DNA of 63,008 bases, counting the filler, from Hyphochytrium catenoides (Eukaryota > Protista > Hyphochytriomycota), in the NCBI GenBank assembly GCA_900088475.1. It is 9 parts of 9 records of this genome, joined end to end, with 100 filler letters (N's around TTAATTAATTAA, not from the genome) between each part and the next. Parts side by side here need not be neighbours in the genome. Positions count along the whole stretch, not along the records: positions 44,986 to 49,300 come from FLMG01003571.1; 8 more parts are not named here. One strand, given 5' to 3'. This document shows positions 1 to 63,008 of the stretch, piece by piece. Position 1 is the stretch's first letter. Each line of letters opens with the position of its first letter. The notes beneath the pieces are model-generated. The model saw only the letters and a list, made by a program, of their open reading frames with translations, searched no databases and was not told the origin of the DNA. A program made the position numbers and the translations under genes.

Positions 1-794
1 TTCTCCTCCACCAGGCGTTGGACTTCGGATGACACCTCTGCGTTCGTCATCCTACCCCTACAGGCTTCAAAAGGCCCACCAAACGCCTTATTAGGTCCGA
101 AACGCACCAGAAGAAAACCGCTTCTCCCTTGATCACCAGGGTTATAGAATGATCTGAAAATCTCTGCCAGCAGCTGGATGTGCCCTTCTGACAAAGAGAC
201 TTCCGCTCAAGATCGTGGTAGTCGTTCTGATGATGGCTTCTGATGGTCGGCTTCTCTCTTATCTTGAGCCATCCAACCAACCGACACAAGTATTCCAAGT
301 TATCAGCCTCACGGTCGAGTCCAAGTCCACAACTTACAAGTACTTGTACTTTCACCAAACTCGCCTGCTTAACGGTATTCATGTAAGGACTTAAAAGGGG
401 GGGCACTGTCGTTTCCATGGATAAGTAAATAAGTCCAGAACAAGTACAGGTGCATACTGAAGAATGTCAAAGAACCTTGTCCGAGACAGAGCGGTATTTT
501 ATAATAGGACAGAGCACACATATATATCCCGCACACAGGTGAGACAAGAAGAGAGAGACAGTCGGAGAAGATGTCTGAGGAACTGGAGGAGCTGATGTTG
601 AGTCAACAACAGCAGCAGCTGAAGGCGATGAGGTTCGGAACTTGCTGTGGAGGGAAGATCTACAGACAGCGCCCCAGTAGACCAATAGTCATTGCTACAT
701 GACAGCATAGTATCCACAGCAACTACCAGAGGGGAGAGTTGAAGATCAAGAAAGCGGTGCCCCTTTCAAGAGCCGGTTAGTTTAGCAGAACACA

Positions 795-1097
795 ATGGGG
801 AACTCAGGTATTGGTCTTCCACCATGGCAGAGCAGACTTCTTTGTTGTTGACATAAGTGATCAACTCTAGAGTCAGGAACCAAGGCGACGCAGGAGACAA
901 TAGTTCCGCAGCCTGAGGCTGGCAGGGCAGTCGCAGATGCAGCAGTACTAGGGAAGTCTGGCAAGAAGATTTGCTGTTCCTGTCCAGAGACCAAGAAAGC
1001 CAGAGACGAGTGCCTCGTTCTCCATGGGGAAAGCGAATGTACTGCTCAAATTGAAGCCCACAAGGCCTGTCTTAGAGCTGAGGGCTTCAACATTTAG
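795..1097 (+). CDS. COX17: Mitochondrial copper chaperone COX17 (2 exons: 795-807, 871-1097; 79 aa)
   Basis: Spliced by hand: MGNSESGTKATQETIVPQPEAGRAVADAAVLGKSGKKICCSCPETKKARDECLVLHGESECTAQIEAHKACLRAEGFNI*. It has the CCxC copper motif and twin Cx9C-type cysteines. GT-AG intron at 808-870. Not in the ORF track. Confidence 0.95.
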
Positions 1098-2214
1098 GAG
1101 CAGAGCAAAACGAGAAGGATTGACTCACGCCAGAGTATATTGAGGAGGACTGACGTTAATTTATTAAAGCCAGCAGAGTTTCTATAGCCTGCATACATTT
1201 CAAAAAGCAGTGTGCATGCATTCAACCTCATGGATGGTCTATTCACCTCACAAGATCTAATACTACTCACGATGCTAAGAGAATGCGCGGCTCGTCCAGG
1301 GTCGAGAACCTGGATTGTGAAGTCGCCCAGATCATCTTCATAAAGGTCGAGAGCTGCTGTTGCTACTTAGAAAGCTTAGAGCGGAGTTTGTGGAAGGAAA
1401 CGTCATGTGCCTCTACTAACTGCCGTCTCAGTCCTGGCAGCACCTGCTTATGACTGTCTGAGAAAGCTTCCTAATGGCCGGTCTTCATCGTTAGTACTTA
1501 TAGGCCTATTCTCTTTCCACTGCTGGACTAGTCATCTAGGCCTGTCAGCTGCTGACTAGTCATCTCGGACTGTACACTTGCCACCATTGATGAGATCGAT
1601 GCGCCTGCTGGTGCTGCTGTCCCCCTTTTTACCTTGACTGTCTTAGGAATATCGCTGGCAGGCCGTCTTGAGTCATCAGCAATGAACGACGCACGTGCCT
1701 TACTATTATCTCCCTGTGACAATCGTCTATCATTTGCTGAACAACAATACATCTACGAAGCTGAGACATATCACTTCGGTGTAATTACATTCAGGCCCGA
1801 AAGTAACACTTCACTCCATTTCAGCTAAAGTCCTAGCTGGCTTCTGCTAATCAGTTACGAGAATAGTAACGGTGACATGAGGGGAGACGCATCACCGACC
1901 TTGATGGCCTGAAGGTTCGTAGATCAGAATCCACTCCAGACAAGCCGCCGCGAGTGAAGGATCGTGATGACAAGCCGATGATCGTCTTGACAGTCATCCA
2001 TAATCTCAGCTGTCCTGTTAGCAGCGCTGCAACACATCCGTCTGCCCAGTGCCCAGTGACCTTGCTGAAGACTGCTGTCGCCGCTAAACTGTGCTCTTTC
2101 TCTGTGAGAAGCTCTAGTCTTCCTTCACAGCTCGTTAGAGGCCGACGAAGGTGAAGGAGTTAGGCTTAGTTACGGTAGTTGGTCCAGCGCACCCATTGGT
2201 CGGCGGTAACCAGG

Positions 2215-5200
2215 ATGATGGCTTTGGCCACCAGGGCGAGAGCCTTGTATAGACCCAAAAGATCACAGCCAGGCTTCTCAGGTCACCTCTTTCTGAGATG
2301 CTGGTCTTCACAAGCGCCAGGAGTAAGACCATCACAGGTTGGTCAATGAAGATCGTCAGATCAACAAGTTGAACAAATCAACAAGTTGGACACACCCTTG
2401 CTCATTCGCGAAATATTTCTACTCCGTTCAGCTCCGTCTCGGACAAGCAGTGCAAATATTTGGCGCAAATACTGATGTCGGAAAAACTCTGATATCAGCT
2501 GGGATGTGTCGTGCAGCTCTGCGGCGACAGATGCGTGTCCGATATGTCAAGCCGCTGCAGACTGGTGTGGCTGATATTATGGAAGGCAGTGCTCCGCTCG
2601 ATGAGTCCTTTGTTACGCGGCACTCTAACCCTTTCAGTACCGAACCAGGCCAATTCACTGCCTCCACGCTATTTAGGTCTGAACTCCTTCGATATTGTGC
2701 TTTACGCCCCTTCTTATGTTCACCATTGCTCTCAACCCTACCTGTATCGCTGTCTCGATAGCTGGAGGGCAGCCGTGTCTCCTCATCTGGCCTCGGAACT
2801 CGAGAAGCATACAGTGCCAGACGAGGTTGTGCTGGCGAAGGTTGAAGCGGAAATAAACCAGTTTCTGTCTCATGAGAAGGAGGGTGCGCAGAACCGATTA
2901 TTCCTTCTGGAGACCGCTGGCGGTGTGTGTTCGCCAACTTCGGCGGCAACCCTGCAGGTCAGCAGTGAAAGAAAGTCGGGCTTTCCGGATGGTTAACTTA
3001 GACCTGTCTCCCTACCTCGCCTGCTTACAGTCTTCGTTTGTTGCAAGCCTGACTCAAAGGTTGTAACCTTCGTGAGCCTCATTCCATCCTACTTTAGGAG
3101 CTTTTGTATCTTAGCCTTTATATTGCCGGCTCCTGCAGGTAGACGCTTATCGGCCCCTGAGACTTCCTGTTTGCTTTGTTGGAGATGGAAGATTAGGAGG
3201 CATTTCCTCCACAGTTAGCGGGCTGGACAGCTTGACCCTTCGCGGCTATGATGTAGCTGTTCTGCCGGTCATTGAGACAGCGTGAGTGCCACTATGTCCA
3301 CCTCCTGCGACTGTAGAGTCCTCAAGATTCTGTTACCTCTACTACTGCTATCAGTGGGTATAGTTCTTTCTTCCTCTCCTCGGAGCTGGTCTTTCGCTCT
3401 GTGGTAAGCCATTCTCAGAGACTGGCTCGATGTCTAATAGAAAGCTTGGCAATGCGGAGTATCTGCGTGATTATTTGGCAAGGGAAGGCAGAGCAATACC
3501 AGTAGTACCTCTGAGTGGTTATCCGCCCGATCATCTGCCCTTGGACGGGTGGTACGAGGAGAATGAGGCGGCCTTTGATATCATCCTTGAGCATATCATG
3601 GAGTTTACAGAGGTCCGGTACTCTTCAGTGACACTTGCACCTATTGCATAAGTCAGGCTCTCCCTATGGCGAGCAAAGCTCCAAAATCCTCACCCATTCG
3701 TTTCGCTTTGGCATGACTGGAAGATGTTCTTCCACTAACACTTCCTCGCCTCCCACGTCCGAATCACTAGAAACGAGATCGGCGACTGAATGACCTGGGA
3801 CACATTGCCAAGGAAAACCTTTGGTGGCCCTTCACCCAGCACAAGACAACGAGAGATGTGCAAGTTATGGATTCAGCATTTGGAGACTACTTCCATTTTC
3901 ATAACAGAGATGCGCAGGTATCAGGGCACTTTCGTTCGCCTAAACTGTCACTCTACGCCGTTGATAGATTGGGGGTTTCCATGGTTGCCTGCACTCCTGC
4001 TAACATACTGCTTGACGTGCGTCGACAATGTTCTAGGCTCTTGAGCGGAGTTTCGATGGCTGTGCAAGTTGGTGGACACAGGGTGTTGGGCACGGCAACC
4101 CGCGATTGGCCGCTACTGCAGCCTATGCTGCTGGCCGGTATGGACATGTCATGTTCCCTGGTATAGCTCACGAGCCAGGTAGGCGAATACTTACTTCGTC
4201 CAGCCCTCAATCCCGATTACGTCACATATCTTTTCTAGCAAGTAATCGCTTTCGCTAGTCGTTTCAAGTTGCTTCTACATGCTTCCTATGTCGGGTCGAA
4301 ATACCTTGCGTCACCACGGTCTCCGTGTGGCTCCTCCTGGTTGATATTCTTCGCTCCCGCCATCTTTTGAGACGCGCCGTTAGCTGCCGAGGATCTTCTC
4401 AAAGATCAGCCTTTATCGCACCTTTTCTTGACCCAGTTGGTAATTTCATGGATCTGGCCTAACGTGTAGTTTACTCCTGGTCGCATAACCGTCTCCCTCT
4501 GTTGTTCCTTAGCGGTGGCTCTGTCTGAGAAGCTCCTGGAAACGTTGGGACGGGGCTGGGCCTCCCGAGTATTCTTCTCCGACGACGGGTCAACTGCAGT
4601 AGAGGTTGCCATAAAGATGGCACTGCACAAATATCTCAAGGTAACATCAGAACTTGTCCCTGCTCTTTCTATGGCTTTTGCGCTCTCTGCATTGTCCCTT
4701 TACTTCAATGACCTTCCTCTCCTATCATATTTTCCCTTTCTCTGCTTTGCTCCCTTCTCTTTAATAACCTTCCTTTCCCTATCACAATAACCATAGTCCT
4801 TACTGCAGGATCGTAGTCTGCCCTTGAAAACTCCACTGGTAGTCTTAGCACAAGAAGGGTGCTACCATGGAGATACCCTAGGCGTAATGGATGTTGCCGT
4901 TCCCAGTGTGTTTAACGAGAACCAGCACCCCTGGTAGTTAAATGATCCATCTTGCCTGACCAGTCTGTCTCCGGTTTTGCCAAAACTGCTTCCTATGACA
5001 ATGGCCAATTCCACAGGTACGAGCCAAAGGGGGTTTTCCTTGCGCCTCCGCGGGTCAGAATAAAAGAAGGAAGGACTTTTATTGATCTACCACCGGACAT
5101 CGCGAAATTCGCTGAGGAGATCGGGTTAGACGAAAGAGTAGAGGTAAGGAGGCGCATTTAGGAGGCTGAAAATTGGTAGGACGCCTCCCGCAGACGTTAT

Positions 5201-7052
5201 AGGTCAGGCACAAACCTGGTATCACGGCAGATTCGACAATAAGACAAGGATAGATTAGGCGAAAGCTGGTTCGCAACTCGCATGTAAATGGGTGCATAGG
5301 CACAGTGCTGCAGAGAAGGAAAGAGAGAGTAAGCTAACTGTACTGCCTCTGCAATGGTACTGCCTCTGCAATGGGTCTCAGCTCCAGCTAGAGAGCAAGT
5401 CGGGGCTCTTCTCTTCTGACCGTGACAGGAGTAGGCTAGCGGAGGCGTACAGGAAGCATGTCAGTGCTGTCCTAAGAGAGGAGAAGGGGCGGTAAGAACT
5501 CTTTTCAGCGTCGGTCCAGGGAACTTGACCGCACTACCTTTATGCCACTTAGACACAGCTTCACCGATCACTTCATGGGCTAGGTTCGCAACTGACGACT
5601 GACTTCCGACTTGCGCTTCTTTCCTCTCTTCATTCCCCACCCGCTCGCTGTCGGCCGTGGACAGGGTTGGCGCTCTCTTGATTGAGCCAGTGCTGATGGG
5701 GGCAGGCGGAATGATCTTTGTAGATCCTCTCTTCCAGCGTGTGCTCTGCAGAGAGTGCAAGGCACAAGGAATTCCAGTGGTGCTTGATGAGGTGTGGACC
5801 GATACAGTTGCGTTATGGTTTCTTCTCTCACTTTCACACTCTTTCTTTTTGTGTCTGGACCGCGGACAAAGCAGAATGTATAATGATCTTCTTACTATAC
5901 CAACAACCCCTGCCTTTGGGAGAGCTATTTACCTACATGCAGCTGCTTTATGACTAACACCAACCTGCCAACTGGATTTGCAGGTTTTTAGCGGGCTTTG
6001 GCGGCTGGGGGCTCTCTCCGGTGCTTCACTCCTAGGTGTCCAGCCTGATGTTGCTTCCTACGCTAAACTCCTGACTGGAGGGCTTCTACCTCTAGCTGTT
6101 ACTCTAGCGACCGAGGTCAGCGAACTAAACGTTTTTTGGCGCACTCTCTTCAGCTTATACCGGTCTTTGGTTTGCGGTGTCTTGTGCATAACGTGCTGCA
6201 TAGTCCGTGCTATAGTCACTTCTTATGTCTTATGGCCCAGTCGCCCTTTCCTTATCGTTACTCACTATCCACCGGTTTCCGTTTTTCTTGCATAATGTCC
6301 CGATGGATAGGGAACTTTCGAGTCATTTCTTGGAGAGACGAAGGCAGAGGCCTTTCTCCATGGGCATTCTTATACAGCTGCGCCAGTAGGCTGTGCAGTG
6401 GCGGTGGAAGCCCTGCAGATGTATACGAAAGCTGAGAACTATGGCAGGGACGACCGGGAAGTTGAAGAGCCAAGGATGGGGGACTTTTGGCCCGAAGAGG
6501 AGGTGACAGCTCTTTCCTTCCTTCCTTCCCTGGAGAGCTGTTTTAGCTTAGGTAAGACTTGTGGATGCATTACTTGCTCTAGCTAAACTCTACATGGGTT
6601 GGAATGGGCAGATGCACCACTTCTCTCTCACTCTCTCTATCTCCCAGCTCTTTCTCCCTCGCGCGCTTTAACTTGCACACTTTCCCACTCTTCCCATTTC
6701 CATTTTCTCTCCCCTTCACTCTCTCTCTCCTCAATTGCCTCTCTGTTTTCTCTTCTCCCTTAATCTGTCCTCTTTCCAAGTAATCTTCTCCTAGTGCTTG
6801 CGATGTTAATAAGCCATACCTTTGTTCCACACCATCGCTCCTTACCTCCCGTTAGGAACGGTGTTAGTGATGGAACTGAAGTCCTCCGACAGTGGCTACT
6901 CCTCCGCAGCAGCTTCCTCAATTGTTTCATCTCTCCTCTCGGAGGGGATCTATTGTCGACCTTTGGGGAACGTTCTGTATGTGATGTGTTCGCCCCTTAC
7001 AAAGACAGGGGACTGCCGAAGAATTCTGGACATTATTAGGAGGTACCTTTGA
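2215..7052 (+). CDS. BIO3-BIO1: Bifunctional dethiobiotin synthetase / DAPA aminotransferase (BioD-BioA fusion), multi-exon, with mitochondrial-type presequence
   Basis: Exons encode IFGANTDVGKT, YVKPLQTG, LETAGGVCSP, GDGRLGGISST, WWPFTQH, FFSDDGSTAVEVAIKMA, YHGDTLG, IEPVLMGAGGM, DEVFSGLWRLG, PLP-lysine YAKLLTGG, HGHSYTA and RPLGNVLY. The N-terminus MMALATRARALYRPKRS is Arg-rich. Confidence 0.95.
5341..5374. repeat. Perfect 17-bp tandem duplication in a BIO3-BIO1 intron
   Basis: TACTGCCTCTGCAATGG occurs twice in tandem. Confidence 0.95.
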
Positions 7053-7449
7053 GCGTGGTGAAGCCACAAGTCTCTTCTGAAAAGTGTGGAGGCCGTCCAG
7101 AGCGGAAGGATAGGAGTAGCGGCCCCGTTTTTATAAAAGAGCAGACAGAAAGAAGAATAAATAATGTTATTATAATCAGCGTTAGATTTAGAACGGCTAG
7201 GGAACATGAGCTCTGTTCAGTGCGTGCTCTTTCTTCGCCTGCCTGGCTTTTTGCTCTTAAATGGTGGCGATCTGCCCAACTGGCCACAACTCCCCTTTCT
7301 CTGCCTTGGCCTTGGAGCAGGAGAAACTTTTAATGCTACCTCACTTGTCTCGGCATGGCTCCAGACATATACAGTTCCCTAGAATCAGAGGACGCAGGAA
7401 AAGCCATCATCGTGAGACAGTCCATTGAGGAAGCAATCGCACAGATATC

Positions 7450-10400
7450 TCAAACAGACGGACACATTGGTACATAAGGGAGTTGAAAGGGGCTGCAGAA
7501 GGCTGAGGGTTGCAGTAGGGAGGTCTTGTAAGGCTTGATTCCTACAAAACTTTTGATGATCCTTTCACTTACATTGCTCGATACCACTAAATACTTCGCC
7601 CCTAGCACTAAGGCGGATATATTAGCCCAGAGCGCCATTGACAAAAGAGGAACACCAGTCGGGATATGAGAGACTGAAAGCACCGGTTTGCGACAGCTTT
7701 CAGAGATCACGACGACTGCTGAAAGATGCCCGCTAGCGAGCGTAGTGGAGTGAGAGACACCTAGAGCTACGCAGGATGTTAGAGATGCATGATAAGCGGG
7801 TGAACTTTGAGCAGAAGCAGGGCCCCAGACTTGTGTAGATCTTAGTACAGTCTATGGTAAAGCGCAGAGACGACCAAAAAATGGAGAGAACGCAGAGCTG
7901 CTGGGGTTGGTCGATCGGAGGCTGATCCAGTGGCCATACCGTTCACAAATTCAGTGCTTTCCTGGTCAGAGGCTGCTGGTCCAAAGAGATTTCGCAGTTG
8001 CTCATGCAGTGTGGGAGAAAGGAATAAGTTGAAGGCACTAAGAATTTGCTCTATATCTTCGACAGTTACCACTTCGCAGCTCTCGAGCACTATTTCCAGG
8101 GTCAAAGCGTCCAATATTCCAATGAGAGGTACTGAGTCTCCTCCCTCTTCTCTCTTCCCAATAACAAGGACCTTCTCTCTCTCACCCCCTGCACCAATGT
8201 CCTCCAAAAAGACAATGCAGACGACCTTGGCCGTGGAGCCAGCGAAAGGCCGAACCATCTTCGCGCTTTTCATGTCCTCCAGCTGGATGGAGTGCACAAA
8301 GCCGTTGGCTGTGCCGCAAACCGCTACAGAGTCCGCTACATCGCCGCACACAATACCTCCCTTGATTACCTTCAAGCCCAATGGCCGGCCTAAGGGCAGC
8401 AGCAACGAGGCAAGAGAAGACATGTGCAGGATGGGCGTGCGGAGAGGGGGCAACAAGAACCCAAAGCAGAGTGGCAAGAGAGACAGAGGATTCATGAAGA
8501 GTACGTACACAGAGGCAACAAGCAAGAAAAGTTAGTCATCAACAGCCGCTCTCGTGTTGTTGAGTTCAAGGTCAGCCCTTCTGATGCTTTTCCTGAATCT
8601 TCTCGTTCCCAGATTCCTTCTACCTTCCCTCTCCCACTCCCCCAACACCCTTACCGGAAGGGATATCCCAACAGCGAAGTAAATTGGGACAGATCGTGTA
8701 GAGAGTGTTCTTTTCTACTAGAACTGTGTGGATTGTCCGTGGATGGGCGTGATGAGAGGCCCAGGAGTGAGGCTCGTTCTTGGGCTTTAAGCAAGTTAAG
8801 CCCTGAGCTATTTTGGAGCTCGCACCGCCCCAATAGTCTAAAACATTCATAAGCCGATAGGACCACTTCTCAGTACTATAGAGAGAGCGGAGAAGCGAAT
8901 AGGAAGCCAGGACTGAAGATGAATTTCTCATTCCTTTGTAAGCCTCATCACCACCAAGTGCTCTCGGAATGTCGTCTGTTTTGACCCCATACAGACGTGC
9001 GAGCGCACTCTCCCAGTGGACTCTCGAATGTTCCCCAAGAATAATGTCCCTCCAAGAAGAACAAACCAGTCCGCAGCTGATGACATCATGAAGAGATGGA
9101 AGGAAGGAGGTGACTTCCCATAGTAGCGAGTGCGACATATGAGAAAGGTAGTCAGGGGTCGTCGTAAGGTGCACCGTAGGATCCAGATCCAGTGCCTGTA
9201 GCTTTCTACAGTGATCCTCACATCCTGGCAAAGCAAAGCAAGCATGCGCTGTTAGCCAGCGTGTGTAGGAGAGGTCATGATAGCTACTGCAAATGTCCAA
9301 AGACCCATGAGAAGGGAGCACGACGAAAGAGCTTACTTTGTACAAAGGTTCGCCAGTTGTCAGGCGGGAAGTCTCTATCCCACGTCACTATTCCTTCTGA
9401 ACTTGGATCCTTATAATATATAACAAAAGCTGTGCGCTGCAGAGCCTGCGCCTCCTCCACTGACGGCTCCTCGACAAGATTAGACATGGCCACCTCATAG
9501 AGGCCCGGCATCCAGGAGCCGCTGATGTCAATGGCCGGAAAGGAGCAAAGCCAAGGACGACAAGATCGAGATGTAAGCTGAAAGTAAAGAGCCTACAAGT
9601 AGCTCTAAGGACATTCCAAGGCGCGTGGAAAAAGGAGACAAAAGAGACACGCGATGCACAAAGCGGGGCGATGGCATTATATCGCGAAAGGCTCTNNNNN
9701 NNNNNNNNNNNNNNNNNNNNNNNNNNNNNNNNNNNNNNNNNNNNNNNNNNNNNNNNNNCTTCTGAGCAAGGCACACCTCATGAGAGTACTTGCACTTGAG
9801 GCCCCAAGGGCAAGAGCCTGTGCGCAGATACCGCCGGCACAGCTTATCCTTTAAAAGACCAGCAAACGGCAAGTGTACCCCGAGCGACCGCAGGATTTCA
9901 AGGGAAAAGAGCAACACCGAGAAGTGAGGAATGCTTTCTCCCAATCATCTGGTCACTGCAGTCCGTGCAGCTCTCTCACCTTCTTCTCCCAGCGCCTATC
10001 GTCCTCCTCCTCTCGCTCTATGAGCACTCGAAACTTATCGAGGGCCAATAGGCCCGATAGCTCATCGTCGTGATAGGCCCATCGAAGGCGTCTAAGAATC
10101 TCTCTGAAGGAGAGCGCTTTCCGGACGGAGTCTCCCATTATACATGCTCAGTTTAGCCACCTTGTGCTCGTTCGGTACCTATCTATTGCTTCTTCTTTAT
10201 CTCTTTCGCTCTCTTTCTGGACGCTTGTTCCTCCCACAGCCACACCGCCGGACCGAGAAGATGTCCCTACAGGCACTAATAACCGAAGTGCGGCCTCCTT
10301 ACAAGTGGCGGTGCCCGATGACTCTTTGAATCTGCGGGCAACAGCTGGAGCTGGAGCTGATGAAAGACGTGAGCCTGGCTCTGGGATGGCGTGGAGGCTG

Positions 10401-10537
10401 TGAGGAGCAAGCAAGCTGCTGCGAGCTGTGAGAGCTTGGCTTGAGTTGAAAGCTGAAGCAACGGAGGAAGAAGTGCTGACGATGATGCTTCTCTTTGAAT
10501 CTCCCACTCGTACATAAAACGAAGATATCTCTTCCAA
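7450..10537 (-). CDS. CCCH zinc-finger + F-box protein with possible beta-propeller-like C-terminus (multi-exon, ends approximate)
   Basis: CCCH exon DKLCRRYLRTGSCPWGLKCKYSHE (~9780-9850). F-box-like LSHMSHSLLWEVTSFLPSLHDVISCGLVCSSWRDII (~9040-9150). Downstream exons contain LLRCWDIPSG and VAVCGTANGFVHSI. GT-AG junctions join the upstream exons in frame. Internal N-gap at 9696-9758. Confidence 0.6.
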
Positions 10538-12064
10538 ACTCTTTTTCGACCAGGAACCCTGGTATACTATGGCTAGATTGAATTTACCGTTTGCTCTGTC
10601 ACACGCCCTTTCTCGCTCTGTCTCACGCCTGTCCCCTGATCATGTCACGGCACACATAATGGGTGATGGTATCCCTTAGATATGCCGCCTCTGGGATGGG
10701 TTTGATTCTATCTCCCCACAGAATGGTTAGAAAGCCCTATAAAAGAATCAGAAGCTCCCTGATAATATTCCACCATAGCGAACTGATGGCTGGTCAGATT
10801 TCTGTTCCTCATTCACCGTATTCCGGACTTCGACTCCCTACTTTGGACTGATAAAAGTAGTGAGAGTCCGCTTGACGAACCAAGAGAGAAACATCTGGGA
10901 GTTTTCCCTCTTGAAGAGTCAACAGAGCGACAGCGATAGATGCAGACAGAATCTTCAGATATCTACGGGCAGACCAGGGGTCGCAGGGTTAGAGACCGGA
11001 GTCGATGGCGAGGGAGGAGACGAAGAACACGCAATCGCATTGAAGAGCATAGGTTACATAAGAGGGGAATCGGGGTCTCTTTAGCTCAGCTCACATCCTG
11101 AGGGATTGCTTGTGTGCCCGACTATTGATATTCGCTACCGCCTTAGCTTGCTGAGGGATTTGTGAGACTGTGAGGTCTCTTCTAATGCTTCTAACAGAGC
11201 AAGTTTGCCGAGCACTTTGAATACATGTCGTGAGTCAGAGAGAACATCAGCAGGAGGGTCTTCTTAATAGCTCACCATCTTCTCTTTTGGAACCTTGGAG
11301 TGCTTTCCTTACGCTGGCTGCGGCTGAAAAGGCAGAGTAGAGCAAGGAAATCGTGACCATTCTGAGTGGCTTAAAGAAAAAGGATAATTCTACCTGCTGC
11401 GGATGAGGCGGTTTCTTCGTCGTTGTGATCGTCCTCTGAGGAGCTAAATGAATCAATGTCACTCACGCTTGCTTTCCTCCTGTTTGTTTTATGTCGATGG
11501 CGAGCTCTCTTTCCCTCGGACTCTTTGCACTGCTCTAACTGCGAGAGTAACTGCGAGTCCAGCTGCCTTTTGCAGGGGCCTCTAAGTGCCGCGCTATGGG
11601 ACTGCAGCCCTGCGACCGCTAGTTGTACGCTATCGGGGTCCTATCCCCAAAGTAGAAAATGGTTTAGAAAGGGGCTGTAAGGTGAAAAGTCACCGCTGCA
11701 GATAACGAACGGATGCAGACTTAGGAAGAGAAGAAGGGTATAACGATTGAGAGTCAGCAAGGGAAAGGACAAAAGTAACCTGATAGGGGAGAAATGGGCT
11801 CACAGAGGTCGATGAAAGCCAAGAAACAGCAAGGACAGAGAATGCTTAAACCGGCCGCGGTGAATTTATCGATAGTTTCGTGACTACCTGGCAAAAGTCA
11901 CAGGAGCGGCAGGAGCTGCTAGGCCGCTGCGATGGCAAGAGGAACGTGTCAGTACTATACTCGGGCCAAACAGATGGGTGATCATTCACAAGACCAAATG
12001 CACTCAACATGGGACCGAGAACAACTTTTACCGTCTCTCCAAAATATTTGAGGAGATAGGCCCG

Positions 12065-12164
12065 NNNNNNNNNNNNNNNNNNNNNNNNNNNNNNNNNNNN
12101 NNNNNNNNTTAATTAATTAANNNNNNNNNNNNNNNNNNNNNNNNNNNNNNNNNNNNNNNNNNNN
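12065..12164. other. Artificial contig linker (N44-TTAATTAATTAA-N44)
   Basis: 100-nt spacer with stop codons in all six frames; identical spacers recur through the window. Confidence 0.97.
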
Positions 12165-12463
12165 CACCCTCTAGGCCGCCCTCATATCTTTTCTGCTACT
12201 GCTGCACTCGTTTGTCACTTGTCACTGAGGTCGACGTTCTGATGGCCTCAGCCTTCTCTCTCTCTTCTGTCCCCCAAGAAAGTTTATAGAGGTTGTCCAA
12301 GTTCAACGCTCCCTCCATCATCGATGTGACTCACGCCATTCCCAAGTCCTGCTCCACAGCTCGTTGACTTCCACTTTCCTCCTCCTCCTCCTCCTCCTCC
12401 TTCTCCTTCTCCATCTCCTCCCTTCTCACGGGTCTACATGTGCTCTCACTGGGTATTATAAAG

Positions 12464-15400
12464 ATGAGCTCGGTACGTAAGAACCGCCATAGAGAGTCTC
12501 TCCTTCCCGTTTATCTCCTAACAGCTGCGAAATATACACCAGGACTTTGAACTCACAAAGGAGGAGCGTGCGCGGGCGGCTTCAGATGCTGTGCAATCTT
12601 CCTTGACTTTATCATCTGCGTCATCCCCAATACCGAGTGAGCAAGCCCGGTACTCGGAACTCATCTTCTAGTTGCTGAGCGCATACGCAGTAGATCATTC
12701 TTGGCCCTTGTCTGCATCCAACTCCTCCCGCTACATCGTGGTTTTCTCACTTCTTGCTCATCTTTCTCACACATATAGCGCAAGTGTGGTCACGAATGGA
12801 GCTGGCGAAATTCCAAGCACAGAGCTCCTTGAAGCTGGAGCCGCTCAAGTTTCTCCTACAAGTGCTAATTTGGCTGTATCCCTCTACTTGTCTGAAAGCA
12901 CTGAACTTGAGACCACAATGAGAGGCCCTAGGTTTCCCCCTGTCGAGGAGAGTGAGCGGAATCGCAGCTGCTCCGACCCTACAAGACAAGATGGGGAAGA
13001 AGACAGCGGGAGAAGAGTAATAGATACACCTCGGGGAGATGTGCCTTCGCTTCCCCTGTGGGAGCTGAAACCAAGTCTCTTCAAACAGAATCTAGGCCTG
13101 CATCTGGCTGCTTTGGCGCTGACTATTTCGGGACTGATCTGCACCATCGTGCTGGCTGATAACTCCACGCGGTATGTGCCGGTCTCCTCTCTGGCCTTGT
13201 CGCAGGATGTTAAGCTTTGTGGCAACTTGGCCTCTCGGTTCCCTTGTGTCCCTATCTCTCTTTACCATACGGCCTGTCTTCCTCCTGACGCGTTTAGCTG
13301 CTCTATCTCCCCCGAGCCAGGGTTCCTTCAGCCACTTATATCTCTCTGTCCCTTCTCGTCTTTGGGCCGTCATTACTGCCCTAAATCAGCCTCCCAGTAG
13401 GCGCGCTGTGCGGGAGCTCTATCTCCTTACTATGTAACGCAGCGGTTCTCGTGAGCTATAAGCGAAGGATGACCTGGAGGCGGCATCCCAATCCTCTAAT
13501 GTGCTACAGGGCTGCTTGCCTCTTCGTGGTCCATTCTCTTCTCCTCGCTCTGTTAGTCGCCAAGTGTGCCACGGGGGATTCCTGTGGCTCTCGTCTTTCA
13601 CCGATACCCTCGTACGGCTGTGGAGTGCTGGTGGGTTGCCAAACGGAACTAGAGGAGGGTGGCAGATTGTGTTAGCGTCGTGCTTGAAGTTGTTCTGAGA
13701 TTGTAACTTTCTCTCCTGCAGGGCGCTATTATAATCTTCTTCTCCTTGGCTGCCGAGTCGTGGTTCTTCGCGACGACGCTGGATCTCTACCAATCCATCA
13801 CTAATCCCTTCACGGACTATAAGAAGAATAAGAAGCTCTATCACGTCTGGGTGTGGAGCCTCTCTTTCTGCTCTGCGGTTGTCACACTTTTTAGTCCGAA
13901 CCAGCTCTGGAGTGCGGTACGTAAGTGCCTTCTTACATTTTATTTCATCACTTTCTCACGTTATCCTTCAACCCCTACTCGCTTCCAGCTGTCCTTCACA
14001 ACGATAGGTGAGGTCTGTGTAGGGACGAACAAGGAGTTTGAGGGACGCGGAAGTTTCTCTGACGCCATATCTTGGATCTTTTTCTACATATGGATGGTCC
14101 TCTATTATATGTGCGTTGTCCTAGGAGGAGAAAGCAGACCTCCTTCTCGATGGCTGTTCACTTTTTCTATCATTGTGTATAGCTCACGGCCCTACTAGCG
14201 TCATATGGCTCTTTCCAGCAAGTCACGCCCATATGATCACTTCCTGCATATATGTGTAGCTTGGCTAGCTGCGCGCCGCCGTTGTGTTCGTTACTTCTGA
14301 ATATTGCTTCGCCTCGACTGACGTTGCCATACTAAGATTTTACCCCAGAGCAGGCATATCCATCATCGCCTTCGCCTACTTCCGTCTACGCTTTGGGCTT
14401 CTCCGGACGGTGCTTATCCGCAAACGATTGCTCCGGTCATTTGGATTCTATGTTGGATTCATGGTCCTCTATTGGACCATACTCTATTTGCTCTTCATCC
14501 CGTACATCTTTTTGGTTGCTTTACCCGTCTATGACTTCAATGAGGAGGGAGATGTATTAGCGAACAGAGAGCCTTCGTCGAGAGGTAGGAGCATCCTTCG
14601 AGAGGTAAGGACAGACCGTAGACCCTGAACACGTCCTCGTAGCCTTTGATAGGAAAAGCAACATCGACCTAAATTTCTGTCCTTTATCCTTTACTTCATT
14701 TGCGTCACCAGCTATTTGCCTTCGCCTGCACGATGAACGGGTTGGTGATATTCATGGCATGGTTCCTGGTGAACGAGTGGGGAGAGGAGGATCGGAATCT
14801 GGCAAGAAGCCTGAAGGCGGCCGGTGTGCAAGTGGACCTGGAGCTTAACCCCCAGCTCAATGCAGCGCTTAGGACGGAGATACGGTACTACACCACGACC
14901 GGTATCATACAGGTGAGAAAAAGCAGAAGATCAAAGCGTCGTACTACGGAGACGGCCTAGAGGTACAGCAGAAATTAGAAGGACAAGGCACCAGAGGGAT
15001 GACTGAATGGCAAAAGGCGTCCTAACGGAAAATGCCCTATCCCGTCATGCTTCCCAGGCTGTTCACAATGCTCGACAGCTCTCTATGGTGGAATCCCACC
15101 AGGAGATATACCTCCAAGCTCTGAGTGAAGGATCTCAAGGTACTTCTCATGAGTTGGGCACACTCTTTACTGACTACAAGCCCAAGGAGTTCCAGATGAT
15201 CAGGTACGCTCCCTCTGATGCTTCCTGGCGGTTGGACCACGTCAAAATCTTCAGGCCTCTTCGAGTCTTAGCCCACCACTATCAGCTTAGTATGCTATGT
15301 CTTTTTCCTTGCTCTGTCTGGCTGCACACTTGGTGTCATTTACTTTATCTTCTGAACATCTAAGGTCTGTTCTCATTATAACCTGCCATTATTGGCTCTC

Positions 15401-17470
15401 ATGGCCATAGAGAGCTAGCAGGTTTGACTCCAGAAGACTACTGTGCTTCTCTGTCTCTAACTACGAAAGAGAAGTTGACGGAAGGCTCGAGTGGTGCCTT
15501 CATGTTCTTCTCCGAGGACCAGAAGTTCATCGTCAAGAGCATGAGCAAAGAAGAGAGTCACCTGCTGCAACAGCTGGTAGATGATTATCTTCGCTACCTT
15601 AAAGAGAATCGTCACAGCCTGTTAATTAGGTGGGGCTCCTTAGCTCTTGATCTTCCCTCCGTGTGATCTGCACCTTCGTTTCTCTCTATCCTCCTCTCTC
15701 TCTCGTACAAGCCTACCTTCGGGTTTGGATGGCTGCACTGATTAAAGGTGACTCAGCAAAGCTAACCCTATCTTGGCCCAAACTCTTCTAAATTGAACTG
15801 CCATGCTTAGGTTCTACGGCTGTCACTCAATCAAGCTCTATTCTCGGACATACTACTTTGCTGTCATGGGAAACATCTTTAGCAATGTACATACCGTACA
15901 TCAAAGGTTAGTATTGCTCCCAAAAGCTCGGCGTATTGTGCTTCGGGGGCCTATCCTCTTCGGCACAGCCCTGGAATCATTCCGGTCACCAATGTCATTT
16001 TGCAGAACTTTGTCCCGCACAATGTGTGAGACGATTCCCTTGGGCTAACTTGATACGCCTCCAGGTATGACATCAAGGGTTCGTGGGTCGATCGCTCTCA
16101 TGAAAAGCCGAGATTGGGCGCGTTAGTCACCTGCTGCCATTGTAACGCTAAATATGCGTAAGTCCACGACAATTATTGTCACCTNNNNNNNNNNNNNNNN
16201 NNNNNNNNNNNNNNNNNNNNNNNNNNNNNNNNNNNNNNNNNNNNNNNNNTACGGAATCGACGATAAGCGGCAAAGGTGCCTCATCAACGGTCAGAGTCAT
16301 GAACCCGACGTCGTATTGAAGGATAACGACCTTCAAGGCAACATCCCACTAGGTTTGGCCCAATAGAGTGTGATTGCAGGAAGAGCAACAGCCTCTTGGG
16401 CTCCTGTGTCTCACTGGGTGTTGTTCCCTCTCCTTCATAGATAAGGGAGAGGCAGAAGATCTTCTACTCCAGCTGGAAGCCGATTCAAGATTTTTAGAAG
16501 GTAACGGGATTATGGACTATTCCCTGCTTGTCGGAGTGCACAACGCGGAATACATTGCTAGCGAATCCTTCTCTGAGGTCCCTACGGTCGACCTGGTAAG
16601 GGCGAGGCCTGGCGATGGGGAATGATCAAGGATGAGAATCAAGAGACAAGGACAGAGAGCTAGAGTAGAGCCAGAGGGCATAAAAGTAGTCAAGAGGACG
16701 TTGATCAAGAGATGCGGGAAAGGAGCGAGATGGGCTTGATAAGGGTGTGACTAGAGGGGTTTAAAAAATTGTCACGCAGCTAATCTTTGTGGCAGGCTCA
16801 GGCTCCCAGACTGTCGTTTGACTCCCAGTGCAGCCCTCAAAGCAATGAGATTAGACAGCAGCCCACCATCGAGTCATCTTCCCGAGAATCTGAAGAGCAC
16901 AAGGTGAGCATGGAAAACAGCCCTAGCATAGAAGAGCTGGGCTTGATGGTGCAACGTGTCGGCAAGGCCTGTGTTCCGTCCACTCACGAGAAGCTTGACC
17001 TCACTGTCTCCAATGCAGAGCTCACACACTTCGGATTATATTAGTCCCATCATCCAGCGGTTCCCTGTAGCTGCAGGCCCTGCGGGATATACCTTCGGAA
17101 TCATTGATATTCTTCAGCAGTGGTAAGCCTGTACCGCCATTAGCTAGCAGCCATTAGCAGGCTAGTGATCAGTAGCTGGCCGCCGATTCAGCTCCCTATA
17201 TTTGTCACTTCGCCTCTTGGATCCCTTCCTAGCTGCCGTCTTCGTCCTCCGTTGGCTATTCCCATCTCTATGTGTCTTCTTTAGCCTACGAGGAATTAGT
17301 TCCTTCTACTGATCCTATGAATGCGCAGGACTCTCAAAAAGAAGGGAGAAAGACTGTTTAAACGCGCCATACTCTGCAAAGATCCGAAGGGTCTAAGTGC
17401 TATCGAGCCACAAGCCTTTCGACAGAGATTTATTGATAGAGTGGCTCAACTACTCCTTCCAGATAGCTGA
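12464..17470 (+). CDS. GPCR-PIP5K fusion (GK/RpkA-type): N-terminal multi-pass receptor domain + phosphatidylinositol phosphate kinase
   Basis: TM region: WRRHPNPLMCYR, LAAESWFFATTLDLYQSITNPF, WIFFYIWMVLYY, LVIFMAWFLVNE. Linker: LNAALRTEIRYYTTTGIIQ. PIPK motifs: FTDYKPKEF, EGSSGAFMFFSEDQKFIVKSM, YDIKGS, LKDND, IMDYSLLVG, FGIIDILQQW. The junctions I traced are GT-AG and in frame. Confidence 0.92.
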
Positions 17471-18098
17471 CGTAAAGGCTACAGCTACCTCTCATCTTCC
17501 TTAGACGTCTCCTTTACGGGGAAGCTAGAACACACTTCCTAGCTGATGAATAGCCTTGGAGGAAGTGACAGCTAACCCTTGTGCCACCTGCACCAGGAGC
17601 AAGCAGCCTTCAGAGATGCGATAAGGGCTTCAGAGCGGCCGCCTCTAGATTTTTCTGCCCCAAAAGCAAAGCAAGGAATCTTCAGAAATGCCCCAAGAGC
17701 TTTCAGAGGCGATGACCCCACTAGATATTTCTTGTGTTAGACGCTCCTAAGATAGACGTCATGACTTCTACTGTGGTTATTACTAAACAAAGGAGTACCT
17801 ATATAGAACGTAATGATACAAGCGGACTTTGAACTGTGTCTCAATCCTCCTATGATTGGCGCATACTTTTGGTTTGCTCATAAGGGTCGGATGAAAAAGC
17901 TATCCCGGTCATTTTAGGGTTATATATATTGTCTTATAGGGTCAGCTGTCAGTGGCAGAGGCAGCAGGAGAATCTTTCTGATCGGGACAAAAAGAGAGAT
18001 TTGCTCAGAGCTTCAGAAAGCCGATCTGCAGACCGTGGCAGAGATCATTGCTCTTGCCAAAGACACTCTATCCAGAGCCATTTAGAGCTTGTACAAGG

Positions 18099-21000
18099 AT
18101 GGCAGACCAACAACCCCAAACCACTGGGGACCAACCGGTCCCAAAGGAGAAGAAGCTCACTAAAAAGGAGCTTCGCATCCTGGAAAGGAACAAGAAGGCT
18201 GTAAGTTAAGCGATCATCGGAAAGCTTAACTTCATGTGGAAGATTGACATTAAGGTTCTAGGCGGAGACGACAGTCGCGAATCCTGAGGATCCTGAGCGC
18301 TACTGCGATAATCTCGTTCTGCAGTCCAAGACTATCACTGATAGGAAATGGACCGAGTAAGCTCACTTCTATTGACGGCTTAGGAAAGAGACAAGTAGAC
18401 TCGTTTTGCGCATCCTCACTCAATTATCACTTAGGATTGAGGATCTCAACCCCACGTTGAAGGGGACCGAAGTATGGGTTAGAGGCCGCGTCAGCACTGT
18501 CAGAGCTACAGGGAAGACGGCCTTCATTCTATTACGTCATGGGATCAAGACAGTGCAATGTGTTGCTCTGCAGGTGAAGATCAGCTCAGCATTATGTTTT
18601 GAAGAGGCAACTGCACCAGGATTGTGTACATTATGCCATTCGCACTTCTTTTCCAGTCGAGTCCTCCTTGGGCCGTCTTCTTTTCACATTTGGTTTTCTC
18701 ACGATGATCGTAATCTCACCTACTCGCCTTCCCTTCCGGGCTATCAGGGTCCAGACACACCCAAAGAGATGCTCAAGTACATTGGAAAGATTTCCAAAGA
18801 GAGTGTCGTAGACATCTTCGGGCAGGTAACTCGTGACGGCATGCGCCCGTAGACCTTCTCATAGCCTCCGCACTAAGACTATCTGACCCCTAAGTGGGCT
18901 GTCTGTTGTTTATGGCTCTAGTTATCATCGCGTTCGTCTCCAGCTTGCCTCCGGTTGTTCGCTCTCTTTCTTCGCGGGCGGTAGCCTGCTGTTGAAGCTC
19001 TGACCTGTCTCCATTCAGGTACTACCTGTAGAAACTCCTATTCAGAGCGCCACGCAGCAAGATGTGGAGCTGCATGTGAGGAAGATTTTTACGCTCAGCA
19101 AGTCAGATCCCGTCCTGCCCTTTCAGGTAAGGAAAGCAAGGTTCTCGAGGTCCTCCCTCAGGTGTCTGTTGCACCGGACTCAAAGTTTGTCAATCTGCCT
19201 ATACTTCACGGTAGCTGGAGGATGCATCTAGGCCTGACGCCGCCTTTGAGGAGGAAAACTCTCAATATGTTGCAGTTAATCTAGATACTAGACTCAACTA
19301 TAGGTATACCGCTTTGCTGTCGCTCTTCCGACCTACATATCGTCTCCCATATGCGTCGGCATTACTGATTCATTGCTAAATATTGCTTACAGATGGGTGG
19401 ACCTCCGCACACCGACCAGCTTTGCCATTATGAAGGTGCGTTCGTCCAGATGGTTGCTGTTGAGGCTAGAATTACACTGCGCCTCACTCTTAGCACTGAA
19501 TAAGTGGTGGTCTTATCCTCTCCTCTGGCGCCAAGACACTCTATATCTCTCTTTGCTCGCGAAGACACTCTATGTCCCTTCGCTGCTCTTATAATGCTCG
19601 CGCAAGCCCATGTATCTCCGTTATTTTGCATCTATTCCGGTTCTTGTGTCTGGTCCGGTCTCACACACGGGTGACTGCTACAGATCCAGTCCGCCGTCTG
19701 CCGATACTTCAGAGAGTTCCTTCAAGAGAGAAACTTCATTGAGATTCATACCCCGAAGCTTCTGGGAGGAGCTTCTGAAGGAGGAGCTACAGTCTTCACG
19801 TAGGTGCACTTGTATAGCAAAAGCCCGTAGTCAAAGGCTCGTTCTCATGGCTTCCTGCTCCTTATGTGGCACCTGTTTGTTATTCCTCCTCTCTCCATCT
19901 CAATCTGCTGAACCTTTTAGGCTCAAATACTTCGACACTCAAGCTTGTCTAGCACAATCGCCACAGATTCATAAGCAAATTGCGGCGGCATGCTGTGGCC
20001 TCGAGAGGGTAAGAAAGAGCAAGGCTGCTGTCATCAACCCCAGGAAGGGTTAGCTTTCCTCTCGGTTTTACCTTTCGCACCTCTCTATCCTCCTTATCTT
20101 AACAATGTCTTTCTTGTCTCATCCTCTTGCTCTTTATATTCATATGTTAAGAGGTCCGATTTACATAGAGTAATGGCCCTTTCTCATTGCTTGCAGGTGT
20201 TTGAGATTGGCCCTGTCTTCAGAGCGGAGAACAGTTTGACTCATAGGCACCTCTGCGAGTTCACTGGCCTCGACTTTGAGATGACGATTAAGGAGCATTA
20301 CTATGAGGTCTGCTCAAACACCCTTCCCTGTTGCATTATTCCTCCGGACCCCTCTTGGACGTCTTCATCTTCACTCGTCTTTCCTTTGTTGCCTTCAAAA
20401 CGTGAGGCAGCCTTTCGCTAGGTGGGCCGGGCCTACCAGGGTAGTCATCCACCTGATACCTTTTCTTTCCCAGGTGCTAGAGGTCTTTAGCGACCTCTTC
20501 ATCCACATCTTCGATAAGCTGAACGAGGACCTGAAGGAGGAGATGGCCATTGTGAATGAGCAGGTCTCTTTTGGCAGATCCATTTGCATTTGTCCTTCCT
20601 TCTGTTCATGAGACTCTGATATCTTGTCGGTTCNNNNNNNNNNCCCCTTCGAGCCTCTTCAGTACTTAAGGCCAACTCTTCGCCTGACCTTCGCTGAGGG
20701 CTGCGCAATGCTGCAGGAAGCCGGCGTCGACAAGGTAAAAAGATAAGTCGATGCTCTATCACAGGCTGCGAGGAATAACCCTGCTTCTTGAGTTTGAAAG
20801 GGAAGGGGACAACTTGCGGCCCCGAGCTTTAGGTGGTTACTTTGTTGTTTCATCTTTTTGCTGATTGCGTCTTGCTGCCTTACTGCAGAACCCTCTGGAA
20901 GACCTCAGCACCGAAGAGGAACGTATCTTGGGCAAGCTGGTGAAGCAGAAGTATCATACCGACTTCTTTATTCTGGACAAGTTCCCGCTTGGTGCAAGAC

Positions 21001-21693
21001 CATTCTACACGATGCCAGACCCTGAGAACCCTGTAGGTCGATAAAAGCTGATAAGAGAATGTGTGCTGCGCTAAGACGGGCTGATGCTGTGCCACCGGGG
21101 AAGGTTCCTTTTTCCAAGGAGGCACCCCACACTCCGGGAGAGTAAGGAGGGAAGAGTATAGAGGCGTCATCTACACAATGGGACTTTAGGGTCTCTTGTT
21201 GGCTCTAACTTGTTATTTCTCTCTTTTGTGAAACCTCTTAGCAATTGAGCAACAGCTACGATCTGTTCATTCGAGGAGAGGAAATCGTTAGCGGTGCGCA
21301 GCGTATTCACGATTTGGACCTGCTGCTCAGTAGGGCAAAAGACATGGGTATCCCCCAGTCCTCTCTCAAGGCTTACGTGGATGCTTTCAAGCACGGCACT
21401 CCACCCCATGGAGGAGGAGGCATTGGGCTGGAGAGAGTGGTAAGATATGAGTCATGGGCGTAAAGGAAGAGAGATGGCTGACGGCCCGGGCAGCCCGTAG
21501 TGGTAGGTTGGGCGGAAGGCTATAGATAAAGGGCAAGTCTGGGAAAAGAGATGTACTACGCTATCAGAGTGCAGCGCGATGACTGAGACGAGTATCCTCA
21601 TCTTGCTTTCTTCAGGTTATGCTGTTCCTAGGCCTCAAGAACATTAGAAAGGTCTCAATGTTCCCACGTGACCCCAAGAGAATTGCACCATAA
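18099..21693 (+). CDS. DARS1: Cytosolic aspartyl-tRNA synthetase (multi-exon)
   Basis: [132 protein letters not shown]. Confidence 0.97.
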
Positions 21694-21919
21694 GGAAAGA
21701 GCGCTTGGCCAGTAATAAATACTATCACTTGTTCTCAGTGCACGTTGAGCCTTGTTCCCAGCGTACATCCTATGTTAACAATCCCTCCCGCACAGCCTTT
21801 CATAGCAAATCTAGTTACATGGCCCTCTCAGCAACCCCTTATCGCTCTCGGTCTGGCTGAGGCTACTCGTAGGGTCTGTTACACTCATTATACTGCCATA
21901 CCATGAGAATCTTCCTAAC

Positions 21920-24845
21920 TTATCGTCTCCCTCTTGAGCTGTTACGACGAGGAGAGTACTTTCGACTCCTGCTTCTGCTTCTTTGCCTACTGTGTCTGGG
22001 CCGATCTCTCCTTCTTCGATGTGTTTCTTCAGATGTACTGCTGCTTCTCGTCCACCTCCTGCCTCTATGACGGGTAGAAGACCTACTGCGAGACCGCGAG
22101 TCTTGTTTACGTCTTCTGTACATGGGAGATGGCGATCGACTCCTGCTACTGCTCCTCATCCTAAATTTGCTGTTGCTATCTCGCGTAGAACTAGCAGCGT
22201 CTTTGCCAAGTTCTATCGCATTGGACACCCCTTCTTCTTCTTTGTTCACAGCTGCGGCGCGGAACTTTTCAGCTAGCAGCTTAGCTTTCTCCAGACGGGA
22301 CAAGCGAAGTCCCTCCTTGCTCTCTCTTTCGTTCTCTTTCTGGGATGGTTCCTTAACTTCGAGCAAGGTGTCAACCTCACTTGCATCGATATCTCCTGGT
22401 TGGCCTGGTTTCTCCTCTGACATTGGTGACACGTCCTCTACAACCGCATTTAGCCCTTTATCCTCAGAAGTTGACCTTTTGCTGGTACCCTCTTCCCCAT
22501 CTCGGTCGGATCCTGGAGAGAGAGGGAACAAGGCCTGCTTGGGCGATACTTTTGGTGGAGGGAAAGGTTTCCCCTCCTTCACTGCGGTGAAGTACTCGAG
22601 GACAAAGAGATAATACGCGTGGTAGGGGCTGTGAGGCATGAGGAAGGAGAAGAGAGGGTTTGCCTCTTCCTTCTTCCGCACCAACTCTTCAAACTCTTTG
22701 CCATGCTTGATAGTGAAGTCTGCAAGTTTGTCTATCGCTTTCTAAAGCAAAGTCAAGTTAACAGCCAAAATTTGATAGCTTCAGAGACTGATAAGGAAGA
22801 GAAAGTCGGATTGAGAATTGGAAAAGAACGAATCCCGGAGATGGGAGACAGTGACAAGGGAAGAGAGCGACATGGCAGGCAGACAGACTCAGGTCCCTGT
22901 CTCATCACCTTCTCTACTTCTGGTGGTACTAGGATACCCTTCGGAACAAGGGATCGAGGGGCAACTCCAAGTGGTGGAGGCTGCTCCCACGAGGGCTCAA
23001 AGTTCGCCTTTAGCCACAGATAGTAACCGTTGAGTGGGTCTTCTGGGTCCAGAAAGCTAAATTTGGCATTTCCCGCCTGCTTTAGCTTCAGCACCACCTC
23101 CAGCTGCGGGTTCTCCTTCACATGCCGAACTGTAGAGGCTATCACCTGATGCCTCTTTAACTTTTTTGGCTGAGGCGAGGGCCGTTGTAAGCGGGATCGA
23201 GAAGAGGAAGAGTTAGGTTCAGGGAAAGGGTAGCGGGACGCTTGAGATAGAGCGAATTAAGCTTTGGCTCACACTGAAGCAAGAAAGGGAACAGTTGATG
23301 CCATAGACCGTCCAGCTTCCAGGATGAAGGGATATGCGACACGATATGAAGGCGACCAGATCGATATTGGGACGTTGCAAGTACCTTCAACACGTCATCC
23401 GGTACTATGAACCAAGGGCGGAAGTTCTCGCCTTCATCCTCTCCTTCTTCACCTTCTCCTGCTGCCTTCGTCGGCTGCTCTTCTGTGCCCTTCTCCTCTT
23501 TCTCCTCATCATCATAGTTAAAGGCTATGGCAGCGAATCCTCGCTGGCCAGGCGGCGCTGCTGGAAGGAGGTGTGAGACGACACAGCAAGAACAACATTC
23601 ATGGGGTAGATAATTCTCAAAGCACCGAGGGACAAGCACACTGCGGGGTGACAACTAACCGAGGACGAGGTGATTGATATAATAGAGCACTAGTACTTTA
23701 TCCAGTAATTGCACCTTCTTCATCAGCACGATCTTTCTCCTCTTCTTCGTCCTCGTCCTCCTTTCTGCGCCAAGGATATTCTCCATCTTCAGGCTCATAG
23801 TCATGGTATCGCTCTGCATCTAAGGATACCTGCCACAAGGAACGTCCAGTCCAGGTTATTAGAACGAGCCAACCTTTGGTGAGCAACAATACGACGTCAA
23901 ATGTAGAGGTAAGGGCAGAGAGGAAGAGAGCAGAGCCACCCTTAGAAGTGGCAAAGAGATGATAAGACGAGAAGGGTCGCGGGGCTGAAATAAACGCACC
24001 TCAAACTCTTTCTCTTCGGGAGTGAGGTCCGAGAACTTTCCTCTGCTCTTTCTTCTCATGAACTCTCTTTTATCCTCCAACAGATGGCGGACGTCATATT
24101 TGTCGATTACTATGGAGCTGTCTCCCACCCAGTGCACCATGTGCCGCTCCTGGTGGAGCCCTAAAGCTAGAGAGTCATCTCTGTGCCTTATGCAGGCCGT
24201 GCCAACCACCTCCAGCTGAGTGGGACCACGACCGAGGTCCGCTCCTCCTCCATTCTCTCTCTGTGGCAATCCGAGAGTGACAGTTAGCGTTAGACAGAGT
24301 AATAGCTGCAAAGAAGCAACTCAATGGCGAGCAGCGAAGAGAGATAGTCAGAGCAAGACAGGCAATGGGATAGAGAGAGGATAGAAAAAGTGGAAGAAAC
24401 GACGAGAGAGAGAGAGCAAGAGAGAGAGAGAGAGAGATAGGGAGGGAGAGAGAGAGAAGATGAGTCTAGGCAGAAGAGCGACGGAGTATTCAGGTGGCAA
24501 GAGAGCGGAGAGTATCAGACAGGGGTAGAGAGTCGACACGAAGGGACCTCGGGCAGATAGAAGTGCCAGAGATTGACTACATCTCAAGGTAGTGGGGCGG
24601 CCAAGGAGAAGTCATGGTGACACCTGCAGTTGTGACAGGAGAGCTCATTCGGTGACAGGGAGAACGCAGCGTCTTGGTGGAGAGGAAGAGCGTCATCAAG
24701 TAAGCTTAGAGGAGAATCAGAACAGGAGACTGAGAGACTGGAACAAGGTACACAGGCCAAAAAATCAAGTTAGCTTCCTTCAGTATCACACCTTTCGTCG
24801 CTGCCCTGCTGGCCTTGAGTCCCCAGGTCCGTACTTGCTCAACAT
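21920..24845 (-). CDS. SWAP/SFSWAP-like splicing regulator (DRY_EERY domain, SURP domains, C-terminal RS domain)
   Basis: IDKYDVRHLL ... LDAERY (DRY_EERY). SURP-like VKENPQLEVVLKLKQAGNAKFSFLDPEDPLNGYY and NPLFSFLMPHSPYHAYY. SRSRSPS-rich tail. Confidence 0.85.
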
Positions 24846-26282
24846 CTTTGTCACCTCAAAGATCTTTTCTTGTTTAGACCTGTTCAACCTCTAGGCTGGC
24901 GGTGATTTTGAATCTCTGACGCGGGGACAGTCACTTGCTTCTTCGCGCATGTTGCTACGCCGACTATTCACGCCTCCTCCTTGGATAACCTTTGCTCACT
25001 TGATCTTCTCTGTCTTTCATGCTGCTGCTCGTGCTAAGCTGAAAGAAGCTGGAGCGGCCAGGAAATCCAATAATCTTCTGATTTTGAGGGAGAGCTCTTA
25101 ATTCGCTGACGTTAGCGTCCCCAATGGGTGTGAAAGTGTTTCTGAAACTCTCAATAATATATATATTTGTCAAAAGCTCAAAAGCTCCATTTGTCCAGAT
25201 TCTTCCTTGGCCTTAGTAGGGTCACTTCTCCCGCACAGCTGACGTCTAGAAGTTAGTTAAGCTCTGTCGAAGCTGCATTTATTACTCGTACGCGTACGCT
25301 GCATGGTGAGACCTCTTAATAGTCGTCGGACGGCCTCTTGAACTCTTGTCAAGAAGATGGCTTGCAGCACACCCACGGTCTCTTCCAACTTGGCGGGCAA
25401 CGGGCGGCCAAGAGCAACAGGTATTAGCCTCATGCACCTCGTGGGCTTTGCATGGGCTGGAGCGGATCAATAAAGGCAGGTCGTGGGCCGGCGAGCGACT
25501 CAGACATAAGATCTTCTTGCTTTCCCCAGAATTCATAGACGTCTAGGGGTAAAGTTAACAAAGAGTTAGTTGAAGATGATTTTCTTTCAGCAGCGAGGTT
25601 ATAGAAAGACAATGAGGGAGGACGCTGACTGGCAGGAACCGTCGCTCTGTTTCTGGCTCCTCGTCTGTCTGCAGCTCGCAGTTTACGTCTTGTCCTGTGC
25701 CTTCAACCTCCTGCTTGTGACTTGGCGACCTAGATCTGATCGCCTTGTTAGCTCCACGTAAGTGAGATCGGTCGTGGCTTGGCCGCGCCGTATTCGTTAG
25801 AAGTCGAAGGTCACATTCAGCAGAGATTGACTCACTGCCATATATTAGAAGTCAAGGGACATGGCCACAGGCACGGAGACACTGATTCTCAACTTTCTAG
25901 TTCTTGATCTCTCTGTCTCTTAATCCTCTGTTTATCGTCTCTACCCTCGATTGTCTTCAGACATCCGTGTGGCCCGAGCGTCACCGAGATAAAGGAAGTG
26001 GATGGTTTTTATGCTTTGCCCGCTGGAGGCTGCCATCCCTTGATAAGGCAGAAGATGCATGCACTCGGAATGGAAAGGAGGGAAGAAGACAAGCTATGTG
26101 ATCACCATGATGCAGTTGCCACCCGTGTCAGACAAGCTTGAGCCGAGGCTGACTTTTGCAGATGAAAGAGGTTCTTCATTTAAATAACTATAAACAATGC
26201 AATCTAGCCTGCGTGCCGCCGAGCCGCCGAGCCTATAGCTCGACATCTCCTACAGCTGCGTTATCTTTCCTTTGTTCTACTG

Positions 26283-26382
26283 NNNNNNNNNNNNNNNNNN
26301 NNNNNNNNNNNNNNNNNNNNNNNNNNTTAATTAATTAANNNNNNNNNNNNNNNNNNNNNNNNNNNNNNNNNNNNNNNNNNNN
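26283..26382. other. Artificial contig linker
   Basis: Same 100-nt spacer. Confidence 0.97.
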
Positions 26383-27562
26383 AAACCTGGGGACCCCAAT
26401 GGAGCCAAGTCTCTGCTCCCAGACATCTGGCGCCTTCAAATGAAGAAAGCGAAGCTGACTCCTGAGTGAGGGCACCAGAGAAGAAGAAGGGGAGCACATA
26501 GAGAAAGGATGACGCGAGAAAGTCAAAACGAGAGGTGACAAGAAGCTTAGCACCGGGAAGTCAGTACTCCAGGGACAAGCCCTAGCACGTGAGTAGCCAA
26601 GCAAGGGCAAGAGACCTGTCCGGCCCGAGGACTGTAAGGATAAGGTAGGCCCATCACAGACAGTAATAGAGCCATGAAAGAACGCAAAGAGAGAGAGACA
26701 GAGAGCGAGTGAGAGAGACCGAGAGAGAGAAGGGGAGGGAGAGAGAGACATAAATTGAGAGAGAGAGACAGACCAAACGGCATCACAAGGCACTGCGAAA
26801 CAATTGAGAACAGGGAGAAGTAACAGGGACCACAGCGAGACATGACCTTACCCTTCGATATCGGAGTCTGCTCTATACATAGCATCAGCCCCACCAACTA
26901 CGAAGATGTTCTCAAAGCCTTCCTGACGCGCCCAAAGCACAAGCTCCTTGGCAAAGTCCATGGCATGGCCCTGCATAACAAGCAATCAGACAAAGGAAAC
27001 AAGGGAAAGAGAAAGGAGAGAGGCCAATGTCTCAGCCACCATGACAGGTGCCTGCGACCCCATTTTCTCTCTCCCTTTACAGGCAGGCAGCGCCTGGTGT
27101 TCTCAGCGTCCGGCACCAGAACTAACACGATAAGTCTACGGAGCACAAGTCACTCACTTTGATAGGAGGAGCTCGTATCTGAAGAATGACCAACTTTGTC
27201 TCCGTGATCTTTACGAGCTCAAGATTGACGGCAGCGCCAAGGAAATCTTTCGCCACTTCAGGGAGAGAAGAAGCGGAAGGAGCGGCAGACTTCTTTCTCT
27301 TTGTCCGTCGATGCCTATCAGTCTGGTGCTGTGCCAATCCAAAGGCGTCTTCTCCCGCAATATCCACGATATGGAGAGATCGAAGGTATCCAATTCGTCT
27401 GCACCTGTTCCTTTCTATAGCTGTCAAGACCACGGCATCCAAGGCCAGCTGACCCACCGCCCCAATGGATACGGCTGGAAGGAGGAGCGTGCAGCCACTG
27501 AAGGCAGCAACAGAAACAGAATCTGGAGAATCAGGGCACGCCTTGCTGGGATAGAACTCCAT
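26383..27562 (-). CDS. PSMG2: Proteasome assembly chaperone 2-like protein, probably 3' partial at contig end
   Basis: TLLLPAVSIGAVGQLALD, RIGYLRS and LVILQIRAPPIK match PAC2 family motifs, followed by a GTGAGT donor. Confidence 0.75.
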
Positions 27563-28368
27563 AGCTGAGGAGCAGCCTTGACCGAGAGCGCTTGTCAATG
27601 GGAAGTCCTTCTCTTCTCCTATTGTCGCGCTGAGTCTTCGCCGACGAGGCTTTTGAGGCCTCAGAAGGTAGCTTTCTGGGGGCAGGAAATGGCAGTTCCA
27701 GAGCTTCATCAGAACAAGAAAGATTGTTCTTCTGAAGTCCGGAAGGTAAAAGCGACTAAAGAAGGTTGAATGTGTATAATTGTCACTAGGTCATGATGGA
27801 ACTACAGAACTACAGCCGTATATGCGACAATCTCAAGGCCAAATTGGGAAAAAAGCTGCAGATTTTGAAGATCTGCAGAATTTGTCAGAGCCACGCTGCT
27901 GATAAAGTTCAGATTGTCTGCTGTTTGGCCTGACGGAGATGGAGATGAGACTCGTCCTCTTTGAGACTTCTCAAACGGGGACAAGCTCTATAGGTTTATT
28001 TGACTTGTATAACTAGGAGAGAATCCATGTCCCGACGACGAAGAAGCGAATATGGTTTTCGTCGCAGAGCAAGACTCGACGTGGCCAGACTTCTTCCCAT
28101 CGGCCCTGTTCGGGTGAGTCGTGAAGGACATAAATCGGGTCTTCAGTCCGCCATAACCTGGCCGCAAACTTTGTGCAAGGATCTGACTGTCATCTTATTC
28201 TATCTCTACCTCGCATCATCATAGTAGGCGGACTGTCTTCCCTTGTGAGCTGTTATAGCGCTCCCAGAAAGGTGCAAATGGAATGTAGCATAACATTATT
28301 AACTTATTTGGCAGGTCTGTCTGATATGCTCAGCACAGCACTGCTTTGTAAATAACCCTGCCTGTGGC

Positions 28369-29508
28369 TTACTTCAGGCTGTATGCCTTGGCAACCTCCG
28401 CACCAATGGTCTTGTCCCAGTTATTGCCAGCCGCTGTGTAGTCGTTTCTGATATCCCAGATCATTACACCGAGGGCCTTTCCGCCAACCTTAATGTAGCT
28501 GGCCGCATCGCTTCTTAAGGGGCCAGTGGTGCCTCCATAGGCACAGCCTGCACCAGCACAAGTGCCGAGAGCAACCTGGCTTGGCTTGATAGAGGGACTA
28601 ACAGCGAAGATCTTGTCAAACTCCCCTTGGATGCCATCGTAGAAGCCACGGAACGACCCGATGTTATAAGCCATCCATAGGAAGATGTCATAATACGGCG
28701 TGATGGCCTTGAAGGTGGTCACGTGGTCAGCAAAGTCGCTAGGAACAGCCGAGTTGATGTCAGAGAAGGCGGTCCAAGAAAGAGTTAACTTCGGGAGCTT
28801 CGCTCTAAGCGCCTTGCTGTAAGCAAGAGCGATCTGGTCGTTCTGCCTTGACTTGCCATCGGCACCTACATCCTTGCATTCATAGTCCACATCCACGCCA
28901 TCCAGGCCGTACTTCTCCACCATATCAGCGATTCCACTTGCAAACTTGGCCTCATTGCCAGCTGCAGATTGCCCAAACATGTTGTCGATAGATCCATCGT
29001 CTTTTCCACAGTTAGCGGCACCTCCGACGGAAAGGTAAACCAGTCCGCCCTTGGCTTGGCGCTTCTTAATCAGCTCATCCAGCCCTTTGTACTCTGCGAT
29101 GGGATCGCTTGGGACTCCATTGGTGAGGACAGAGAAAGAAATCAGGATGATCTTATAATAATCAGGAATGCTCTCAAAAGGCGGTGTAGCTGCCTTGGCA
29201 TCGTAGTAAGCGATGAGCGTAGGACCAGCGGGGATCTGGCTGGATGGAGGCTTGGTAGTAACCGGCGAGGTGGTCGGCGTGGTGCTATTGCTGGCACAAG
29301 AGCAAAGCGTGGAGACACAGAGTTCTCCAGGGCAGATCTCAGGGTCCCCACAGTACGACTTGACGTTCTTAAGAGCCTTATACGGAGACTTCTGGTTGGG
29401 GCCACAGCTGGAAGCTGCTGGAGCCTTTGTGGTTGTCTGTCCGAGGACGAGACACTGTGAGGAAAGAGCTGCAACGAGCAGAAGACCAGAGAGAATCCTC
29501 TGAATCAT
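28369..29508 (-). CDS. Secreted GH18 chitinase-like glycoside hydrolase, intronless (379 aa)
   Basis: Signal peptide, Cys-rich module, P/T-rich linker, LSVGGA, intact DGVDVDYE (DxxDxDxE) catalytic motif, MAYN and GVMIWD. Confidence 0.9.
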   Translation of the reverse strand: MIQRILSGLLLVAALSSQCLVLGQTTTKAPAASSCGPNQKSPYKALKNVKSYCGDPEICPGELCVSTLCSCASNSTTPTTSPVTTKPPSSQIPAGPTLIAYYDAKAATPPFESIPDYYKIILISFSVLTNGVPSDPIAEYKGLDELIKKRQAKGGLVYLSVGGAANCGKDDGSIDNMFGQSAAGNEAKFASGIADMVEKYGLDGVDVDYECKDVGADGKSRQNDQIALAYSKALRAKLPKLTLSWTAFSDINSAVPSDFADHVTTFKAITPYYDIFLWMAYNIGSFRGFYDGIQGEFDKIFAVSPSIKPSQVALGTCAGAGCAYGGTTGPLRSDAASYIKVGGKALGVMIWDIRNDYTAAGNNWDKTIGAEVAKAYSLK

Positions 29509-29598
29509 CGTTCTTTATGGAGAAAGAAAAGCCGTTGTCTATGAGAAAAGCCTTCGCTGGAGCTCTATTTGAAGTCTCTGTGAGAGAAAGTAAAGGCC

Positions 29599-29698
29599 NN
29601 NNNNNNNNNNNNNNNNNNNNNNNNNNNNNNNNNNNNNNNNNNTTAATTAATTAANNNNNNNNNNNNNNNNNNNNNNNNNNNNNNNNNNNNNNNNNNNN
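29599..29698. other. Artificial contig linker
   Basis: Same 100-nt spacer. Confidence 0.97.
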
Positions 29699-30236
29699 GG
29701 GGGGGAAGAGGAAGGAGGACGAAGGAGGAGAAAGGGAAAGAGAGAGAGACACAGATAGGCAAAGCGTGAGTAAGCATTGGCAGCCGCTGTAAGAGCTCAG
29801 CAATAAGTGGCCAGAGATTCACAAGGGGAAGGATCAAGCGGTAAGTACAGACATCACCAGCAAGAGTACAATTGCGTAGATTAGCGCTATGGCTGGTGAC
29901 CCATGAGGGCGCCAGTGGAAAGACAAAGGAAGAAAGTAGGAGAAAGGGGAAAGGAGAGACCAAAGAAAGATTTTCCGGCTATACTTAGAAAGAGGATGGG
30001 AGATGACCGCGGCCCAGATAGAAGCAAAGGTCAAGCAGCCAGGATAACAATGATGGAGAATTGCGAGGGACAAGACGCCGCCACGGAGAAAAGTGTACAG
30101 AAGAAAGAGAGCTATTTAGACAAAGAGGGGGAAAAAGAAAAAAAAAAGAAGAGAGAGAGAGAGAGAGGAAGAGAGAGAGAGGAGTCAAACAGAAGAGGAT
30201 AAAAACGACAAGGTCAACGCTTCGGGTGATGCCTTC

Positions 30237-32024
30237 TTACCGAGAACACGGGATAATCTCCACTCTTCCGCCACAGAGCCACGTTCTGAAGGACATTTCT
30301 AGGTTCTCTCCTCCCCAGACTTCCATCTGCGGGTCATACTTCCCAAACTCAGTCCACCAGTCGCTCTTGAGGGCCAAGAGGCCGCCCGACATTGTAGGAG
30401 AGGCCAAAGGCTCAGTTGCTTTTTGTTTCTTCTGTTCTGCGCTGAGATCCACCCACGTGAAGGTCAACGTGCAGTCAAAGCCTCCTCGCGATGCCGCTGT
30501 CTCTGTGTACTCTAAGGTATCGTCGTTGATGATGTCGATATTGGGGAGAACCACGCACTTGGGGCACTGCAAAAACGGAGATGGAGAGGAAAAGAGTGAG
30601 GACGATTTCGTGGGGAGAGAGAGCACAGGAGACAGCGTGAGAGAGACGAGCAAAAGAGAGAGCACGCTAAGGAAAGAGGAAGGCTATCATCTAGTTCAAT
30701 CAGGCTTAGGGTATGATGGACAGAAAATCCAGACGGGAAGAGAGAGAGAGAATCAAAAGAGTGACAAAGAAAGAAACATCAGCCTAGCAAAAGGGACAAA
30801 GAGAGAAGCCACAGTTGAAGCGAAGATAAGGAAAGTTCCCCCTAATCGTCGACAGGACAATAGGCTAATGGCAGCATCCACTAAGACAAGACTAAGGACG
30901 AGGGGAGCACAAGGGAAAGAAAGACAAGGGAAAGAAAGACGTGTGGCTTACCTCCGCCAGCCTGGCCATCAGTGGCTCCAGCCAGCCCACATTGGCCTCA
31001 ACATGAGACTCCAAGAAGACAAGCACGTCTCCCTGTGCCATGTCCGCTCCTATAATCTTCCCCTTGATCAGCCCCAGTCGCTGCCTGCAGCATGAGGCCA
31101 CAAAGGCAACGTCCCGAAGCACAAAGTCCCACAAGGTGGGAGGCAGGAGACAGTGAGAGAAACGTGAAAGAGAAATTGAGAGACAGAGAGAGAGGAGGAG
31201 GTTAGAAAAAAAGAGATAAACTGAAGTAGGGCCGACAGAACAGCTGGAGAAGCTTACATTTTCCTGAGACAAAAGACCAAAGACAAGCAGAATGCAGGCA
31301 GAGAGAGAGAGAGAGAGACAAAGAAGAGAAGCATAATAAGGGAGAGATCGAAAAAGATAAAGATTGAAGGGAGACAGGAGGAGCCAAACTGCGGGTAGAG
31401 ATAGCGAGAGATGAAGAGAAAAGGAAAATTGTGCATGTACCTTGCACTCCAGAGCTTCACCTTTCTGGGAAACCTCTCAATGTTTCTCACCATCTCTTCG
31501 TAAGGAGTCCACAGATCTGCTTCCTCCTTGTTGAAGTCGTCAACAAGGATAATCTCTTTTACAAGGTGAGAAGGCGTGCGGTCGAGAATGGTCCACACGG
31601 AGCGCCTAACAGAGAGAGACACATCGGGAGAGAAGAGGAGAACGTTAGGGAGAGGGTCAAAAGACCCGACTTTCTCTCTTTCTTTCGAAACCTTGCCGTG
31701 GAAAAGAGACAAAAAGGGAGAGAAAGAGATGGTGAAAGGGAAATCCAAAGACAAAGAGTGCAACCAAGATATCATAAGATGGACCGCGAGAGGATGAGCA
31801 TAGAGAGAGAGGCAGAAAGAAGAAAGAGAGCCACTATAAAAAGGGAAGTGTAGAGGAGGAGACCTCATATTGGCCCAGGACTCGTTTCGGAAAGGGATGA
31901 TGATGGAGGCTGTCCAACTTTCAGGAAATTTCCAATCGTGCGTCTTGCACTCCTCTGGCCGAGGGTCCTTCGGGCGAGTATACTTCTCCACCGGGGCACC
32001 GGAGTCTAGATATTTGCCCTGGCA
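30237..32024 (-). CDS. Polypeptide N-acetylgalactosaminyltransferase (GT27), internal fragment
   Basis: [93 protein letters not shown]. Confidence 0.92.
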
Positions 32025-32044
32025 GGACGGAGAGAGAAAAAGAA

Positions 32045-32079
<35 letters not shown>

Positions 32080-32461
32080 AAGAGAAAAAAGAGAGAGGGA
32101 GGATGTGAGAAGAGAGGAGGACGGAGTCAGTGGGAAAGAGCGAAGGAGGGAGGGGGCCGGTTTTAAAGCGAGGAGTTAACAGCACGATTGTAGAGACAGA
32201 CAGAGGGAAAGAGAGAGAGATCGACATCCCAAAAGTTTTGGCACTTAAGAAAAGAGCATAGCCACTTATAAGATGTAAGGGAACACCATCTGAGATCAAC
32301 CAAGGGAAAGAGGGAAGCAAAGAGAGTGTGAGAGAGAGAGAGGGAGAGAGAGAACGGCAGAGGGAAGGAGAGAAACAGAGAGAGAGAGGAGGAGGGCTGC
32401 GCGACTTTAGAGCGGATGGATAGCTAAGCAAACCAAACCTTGCAAGAAGAAGAAACAAAGG

Positions 32462-32561
32462 NNNNNNNNNNNNNNNNNNNNNNNNNNNNNNNNNNNNNNN
32501 NNNNNTTAATTAATTAANNNNNNNNNNNNNNNNNNNNNNNNNNNNNNNNNNNNNNNNNNNN
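32462..32561. other. Artificial contig linker
   Basis: Same 100-nt spacer. Confidence 0.97.
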
Positions 32562-33610
32562 AGGACGTTAGCCGCTCTAATTGGTAGCATGCTACCGTGC
32601 CCGTGCTACCAACAAAAGTCTCGATGGGAACGACCCTGATTGAGGAGGAGGAGAAAGAAGAGGAGGAATGAATGAAGGAGGAACACGATGGAGGCACGGA
32701 AAGCTGACTACCCCTGGGGGATTCCTGGGGGGAAGTTTGGTGAGACTTGTCGACGGCTTTACAAATACTTGGTACTTGTACTTGTACAAGCTAAAATATT
32801 ACGGAGTAGTTCTATTTTGTTGCGAGCTGATCTGGCCAAGAACTGGAAATTCCTTTCATAAATGTTTTTGATCAAGTTCAACTTATTCAGAATGAGCAGG
32901 CTCTTATGATGCCGCCTGCCAGTTAAGTTGATACCTTACTTGTCAGCAGGGGAAACCTTAGCTGTTTTGGTGATGAACTCTAAAGTGTCCGTCCACCTCG
33001 TGCAGTTGAGCTGTTGAGCTCAGATTTGACAGGGTAAGAGATCTGTAGCTGGTGATGAAGAATCACTCTGAAGCTGTGCAATGTCATAATTGTGCCTGGA
33101 AAGATTCGTATTTTAAATCTCATGAAAAGTAATGTAACTTATTTTGGCTAGATCTCGACAACCACTACTTGTAGCAACTCGAAGATTGTGCAAGCAACAG
33201 TCTTCAAGACAGACAACAAGAAGAGGATGTCCTTCCAAATTTCAGGTCAATCGGAGCAATATTGGCTGTGGCCGGTCTTTCGGAGAAAACAGGTCATTAT
33301 TGACCGGATCAGCCTGTACTCCCTGCATGGATCTGTCTAACTGTTGATCCAAAGTGTACTTGGTACTTGGAACTTGGATGCCTCAGGTGAAATGAAGCAG
33401 CACTTTTGATGATGATCTGATGATCATTGGAACGCTTTGTGGTGGAGGCTTTATTAGGATGATGAAGCCTCAACGATGATGATTCTTCCTGCGTGGGGCC
33501 GATCGATAATACTCTTCTTCGTCTCAGTCATTGTCAACGACAGCAAGTGATCGTCCGTAGATAGAGGACACAAGCTGAATACCTACAGAAAATTAGAAGA
33601 TAGAGGAGCT

Positions 33611-33694
33611 ATTTCTTCTTAGTAGGCACGCATAAGTGCTTGTAGTGCGCACGATTTCTTTCTTAGTACGCATAAGTAGTTGTAGTGCACGACG
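33611..33694. repeat. Degenerate ~42-bp tandem repeat upstream of the ADH gene
   Basis: ATTTCTTCTTAGTAGGCACGCATAAGTGCTTGTAGTGCGCACG followed by ATTTCTTTCTTAGTACGCATAAGTAGTTGTAGTGCACGACG. Confidence 0.8.
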
Positions 33695-35379
33695 TGTGAT
33701 CAGAGAGGAAAAGACGCGATGAAAGAAGAAGAAGAAGAATTAAACCAATGGAATGAAGCTCAGAGCACGGGCATTTATTAATGTTAAACGTGCAAGGCCG
33801 ATTCAAGTCTCTGCTGAGTTTTAGAGCCGCCACCAATCTCAACCCCATCAGAGAGCAGCGCCGCGGAGAGGAAGAGGGAATTAGTAATATGAGGCATCGA
33901 TTCGGTCATTATGCGCTAAACTCTTAAAAAGCATCATAAAACATTAACAGGAGGTAAGGCCATCATCAACAAAGTCTCAGCTCTTGTTTTCCTTGCAGAA
34001 GAGGAGGGTACGGTGGAGAGGAGAGTGGTGGGAGCAGAAGAGGGGATTCCATTTGTGGCCAACATAAGCAGTCCTCTGCTGGCACTTGGTGTTTCTAGTA
34101 AAGGGGGAGGGAAGGATTGAGTTCATTATTATTATGCGTCTGATGATGAGTAGGGCCTCCGGGTAAGTAATGATGATTATTCCTCTTTCCACTGACTGCA
34201 GGCCTCTGTTCAGCTTGAGAAAGAGGACGACCAAAAGATGCGGTAGTTCCTCGTTCTACATCATGGGCTCGTCTTGAGTTCCAAATAGGGGAAACCCAAT
34301 TATCCTAATAAAATCCCAGAGTGCCGCTAGTAATGTTTTCTTTTTCTGAAGTAGACGGCGGGCGACCCTGCCAAGGGCTAAAAAAGGGGGTTGTTATGAA
34401 TCTGTGGGCCTCGACTATTACAGCCATGGGTCCTGAAGACTCCAAAACCTCCATAGAAGGTCAGAATCTCATCAGCTCTTCCTAAAGTTCCCCTACCCTA
34501 AAGTTGTTTACAAGCCCTCCTCCTTGGCCAGTTCGTTGCTGTTCGATGGCTGTAGACCAAACTCTAGGAATTACCCTGTGTCTACTATGACGTGGTGAGC
34601 CGGTCAAGATCCATCAGTTTGCCCTTTCCTACTTACCCACTCCACGACATAGCAAAACGTGACAGTCCATGGGTGGGCGATCGTGGTTTTTATTAGGTAA
34701 CACGTGTTAATGTTCTGTTACTAGACAACAGGGGTCCCACCCACCCCGTTCAACTGAAAGGCAAGATGGAAGGTGATGGAAAGACTGACATCACTCGTCA
34801 CTCCCTTTCTATTTACCAAGACCAGAACCAGAGAGACACATCACTCAGTCAGATGATGTTGGGGGACGCAGACAGAGGGTGGGAGAGATATCACTTGTCA
34901 ATAGTAACGCATAGTAAGGGATAAAGACAGAATAATCCATGAATTGACAGGATGAGGGTCGGAAATAGTAACGGGGAAGTGGCTGGAAAGATTTGGCTTG
35001 TTCTAGAGACAGGGAAGAGTAGCAGCAAAAGAGCAAGAGCAAGAGGTAGGGCAGATAAGAGAGGGAGAGAGAGGGAAAGAGAGAGAGACAGAGAGAGAGA
35101 AAGATCCAGGGAGTGAATGTGGGGCTCAGTTTGCTGTATACAATGAAAGAGAGAGAGGTAATGAGAGGCACTCCTTGAGAGATGGAAGATGCCCGCCCCT
35201 CTTGGCCGACAGGTAGTTAGTTCTGCAGCACGATCTTTGTGCGGTGGGCAAGCCTTCTGATCCTTCACTGTCTCCGATCACTTCCAATCTTTCCAGCAGC
35301 TTGAGAGCACTTTTAACATTGCCCGCCGCTCAGTTGACAACTTGCTTGTGATTCCCTATCATTTTAAAACTACACTCAA

Positions 35380-36429
35380 ATGGCACAGGAAATTCAAGCC
35401 CGTGGCTATGCTGCCCGTGATGCCTCTGGCCATCTGAGCCCTTACACGTTCACACGTAGGGCACCTCAACCTCATGATGTGGCCATTGACATCCTTTGGG
35501 CTGGGATTTGCCACTCCGACATCCACACAGCTAAAGGAGACTGGGGCCCTGCTAACTATCCCCTGGTCCCTGGCCATGAGATTGTCGGTAAAGTCACGGC
35601 GGTGGGCTCCAACGTCACCAAGTTTTCCGTAGGAGATACGGTGGGTGTAGGCTGCCTGGTCGACACCTGCAGAAAATGCTCCAACTGCGAAGTAGGTGAC
35701 CACCCTTACTGCCTTGGAGGCGGCACCTTCACATACAACAGCATTGATAAGTACGGCCAATCAACCGCAGGAGGCTACTCTAACGTAATTGTCGTTGATG
35801 AGAACTACGTCCTCCGCGTCCCAGCTGGCATGGATCTTTCAAAGGCTGCTCCTCTACTTTGCGCTGGGATCACAACTTACTCACCGCTCAGACACTGGAA
35901 GGTTGGTCCTGGTTCTAAGGTTGGTGTTGCTGGTCTTGGAGGGCTCGGTCACATGGCTGTGAAGATCGCGGCTGCTATGGGCGCAGAAGTCACGGTCATT
36001 AGTACCAGTGAGAGCAAGCGCGCAGATGCGCAGGGTCTAGGAGCCCAAAAGTTCTTCTTGACCAGCGAAGCCGAGCAGTGGAATCAGTACAAGGGCTACT
36101 TCAACCTGATTGTTGATACTATCTCTGCCCCCCATGACGTAGAGAAGTACCTGTCTACATTGACTCTGAATGGCACACTCGTTGTCGTTGGTCTTCCAAC
36201 AGAGCCAATGAAGATTGGCGCTGGCTCACTTATCTTTGGCCGTAAGTCTATCGCTGGATCTCTTATTGGTGGGATTCCCGAGACTCAAGAAATGCTTGAC
36301 TTCTGCGCCAAGCATAATATCTACCCTGACGTCGAGATCATCACCCCTGAGAAGGTTAACGAGGCTTGGACTAGGGTGCTGAAGAACGACGTCAAGTACC
36401 GCTTTGTCATCGACATTGGAAAGCTTTAA
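35380..36429 (+). CDS. Zn-dependent NADP alcohol dehydrogenase (CAD/YahK/AdhC-like), intronless (349 aa)
   Basis: GICHSD, GHEIVG, structural Zn site CRKCSNC..C, PLLCAGITTYSPL, GLGGLGH, ISTSESK (NADP-type) and DVKYRFVID. Confidence 0.96.
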   Translation: MAQEIQARGYAARDASGHLSPYTFTRRAPQPHDVAIDILWAGICHSDIHTAKGDWGPANYPLVPGHEIVGKVTAVGSNVTKFSVGDTVGVGCLVDTCRKCSNCEVGDHPYCLGGGTFTYNSIDKYGQSTAGGYSNVIVVDENYVLRVPAGMDLSKAAPLLCAGITTYSPLRHWKVGPGSKVGVAGLGGLGHMAVKIAAAMGAEVTVISTSESKRADAQGLGAQKFFLTSEAEQWNQYKGYFNLIVDTISAPHDVEKYLSTLTLNGTLVVVGLPTEPMKIGAGSLIFGRKSIAGSLIGGIPETQEMLDFCAKHNIYPDVEIITPEKVNEAWTRVLKNDVKYRFVIDIGKL

Positions 36430-37235
36430 TAGGCTTTGATCTTCTTTATTTATACCCGTGTAAGAAGTAGCAGGTACCTTTCGCTGAAGGAGAAAAGGAC
36501 CTGTGAATAGCTTTATAATGCAAAAAGATCTTATCAACATGGCCCATTCGATTCTTCGGTAATCTCACCAAGCGATAGGCTAAATTTTAAGGGGAGTGGT
36601 AGTTGAGTCGAGATGGTGAATCAAGATGCTATCTGTCGGTTGACAGAAATGTTGACATGCCACGGTCATGCGATTGAAAACTTGAGAAGGTTACGAGGTA
36701 CGAGTTGGACTCGAAGTTCAGATGTCAAAAAAGTGGGAAAAGGAACAGGAAGGGTCTAGCAGTTGACAATCAAGGTTGGAGGGAGCTTCCTCTCTTCATC
36801 GTAGCTACTATGCGGGTGCTGCTTGTCGTGTTGATGAAAGGACCTCATAGTGCTTTGAAGAATCAGCCTTGTAGAGAAGATGAGAGATTCGTCTTTCTTT
36901 GACATCCAGATCCTTTGGGTTGTGCAGAGCAAGCAGCCCCGGTGTGAACTTCGGAAGCTCATCGCATATCTCCATCATCCCATAGCCTAAAGCTGACCGT
37001 TAGAGGCTAGTCTTCAGAATGCACCCATCGCTCCTGGGGTAGTTCAGAAAAGGACCGAAGATCTCAGAAAGGAGCTTGAAGATTTGCATACGGAGTTCTG
37101 AAGATTTGACCACTTCCAGTCTTCAATCGTCCGCACTACCTACTAAAGCTCGGTCACGCTGAAGAGAGTCTTGCTCATACCCCTGCACCTTGCTAGGGGA
37201 GAGTTGGTTGACCGTCACCAATCGGAGAAGAAGCC

Positions 37236-40200
37236 ATGTTGACTCGTGTTATTCAAAGTGCAAGGTGCACGTGCCACCTCGCTCCTGTGGCCCGAGGACT
37301 GCAACATCGGTCGAAGAGCTCGTGGGAAGGTATGCACCTGTGGACAGGTGTAAGTGGTACTAGTCTCTTATCTCTGAGACTAACATTGGATTCGGGTTGA
37401 GCAGGGCATCGAAGCCATAGCCGAAGAAACCTCACAGCTCTTGGAGGATCACTTGCACTAGCAGCGGCAGCCCTGCAAGTGTGCTACTCATCAAGTACCG
37501 ATGTTGCCGTGGCCGAAGAGGAGCCGCCGCCAGGTCCAAAGGTCAGAGAGAGCGAGATTCGGTGCTTTCAGCAGTATTTAGACATACATTTTTCCTGTTC
37601 TGCAGTTGGCTCGTCGCAACTCTATGAGAAGGCAAAAGCGGCATTATCCTTACGTCATTGTGGGCGCTGGGACGACAGCGCATGCTGCGATTGAAGCTAT
37701 CCGTCAGGCAGATCCCGATGCAGACATTCTAATCCTGAGTGACGAATCTGTAAGTTACTCTTAGAACAGAAATATTGGAACTCCAATGGCGTTCTCGTTA
37801 ACTCGCCCAACTCCGTTGTCATCTCCATCTTAATCCCTTTCTAGTTGCCTGTTGGTCTCATCACCTCTTGCTTGTCGATTGCACCATTTGCAGTCGCTCC
37901 CACGTAGCGATCTGGTGGATGTCGAAGAGGAAGATCCAATCTGCGATGAAGTGATGGACACGTACAATGAATGGCGACGCCACGTCACTTCAAAGCTTGA
38001 GGCAGAGCCAGACGCATACAGGTGGACAGCCCTTGTGGCTCTGGCAGATCCTCACTCGTCCCATAATCTTCCTAAAACTGACATGTGCCGTTTTCTTGAC
38101 CTAACTGTGCCCCTTTGGCATTCTTGCGCCTCCTTTCTCTGTCTGTGGCTGACTCGTAGTTCTGGTCCGGTAACTCTGTCTCTTGGTCGGCGAGACATTC
38201 ACTTCGACGTGGAGAATAACCAGATTCTACTTCAAGACGGGACGGAGATTCACTATGATAAATGCCTCATCGCATCTGCCGGGAAGGTGGGATCCAAACG
38301 GCTTAAGAGCTCTGTTTGGCGTGTCCGCTACGCTTTGTGAGATGGTCTCTAAGTCGTCCTTCTTTATTTGCTCATATTCTAGCCTCGGAACTTCTACGTC
38401 TTGGACTCGAACAAGATCTCATACGCCCTGAAAGACAACCTAAACCCCCTAAACACGCTGCAAGACTTCCAGGACCTGAATGCCATCAGCAAACGCTCTG
38501 ACATCCAAAGCGTTACGGTCGTAGGAGGCGGTTTCTTGGGCACAGAGGTCTTGCAAGCTTACCACTCTTTCGCGTCTTAGGTCCCGCGTATCCATATCTC
38601 TGCGCACTTTTCGTGGGTCCTGTCCATGCGCTTAACCTCCGCCGATCTGTTTCAGACTTGATTACGATACATAGAGTCCCGCTTTTGCCCTTATAGATTC
38701 TTCGCTACAAGCTACCGCCCTGGACCTTTAAACTCTCGCTTCGTCCCTGGCTTTTCTAGGCACTTCCCTCACTGGCTTATTCAATTGACCCTAAGCAAGA
38801 CTCATCTCCTCGCAGGTTGCCGCCACGCTCGCGACCAACCGCCAGTTTCGCTCCAGAGACTTGAAGGTGCATCAGGTCCGAACGCTTTCTTCCTTGATCT
38901 CTACTTCTACCTATAATGTGCGCCTATTTCTTGAACTCTTCCTGCACTACCGCTGCCTATAGCACAACTTCCGCCACCGTCTGCGTCCGTAACCTCTGGA
39001 AGTCCTTCAGCCGACTGACGGGCAGTCCGCAGGTCTTCGTGGAGAGTGCTCCACTTTCCCGTTATCTTCCTCCCTACCTCAGCCGCTTCGTCACCAAGAA
39101 GCTACGAGGCGCAGGCGTGAACCTTATCTCGGACCGAGTAGTGACAGGTATGGGAGAAGGACGACTTGATTTGGCGGCTTCCAGCGTTTCCAGTCGCCTT
39201 AACGTATGACCGCTCATTGGCAGGCATCAAGAAGAGTGGTGGGTATGAAAGCAATGACGTGGTTATCAGCCTGCTGGGCTATGAAAAGGAGAAGCTGGAT
39301 ACCAACTATGTGGTGCTTGCGTCCACGCACATAGACCCTAAAGGTGGGACCTGGTTGGAGATCTCTATTCTGAGTCTTTTATCTACCGTAGGCTTGAAGG
39401 AAGCTCTTCTCCTTCTGTCTAGCACTCACCTTCTTTCTTCTCTTGCCGCAGTATAGTCCTACCTAGCTTCAGTGTCGCCTCACCGTCTTAGCGCTTGATG
39501 CCACTCCGTTTTGCTCTGTTGCTTTGCCTTCTTGCAGTGCGAGTAGCTCGGGACAGTGGGCTCGAGATTGACAAAGAAAATGGAGGAATAGTCGTGAATG
39601 CACAGCTAGAAGCCATGTCCGGGCTTTACGTCGCTGGAAACGCCGCGAGCTACTATGATCCCGCCCTGGGAAGGAGGAGAGTGGATATGTAAGGCATGAG
39701 CAGATAGTAGAATGGAGCTAGGGAGCCTTTTCTGGGGTCTCAGAGGGCTTTGAGTTCTAGATCTTGCAGCATTTATCTCTTTGTATATGCGTGTCTAAAC
39801 GTTGTTCTTCTCGGCTTTGATCTCCGCTTGAGTCGAATGACGACTGCACTCCCTGGCAATTGACAACGGCTCTATCTAGGTATGATCATGCTGTGAACTC
39901 TGGTCTGCAAGCCGGTCAGAACATGGTGGCGGGAGTTGGGAAGTCCAAGATGTACACGCACCAGCCGATGTTCAGAAGCAACATGGGAGGCATTGGAATC
40001 CTCGTGGAAGGTAAGAGAAAACATTGGATGGAGACTACCAGCCATAGTGGCCGCACCACTGGGGTGCCTTTACTTAGGCTCTCTGCAAACATAGAGAAAG
40101 TAGAGGGCAGGGTCTGGAAGCGGCGATGGCTTCTTAGTTCTAGACAGTGACCCGTCTCTCTTTTGCCTTGAAGGCGTGGGCCAGATAGATTCCAACCTGA

Positions 40201-40584
40201 AGACAGTTGGCGTCTTCCTCGCCAATCGGAACGAAATGACCGGCCGGGCAAATGAGAGGACAAGAGACTCAGAGTTCAATCGCGGAATTGTCTATTATCT
40301 CAAGGGCACAAAGGTATATGGCTCTGACGCCTTTGTTTCTTGGGAGCCACAGGGTCCTCTGTCTAGCTGCTGCATCTCTTTATAGGGTCTCTTTCCATGT
40401 TCAAAACCTTCCGGCTAAGTACTTCTGGTTGTAGATCGTGGGCATTCTCCTATGGAACGCGAGTGATGCCTTGGAGCGTGCCAGAATGCTGATCAACCAG
40501 CAGCCCCCCGTACAAAGTCCTGAAGATCTGCGTTCGATGATCTCCCTGGCGCCAGATAACTGGCTGGATGTCATAGTATCCTAG
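37236..40584 (+). CDS. AIFM1: Mitochondrial apoptosis-inducing factor (AIFM1-like flavoprotein), multi-exon
   Basis: Presequence plus hydrophobic anchor; YPYVIVGAGTTAHAA, YDKCLIASAGKP, VVGGGFLGTE, SGLEIDKENGGIVVNAQL, LGRRRV..YDHAVNSG, RGIVYYL, IVGILLWN. Confidence 0.9.
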
Positions 40585-41770
40585 AGAGTTAGCTGAATAT
40601 CTATCTCGAGGTATCAAAGTAAACAAAGAACACAAAGCATTTGGGGTTCTTCTCCTTTTCATTCTGGCTCTTCCTTCTAGAGTAGGCAGCACTCAGGTGG
40701 CACCCAACCCAGGCCACAGTCGGTGTAGGTGGGAGTTGTCAGAAAAGGATCCCGAGAAGCTCTTGCCAGAGCTCATTTCTTTGCGAGCTCCCTGTGCGGA
40801 ACATCACAAGGTATTTATAGAGGTTGGGCTCGAATACCGAGAGTTCCAGAGTGTCGCCCCCCATCTCAGGCAAGAGATACTTCGATTTGTCCTGTGAAAA
40901 AGATTGGAATGACGACCAAGATGGAGCTAGGGTGCCGCCTTGTCCTTCACCACTACGAGGACGCTTACAAAGACTGGAGTGACTACTCCTCGATGACCTC
41001 AGTCTGCAGAGCGCAGCTTTAGGAATTCTTCTGGCTGAAGATAAAAGAAAGCTACAGTCGATGCTTCTCTACTACGATGACTACATAACAACGAGTTGAA
41101 CAGAAAGTATATGATTGACTATTTGGCTTAGTATCACTGGATTGACGTTCGTGCACCTAAGGTGACCCCCGATAGCTTTGGCTGCGAGGCAAACGGAACC
41201 GTTTTGAGCTCACTATACCGGAGTCAACGTCGCTATTACCGATGGTGGAGCAGCAGGACCACGAAGAGGCCAAAGCCCAACTCACGCCGTACAAACCCCT
41301 AACAAAGGCAGAAGAGGTGCAACGTCTGGCTTTGTGACCTAATCTATCCGGGCAAAATGCAGCTTTTGCTGATGCCAATGTGTGCTTGGGACCTCTTTCC
41401 CTCATGGCCTGATCACGGACTACAACGCTGTGAAATTATTTGGCTGCAAGATAGCTCATCATGCATGTCCGCTGGCTCTAGCTATGTAGATGCTAGCATG
41501 TGCCGATTGGAGCAGCTCATTTATAGCCATACGCAGGGACACTATAATGCTAGAAGGGCTAATCACAGTTGCCAGCTATGTAAGGATAAGGGGTAAATCA
41601 AGCAATGTTGACACGAGTGTAAGTGAGGATCAGACACTTCTACGTTTATTTGCAAGCTCGTGAGCCTGTGGACGAGGAGCAAGGTAGAAGCCTGGTCACA
41701 TTACTTATTTCGGCTACACTCTCGGGGTACTTAGAGCCCTAATCTCCTCCTCTTCCTGAGTGTGAGGTTC

Positions 41771-44532
41771 CTAGGGTGCTCCTGCCATTTGTGACTCTCT
41801 AGCGTTGGGGAAGATGCCGGAAGAGATCAGAGTTGCTCCCTCTCGCCCGGTATTAGGAGGGGACGTAGCTGAAGGCACAGCAGGCGTTCCTAGAGGATCA
41901 TAGCCCGTCCGGGAATCCCCCGTTGTGGAGCCTGCAGTAGACGAATGGTGGCAGCAAGCAGGGGGTCAGACCGAGGACAAGAAGGTGGAAGGACAACAAA
42001 CAATTGCTACGAGAGAGAAGGAGCCCATTCAAGGAAAAGAAGTGCAGTTTCGCCGACCTTTGCGTGCCTGCTGCTGTTTCTTGGCTTGAAAGATGGCGAA
42101 GGCGATGAGAACGAAGAAGGCAATAGCCGCAATCACGATGGCGACCACGCTAAAAGGAGACATTCCGCCATCATCTGGAGCAGGCGAGAGAGATGAAGAG
42201 CGAAACAGGAAGGAAGGTTAGTCAATGAAACCGAAGTGGAAGTACGAGGTGGGAGGCAAAGTGCTAAGCCGCCACAATCAAGAACCTTCAGGTAGAGTGC
42301 GGAACAGTAGCAGCTCCAAGTTCAATACCTGCGCCCTCTGCTTGAAGGCTGGAGGACTGCCCGCTGCCTTGGTTCTGAGCAGCGGATCCGCCACTGGCCC
42401 CTCCCTGTGTCTTACCAGAGGAGGGTGAGCTCCCCTTGGAAGGATTCGAAGTTGAGGTGTTGGGGCTGATGGTTGGAGGAGCCGAAGTCGGATACTTTGT
42501 GCAGTCTAGCGGTTCCTGCGAGAAGAGGATAGCATTGAGAGGTGTCAGCAAAGTAAAGATTGGCATACGTCAGAGGAGACTGTACCTCAAACCAGGGCTT
42601 GATAGTTCGGTTGGCATAGTAGACGCCCCAGTGAGCCTCTGGTCCGTCCTTCTCGCCCGACTCTGTCAACTTCCACGCCTCATCAAAGGCGGCGAACCAG
42701 AAGTAATCCCATCCACGGCTGCCAATCTTGCACCCAAACTCTTGGTAGTAGTGCTGCGAGGTGGCAGGTCAGATGAGAGACATCCAATATATAAATGCCC
42801 GCACACACAGAGACACCAGAGAGAGACAGAGAGACAGAGAGGGAGAGCCACCGAGAGAAAGAGCTTAAGCTCTAGTAGCAGATAAGTGAACAGCCAGAAC
42901 GGAGGGCAATAAAGCGTACCAAGGTAAGAGAAAATGGCCGAGCAGATCTTCAAGAAATTAGTAGCCAAGGGATCTAGGGCGAGAGATTGGAGAAGAAGAA
43001 GACACACCAATAGGGCAGCGGACAAGAAGAAAAACTGAGCTCATCCCTCTTTCTATCTCACCTTCTGTGCTTCTGGCGTGGTGACAGCAGCAGGCTCAAA
43101 GGTGCCACCATTGTCTGGCCAACCAGTCTCTCCAATCAGGAACTTCTTGCCATTCGTAGCAGTAGTGGCGCCTGCCACAGAAGACATTCTGCCAATAAAA
43201 TAGTCCATTCCGCTTTCAGGAGCGATCCCCTCCCAGTACGGGAAGCCATTTGCAGAGACAATGTCAACCTAAAGAGCAAGAGTCAGATGGTGAAAGACCA
43301 ATTCGTAGCATCGAAGGGCGATAAAGCTTGCGTCTGAAGATGGACACAAGCAAGAGACTGCCAAGGAAATGGAGAAAGGAAGAGAGTGGTGTGCTACTTA
43401 CTGCGTCTATAAGTGGCTTAAGGTCTGCGCGGACGAGAACGTCGCCAATGTCTGTGCAGGTGACCAAGATATTGATTCCTGCACCTTGGAGTACGCTCTT
43501 GACAGTCTTGACATACTCTGCAGCCTAGGAAGGGAGAGGATAAGCGAAACATGAGAAAACACTTTTCCAGGGGAAAGTAGCTGTGCAGGAGTGGAAGGCA
43601 ATGTACTAAGAGGGAAGAGGATCTTCTAGGGGAGGGAAGATGGAAGAGATATATCAGTAAAGTGACTTCCTCTCTCACCTGGTCTGCCGTGATCTCTTTT
43701 CTATAGATGGCCTCACTTCCAACTTGGATGCCAATGACGTTCTTGAAGTCAATGCCGAGAGACTTCTGGTTCTCTATAAGGTTCTTTAGATAGTTAAGCT
43801 CGGTTTGGAACACCGCTGGGTCCTGGTTGACCCACATGCCCAGCCAGAGAGGGAGGCCCGCCTTAGGCGCGGCTGCAGGAAGATAGAGAAATGGCTGAGG
43901 TTAAGGAAAAGAACCAACCTAATGGGAGGACACCCACGGAGACAGAACGTTCGGTGCAGGAGAGTGGATAAGGAGATAAGCGAGATAGGAGGAACACCAT
44001 GGACAGTAAACATTGAAAGGATGGAGAGAGAGAGAGAGGCTGTGCATTGACCGTGAGGTAGAGCAGCGAACGCTAGACGTAAGCGGCGAAGAAGAGTCCC
44101 AGCACTAGAGGAAAAGAAGATTGAGAAGCCCGGCTGTGCAGGCCAATTCTGGAAGCAGCACGCGCGCGCGAGAGAGAAAGAGAACAGACAGAATAGGCTG
44201 CTTTGGCTGCCTGTCAAGCACCAGCTGTGCTTCAAGTTGCTGAGAGATGGAGACAACATGGACGACAATTCCTTCCGCGCACCTTTGAGCATCATTAGAC
44301 CTGACTCGCAGTCGACCAGCGAGTAAATGCGCACTCTCTGAGCGATTTTGGCCACCAAAGCCAAGTCATAGTCCAGCTCCGCTTCAGAGGAGCAGCCTGC
44401 GGCACCCATCCATGTCGGCTGTCGCCGTGCATTATAGTTGATTCCCCAGAACTTGTAGGCAATTTCTGCTGAGGCCATCGACGAGGAGACAACAAGCGCT
44501 AGGCTCAGCGCGAGGGCTTTGAGGCCTATCAT
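41771..44532 (-). CDS. GH17 beta-1,3-glucanase/transglucosylase with C-terminal transmembrane helix
   Basis: Signal peptide, FWGINY, RVRIYSLVDC, GIQVGSEAIYR, ANGFPYWEG, IGETGWP, EAHWGVY, S/T-rich stalk, TM VVAIVIAAIAFFVLIAFAIF and a short cytosolic tail ending TAG. Confidence 0.92.
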
Positions 44533-44885
44533 CGTGTCCAAGCGCTCTTTTACACTGCCGTAGGGAGAGGAAAGAGGTTCTGATTATGACCGTTTGTACA
44601 ACGGAACTGCCTAACTTTGGGATGGATGAGAATGGAAGAATGAAGAGCCAGCGCCGGATCGGTTGCCTAGCGAGGCAAGGCAGAGTTCCTTGCGCATTCT
44701 CTGCATCACACCGTGGCTAACCTCTTTCTTGTGGCTATTGCGGAGTATCTGGGTCCGCAGGAAGTTGTCCAGGAGTGAGAAAGGACCAAACACAGGTGTC
44801 AGAGGTGGGATGAGGGTGCACCAGCGCGCCATAAAGAGCGAAAGAGAGAGAGGGAGAGAGAGAGAGAGGGGGGGGAGAGAGAGAG

Positions 44886-44985
44886 NNNNNNNNNNNNNNN
44901 NNNNNNNNNNNNNNNNNNNNNNNNNNNNNTTAATTAATTAANNNNNNNNNNNNNNNNNNNNNNNNNNNNNNNNNNNNNNNNNNNN
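44886..44985. other. Artificial contig linker
   Basis: Same 100-nt spacer. Confidence 0.97.
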
Positions 44986-45909
44986 GTGAGGAGACCACAT
45001 GGAACACGTCGGTTCAAGAAAGGAGGAGCTCAGATAGACAGGGCGCAAGTAGAAACGAGGATCACCGACTTTGGCTGTGGAACCGTAGCCAGCGAAGGCC
45101 GCTGGTCTAAGAGTAAACGTGGAGTCATCAGCATGATCGTTTGAAATAATCCTCATCTTGCTGGCTTTCTTCTCAACTGTACCTGCTTCTCTCTCAGCAT
45201 TATAAATAAGTGATGACAAAGAAAGATCTTCTTCGCAGCAGGTAGACCACCACCATCTCTGCTGCCGGTTTTCATTCTTTTTGTCTGTCAGAGATTGGTA
45301 TACTCCTCTGTCCAGTGCTCACTCTTCATACAGCTTGCTCGCCACCACCCTATTTCTTAGTCGACTACTCTCCTCCTGGTGCTTTCAAGTGTAGCAGTCA
45401 TTTTACGAAGCTGATGCTGAATCTTTTTTCTTAGGACTGTCTCAGATCGGTCCCTCTCTTTTGGGGTTTGTCTACAATTAGTCGTTCGAGAAGAAGAAAG
45501 AAGGAACCCCTTTTGGTGATTGATAGAAATAGGAGTTGAAACGACAGGTTGGTTCTTCACGCGGATGATGCTGAACTGTGTCGTCTCTTAGTGACATTCG
45601 TTCCTTCCTTACGCCTTGTGTCGTTCAACAACCAGCCTTTGGGCTCCTGCGATTTCGCTGATGCCTTGAACAGCTGACGATAACAAAGTTACTGGCCTGT
45701 GAGTTTTGCCGCTAGCAGAAAGACTATGGCGCCCTCCTGGCCCAAGCAACCTCCTGTCATCACCTGCTTCTTGCCTGGACTGCTATAGGCGCTACATGTA
45801 GCTACCATTAAACGCCATCAATGGTGCGCCGCTTATCACTTCTTCAAAGCTTGTGTGGAGACCACTTTATTATAGCTTATGGGAAAAACCCTCGTCTGCG
45901 GAGATTCAA

Positions 45910-48750
45910 TCAGATATCTGTTCGGCCTGAAGCTCTGATAAGGCCGGCGAGGCTTGTGTTGAAATCATTCGCTTCCAGTAAGGATTCAAGGTTCAGATGA
46001 AAGCGGTAACGCCAGTAGTGGTCAGGGGTCTTTTGGGGATCGTTAATCTGCTCCGTAGCAGGATCTTGTCTCCTTAGTTGTGCATCCATCCCCACAAGAT
46101 CCTCCAGCGGAAATATCGAGAGCATACATGGTGCGTATAGGTGTTGAGCGATAATTTCCTTGACAACATGCGGCTCACAAGTCTTGGGGGCGCATCCATG
46201 GTGGCCAAGAATAGACGTATAAAACTGCTGGCTTCTTTCTCTGTCTTGTTCCCACCATCCCCTGAGGGTAGACATGTCGTGTGATGATGTGGAAGCCACG
46301 CATAAGTAAGGGGTGTCTGCAGGGTGCCAGAACTCGGCCTTAGGGTCCGCAGGCATTCTTTGGATAGCCAATCGAAGAATGTTTAGGTATTCCAGGACGT
46401 GGGGCACGCATTCTGGGACCATACCAAGGTCTTCAGCGCACACCAACATCTCAGTTGCTTGCTTGATGACGGGAAGCTTGGTCAGGGCCTTGTTTTTCCA
46501 AAGTCCCTCCTGGTGTTTGTAGAAGTAGTCAATATACAAGTCCCATAGCCTGGCTTTGACGTTGTCATCCAGAGCCTCAAAAGACTTAGTCTTCTCAAGA
46601 CTGTGCCGAAAGTGGAATTCTCGCCCACCACTACCTTCTACCTCAAATAAGAGCACCTGGCAAATGGCAAAGAAGTCAGATCAATCAAGTAATGATGAGA
46701 AAAGGCTGAACCTTACCTCCGCGATAAGCGAGAATAGCCCTATACGCAGGCGCTCTCTGAAGGACTTGTCTTCCATGGACATGTCATCTTTGACTGCAAG
46801 AACTTCCTTTACTTGCGCTTGGGTCATCACCTCTGGCTTCAGCTCATAGATTCCAGGCTTAGTTTCCACCAAAAAAGTCTTTTTGGCGTACTCTGCTAGA
46901 TCACCGAAGCGTTCTGCCAGGAAGTAATCCCTAATGTATGGTTTGCAATAACGATGATAGTCGAAGTCTAGTCCTCGTTGATTGAACTCATCGATGTGGA
47001 TGGGGATGGCAGGGTTGAAAAAGCCCATAATGCCCTGGACTTGAGTAGTAGGAACCTGCCAGATACGGAAAAAGCCAAGAACATGATCTATTCTGTAGGC
47101 AGAAAAGTACTCCGCCATCTTTAGAAGTCGACTCCGCCGCCATCGATACCCATCTCTGGCCATTTCCTCCCAGTTGTACGTTGGCAGGTTCCAGTTTTGC
47201 CCGCTCTGGTCAAAAGCATCTGGAGGGGCACCGGCTACCATGTTCATGTTAAAAAGGTCTGGGTACATCCAAGCGTCAACGGAGTGACGGTAAATACCAG
47301 TAGGGATATCCCCTTTCAGCACAATGCCATTCTCCTTTGCGTATCTGCTGGCTTCCAGAAGCTGTTTGTGCAGGTGAAACTGAATGAAATAGTGAACGGC
47401 GATATCATGGTAATGGGCAGTGCTTGGATCAGCCAGGTCTCTCAGTTCCTCGTGCGACACGTTGCTGAACTTTCCCCATTCCTGGAAATCAGCTGTTCGG
47501 TATAGATCCCTGAAATATGAGAAGACTGCATATGGAAGTAACCACTCCTCGTTATCCTTGTAGAACTGACGATACTCCGAGTTCTCCAGGAAAGATTCCT
47601 TTGTCTGCTCATAGATGAGCTTAAGGAAGCGGCTTTTGAGCTTGTGAACGCCTTCGTAGTCGACACGTTGCATATCATTTAACCTCTGGCCACACTGCTC
47701 AATAAGCTTCTGCGTTACTTCCGCTTGCAGTGGGCCAAGTGCTTGGATGTTCATATACATCGGATGGAGCGCATAGACACTGATACTAGCATACGGGTAG
47801 GAGTCTTTCCAGGTATGCGTTGCGACGGTATCGTTGATAGGCAAGATTTGCACCACCTTCAAACCTACTTTACTGGCCCAGTCTACAAGAAGTTTGATAT
47901 CCAAAAAGTCTCCACATCCCAATGAGCTGGCTGTCCGAAGGGAAAAGACAGGGATAGCTACTCCAGCTCCTCGCCATGGCTGAGAAAAGCGGAATTGGTC
48001 ATCATTGATGATCGTCAGCACAGGACGCTTGGTCTGCTTTGTCCCATGATCCTTCGAGTTCTCTCCAGGAGAATTCAAACACATGGGCATACTTCGGTCA
48101 GGGCCCGTCTCCCACTCAACTTTGCCAGTAGCCATCTCCATCAGACCATACTTGTAGGTAATGCCTTCGCTGACTTTACTTGAGCTGAGCTCAACCTCGC
48201 CTTGCCAAAAGGGATGGCTCTTATTCTGTAAGGTGATTACCTTAGATGGACTCCAACAACCAAGCTCCGATATGCTGCCGCCTAGCACAAGCTTATGGGT
48301 TCGTCTAATGTGAGGACAAGGAAGTTGAAACCTGATGACCCTACCCCTAGGTTGACGAACCTGGGAAACGTCTGGCCTATCTTTGTTAGTAGGCTTGAAG
48401 AGTGCGTCAGTGAAGAAGGACGAGAAGAGGACATCCTCGGTAGCCTTGGGCGCTCGCCACCAATCAACCAGGTTCACCACTCCGTACTCGGATATGACGC
48501 GGGAGAAGATTCTCGTCTGCCCACCCTCGCACTGGTGGTTGGCAGAGTCTTCATATTTGATGGCGTACTTATACGTGAACTCCGCATCTGCCGGCAGCTC
48601 AATGCTTGAGGTCCACACATCTGGATAGGAAAAGCTTAAATCAATCGCCTCTTACCAGTCCCAGCTACCAAGCGTGGGATGAGAGCCACAGACTGCGATC
48701 CGTTGGCCCCATCGCGTACCGTACGTGATTTTGAAGTTAACAGTTACCAT
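45910..48750 (-). CDS. CBM20-CBM20-GH77 4-alpha-glucanotransferase (DPE2/MalQ-type); in-frame TAA at codon 33, possible pseudogene
   Basis: Two CBM20-like repeats, WRGAGVAIPVFSLR, DSYPY, GAPPDAF, catalytic RIDHVLGFFRIW / AEDLG / SSHD, and HYWRYR. One GT-AG intron (~46658-46716). TAA at 48654-48652. Confidence 0.93.
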
Positions 48751-49300
48751 CGTTGAAGCTGCGAGGCGAGAAGGTAGGGCACTTCTCAATGATTGTTGTT
48801 GTCGATACTAAGTCTTCTTGGGCTCGCTAAGTCTTCTCGTGCTCTCCTCATAGAAAGTTTGTCAGTGAAGGGTGAGACCGGCATCGGCACCACAAAGATC
48901 CCTGTGGCAACTGCCGCAACTGCACAGTGGTCACACCCGCTTGCCATAAGCATACAAACTGAAGCAAATACTGCATCGCTCTTGAAGAGCGGAAGAAGTA
49001 CGGAAGGAGTAACAGCCATAAGCAGCTGATGACCGCGAATGAGGACTACCCTTGCAGGGCCTCAAGGAGTACAAATGTGAGGGCTACATAATACCAGCAA
49101 GCAAATTTGTCGTGGTGGAGCTGCACACCTACACTGCTTTCCATCCGGACGACGAGAAATGTCATACGGCTAACCTTCAATCTTCCTCAGCATATACCAC
49201 CTGTCAACATCCCACGCTTCCCGGAGAGAGTGAACCCGTCTAACAACAACATCTTCAAGCCAACCAAGCAAACGGTGAGGTTGACAGCGAGATACAAGAT

Positions 49301-49400
49301 NNNNNNNNNNNNNNNNNNNNNNNNNNNNNNNNNNNNNNNNNNNNTTAATTAATTAANNNNNNNNNNNNNNNNNNNNNNNNNNNNNNNNNNNNNNNNNNNN
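49301..49400. other. Artificial contig linker
   Basis: Same 100-nt spacer. Confidence 0.97.
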
Positions 49401-50084
49401 ATTATTTCGGTAGGTTTCCTCAAATCGGACACTTATTTCCGAACAGAGGGAGTATCTCTTTCTCCCTCTTTTTCTTTCCTTTTATCCAGCGCTGCTCCGT
49501 TAGATCATCCACCGCATAGCTGCACAGTAAAGGAGCATTCTCAGCCGTCGAGAGCCTAAGAGACATAAATCTTTGCTCGGAGAAGAGAAGAAGAGAGAGA
49601 AGAGAGAGGACGCAAAAGAAGGTCCTGTAAGAGAAAGGCAGAGAAAGAGGGAGAGGAGGCAGCACGACGGAGATAAAGAATTGATAGTGGACGAAAGAGT
49701 GAAGGACTCATGCCAGCCACTGACATAGGCGGACTGGACTCAAAAGACACGGTGGGATGTCCCCATTCCTGTCTGTCTCTCTTCTCCACTTGCCTTCACA
49801 AATCCACTGTGCCTTGTATCGCTACAGAAGGAAGCTAAAGAAGAGAAGAAGAGGGACACGCACAAAGGGGAGAAGAGGGAGAGAAAGCGATGGAGAGAGA
49901 ATGGAGTATAGGATTCTTCCTCTCGGACCCAGAGACACGACCGAAGACAATAAAATGTTGCTAACGAAGGTGAACAAGTCCGAGTTTATCGCTTACTAAC
50001 CAGCAATGACCGCTTCACACTGTGAAGACGTCCTGGGAGTAGACTGGCGGAAGACAGACAGACCTGTGCCCATCGACACGCGCT

Positions 50085-50087
<3 letters not shown>

Positions 50088-50121
<34 letters not shown>

Positions 50122-50186
50122 CTCTCTCTTCCCTTCTCCCTCTCTCTCCGTCTCTCTCTCTCTCTCTGTCTCTCTCTCTCTCTCTC
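50088..50186. repeat. (CT)n microsatellite
   Basis: About 100 nt of interrupted CT repeat. Confidence 0.9.
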
Positions 50187-50607
50187 TTACTTTCGTTTTC
50201 AGGCCGCCTCCCGTGACGATCTTTGGTACTGTCTTCCTATCCAGATCTGTGACGATCTTCAGCTAGCTCCTGGCTAACGCTCTTCTAGCGGTGTATCGTT
50301 TTCGATTCTACTCTGTTTGTCTCGTACTCTGTCTGCTTCGTGGTGCTTGGAAGACTGCAGTCCACCCTATACGCGGTCTCCTTCCTTTCCTGTATGTGGT
50401 GCGTCTCTCGTCGCCGGTATATTCACTGGGACTCATAAACCTTCCTCTATACGTCGAGCCGCACGAAGTAAAACTGCTCTAAAGGCTTTTCCTTAGCCTT
50501 GCTGGACATTGCCTAACGGCATATGTCTCGCCCCTTGAACTAGATTTCTCCTATCTTTGAGTTCCTTTCCCTTGCCTGAAGCGTGCGCTCTGTTCTATAC
50601 AAAGAGC

Positions 50608-51328
50608 TTAATCTCTCTCCCTTACCATCCATGGATGGCTTAGGGCCTCTTCTAGAGAACCTCTCTCTTCCGGGATTTTGTTTAGCAGCAATCTCAAAAG
50701 GTCACTCAGCTCAGGAGAAACGTCCACTTCTTCAGGGTACGGAACCTCCTCTTGTCTGATGCATTCAAACAATGGACCTAGACCGTAGGGAATTGGAGAG
50801 GAGACAAGAGAAGAAAAATCAGCAAACTCACGCCACTTCCAGCTGAACATAGAGCGTATAACCATGTCAAAAGAGAGAAGGGCGCTACTCAGCTTGCACC
50901 TACCTACTCCTTCCTTCCAAAATGGATAGTGTCCATAGGTGAAGATATAAAGGATGACGCCCAACGCCCAAATATCAGCCTTAAAGGCATTGAACGGCCC
51001 GCCGACACACTCTTCAGGAGAAAGGAATGGGAATGTCCCCACCGTATCTGACAAGATACCTCCACCACTCGCTCTCTCCCTTTGAGGGAATCTGTGAGCA
51101 CAGTTGAAGTCTGACAGGCGACACCGCCCACTGCCACTGAGAAGAACATTGTCCGGCTAGAATTTAACAGGAGGAAGTTCCGCAGACAATCATAGAGCAG
51201 GATTTGAAGAGAGTTAGTGTAGGGAAGAGGGAACTAGCAAGGCTTAGGGCCTCTACCTTGAGGTCTCTATGAACCACGTCCAGGCTATGAATGTAACTCA
51301 AGCCCGCGATGATGTCTCTAAGATATCG
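50608..51328 (-). CDS. Ser/Thr protein kinase, CaMKK/SnAK-like, 5' partial (3' end approximate)
   Basis: Spliced: RDIIAGLSYIHSLDVVHRDLK|PDNVLL...LSDFNCAH...SDTVGTFPFLSPE...ADIWALGV...LSHPWM. Confidence 0.85.
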
Positions 51329-51428
51329 NNNNNNNNNNNNNNNNNNNNNNNNNNNNNNNNNNNNNNNNNNNNTTAATTAATTAANNNNNNNNNNNNNNNN
51401 NNNNNNNNNNNNNNNNNNNNNNNNNNNN
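51329..51428. other. Artificial contig linker
   Basis: Same 100-nt spacer. Confidence 0.97.
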
Positions 51429-53426
51429 TCAACACAGATTACGTCCTTGCCAACTGTGCGTCCTGGGCCCAGCGTCTCACAAGCAGGTGTGACACAGGTA
51501 AAGAATTTCTTGCCTGTCCATCCTTCCTGTGGAGGTGAAATCGGAACGGAATCATTGACGAGTTGTAGAGAGTTAACCTGCCTTACATCATCTTACGCTG
51601 CCCATTGACTCGCTGCTCAGGTCGCTCGTACCCCAGTTATTTCTCCAACGTTGTGGCTCCCAACGCCACCGGTGCGCAGGAGTATCGTTGAGGAGCTCCT
51701 AGCCAAGCCGACGGGAAGTGGTGGCTTAAGGCCATCTAAGTGGCTCCTCTCGATGCGCTTTGGAAGGAACTTTCCGTACGAGCTTCGTCATGTAGGACAC
51801 TGCAATCAGAAAGAACCATAAAGAAAATCCCTGTGTCATTGAGGTTTCCTCTCTACAGGCGTATCCGTCCCAAGTCTGTCTCTTTCTGCTCTCCTTTCCT
51901 CTTCCTTCTTGCCCCTCTTCCTGTGCTGGTGAAATTATGGACCTTGCGTTAGGCCTCTGTGACTTCTGTTGCGTTTTGAGCCGTTTCTCGGTTGCCTGAA
52001 GCTTCTGAATTTATCCCTTACGTGCAGGTCTCTGGGAACTTTTCTTCTGTGCTCTCTGCTGCTGAAGGCTTTGAAGTCGCGGCTCTGATCAATGGGACAC
52101 TGAACAGGGAAAGAGTTGGGGATAGTGCTCTCTCTAGAGTTGTCTGGGCAAGAAAACTGATCCCGAGAAAACTACTTCTCATGGCTTCAGGTTCTCTCCT
52201 CCTCGCCCAATGAAGCTCTCCTCCTGCCCTTCCTTGTTTGCTTGCCGTCTTCTTCTTCTTTTTTGGCTCTCTCTCTCTATATATATTCCCCTCTCTCTTC
52301 AGACTCACCAATGAACGCCGCAGTCCCTTGCTGTCTGCCGTTATCTCTGTGACCTAAAAAAAGCGTCTCTCTCTTCGAATTCTTCAGGTCGTTGAGAATG
52401 TGTTCTTCTGATACAGTGTGCCTCTTTTACATATACTAAAACATTGCTCTCGTGAACCTCCAGGACCTCCTCTCTCTCTCGCAGATGTATCTCAGTTCTA
52501 CGATCTCCGGTTGGAGCTGTTTCAGGGAGAGGATGGCATGTTCTGGGCCACGACCATGCACAGAGGATGGGGAGCCGGAGTGGCTCCGACGAATGTGAAG
52601 GGTGAGAGTGGGAGAGCGCTCTCCGAAGCTTGTGACGGTAAGAGGAACAAGCAAAGGAGGCTAGACCATCGCCTTAAATCCGAAGACCTCCAAGTTCTAC
52701 TGCTGATGGACATCTGCATTGCGTACAGCGGGAATTTCTTTCTCTCGTTACATTTGCCTCTTCTCACTGTTGGCTGACAATCTCTTTTCACATCCAGAGG
52801 GTGGTGGCATCTGCTTCCTGGTCACATCGACAGCTGTTCTGAGTGGATTCTCCCAGCTCACCACACAGGAGCTTGGCACGATCGCATTCTTCCTCCTCGT
52901 CCTACTGGTAACATCGTCAAAGCCGTGTCTACATCTTTAAGGCACTTATGCTAAAGCCCGTTTTCCGTCATGAATGCTATCACCAGATGATCACCGCGGT
53001 GGGAGGTTACGTCAGCTTCCTTGTCCGCGGGAAGTTCTTGCGAGTTATTTATCGGGAGCTGCCAAACCCAGATCCCATTCTTGACCTGTGCGAGGTACCG
53101 AGAAACATCGAACGTTTCTTCTCCACGTTATAGGCTCCACATAGGTTGCCTCTGCACGCCAGAGATACTGCCGCTACCTGGTCTTATTTAGTCTTGTTCC
53201 CTTCTCCCTTCGTTGACGAGGTTTCTTTCTCCTTATGCCTTCCCATTATCGACAGGGAATATTTATTGCGCGTCAGATGCCGTACATTGGCCATCTGAAG
53301 GACGAAATGCGTCTCTTTGAACTCCTTCTGCGCCTCCTCCGGTCCCCTGAACTACTTCTCAGGATGACCGGCAGTAAAAGCATCTTCATCCCTGACCCTA
53401 AGAAAACAAAGCAGAAGAAAGACTAG
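51429..53426 (+). CDS. Piezo-type mechanosensitive channel, C-terminal fragment
   Basis: Inner-helix TM followed by IYRELPNPDPILDLCE|GIFIARQ...GHLKDEMRLFELLLRLLRSPELLLRMT, matching the Piezo C-terminal signature. Confidence 0.85.
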
Positions 53427-53935
53427 GAGAAACAGACCTAGAAGAAGAAAGATCAGCATCATACATCATGAAGGGAGAAGGAGAGACAGAGCAGAGAAGA
53501 AAGAGCTACGAAGGGAGAGGGCGCAAGAACAAAGAAACCAGGGAAGAGAGAACCAAGAAGAGAGAGAGAAAGAAAGACGGCGAGTCCTTGAGGGGACTTT
53601 CGTTTGAGACTGACCCCAATGAGCGTGAACGGTCTGGTCTATGCAGGTAATTTTATGAAAGTAGACCTTATTTATAAGACATCAGGGAAGCCCCAGGCAC
53701 TACCCGCCAGTTCCACTCCCTTACCCATACTGCTTCTATCAGCTCTGGACTATACACGCGCACAGCGAAGAGGATCTAGAGCATCGTAGCCTTAGAATCC
53801 TTATAAAGTCGCCGCACCAAGTGAGCAGTCTGTTGTCTTCATCCACTGTCGCCTGTATCGAGCCTATTTATCCCCGTATTGGGATAGGCGATAATCCTTC
53901 CTTGGCCCACAAGCTCCTCTTCCTGATTAGCGACC

Positions 53936-56900
53936 CTAGCTCACGGTCTGCATGTGGTACTCCTTTAACTGGGTACTGGAGACATTGGAAGGCGCACCAG
54001 ACATCAGCTCTGTCCCTGTGGCGCTCTTCGGGAACGCGATCACATCTCGAAGACTAAAGAAGACATCAGAGACGAGTGCATGTCAGCCATTGGCAAGAGG
54101 CAAGTACATTGTGAAGAAACGACGCAGGATCGTACCTGCTTGCCCCACAGAGAACCGCCACAAGTCTATCCAGGCCCAGGGCGATGCCTCCATGGGGAGG
54201 AGCTCCATAGGAAAGGCCTTGAACAAGGTGACTGAAGCTTTGAGTCTAAAAAGGAATGGACGGGTAAGATAAGGAGGTCAACGCGCTCATCTCCGTCTCT
54301 CTTTCTCCTTTTCCGCCATAGGAGTTGGCGCTCTTCGCTGTGTCTCTCCACATGTGTTCTCTCATCCATTATCCTAGGTACCTGCGCTTCAGGCAGACGA
54401 AGGATCTTGTCTAGCACAAGCTGCTGCATCTGAGGATTGTGAATTCTGACTGAACCTCCTCCCAACTCCCAGCCATTGCATACTAAATCATAATGCTGAC
54501 CGCGCACGGATAGCAACTGAGAGCGGAGAGGAGTGCCCGGCCCCATATCTGTTATAAGAGGCAGAAGAAAAAGAAGCGAAGGGTTAGAGCTGTCTGGAAG
54601 GAGGAACAGTGGGCTACCACGTATCCTTGTCAAGGAGGCAGCTGATCAATTGTTAAGCTCAATTGCTCTGTCAGCCGGCTGGTTGGCAAGAGCTTCTGAT
54701 AGGAGAAGTCTGAGTAAGTAATATACAGACCGCTGTCAGCCTGAGATGAGAGCTGAAGGATGATATCTCGATCCTCCTCCATGGGCGCCGTGAATGGATG
54801 ATGAGCGCTGCTGATTCCTGTCGAAAAGGACGGATATGGGCAAAGTGAGCTCACAGCAAAACTCACGTGACGAGGCTAAGCGGAGGGCTCTGCTGACAAG
54901 GGTTCACGGGACTGGACGAAGCAAGAGAGTGACGCAAGAGCTGCCCAGAAAAAGAAAGACATAAGAGACGGGAGGTACCGTCCCACTTGAAGATAGTGAC
55001 GAAGGGAAAGAAACAGACTTTTGCCAGGGCCACAAGATGCTGCTTAAGAGAAGCTCTTCCGCTCACCATCATCGTCTTCATTCTCTTCAAAAAGAGGGAA
55101 GTCTACCACCCACATCACATCATAGCGCTCAGGGTCAATGGTGATTAGGCCTTTCTCTATCATGATAGGCAAGAGATAGAGTCGGGAGCTCCCAAGAATC
55201 TTTAGGGGATCTTCTCCTCTCCCTGATGATATAAGAATCAGGTCTCCCTCTTCTACCTCCAGCTTCTCCTGAAGATATTTGAGCTGAGAGGGAGAGAAGT
55301 GCTTCACTAGGGAAGACTGGAACTTGTTACCCTGTAGCCAAAAAATTAGTCATCCACAGCGGGAAGAGTGATGAGATCAGAGCTTTGTGGGCTCTGTGGT
55401 TCTCGGTGTGCCTATCTGTCCCTCTTCTCTCTCTCTCCTATCTCTCATTAGCCATTGTTCTAACCTACGGCGGCTCTTTGCTACCTCGAACTTCATAAGG
55501 AAGACTCCTCTTCCTGACTTGGACATATTCTTGGCTTCATGCTGGAGCTTGTCCATCTCTTTTCTTGAAAAACCTTTACCGGTCAGTCCTTTCGCATTCA
55601 GCGCTCTCACTGACCCGTCGAGCTCTAATGGGAAATGAAAGAGGCGGCAATTGCGATGAATGAGAGACGAAGTTCACGTAGAGTCAGAATTCAAGTGCTA
55701 GGAGAGAAGACGACATGTTAGGCACAGATGCCTAAGAAACCCGAAGGCAGACAAAGGATTTACCGCCGCTAGCTCCGGAAGGAAAAAAGGACAGAACCCA
55801 GCCCAGAGAGACACAGGGACGCGGCAACAGCAAGCGGCTGCGAGCAAGCTTGAGGATGGAGTGGGCCTTAGTTTTTGGGATCATTTAACCTTTGAGGACT
55901 CCATCGAAGAGTGGGATGCCCTTGACAATCTCACTGATGTCCTGAATTTCCAAGCCAAACCTCGTGTCCGGCTTGTCCGACCCAAAGCGAGAGAGAGCTT
56001 CTGAGTACTTCATCCGAGGAAGGGGGAACGGAAGAGCGGGAAGAGGACCCTCTCCCAGCCTCTTCTTTCCCTCATTGGCTGCACTCCACACTTCCACTAA
56101 CATGTTCTGAGGGGAACATTCAGGGGTGTAGCAATGGGCGACAGCAAAGAGAGGGAGACAGCGGATGACCAAAAGACACGAGGATTGGGTGAGCACCCTG
56201 CTCAGAAGGAATCCAGCTAAAAGGGAAAAGGGCGGAGGAACGTGATAGGCAACAAGAAGGAGGAAGCTGCAAGATTGCAGCCTGCAAAAGTAACGGACGA
56301 CTGAGGAGGCGGTTCCAAAGCTACAGAAGATAACGTGGAAGCCAAGGTCCTCAGTAAGTAGAGAGAGAGGAGTAGTGGGACGGGAAGGAATCACAACGAC
56401 AACTGTCCCACGCGCTTACCTCTACGGTGCTCATAATAGTCTCAGCAGTGCAGAAGGCCATCTCCAGATCAATCTGTGTAAATTCCGGCTGCCTGTCCGC
56501 TCGACCGCTCTCATCTCTATAGCACCGGGCAATCTGGTAGTACTTCTCCACACCTCCAACCATCAGCAGCTGCAAAAAATAGCATAGGACAGACCGGTAT
56601 CAGTATATGAAGTTAGTCGTTCCGTTTCTGGCTGATTCGCCAGTAATTCCATTGATCTCACTGCACTGTAGTTGAGTCCACTGCGCTAGGTTATTCCTCT
56701 ATACCTCTGTTTGACAATGACATTGCCTAATCTGCTATCGTCATGAAAAACTCCATCCCTGTCCCTTTGCTGATCTGTAGCCGATGAAAGCCTTGCCGTG
56801 TCCTCCAGTCTTGTTGGACTTGCTCTTTCCAAGGCTTAAAGGTCTGTCTGTCTGTCTCTCTTTCTCCCTCTGTCTCCGTTTCTTTTGTCCCTGACTCTCT

Positions 56901-58218
56901 CTCTGTGTCTCTCTCCCCTCTCTCTTCCGGTCTCTTTCCGTCTCTCTCCTTCTCCCTTCTCGCCCACTAGTGCATCCTCATAAAAACAGCGCTGGGTTGC
57001 CGCCATGGCCCCTGTGGCTGATATTGAACATATTCTTCTCACCTGCTTGTACTGCTGTGGGCTCTGGGTAAGTGCATAGCATTTCCCCTTCGTTCTTGTG
57101 GGGACGAGAAACTCTCTTGCTCCTTCCGGCGTACTCTTGAAAAGCGTAGGCGTCTCAACCTCTATGAACCCTTGAGAAGAGAGAGAGTTCCTTGCAGCTA
57201 GCGAGATGGACGAGCGGAAAGAGAGATTCCTTTGCATAGCAGCCCGTCGTAAGTCAAGATAGCGGTACTGCAATCGAACTTCCTCGCTAGAGAGAGGGGC
57301 TTCGGGATGAACCTTGAGAGTCAGCCAATTGGGGAACAGGGTCACAAGAGAAATTAGGGAAATGAATAAGGAGATGTTATCCAGGATGTGAGAGAGCAAA
57401 AGCCGTAAGATGCAACAACATAAACTGAGAAGTGGGATTGAGATAAAGTGGATGACTACTTTGCAGAAGTGAGGTTGGAGAATAGGGCATCTTACCTGTA
57501 TAGGAAGCGGCAGTGCTAAGTTATGAACCTTGAGACTCGAGAGCTGGACCTCTATCTCTCCCGTTTGCATCTTTGAGTTAATCATGTTCTGGGGCCTAGC
57601 TATAACCTTGGAGAGTGGGAGCAGGTAGGACAAAGATTAGAGAGGAAGAGAGCACAGACCCCAATAGAAAGCGAATTGGATCAAATGGTCGAGGGTTGGA
57701 GAAAAGCTGAAGAGAATGCGACAGCCAAGAATATAGAACTGAATGGATAGAACCAGAAGGAAAGAGTAGACTTTGCGCGGAAGAGGGTGAGACCGGTGTA
57801 CAGGTAACTGCGGCATGGGATGAGTGGAGATAAAGCGGGAAGAAGGTGAGCGGCGCACCTTTCCTGTCACTTGGATGACACTCTCGCTGCGGACCTTGGA
57901 AGCCTGGGCTAAGAGCTCTTCCGAATCACTGCCTGGGAGAGCTTGTTAGCAGTTGATAGACCAGCGCACGAGGACGGGGAGCGGCCATGAGAAAGATGAA
58001 ACACACAGGGATCCAAACGGGAAGTAGGCAGTGCCTAGGGAGATGATATGTGGAGCAGTGAAGCTGGATAGAGACATACCGAGAGAGAGAGAGATCCTTT
58101 GAAGAAACATAGGAAAGAGAGAGAGGAGAAGAGCAAGAGCGTTCGCAGAGGCGAGGCGAGAGCCCACTGAAGTAAGAGCTGAGGATCCGAAAGGATGATT
58201 GCGAAGGCACACCTGGAG
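53936..58218 (-). CDS. DARS2: Mitochondrial (bacterial-type) aspartyl-tRNA synthetase, 5' partial
   Basis: [129 protein letters not shown]. Confidence 0.96.
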
Positions 58219-58318
58219 NNNNNNNNNNNNNNNNNNNNNNNNNNNNNNNNNNNNNNNNNNNNTTAATTAATTAANNNNNNNNNNNNNNNNNNNNNNNNNN
58301 NNNNNNNNNNNNNNNNNN
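58219..58318. other. Artificial contig linker
   Basis: Same 100-nt spacer. Confidence 0.97.
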
Positions 58319-58397
58319 GAGAGAGAGAGAGAGAGAGAGAGGCAGAGAGAGAGGGAGAAAATAGGAGAGAGTAAGAGTGATTATGGTAGTGAACGCC

Positions 58398-59510
58398 TTA
58401 CGAGGTGCCTGATGTCAGCGCAAACATCGTCATCTTCCCCTAGATAGAGACTCTTTTCAAGCTGATCCGGAAGAAGGGCCGTCGAGGAACACACGGCGAT
58501 AGACCCGCCGGACGGTGATGGAAGCACGACAGATGGAGGAAGGTATCAAGTCGAAAAGAAGAGTTATAGATTGGAAGAAAGAGAGAGGACGTGAGACAAC
58601 AGACTCTATAGTGTTGGTGAGCAAGTAACATGAGGAGTCATGCAGATGTTGCGGAGGCGCCAAACATAGAAGACACACTAAGCATGAAAGGCGGCCGATC
58701 ATCTTCTCTCCCTTATCCTCTCGCCTTCCCCCTCTCTCTTATCTCGGCTCACTCCGTCTCACCCGCTTTCCTCTCCGTCCTTCTCTCCATCTCTTGCCAC
58801 TCAGCTTACCTGGGCATCATCGAGTTCTAGAAGACCGAGTGCTCGAAGCTCTGCCCGAAGGCGGTCCTCGAGGGTCGAGTCCAGATAGCTTTGCACTGTC
58901 TCTGTGAAAATGGAAAGATAGATGTAGGAGAAGGTTAGCTCGAACGCAGCTGACAAGGCAGACGATGAGCAAGCCGATAATAAAAGGGAGAGAGAGAGAG
59001 AGAGCACAAGAAAGGGGAAAAAGGGGGGGGGGAAGAGACAGTAAAAGAGAGGGAAACAGAGAGAGAGAGAAAAAGAGGAGCTGGAGAGAGAGAAAGAGAG
59101 AGGAGGAGTTGTACGTCCCGGAGAGGACGAAGGACAAAGTGGTTGAGATGATCAAGGAAGATGGAAACAAGGTAGTAGACTGGTAAAGGATACAGAGATT
59201 GTAATAAATCCCTTGTTTCCTACCAGGAGGAGCTTCATGGTCAGGCTCAAGCTCGAGTAAGCCATCCAACAACGCAATCTTGCCTGCAGACGCACCGAGG
59301 ACAAAGAGTAGGAAATGGCAATGATTTGTTAAGAGGGCAACATGATGATCAAGGAAAGGTGCATCTTCTAGTCCTGCCACCCACGGGAAGAATGGGCAAG
59401 ACTGGGAGGGATAGAGAGAGAGAGAGAGACAGAGAGAGACAGAGAGACAGAGAGAAAGAGCGAGAGAGAGAGGGAGAGGGAGAGAGAGAGAGAGAGAGAC
59501 AGAGAGAGAC

Positions 59511-59560
<50 letters not shown>

Positions 59561-60309
59561 TCTATCTTGACAGCTGCCCCTTTGCTGCCTTTCTCTTCGT
59601 TGCGCTGCTGCTGGAACTGTACTAAGTTGATGCCGTCATCCTCGGCTGGCACTAGACTACCTAATAGTTTCTATGGAGAGTGAAGCGAGAGAGGCCATTG
59701 AGAGGGACGGAGTAAGTGACTAACGTTATCCAGTATCACAATCAATCATCACAGCGACGAGGGTGAGACCTAGAGGGAAAGGGGAGTGTTGTTGGAGAGG
59801 CAGAGATGAAGAGGGAGAGACCGAGAGAGAGAGATAAGATAGGGCGAGAGACGCCGTAGTCCAGGAGTAGAGGAATCCTGATGATAAAAGGTGTATGCTC
59901 ATCGAATCAGAAAGAGATATAAGGACGATCGAGACAACTGGACAGAGTGCATCATGTCTGTGGCACAAAAAGAGAGGAGAACAGCGAGAGGCCCAAGGCA
60001 AGGAGAGAAGAGAGAGAAGGGGAAAGAAGGAAGTAGACAGAGTTTGAAAAGAAGCGGCGCGATCCTTCCATCTCTCTCACCTGCGTGAGAGACTTTCGTC
60101 TAAAGACTTCATCTATGGCTAGTGATGACTCTATCTGGGAGGACAACGCATCTGCAGTGCAGAGGACAATGAGGTTGACAAGACGATAAGAGGGTATGCG
60201 CGCGGTTAAGGGAGACGAGCCGAAAGGAGAAGAGAACAAACGACCGTTATCCCAGAGAAGAAATGAGCAAAATCTTCCCTCTGCCGGCAGTGGCGATGCC
60301 TTTCAAATT

Positions 60310-60345
<36 letters not shown>

Positions 60346-63008
60346 ACCGTCTCCGTGATACAAATTATGTCCAGACAATTCCTCTTCTCCTCCCGGCTCA
60401 CGACTTTGAGACCCCAAGGAAGGTATTCGGAAGTCCTCGCTCGTCATGCTCTCTACAGGTAAGCAAAAGAGAATCCCGTAGTGAGGCAATGCAAAAAGAA
60501 GAAGACGATACGAAAGAGACAAGAGAGAAAGAACTAAGGAAAGGGTAACCGGTATGTCCGGTAGGTTCCAACATCTGCGACTAGGGAGGAGATGGCGAAA
60601 GAGAGAGAGAGAGAGGAGAAGGAGACAGGTGAGGGAGTCAGACAAGAGAGAGAGAGAAAGAAGCGCGGCGCGGGAGACACAGCGAAAGAGAGAGGGGAGA
60701 TAGAGAATGCTTACCACTACTGAGAGCGAGCACCTCAAGGATCTCTTTCTCTGTGAGGTCAGCAAATATATCTTCGGCCTGGATGTACCTCCAGAGCCCT
60801 TCAGAGCCAAGCATCTCTCCCTCGTTGTCTAGCTCTCTCTGGCAGTCCTCTTTCACGCCGTTCTCTCCTTGGACAAAGGGAGAAGCTTTTCTCTTCTCCT
60901 CTCCTTCCCTTCGCTCTATTTCCTCCAAAGAGTCAGCTGTAAGCTTCCTCTTCTTTCTCTTGAGCTTTGAGGTGACGGAGCTGTCGCTACCTCGTCTTTT
61001 CAAAGATTGACCCGGCCCCACCGTGGCAACAGGCAGAAGAGGAAGAGAGAGACTGTCTCCCTCTTTCCCTGGTCCTCCTCCATTTTCTAGAGAGAACACT
61101 GAGGAGGGCTCACCATTGGGGATAGAGAAAGAGCCTCTGAGACTTCGAGACCGAGAGAGAGAGGGGGTTGGAGAGGCGGTAAACTCTTCCCCTCTCGCTT
61201 CACTGCTCTCGTCTTTAATGTCTTTCCCTCCTCTCTGCCGCTTTCTCCTCTTTCTCTCACTAGCGACCGTGCTCCCGCCCTTTCCCTTGAGAGGAGAAGC
61301 CCGTGATGTCTCTTCTTCCTCATCTGGGAGAAGCCCCAGCTTGTTCAGCCACGTGAGGCTGGACTTCACTTTTCCTAACTGTTCTTCTAAGTGTTTCTTC
61401 CCATCCTTTGAGAGAGAGAAGGGACACATACAGAGAGTAAGAAAGAGAGTAAGAGAGTGTAGGGAAGAAAGACAGGAAGACAGAAAAGAGAGGGGGAGAA
61501 AGAGAGAGAGGGAGAGAGACAGACAGACAGACAGACAGAAGAGTAGGCAAAAGAGAAAGTAGAAGAGGAGAGAAAAAGGCAAGGGGGGTAGGGGGTTGTC
61601 GAAGAAGAGAGGATTAGAGTGAGGGCGAGTGCCGAGAGATAAGCCAGAGAGAAGAAGAAAGAGAAATGAGACAAAAGCAATGCAGACGATTCTTCACATT
61701 CCCAAAAAGAAAAGCAATTGAGAGCGACAAGAGCAAGAGAAGGTGGAAAGATGGACGATAACAAAGAGGAGAGAGCGCGCTTGGGGAGAGAAGGAAAAGG
61801 AAAGAGAGCGAGCAGCAGGGGGTCTAGAAGTAGTACCTGCAGCTCTGAGAGGAGCTTCTCTACATCCTTCGCCTTGATTCCTCGCTGAAGGCGGTCCGGT
61901 CGGCTGGATCGGAGAGAGAGAGAGAGATTGATCAGCGAGGAGAGGACTTGGAGAAAAAGCTACATCTGCAGTGGCTACAGTTGAACAGAGAGAAAGAGGG
62001 AGAGAGAGACACGAGAAGAAGAAGACAGGGAGAAGGAAAGACTGAGAAAGGAGAGTTGAGGAGAGGGAGAGAGAGACGAGAAAAAGAGAGAGAGAGTGGA
62101 GAAGAGAAAGTTAGAAGAGGGGAATAATATATAGAATAGGCAAAGCAGAGAGAAACGCTGTGAAGGCACTTCTACCTGCAGAGCCTCAGTAACACTGGAA
62201 AGTCTTTGTCCGAGGGAGGCAGAAGTGGATCTGTCTCTCTCGGAGCTGCTTTCCCCGCTGCTCCTCTCCTCTTCCCTCCCCAGCCCTTGCCTTTGCCTCC
62301 GTTCTTTAGAGCCGCAGAAGCCATCACAAAGCGGAGACAGAGACAGAGAGAGTGAGAGAGACAGAGAGAGAGACTCTCAGACGAGCATGAGCATCTCCGG
62401 TTCGCAGCCTTTCCTTTTTAGCACTTTCCTCCCCCGCCCTCTCCTTCCCAGTTCATCTAAGGCCAGGAGAGAGGCTCGGAGTGTTGGACCCGAGACATCT
62501 CCTTCTTCAGGCTCTGTCACCCTCACAGGTCCTTCAGGCCATCAGAATGCAAAGAGAGAGAGAGAGAGGAGAGAGGAAGAGAAAGAGAGAGAGAGAGAGA
62601 GAAGAGCAGAAAAGAAAAGAAGGTATTCGTCGGTGGTCTATAGCTGACAACAGATACGTCAAGAATGACAACCGAGTGAGAGAGACAGAGAGAGAGCAGA
62701 GCGAGAGAGAGAGAGAGACAAATGATCCGGGATTTTGAAGGAGTATAGTGAAGGGGCAGAGATCAGGACTCAAGAAAAGAGCTTGCAAATCCTCTCCTTG
62801 CCGCTGCTGAGTCCAGCTCCTCCTCCTCCTGTCTGACCCAACACTGAGATTCTAATGCATTCGGAGGCCGCGGGAGAGAGAGTGACGAGCATCAAACCTC
62901 AAGAGACACAAGGCGAGAGAGAGACCAGCAGCAGAGGAGCTAAAAGCACAGGGCCAGAGAGAGAGAAAGAGAATCCATCATGCACTGATGAAGCCTGCAA
63001 AAACGTTC
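58398..63008 (-). CDS. Transcriptional adaptor ADA3/NGG1-like (SAGA subunit), partial, with microsatellite-rich introns
   Basis: Exons LWRYIQAEDIFADLTEKEILEVL, EDFRIPSLG, STLEDRLRAELRALGLLE and EDDDVCADIRHL resemble ADA3 motifs (FW..VEPY, IPPLG, LEERLK.EL..LG, DDEI..ELR). Confidence 0.62.
59414..59556. repeat. Intronic (GA)n/(GAGAGACA) microsatellite
   Basis: About 140 nt of near-pure GA repeat in an intron of the ADA3-like gene. Confidence 0.95.

Follow-up and report, generated by a model that had tools for sequence, protein, structure and literature searches.

Positions 45910-48750 probably carry, on the minus strand, a nuclear gene of a eukaryote that encodes a DPE2-like 4-alpha-glucanotransferase (CAZy GH77, EC 2.4.1.25), a member of a clade apparently derived from Bacteroidota. 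In the window (the whole stretch of DNA analysed, 63,008 nucleotides, filler included), positions 44986-49300 (4.3 kb) come from contig FLMG01003571.1.

The limits of the gene given in the original prediction agreed exactly with those found: the ATG lies at 48750-48748 and the stop codon TGA at 45912-45910. The minus strand from 48750 to 45910 encodes a protein of 926 codons. Exon 1 (46717..48750, minus strand), defined by straight translation and by alignment to homologues from residue 1, contributes 678 codons from the ATG, including an in-frame TAA at codon 33. Upstream of the ATG, the nearest in-frame stop is 21 codons away, with no further ATG in between. Exon 2 (45910..46656, minus strand) contributes 248 codons and the stop TGA, and encodes the C-terminal part of GH77. 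An AATAAA at 45866..45871 (minus strand), approximately 40 nt 3' of the stop codon, may, from its sequence, be a polyadenylation signal. The gene lies on a 4.3-kb piece that carries no host marker. The two exons were searched, scanned and placed in trees separately; in the single alignment running across the TAA, the sequence was translated straight through and the stop given as X.

Two CBM20 modules followed by GH77 had been claimed as the architecture, and Pfam returned CBM_20 twice together with Glyco_hydro_77. CBM20 module 1, a starch-binding domain (48505..48747, minus strand; PF00686), matched with E = 2.7e-8 before the TAA and 9.3e-5 after it, while module 2 (48082..48336, minus strand; PF00686, E = 1.2e-12) covers profile positions 4-86 of 97. 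The N-terminal part of the GH77 catalytic domain (47029..47955, minus strand) matched PF02446 positions 1-298 (E = 1.9e-92) and aligned with amylomaltases in the PDB. The C-terminal part, in exon 2 (45910..46656, minus strand), matched PF02446 positions 300-460 (E = 3.6e-39) and aligned with DPE1 and MalQ structures. NCBIfam NF011081 also matches both halves. Between them is a DPE2-type insert of approximately 142 amino acids (46543..47028, minus strand), encoded by the last part of exon 1 and the first part of exon 2, with the intron inside this span; its bounds are set by the step from 298 to 300 in the Pfam GH77 profile and from 333 to 331 in NF011081. An insert of approximately 150 amino acids in GH77 is typical of DPE2 (Arias et al. 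2012, PMC3429525).

The catalytic Asp/Glu/Asp set is intact. The nucleophile Asp of the RIDH motif is encoded at 47086-47088, and the acid/base Glu of AEDLG (46432-46434) and the third catalytic Asp, in SSHD (46276-46278), are both in exon 2, all on the minus strand; the three motifs align with solved GH77 enzymes and with all homologues. In Thermus GH77, the residues are the catalytic D293, E340 and D395, together with R291, H294, D341 and H394 (PMC8465469). The N-terminal part of GH77 also contains the motif NDTVATHTWKDSYPY at 47791-47838 (minus strand), and the segment quoted in the original prediction, LPINDTVATHTWKDSYPYASIS, is present at that position. The motif contrast drawn in the original prediction was right when set against fetched sequences: Cannabis DPE2 has NDTSVHGMWWDSYPY and Bacteroidota have NDTVA(T/K/E)HxWxDSYPY.

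A spliceosomal-type intron separates the exons (46657..46716, minus strand; 60 nt, phase 0, GTAAGG...CTGAC...CAG) and contains an in-frame TGA at 46683-46681. It is missing from all aligned homologues, and its removal restores the conserved junction ...SLIAE|VLLFE.... The claim of a single clear spliceosomal intron was correct in so far as one 60-nt intron was found; however, the frame is otherwise not simply open, the TAA at codon 33 having been overlooked. Residence in a eukaryotic genome, the other conclusion drawn from the intron, stands, as the gene does bear one. Because a 60-nt GT..AG intron absent from homologues is present, the contig is considered eukaryotic and not a bacterial contaminant. 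Many Bacteroidota are among the top-scoring database matches, as would be expected of a contig that was Bacteroidota contamination, but this explanation can be discounted almost entirely: the 60-nt insertion, carrying a stop, breaks a conserved block, the flanks of 920 nt and 550 nt are without recognisable genes, the gene is placed in a clade of intron-bearing eukaryotic genes, and a 39-mer from it has no exact match in 185,579 bacterial and archaeal GTDB genomes.

The gene had been described as Bacteroidetes-like, and GH77 phylogeny does put it in a radiation that is mostly of Bacteroidota. The best matches, which are from Bacteroidota, are 45-50% identical, and the DPE2 proteins of Cannabis, Cyanophora, Astrephomene and Trichomonas 36-41%. 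Within this radiation it falls in a eukaryotic clade that also contains sequences from two ichthyosporeans (Sphaeroforma and Abeoforma), from the fungus Hyaloraphidium and from two environmental contigs rich in introns. Support for the clade was 99 by SH-aLRT, 98 with FastTree, 98 with the mixture model (quick PMSF trees) and 98 with exon 2 alone (six eukaryotic rows). Its sister group is Flammeovirgaceae, with support of 94, 97, 95 and 88 in the same four trees, and when rooted on canonical DPE2 the clade is nested 12 nodes deep inside the mostly Bacteroidota radiation. The window gene branches deepest in the eukaryotic clade and has its longest branch (0.6-0.8). Closer relatives were sought: a metagenome scan gave none above 53% identity, and in word searches identity reached no more than 50% over full-length proteins and 61% over exon 2.

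Grouping with eukaryotic DPE2, an outcome named beforehand as counting, together with a glycogen- or starch-storing host, against the original prediction, was rejected (delta lnL 236, AU p = 7.9e-8); the constraint set comprised Cannabis, Astrephomene, Cyanophora, Trichomonas and an MMETSP sequence, and the test used the model LG+F+G4 with a fast constrained search. The canonical eukaryotic DPE2 clade is set off by a branch with 97% support. Vertical descent of the gene as a canonical eukaryotic DPE2 of the kind found in plants, glaucophytes, Amoebozoa and parabasalids, with no bacterial transfer, is therefore very improbable. Such descent would account for the shared architecture (two CBM20 modules and a split GH77) and would suit the proposal of Arias et al. 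(2012; PMC3429525) that the Bacteroidetes genes are derived from eukaryotes, these genes being placed inside the eukaryotic family. Besides the AU test, it is opposed by the lower identity to the named canonical representatives than to Bacteroidota, by a motif of the Bacteroidota type and by the lack of an intron between the CBM20 modules, a place in which introns common to eukaryotic lineages are reported by Arias et al.

Horizontal gain, as originally put forward, fits the tree because the clade is nested in the Bacteroidota radiation adjoining Flammeovirgaceae. What does not hold is a lone transfer into this host, since the gene belongs to a wider eukaryotic clade. Most likely, a eukaryote acquired the gene from Bacteroidota and the intron was gained afterwards, the direction being read from the tree; many deep nodes are weakly supported and the direction depends on rooting. 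A clade comprising the window gene and the ichthyosporean, Hyaloraphidium and environmental sequences, nested in the Bacteroidota radiation, was not described in the literature searched. It complicates the published account of transfer from eukaryotes to Bacteroidetes (Arias et al. 2012) and suggests a likely return transfer.

The in-frame TAA at codon 33 (48654..48652, minus strand) lies inside CBM20 module 1, in the context LGSWDW-TAA-EAIDL. The CBM_20 profile matches at positions 2-31 before it and 36-85 after it with no indel, the TAA itself falling at position 33. The column is occupied in all 159 full-length homologues, by E (39), Q (29), D (21) or N (13) among others. The TAA is either a sense codon in a variant code or a point change (nonsense mutation or sequencing error), and is not part of an intron. 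An intron using the splice-like 5' site G|GTAAGAG and the acceptor CAG at 48622-48621 would be 35 nt long, shift the frame and make a TGA at the junction. In-frame introns of 21 nt (48655-48635), 51 nt (48655-48605) and 48 nt (from the GT at 48668) were rejected because 7 to 17 residues present in all 159 homologues would be removed; the losses would include a conserved Ala, Met/Leu, Trp or the LGxW motif itself. A normal start downstream of the TAA was also rejected, as the next in-frame ATG is past both CBM20 modules and there is conservation across the first 32 codons.

It is possible, if doubtful, that the nuclear code reads TAA (perhaps also TAG) as sense and TGA as stop, so that the gene is fully intact and codon 33 encodes Gln or Glu. 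The profile position without an indel, the presence of a residue at this column in every homologue (most often E or Q) and the impossibility of removal by any acceptable intron all favour this, as do the gene's own stop, TGA, and the preceding 32 codons, which retain a CBM_20 match (E = 2.7e-8) and show 52% identity to environmental contig L002. However, there is one such codon in 927, against 42 CAA/CAG glutamine codons, which excludes organisms that use such codes heavily, as most ciliates do. Moreover, a single-base error or mutation would also turn CAA or GAA into TAA, no tRNA gene lies within the piece, and the relatives on contigs L001 and L002 have no such codon at this site. The observation is of a single TAA, in the one gene of the piece, at a conserved column that is never gapped.

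If the base is real and the code standard, the protein would be truncated after 32 residues. A true nonsense mutation, making the gene a very young pseudogene or null allele, is improbable. It would be consistent with a TAA only 32 codons into the gene and with the position of the next in-frame ATG past both CBM20 modules, but the remaining frame is intact over 926 codons and free of frameshifts, no catalytic or binding motif is missing, the intron boundaries are clean and both exons take the same tree position. The fuller proposal, that the TAA is genuine sense under a lightly used reassignment of TAA (or TAA/TAG) with TGA as stop, in an intact gene of the Bacteroidota-derived eukaryotic clade, is held tentatively and is on balance unlikely. 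If it were true and the host a stramenopile, the group would gain a variant nuclear code where the literature searched lists none (PMC5304391). In any case, the TAA, standing where a residue is conserved, offers a cheap and checkable lead to a possible variant code in the host.

By analogy with plant DPE2 and E. coli MalQ, the enzyme would be a retaining transglycosylase, with the Asp of RIDH as nucleophile, the Glu of EDLG as acid/base and the Asp of HD as transition-state stabiliser. In the donor step a glucosyl unit would be taken from maltose or short maltodextrins. In the acceptor step it would be transferred to an alpha-glucan (glycogen or soluble glucan) held by the CBM20 pair, with glucose being freed. 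Because no N-terminal extension precedes the first CBM20 module, the protein is probably cytosolic rather than a secreted enzyme digesting prey starch.

Neither flank (44986-45909 and 48751-49300) gave any Pfam, Rfam, tRNA or Atlas signal, and no stramenopile or beta-glucan indicator was found within 44986-49300. One flank ORF, open to the left edge, is without relatives. The original prediction had set an alpha-glucan enzyme in a probable beta-glucan-storing lineage, a paradox that matters only if the identity of the host is confirmed. Opisthokonts are known to store glycogen. As the named relatives in the clade are opisthokonts, an alpha-glucan pathway around the enzyme may be quite ordinary. 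It is a serious possibility that a different eukaryote in the sample, such as a glycogen-storing opisthokont protist or chytrid-like fungus, is the source of the contig, in which case the metabolic paradox disappears. All named members of the clade (Sphaeroforma, Abeoforma and Hyaloraphidium) are opisthokonts, and a piece of just 4.3 kb with no host marker on it leaves room for such a source. On the other side, the sequence is the deepest branch in the clade and at most 63% identical to any member, and for these reasons the contig is not from a sampled close relative. Transfer between eukaryotes, or an older origin, is also possible.

The nearest known genes are those of the eukaryotic clade itself: Sphaeroforma arctica SARC_05934 (P0008), the Hyaloraphidium curvatum 4-alpha-glucanotransferase (P0015), Abeoforma whisleri Awhi_evm1s13319 (P0168) and the environmental contigs L001 (JGI metagenome 3300048597) and L002 (ERR12387328). 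Like the window gene, they encode two CBM20 modules and a split GH77 in a protein of about 912-918 amino acids, and share with it a one-residue gap after FRF and the signatures RIWQ, CAEDLG, LCVAS and APCM. Identity to the window gene is, however, only 48-63%, and none has a stop codon at the column of its TAA. L001 and L002 contain several introns, none at the site used in the window gene, which in turn has none at theirs.

The immediate sister group is formed by DPE2-like genes of Bacteroidota, including a Flammeovirgaceae MAG (P0003), Persicobacter diffluens (P0007) and many Bacteroidales and Cytophagales. These match the window gene in length, architecture and the motif NDTVAxHxWxDSYPY, with full-length identity in the 45-50% range given above. 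Whereas the Bacteroidota genes are uninterrupted, the window gene has a spliceosomal-type intron, gene-free, eukaryote-like flanks and clade-specific substitutions.

The classical amylomaltases MalQ and DPE1 (Thermus 1CWY, Aquifex 1TZ7, potato 1X1N and E. coli 4S3P) resemble the window gene in the GH77 fold signature and in the catalytic Asp/Glu/Asp but lack the CBM20 pair and the insert; alignment is confined to the catalytic domain (E = 1e-32 to 1e-18). Plant DPE1 is unable to use maltose as a donor, whereas DPE2-type enzymes are able to do so (cited bioRxiv preprint).

Cytosolic DPE2 of plants and other Archaeplastida (Cannabis sativa, P0298; in Arabidopsis, AT2G40840; PMC3429525, PMC3789958) has the domain plan (two CBM20 modules and GH77 with an insert of approximately 150 amino acids) and the catalytic motifs of the window gene, and presumably the same reaction, maltose + glucan -> glucose + glucan(n+1). 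In contrast, plant DPE2 forms a separate clade at approximately 40% identity, is longer (about 950-1070 amino acids) and has the motif NDT...WWDSYPY; the introns conserved between the CBM20 modules in eukaryotic DPE2 have no counterpart in the window gene, whose frame is open from codon 34 to 678. The predicted enzyme is of a well-known type, to which the window gene adds a divergent member; no sequence in the databases searched exceeds 63% identity to it.

Each exon of the GH77 gene was taken on its own through searches, scans and tree building, and the analysis covered positions 44986-49300 of the window. On the minus strand the frame runs from an ATG at 48750-48748 to a TGA at 45912-45910 (947 codons) and its translation meets two internal stops, TAA at 48654-48652 and TGA at 46683-46681. 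Pfam recovered two CBM_20 domains and a Glyco_hydro_77 domain split into halves (E = 1.9e-92 and 3.6e-39), which bears out the CBM20x2-GH77 architecture of the original prediction. The GH77 profile is broken by ~142 residues (Pfam position 298 to 300; NCBIfam NF011081 333 to 331); an insert of this kind and a pair of N-terminal CBM20 modules are the defining features of DPE2-like enzymes (Arias et al. 2012, PMC3429525). RIDH, AEDLG and SSHD, the catalytic motifs, are all intact and can be aligned to solved GH77 enzymes. In Thermus amylomaltase the catalytic residues are D293, E340 and D395, with R291, H294, D341 and H394 as neighbours (PMC8465469). An AATAAA (45866-45871, minus strand), ~40 nt past the stop, is a possible polyadenylation signal and fits a eukaryotic transcript.

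The internal TGA is contained in a 60-nt stretch (46716..46657, minus strand) that starts GTAAGG, ends CAG and has CTGAC 19 nt before its end. Its 20 codons are absent from every aligned homologue, and once it is removed the conserved block ...GLFSLIAE|VLLFEVEG... is restored in the alignment. Judged from sequence, this is a phase-0 intron of spliceosomal type and therefore places the gene in a eukaryotic genome, in agreement with the eukaryotic nucleus originally proposed. An exact search of 185,579 bacterial and archaeal genomes with a 39-mer from the gene gave no match. In the flanks, 924 and 550 nt long, no gene, RNA or tRNA could be recognised. On the minus strand an ORF of 78 codons or more (44986-45219) begins at ATG 45219, ~690 nt downstream of the GH77 stop, and stays open past the left edge of the piece; it has no Pfam or Atlas match and may be either noise or an initial exon belonging to the next gene.

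The TAA, at codon 33 (48652-48654, minus strand), went unmentioned in the original prediction. It lies in the middle of the first CBM20, in the context LGSWDW-TAA-EAIDLSF. The Pfam CBM_20 profile crosses it with no indel, since positions 2-31 are matched before it and 36-85 after it. When homologues were aligned across the site by straight translation, with X at the stop, its column was never gapped (159/159 full-length sequences; E in 39, Q in 29, D in 21 and N in 13). The surrounding G|GTAAGAG looks like a 5' splice site. However, an intron using the obvious CAG acceptor would be 35 nt long and shift the frame into a TGA, while in-frame introns of 21, 48 or 51 nt would cut residues kept by all homologues, among them a highly conserved Ala (139/159), a Met/Leu column (158/159) or the LGxW motif itself. 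Because the profile is crossed without an indel, the column is always filled and no acceptor is workable, the TAA, on these comparisons, stands at a residue position.

Translation of TAA as a sense codon by the host is possible but rather doubtful. The gene's own stop is TGA and E and Q are common residues at the codon-33 column, as such a code would allow, but a single TAA against 21 CAA and 21 CAG codons disfavours a code in which such codons are heavily used, as in most ciliates. Reassignment of TAA/TAG is known in ciliates, some ulvophytes, diplomonads, oxymonads, Amoeboaphelidium and Blastocrithidia (PMC5304391); none was found for stramenopiles in the literature searched. The alternative reading is that one base of a CAA or GAA codon was altered, by a sequencing error or in a nonsense allele of recent origin. 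This unexplained in-frame TAA, a possible sign of either a variant genetic code in the host or a base error, merits a genome-wide check.

Thousands of ~913-aa proteins of the same architecture (45-50% identity) came up in a word search with exon 1. They are mostly from Bacteroidota (Flammeovirgaceae, Persicobacter, Bacteroidales and others), and Sphaeroforma arctica and Hyaloraphidium curvatum were also among the matches. With exon 2, a 61% match came from a eukaryote-like contig (L001:7360-11053; contig Ga0498938_0004594, JGI metagenome 3300048597), on which it forms the final exon of a 2xCBM20-GH77 gene with multiple introns; the neighbouring genes encode threonine synthase, glutamine synthetase and thymidylate kinase. 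A 55% match was found in Abeoforma whisleri. A further intron-bearing homologue, ~60% identical to the window gene, is present on a Logan contig from ERR12387328 (L002:1233-4420); it ends in TGA and has Ala at the TAA column. The site of the window's intron carries no intron in either the L001 or the L002 homologue. Since the case for transfer depends on there being no closer eukaryotic relatives, and since it needs an outgroup, a large representative search of clusters was run at E < 1e-30. It gave 954 cluster representatives, the best of them 46-52% identical, and cluster look-ups named eukaryotes (Cannabis DPE2, Cyanophora, Astrephomene, Trichomonas, an MMETSP/Tara alga and Pelomyxa) and bacteria (several Bacteroidota and one Margulisiibacteriota MAG). 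A metagenome scan for closer relatives found none above 53% identity.

In exon 1 trees the window gene groups with Sphaeroforma, Hyaloraphidium and the ERR12387328 protein (SH-aLRT 99; FastTree on 163 rows 98; LG+C20 PMSF 98), and a Flammeovirgaceae pair is sister to this eukaryotic clade (94, 97 and 95 in the same trees). Both fall within a set made up mostly of Bacteroidota (95 and 97), and the LG+C20 PMSF tree separates this set from canonical eukaryotic DPE2; rooted on canonical DPE2, the eukaryotic clade lies 12 nodes deep. Exon 2 alone puts six eukaryotic rows together (98), adjoining a Flammeovirgaceae group (88). The trees of the two exons agree, and the gene is therefore not chimeric. 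In the exon-2 tree the nearest relative of the ERR12387328 homologue is L001, and in the exon-1 trees it is Hyaloraphidium. Many deep nodes are weakly supported, and within its clade the window row has the longest branch. Forcing the window gene to join canonical DPE2 cost 236 log-likelihood units (AU p = 7.9e-8; LG+F+G4, fast constrained search).

The description of the gene as Bacteroidetes-like is thus upheld by its nesting in the GH77 trees, and the motif contrast drawn between Bacteroidota and plant DPE2 is correct on real sequences. Horizontal gain is the best reading of the trees and the AU test, and a history of transfer from bacteria to a eukaryote is credible, its direction hinging on the root. 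Pelomyxa schiedti DPE2 lies among Bacteroidota-type sequences on a long branch. The Margulisiibacteriota sequence falls with canonical eukaryotic DPE2 in FastTree, and the mixture-model tree has it as a basal branch of the mostly Bacteroidota set; these positions hint at further transfers both ways in the DPE2 family. Arias et al. (PMC3429525) proposed that Bacteroidetes got the gene from eukaryotes and, if that direction is true, the eukaryotic clade would represent a return transfer.

Nothing in the piece at 44986-49300 shows a stramenopile or beta-glucan-storing host, and another eukaryote in the sample is a possible source of the contig. This host is not alone in carrying the gene, which belongs to a eukaryotic clade; those members of the clade that are named are opisthokonts. 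Opisthokonts are generally known to store glycogen.

We infer from homology that the enzyme is a retaining 4-alpha-glucanotransferase, which would take a glucosyl unit from maltose or maltodextrins, pass it to an acceptor alpha-glucan to which the CBM20 pair is bound, and release glucose. In the alignment the protein begins directly with the first CBM20 strand, as do its bacterial homologues, so there is no signal or transit extension and the enzyme is probably cytosolic. Use of prey starch, as once suggested, is unlikely if this were to take place outside the cytosol, given a protein with no signal sequence. The gene is real and well defined, a new divergent example of a known enzyme type. 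The glucosyl transfer predicted here is the role played by DPE2 in plants and MalQ in E. coli (PMC3429525; PMC3789958), and in heterotrophic protists DPE2 usually occurs alongside beta-amylase in the breakdown of glycogen or amylopectin (bioRxiv 10.64898/2026.09.25.754361).
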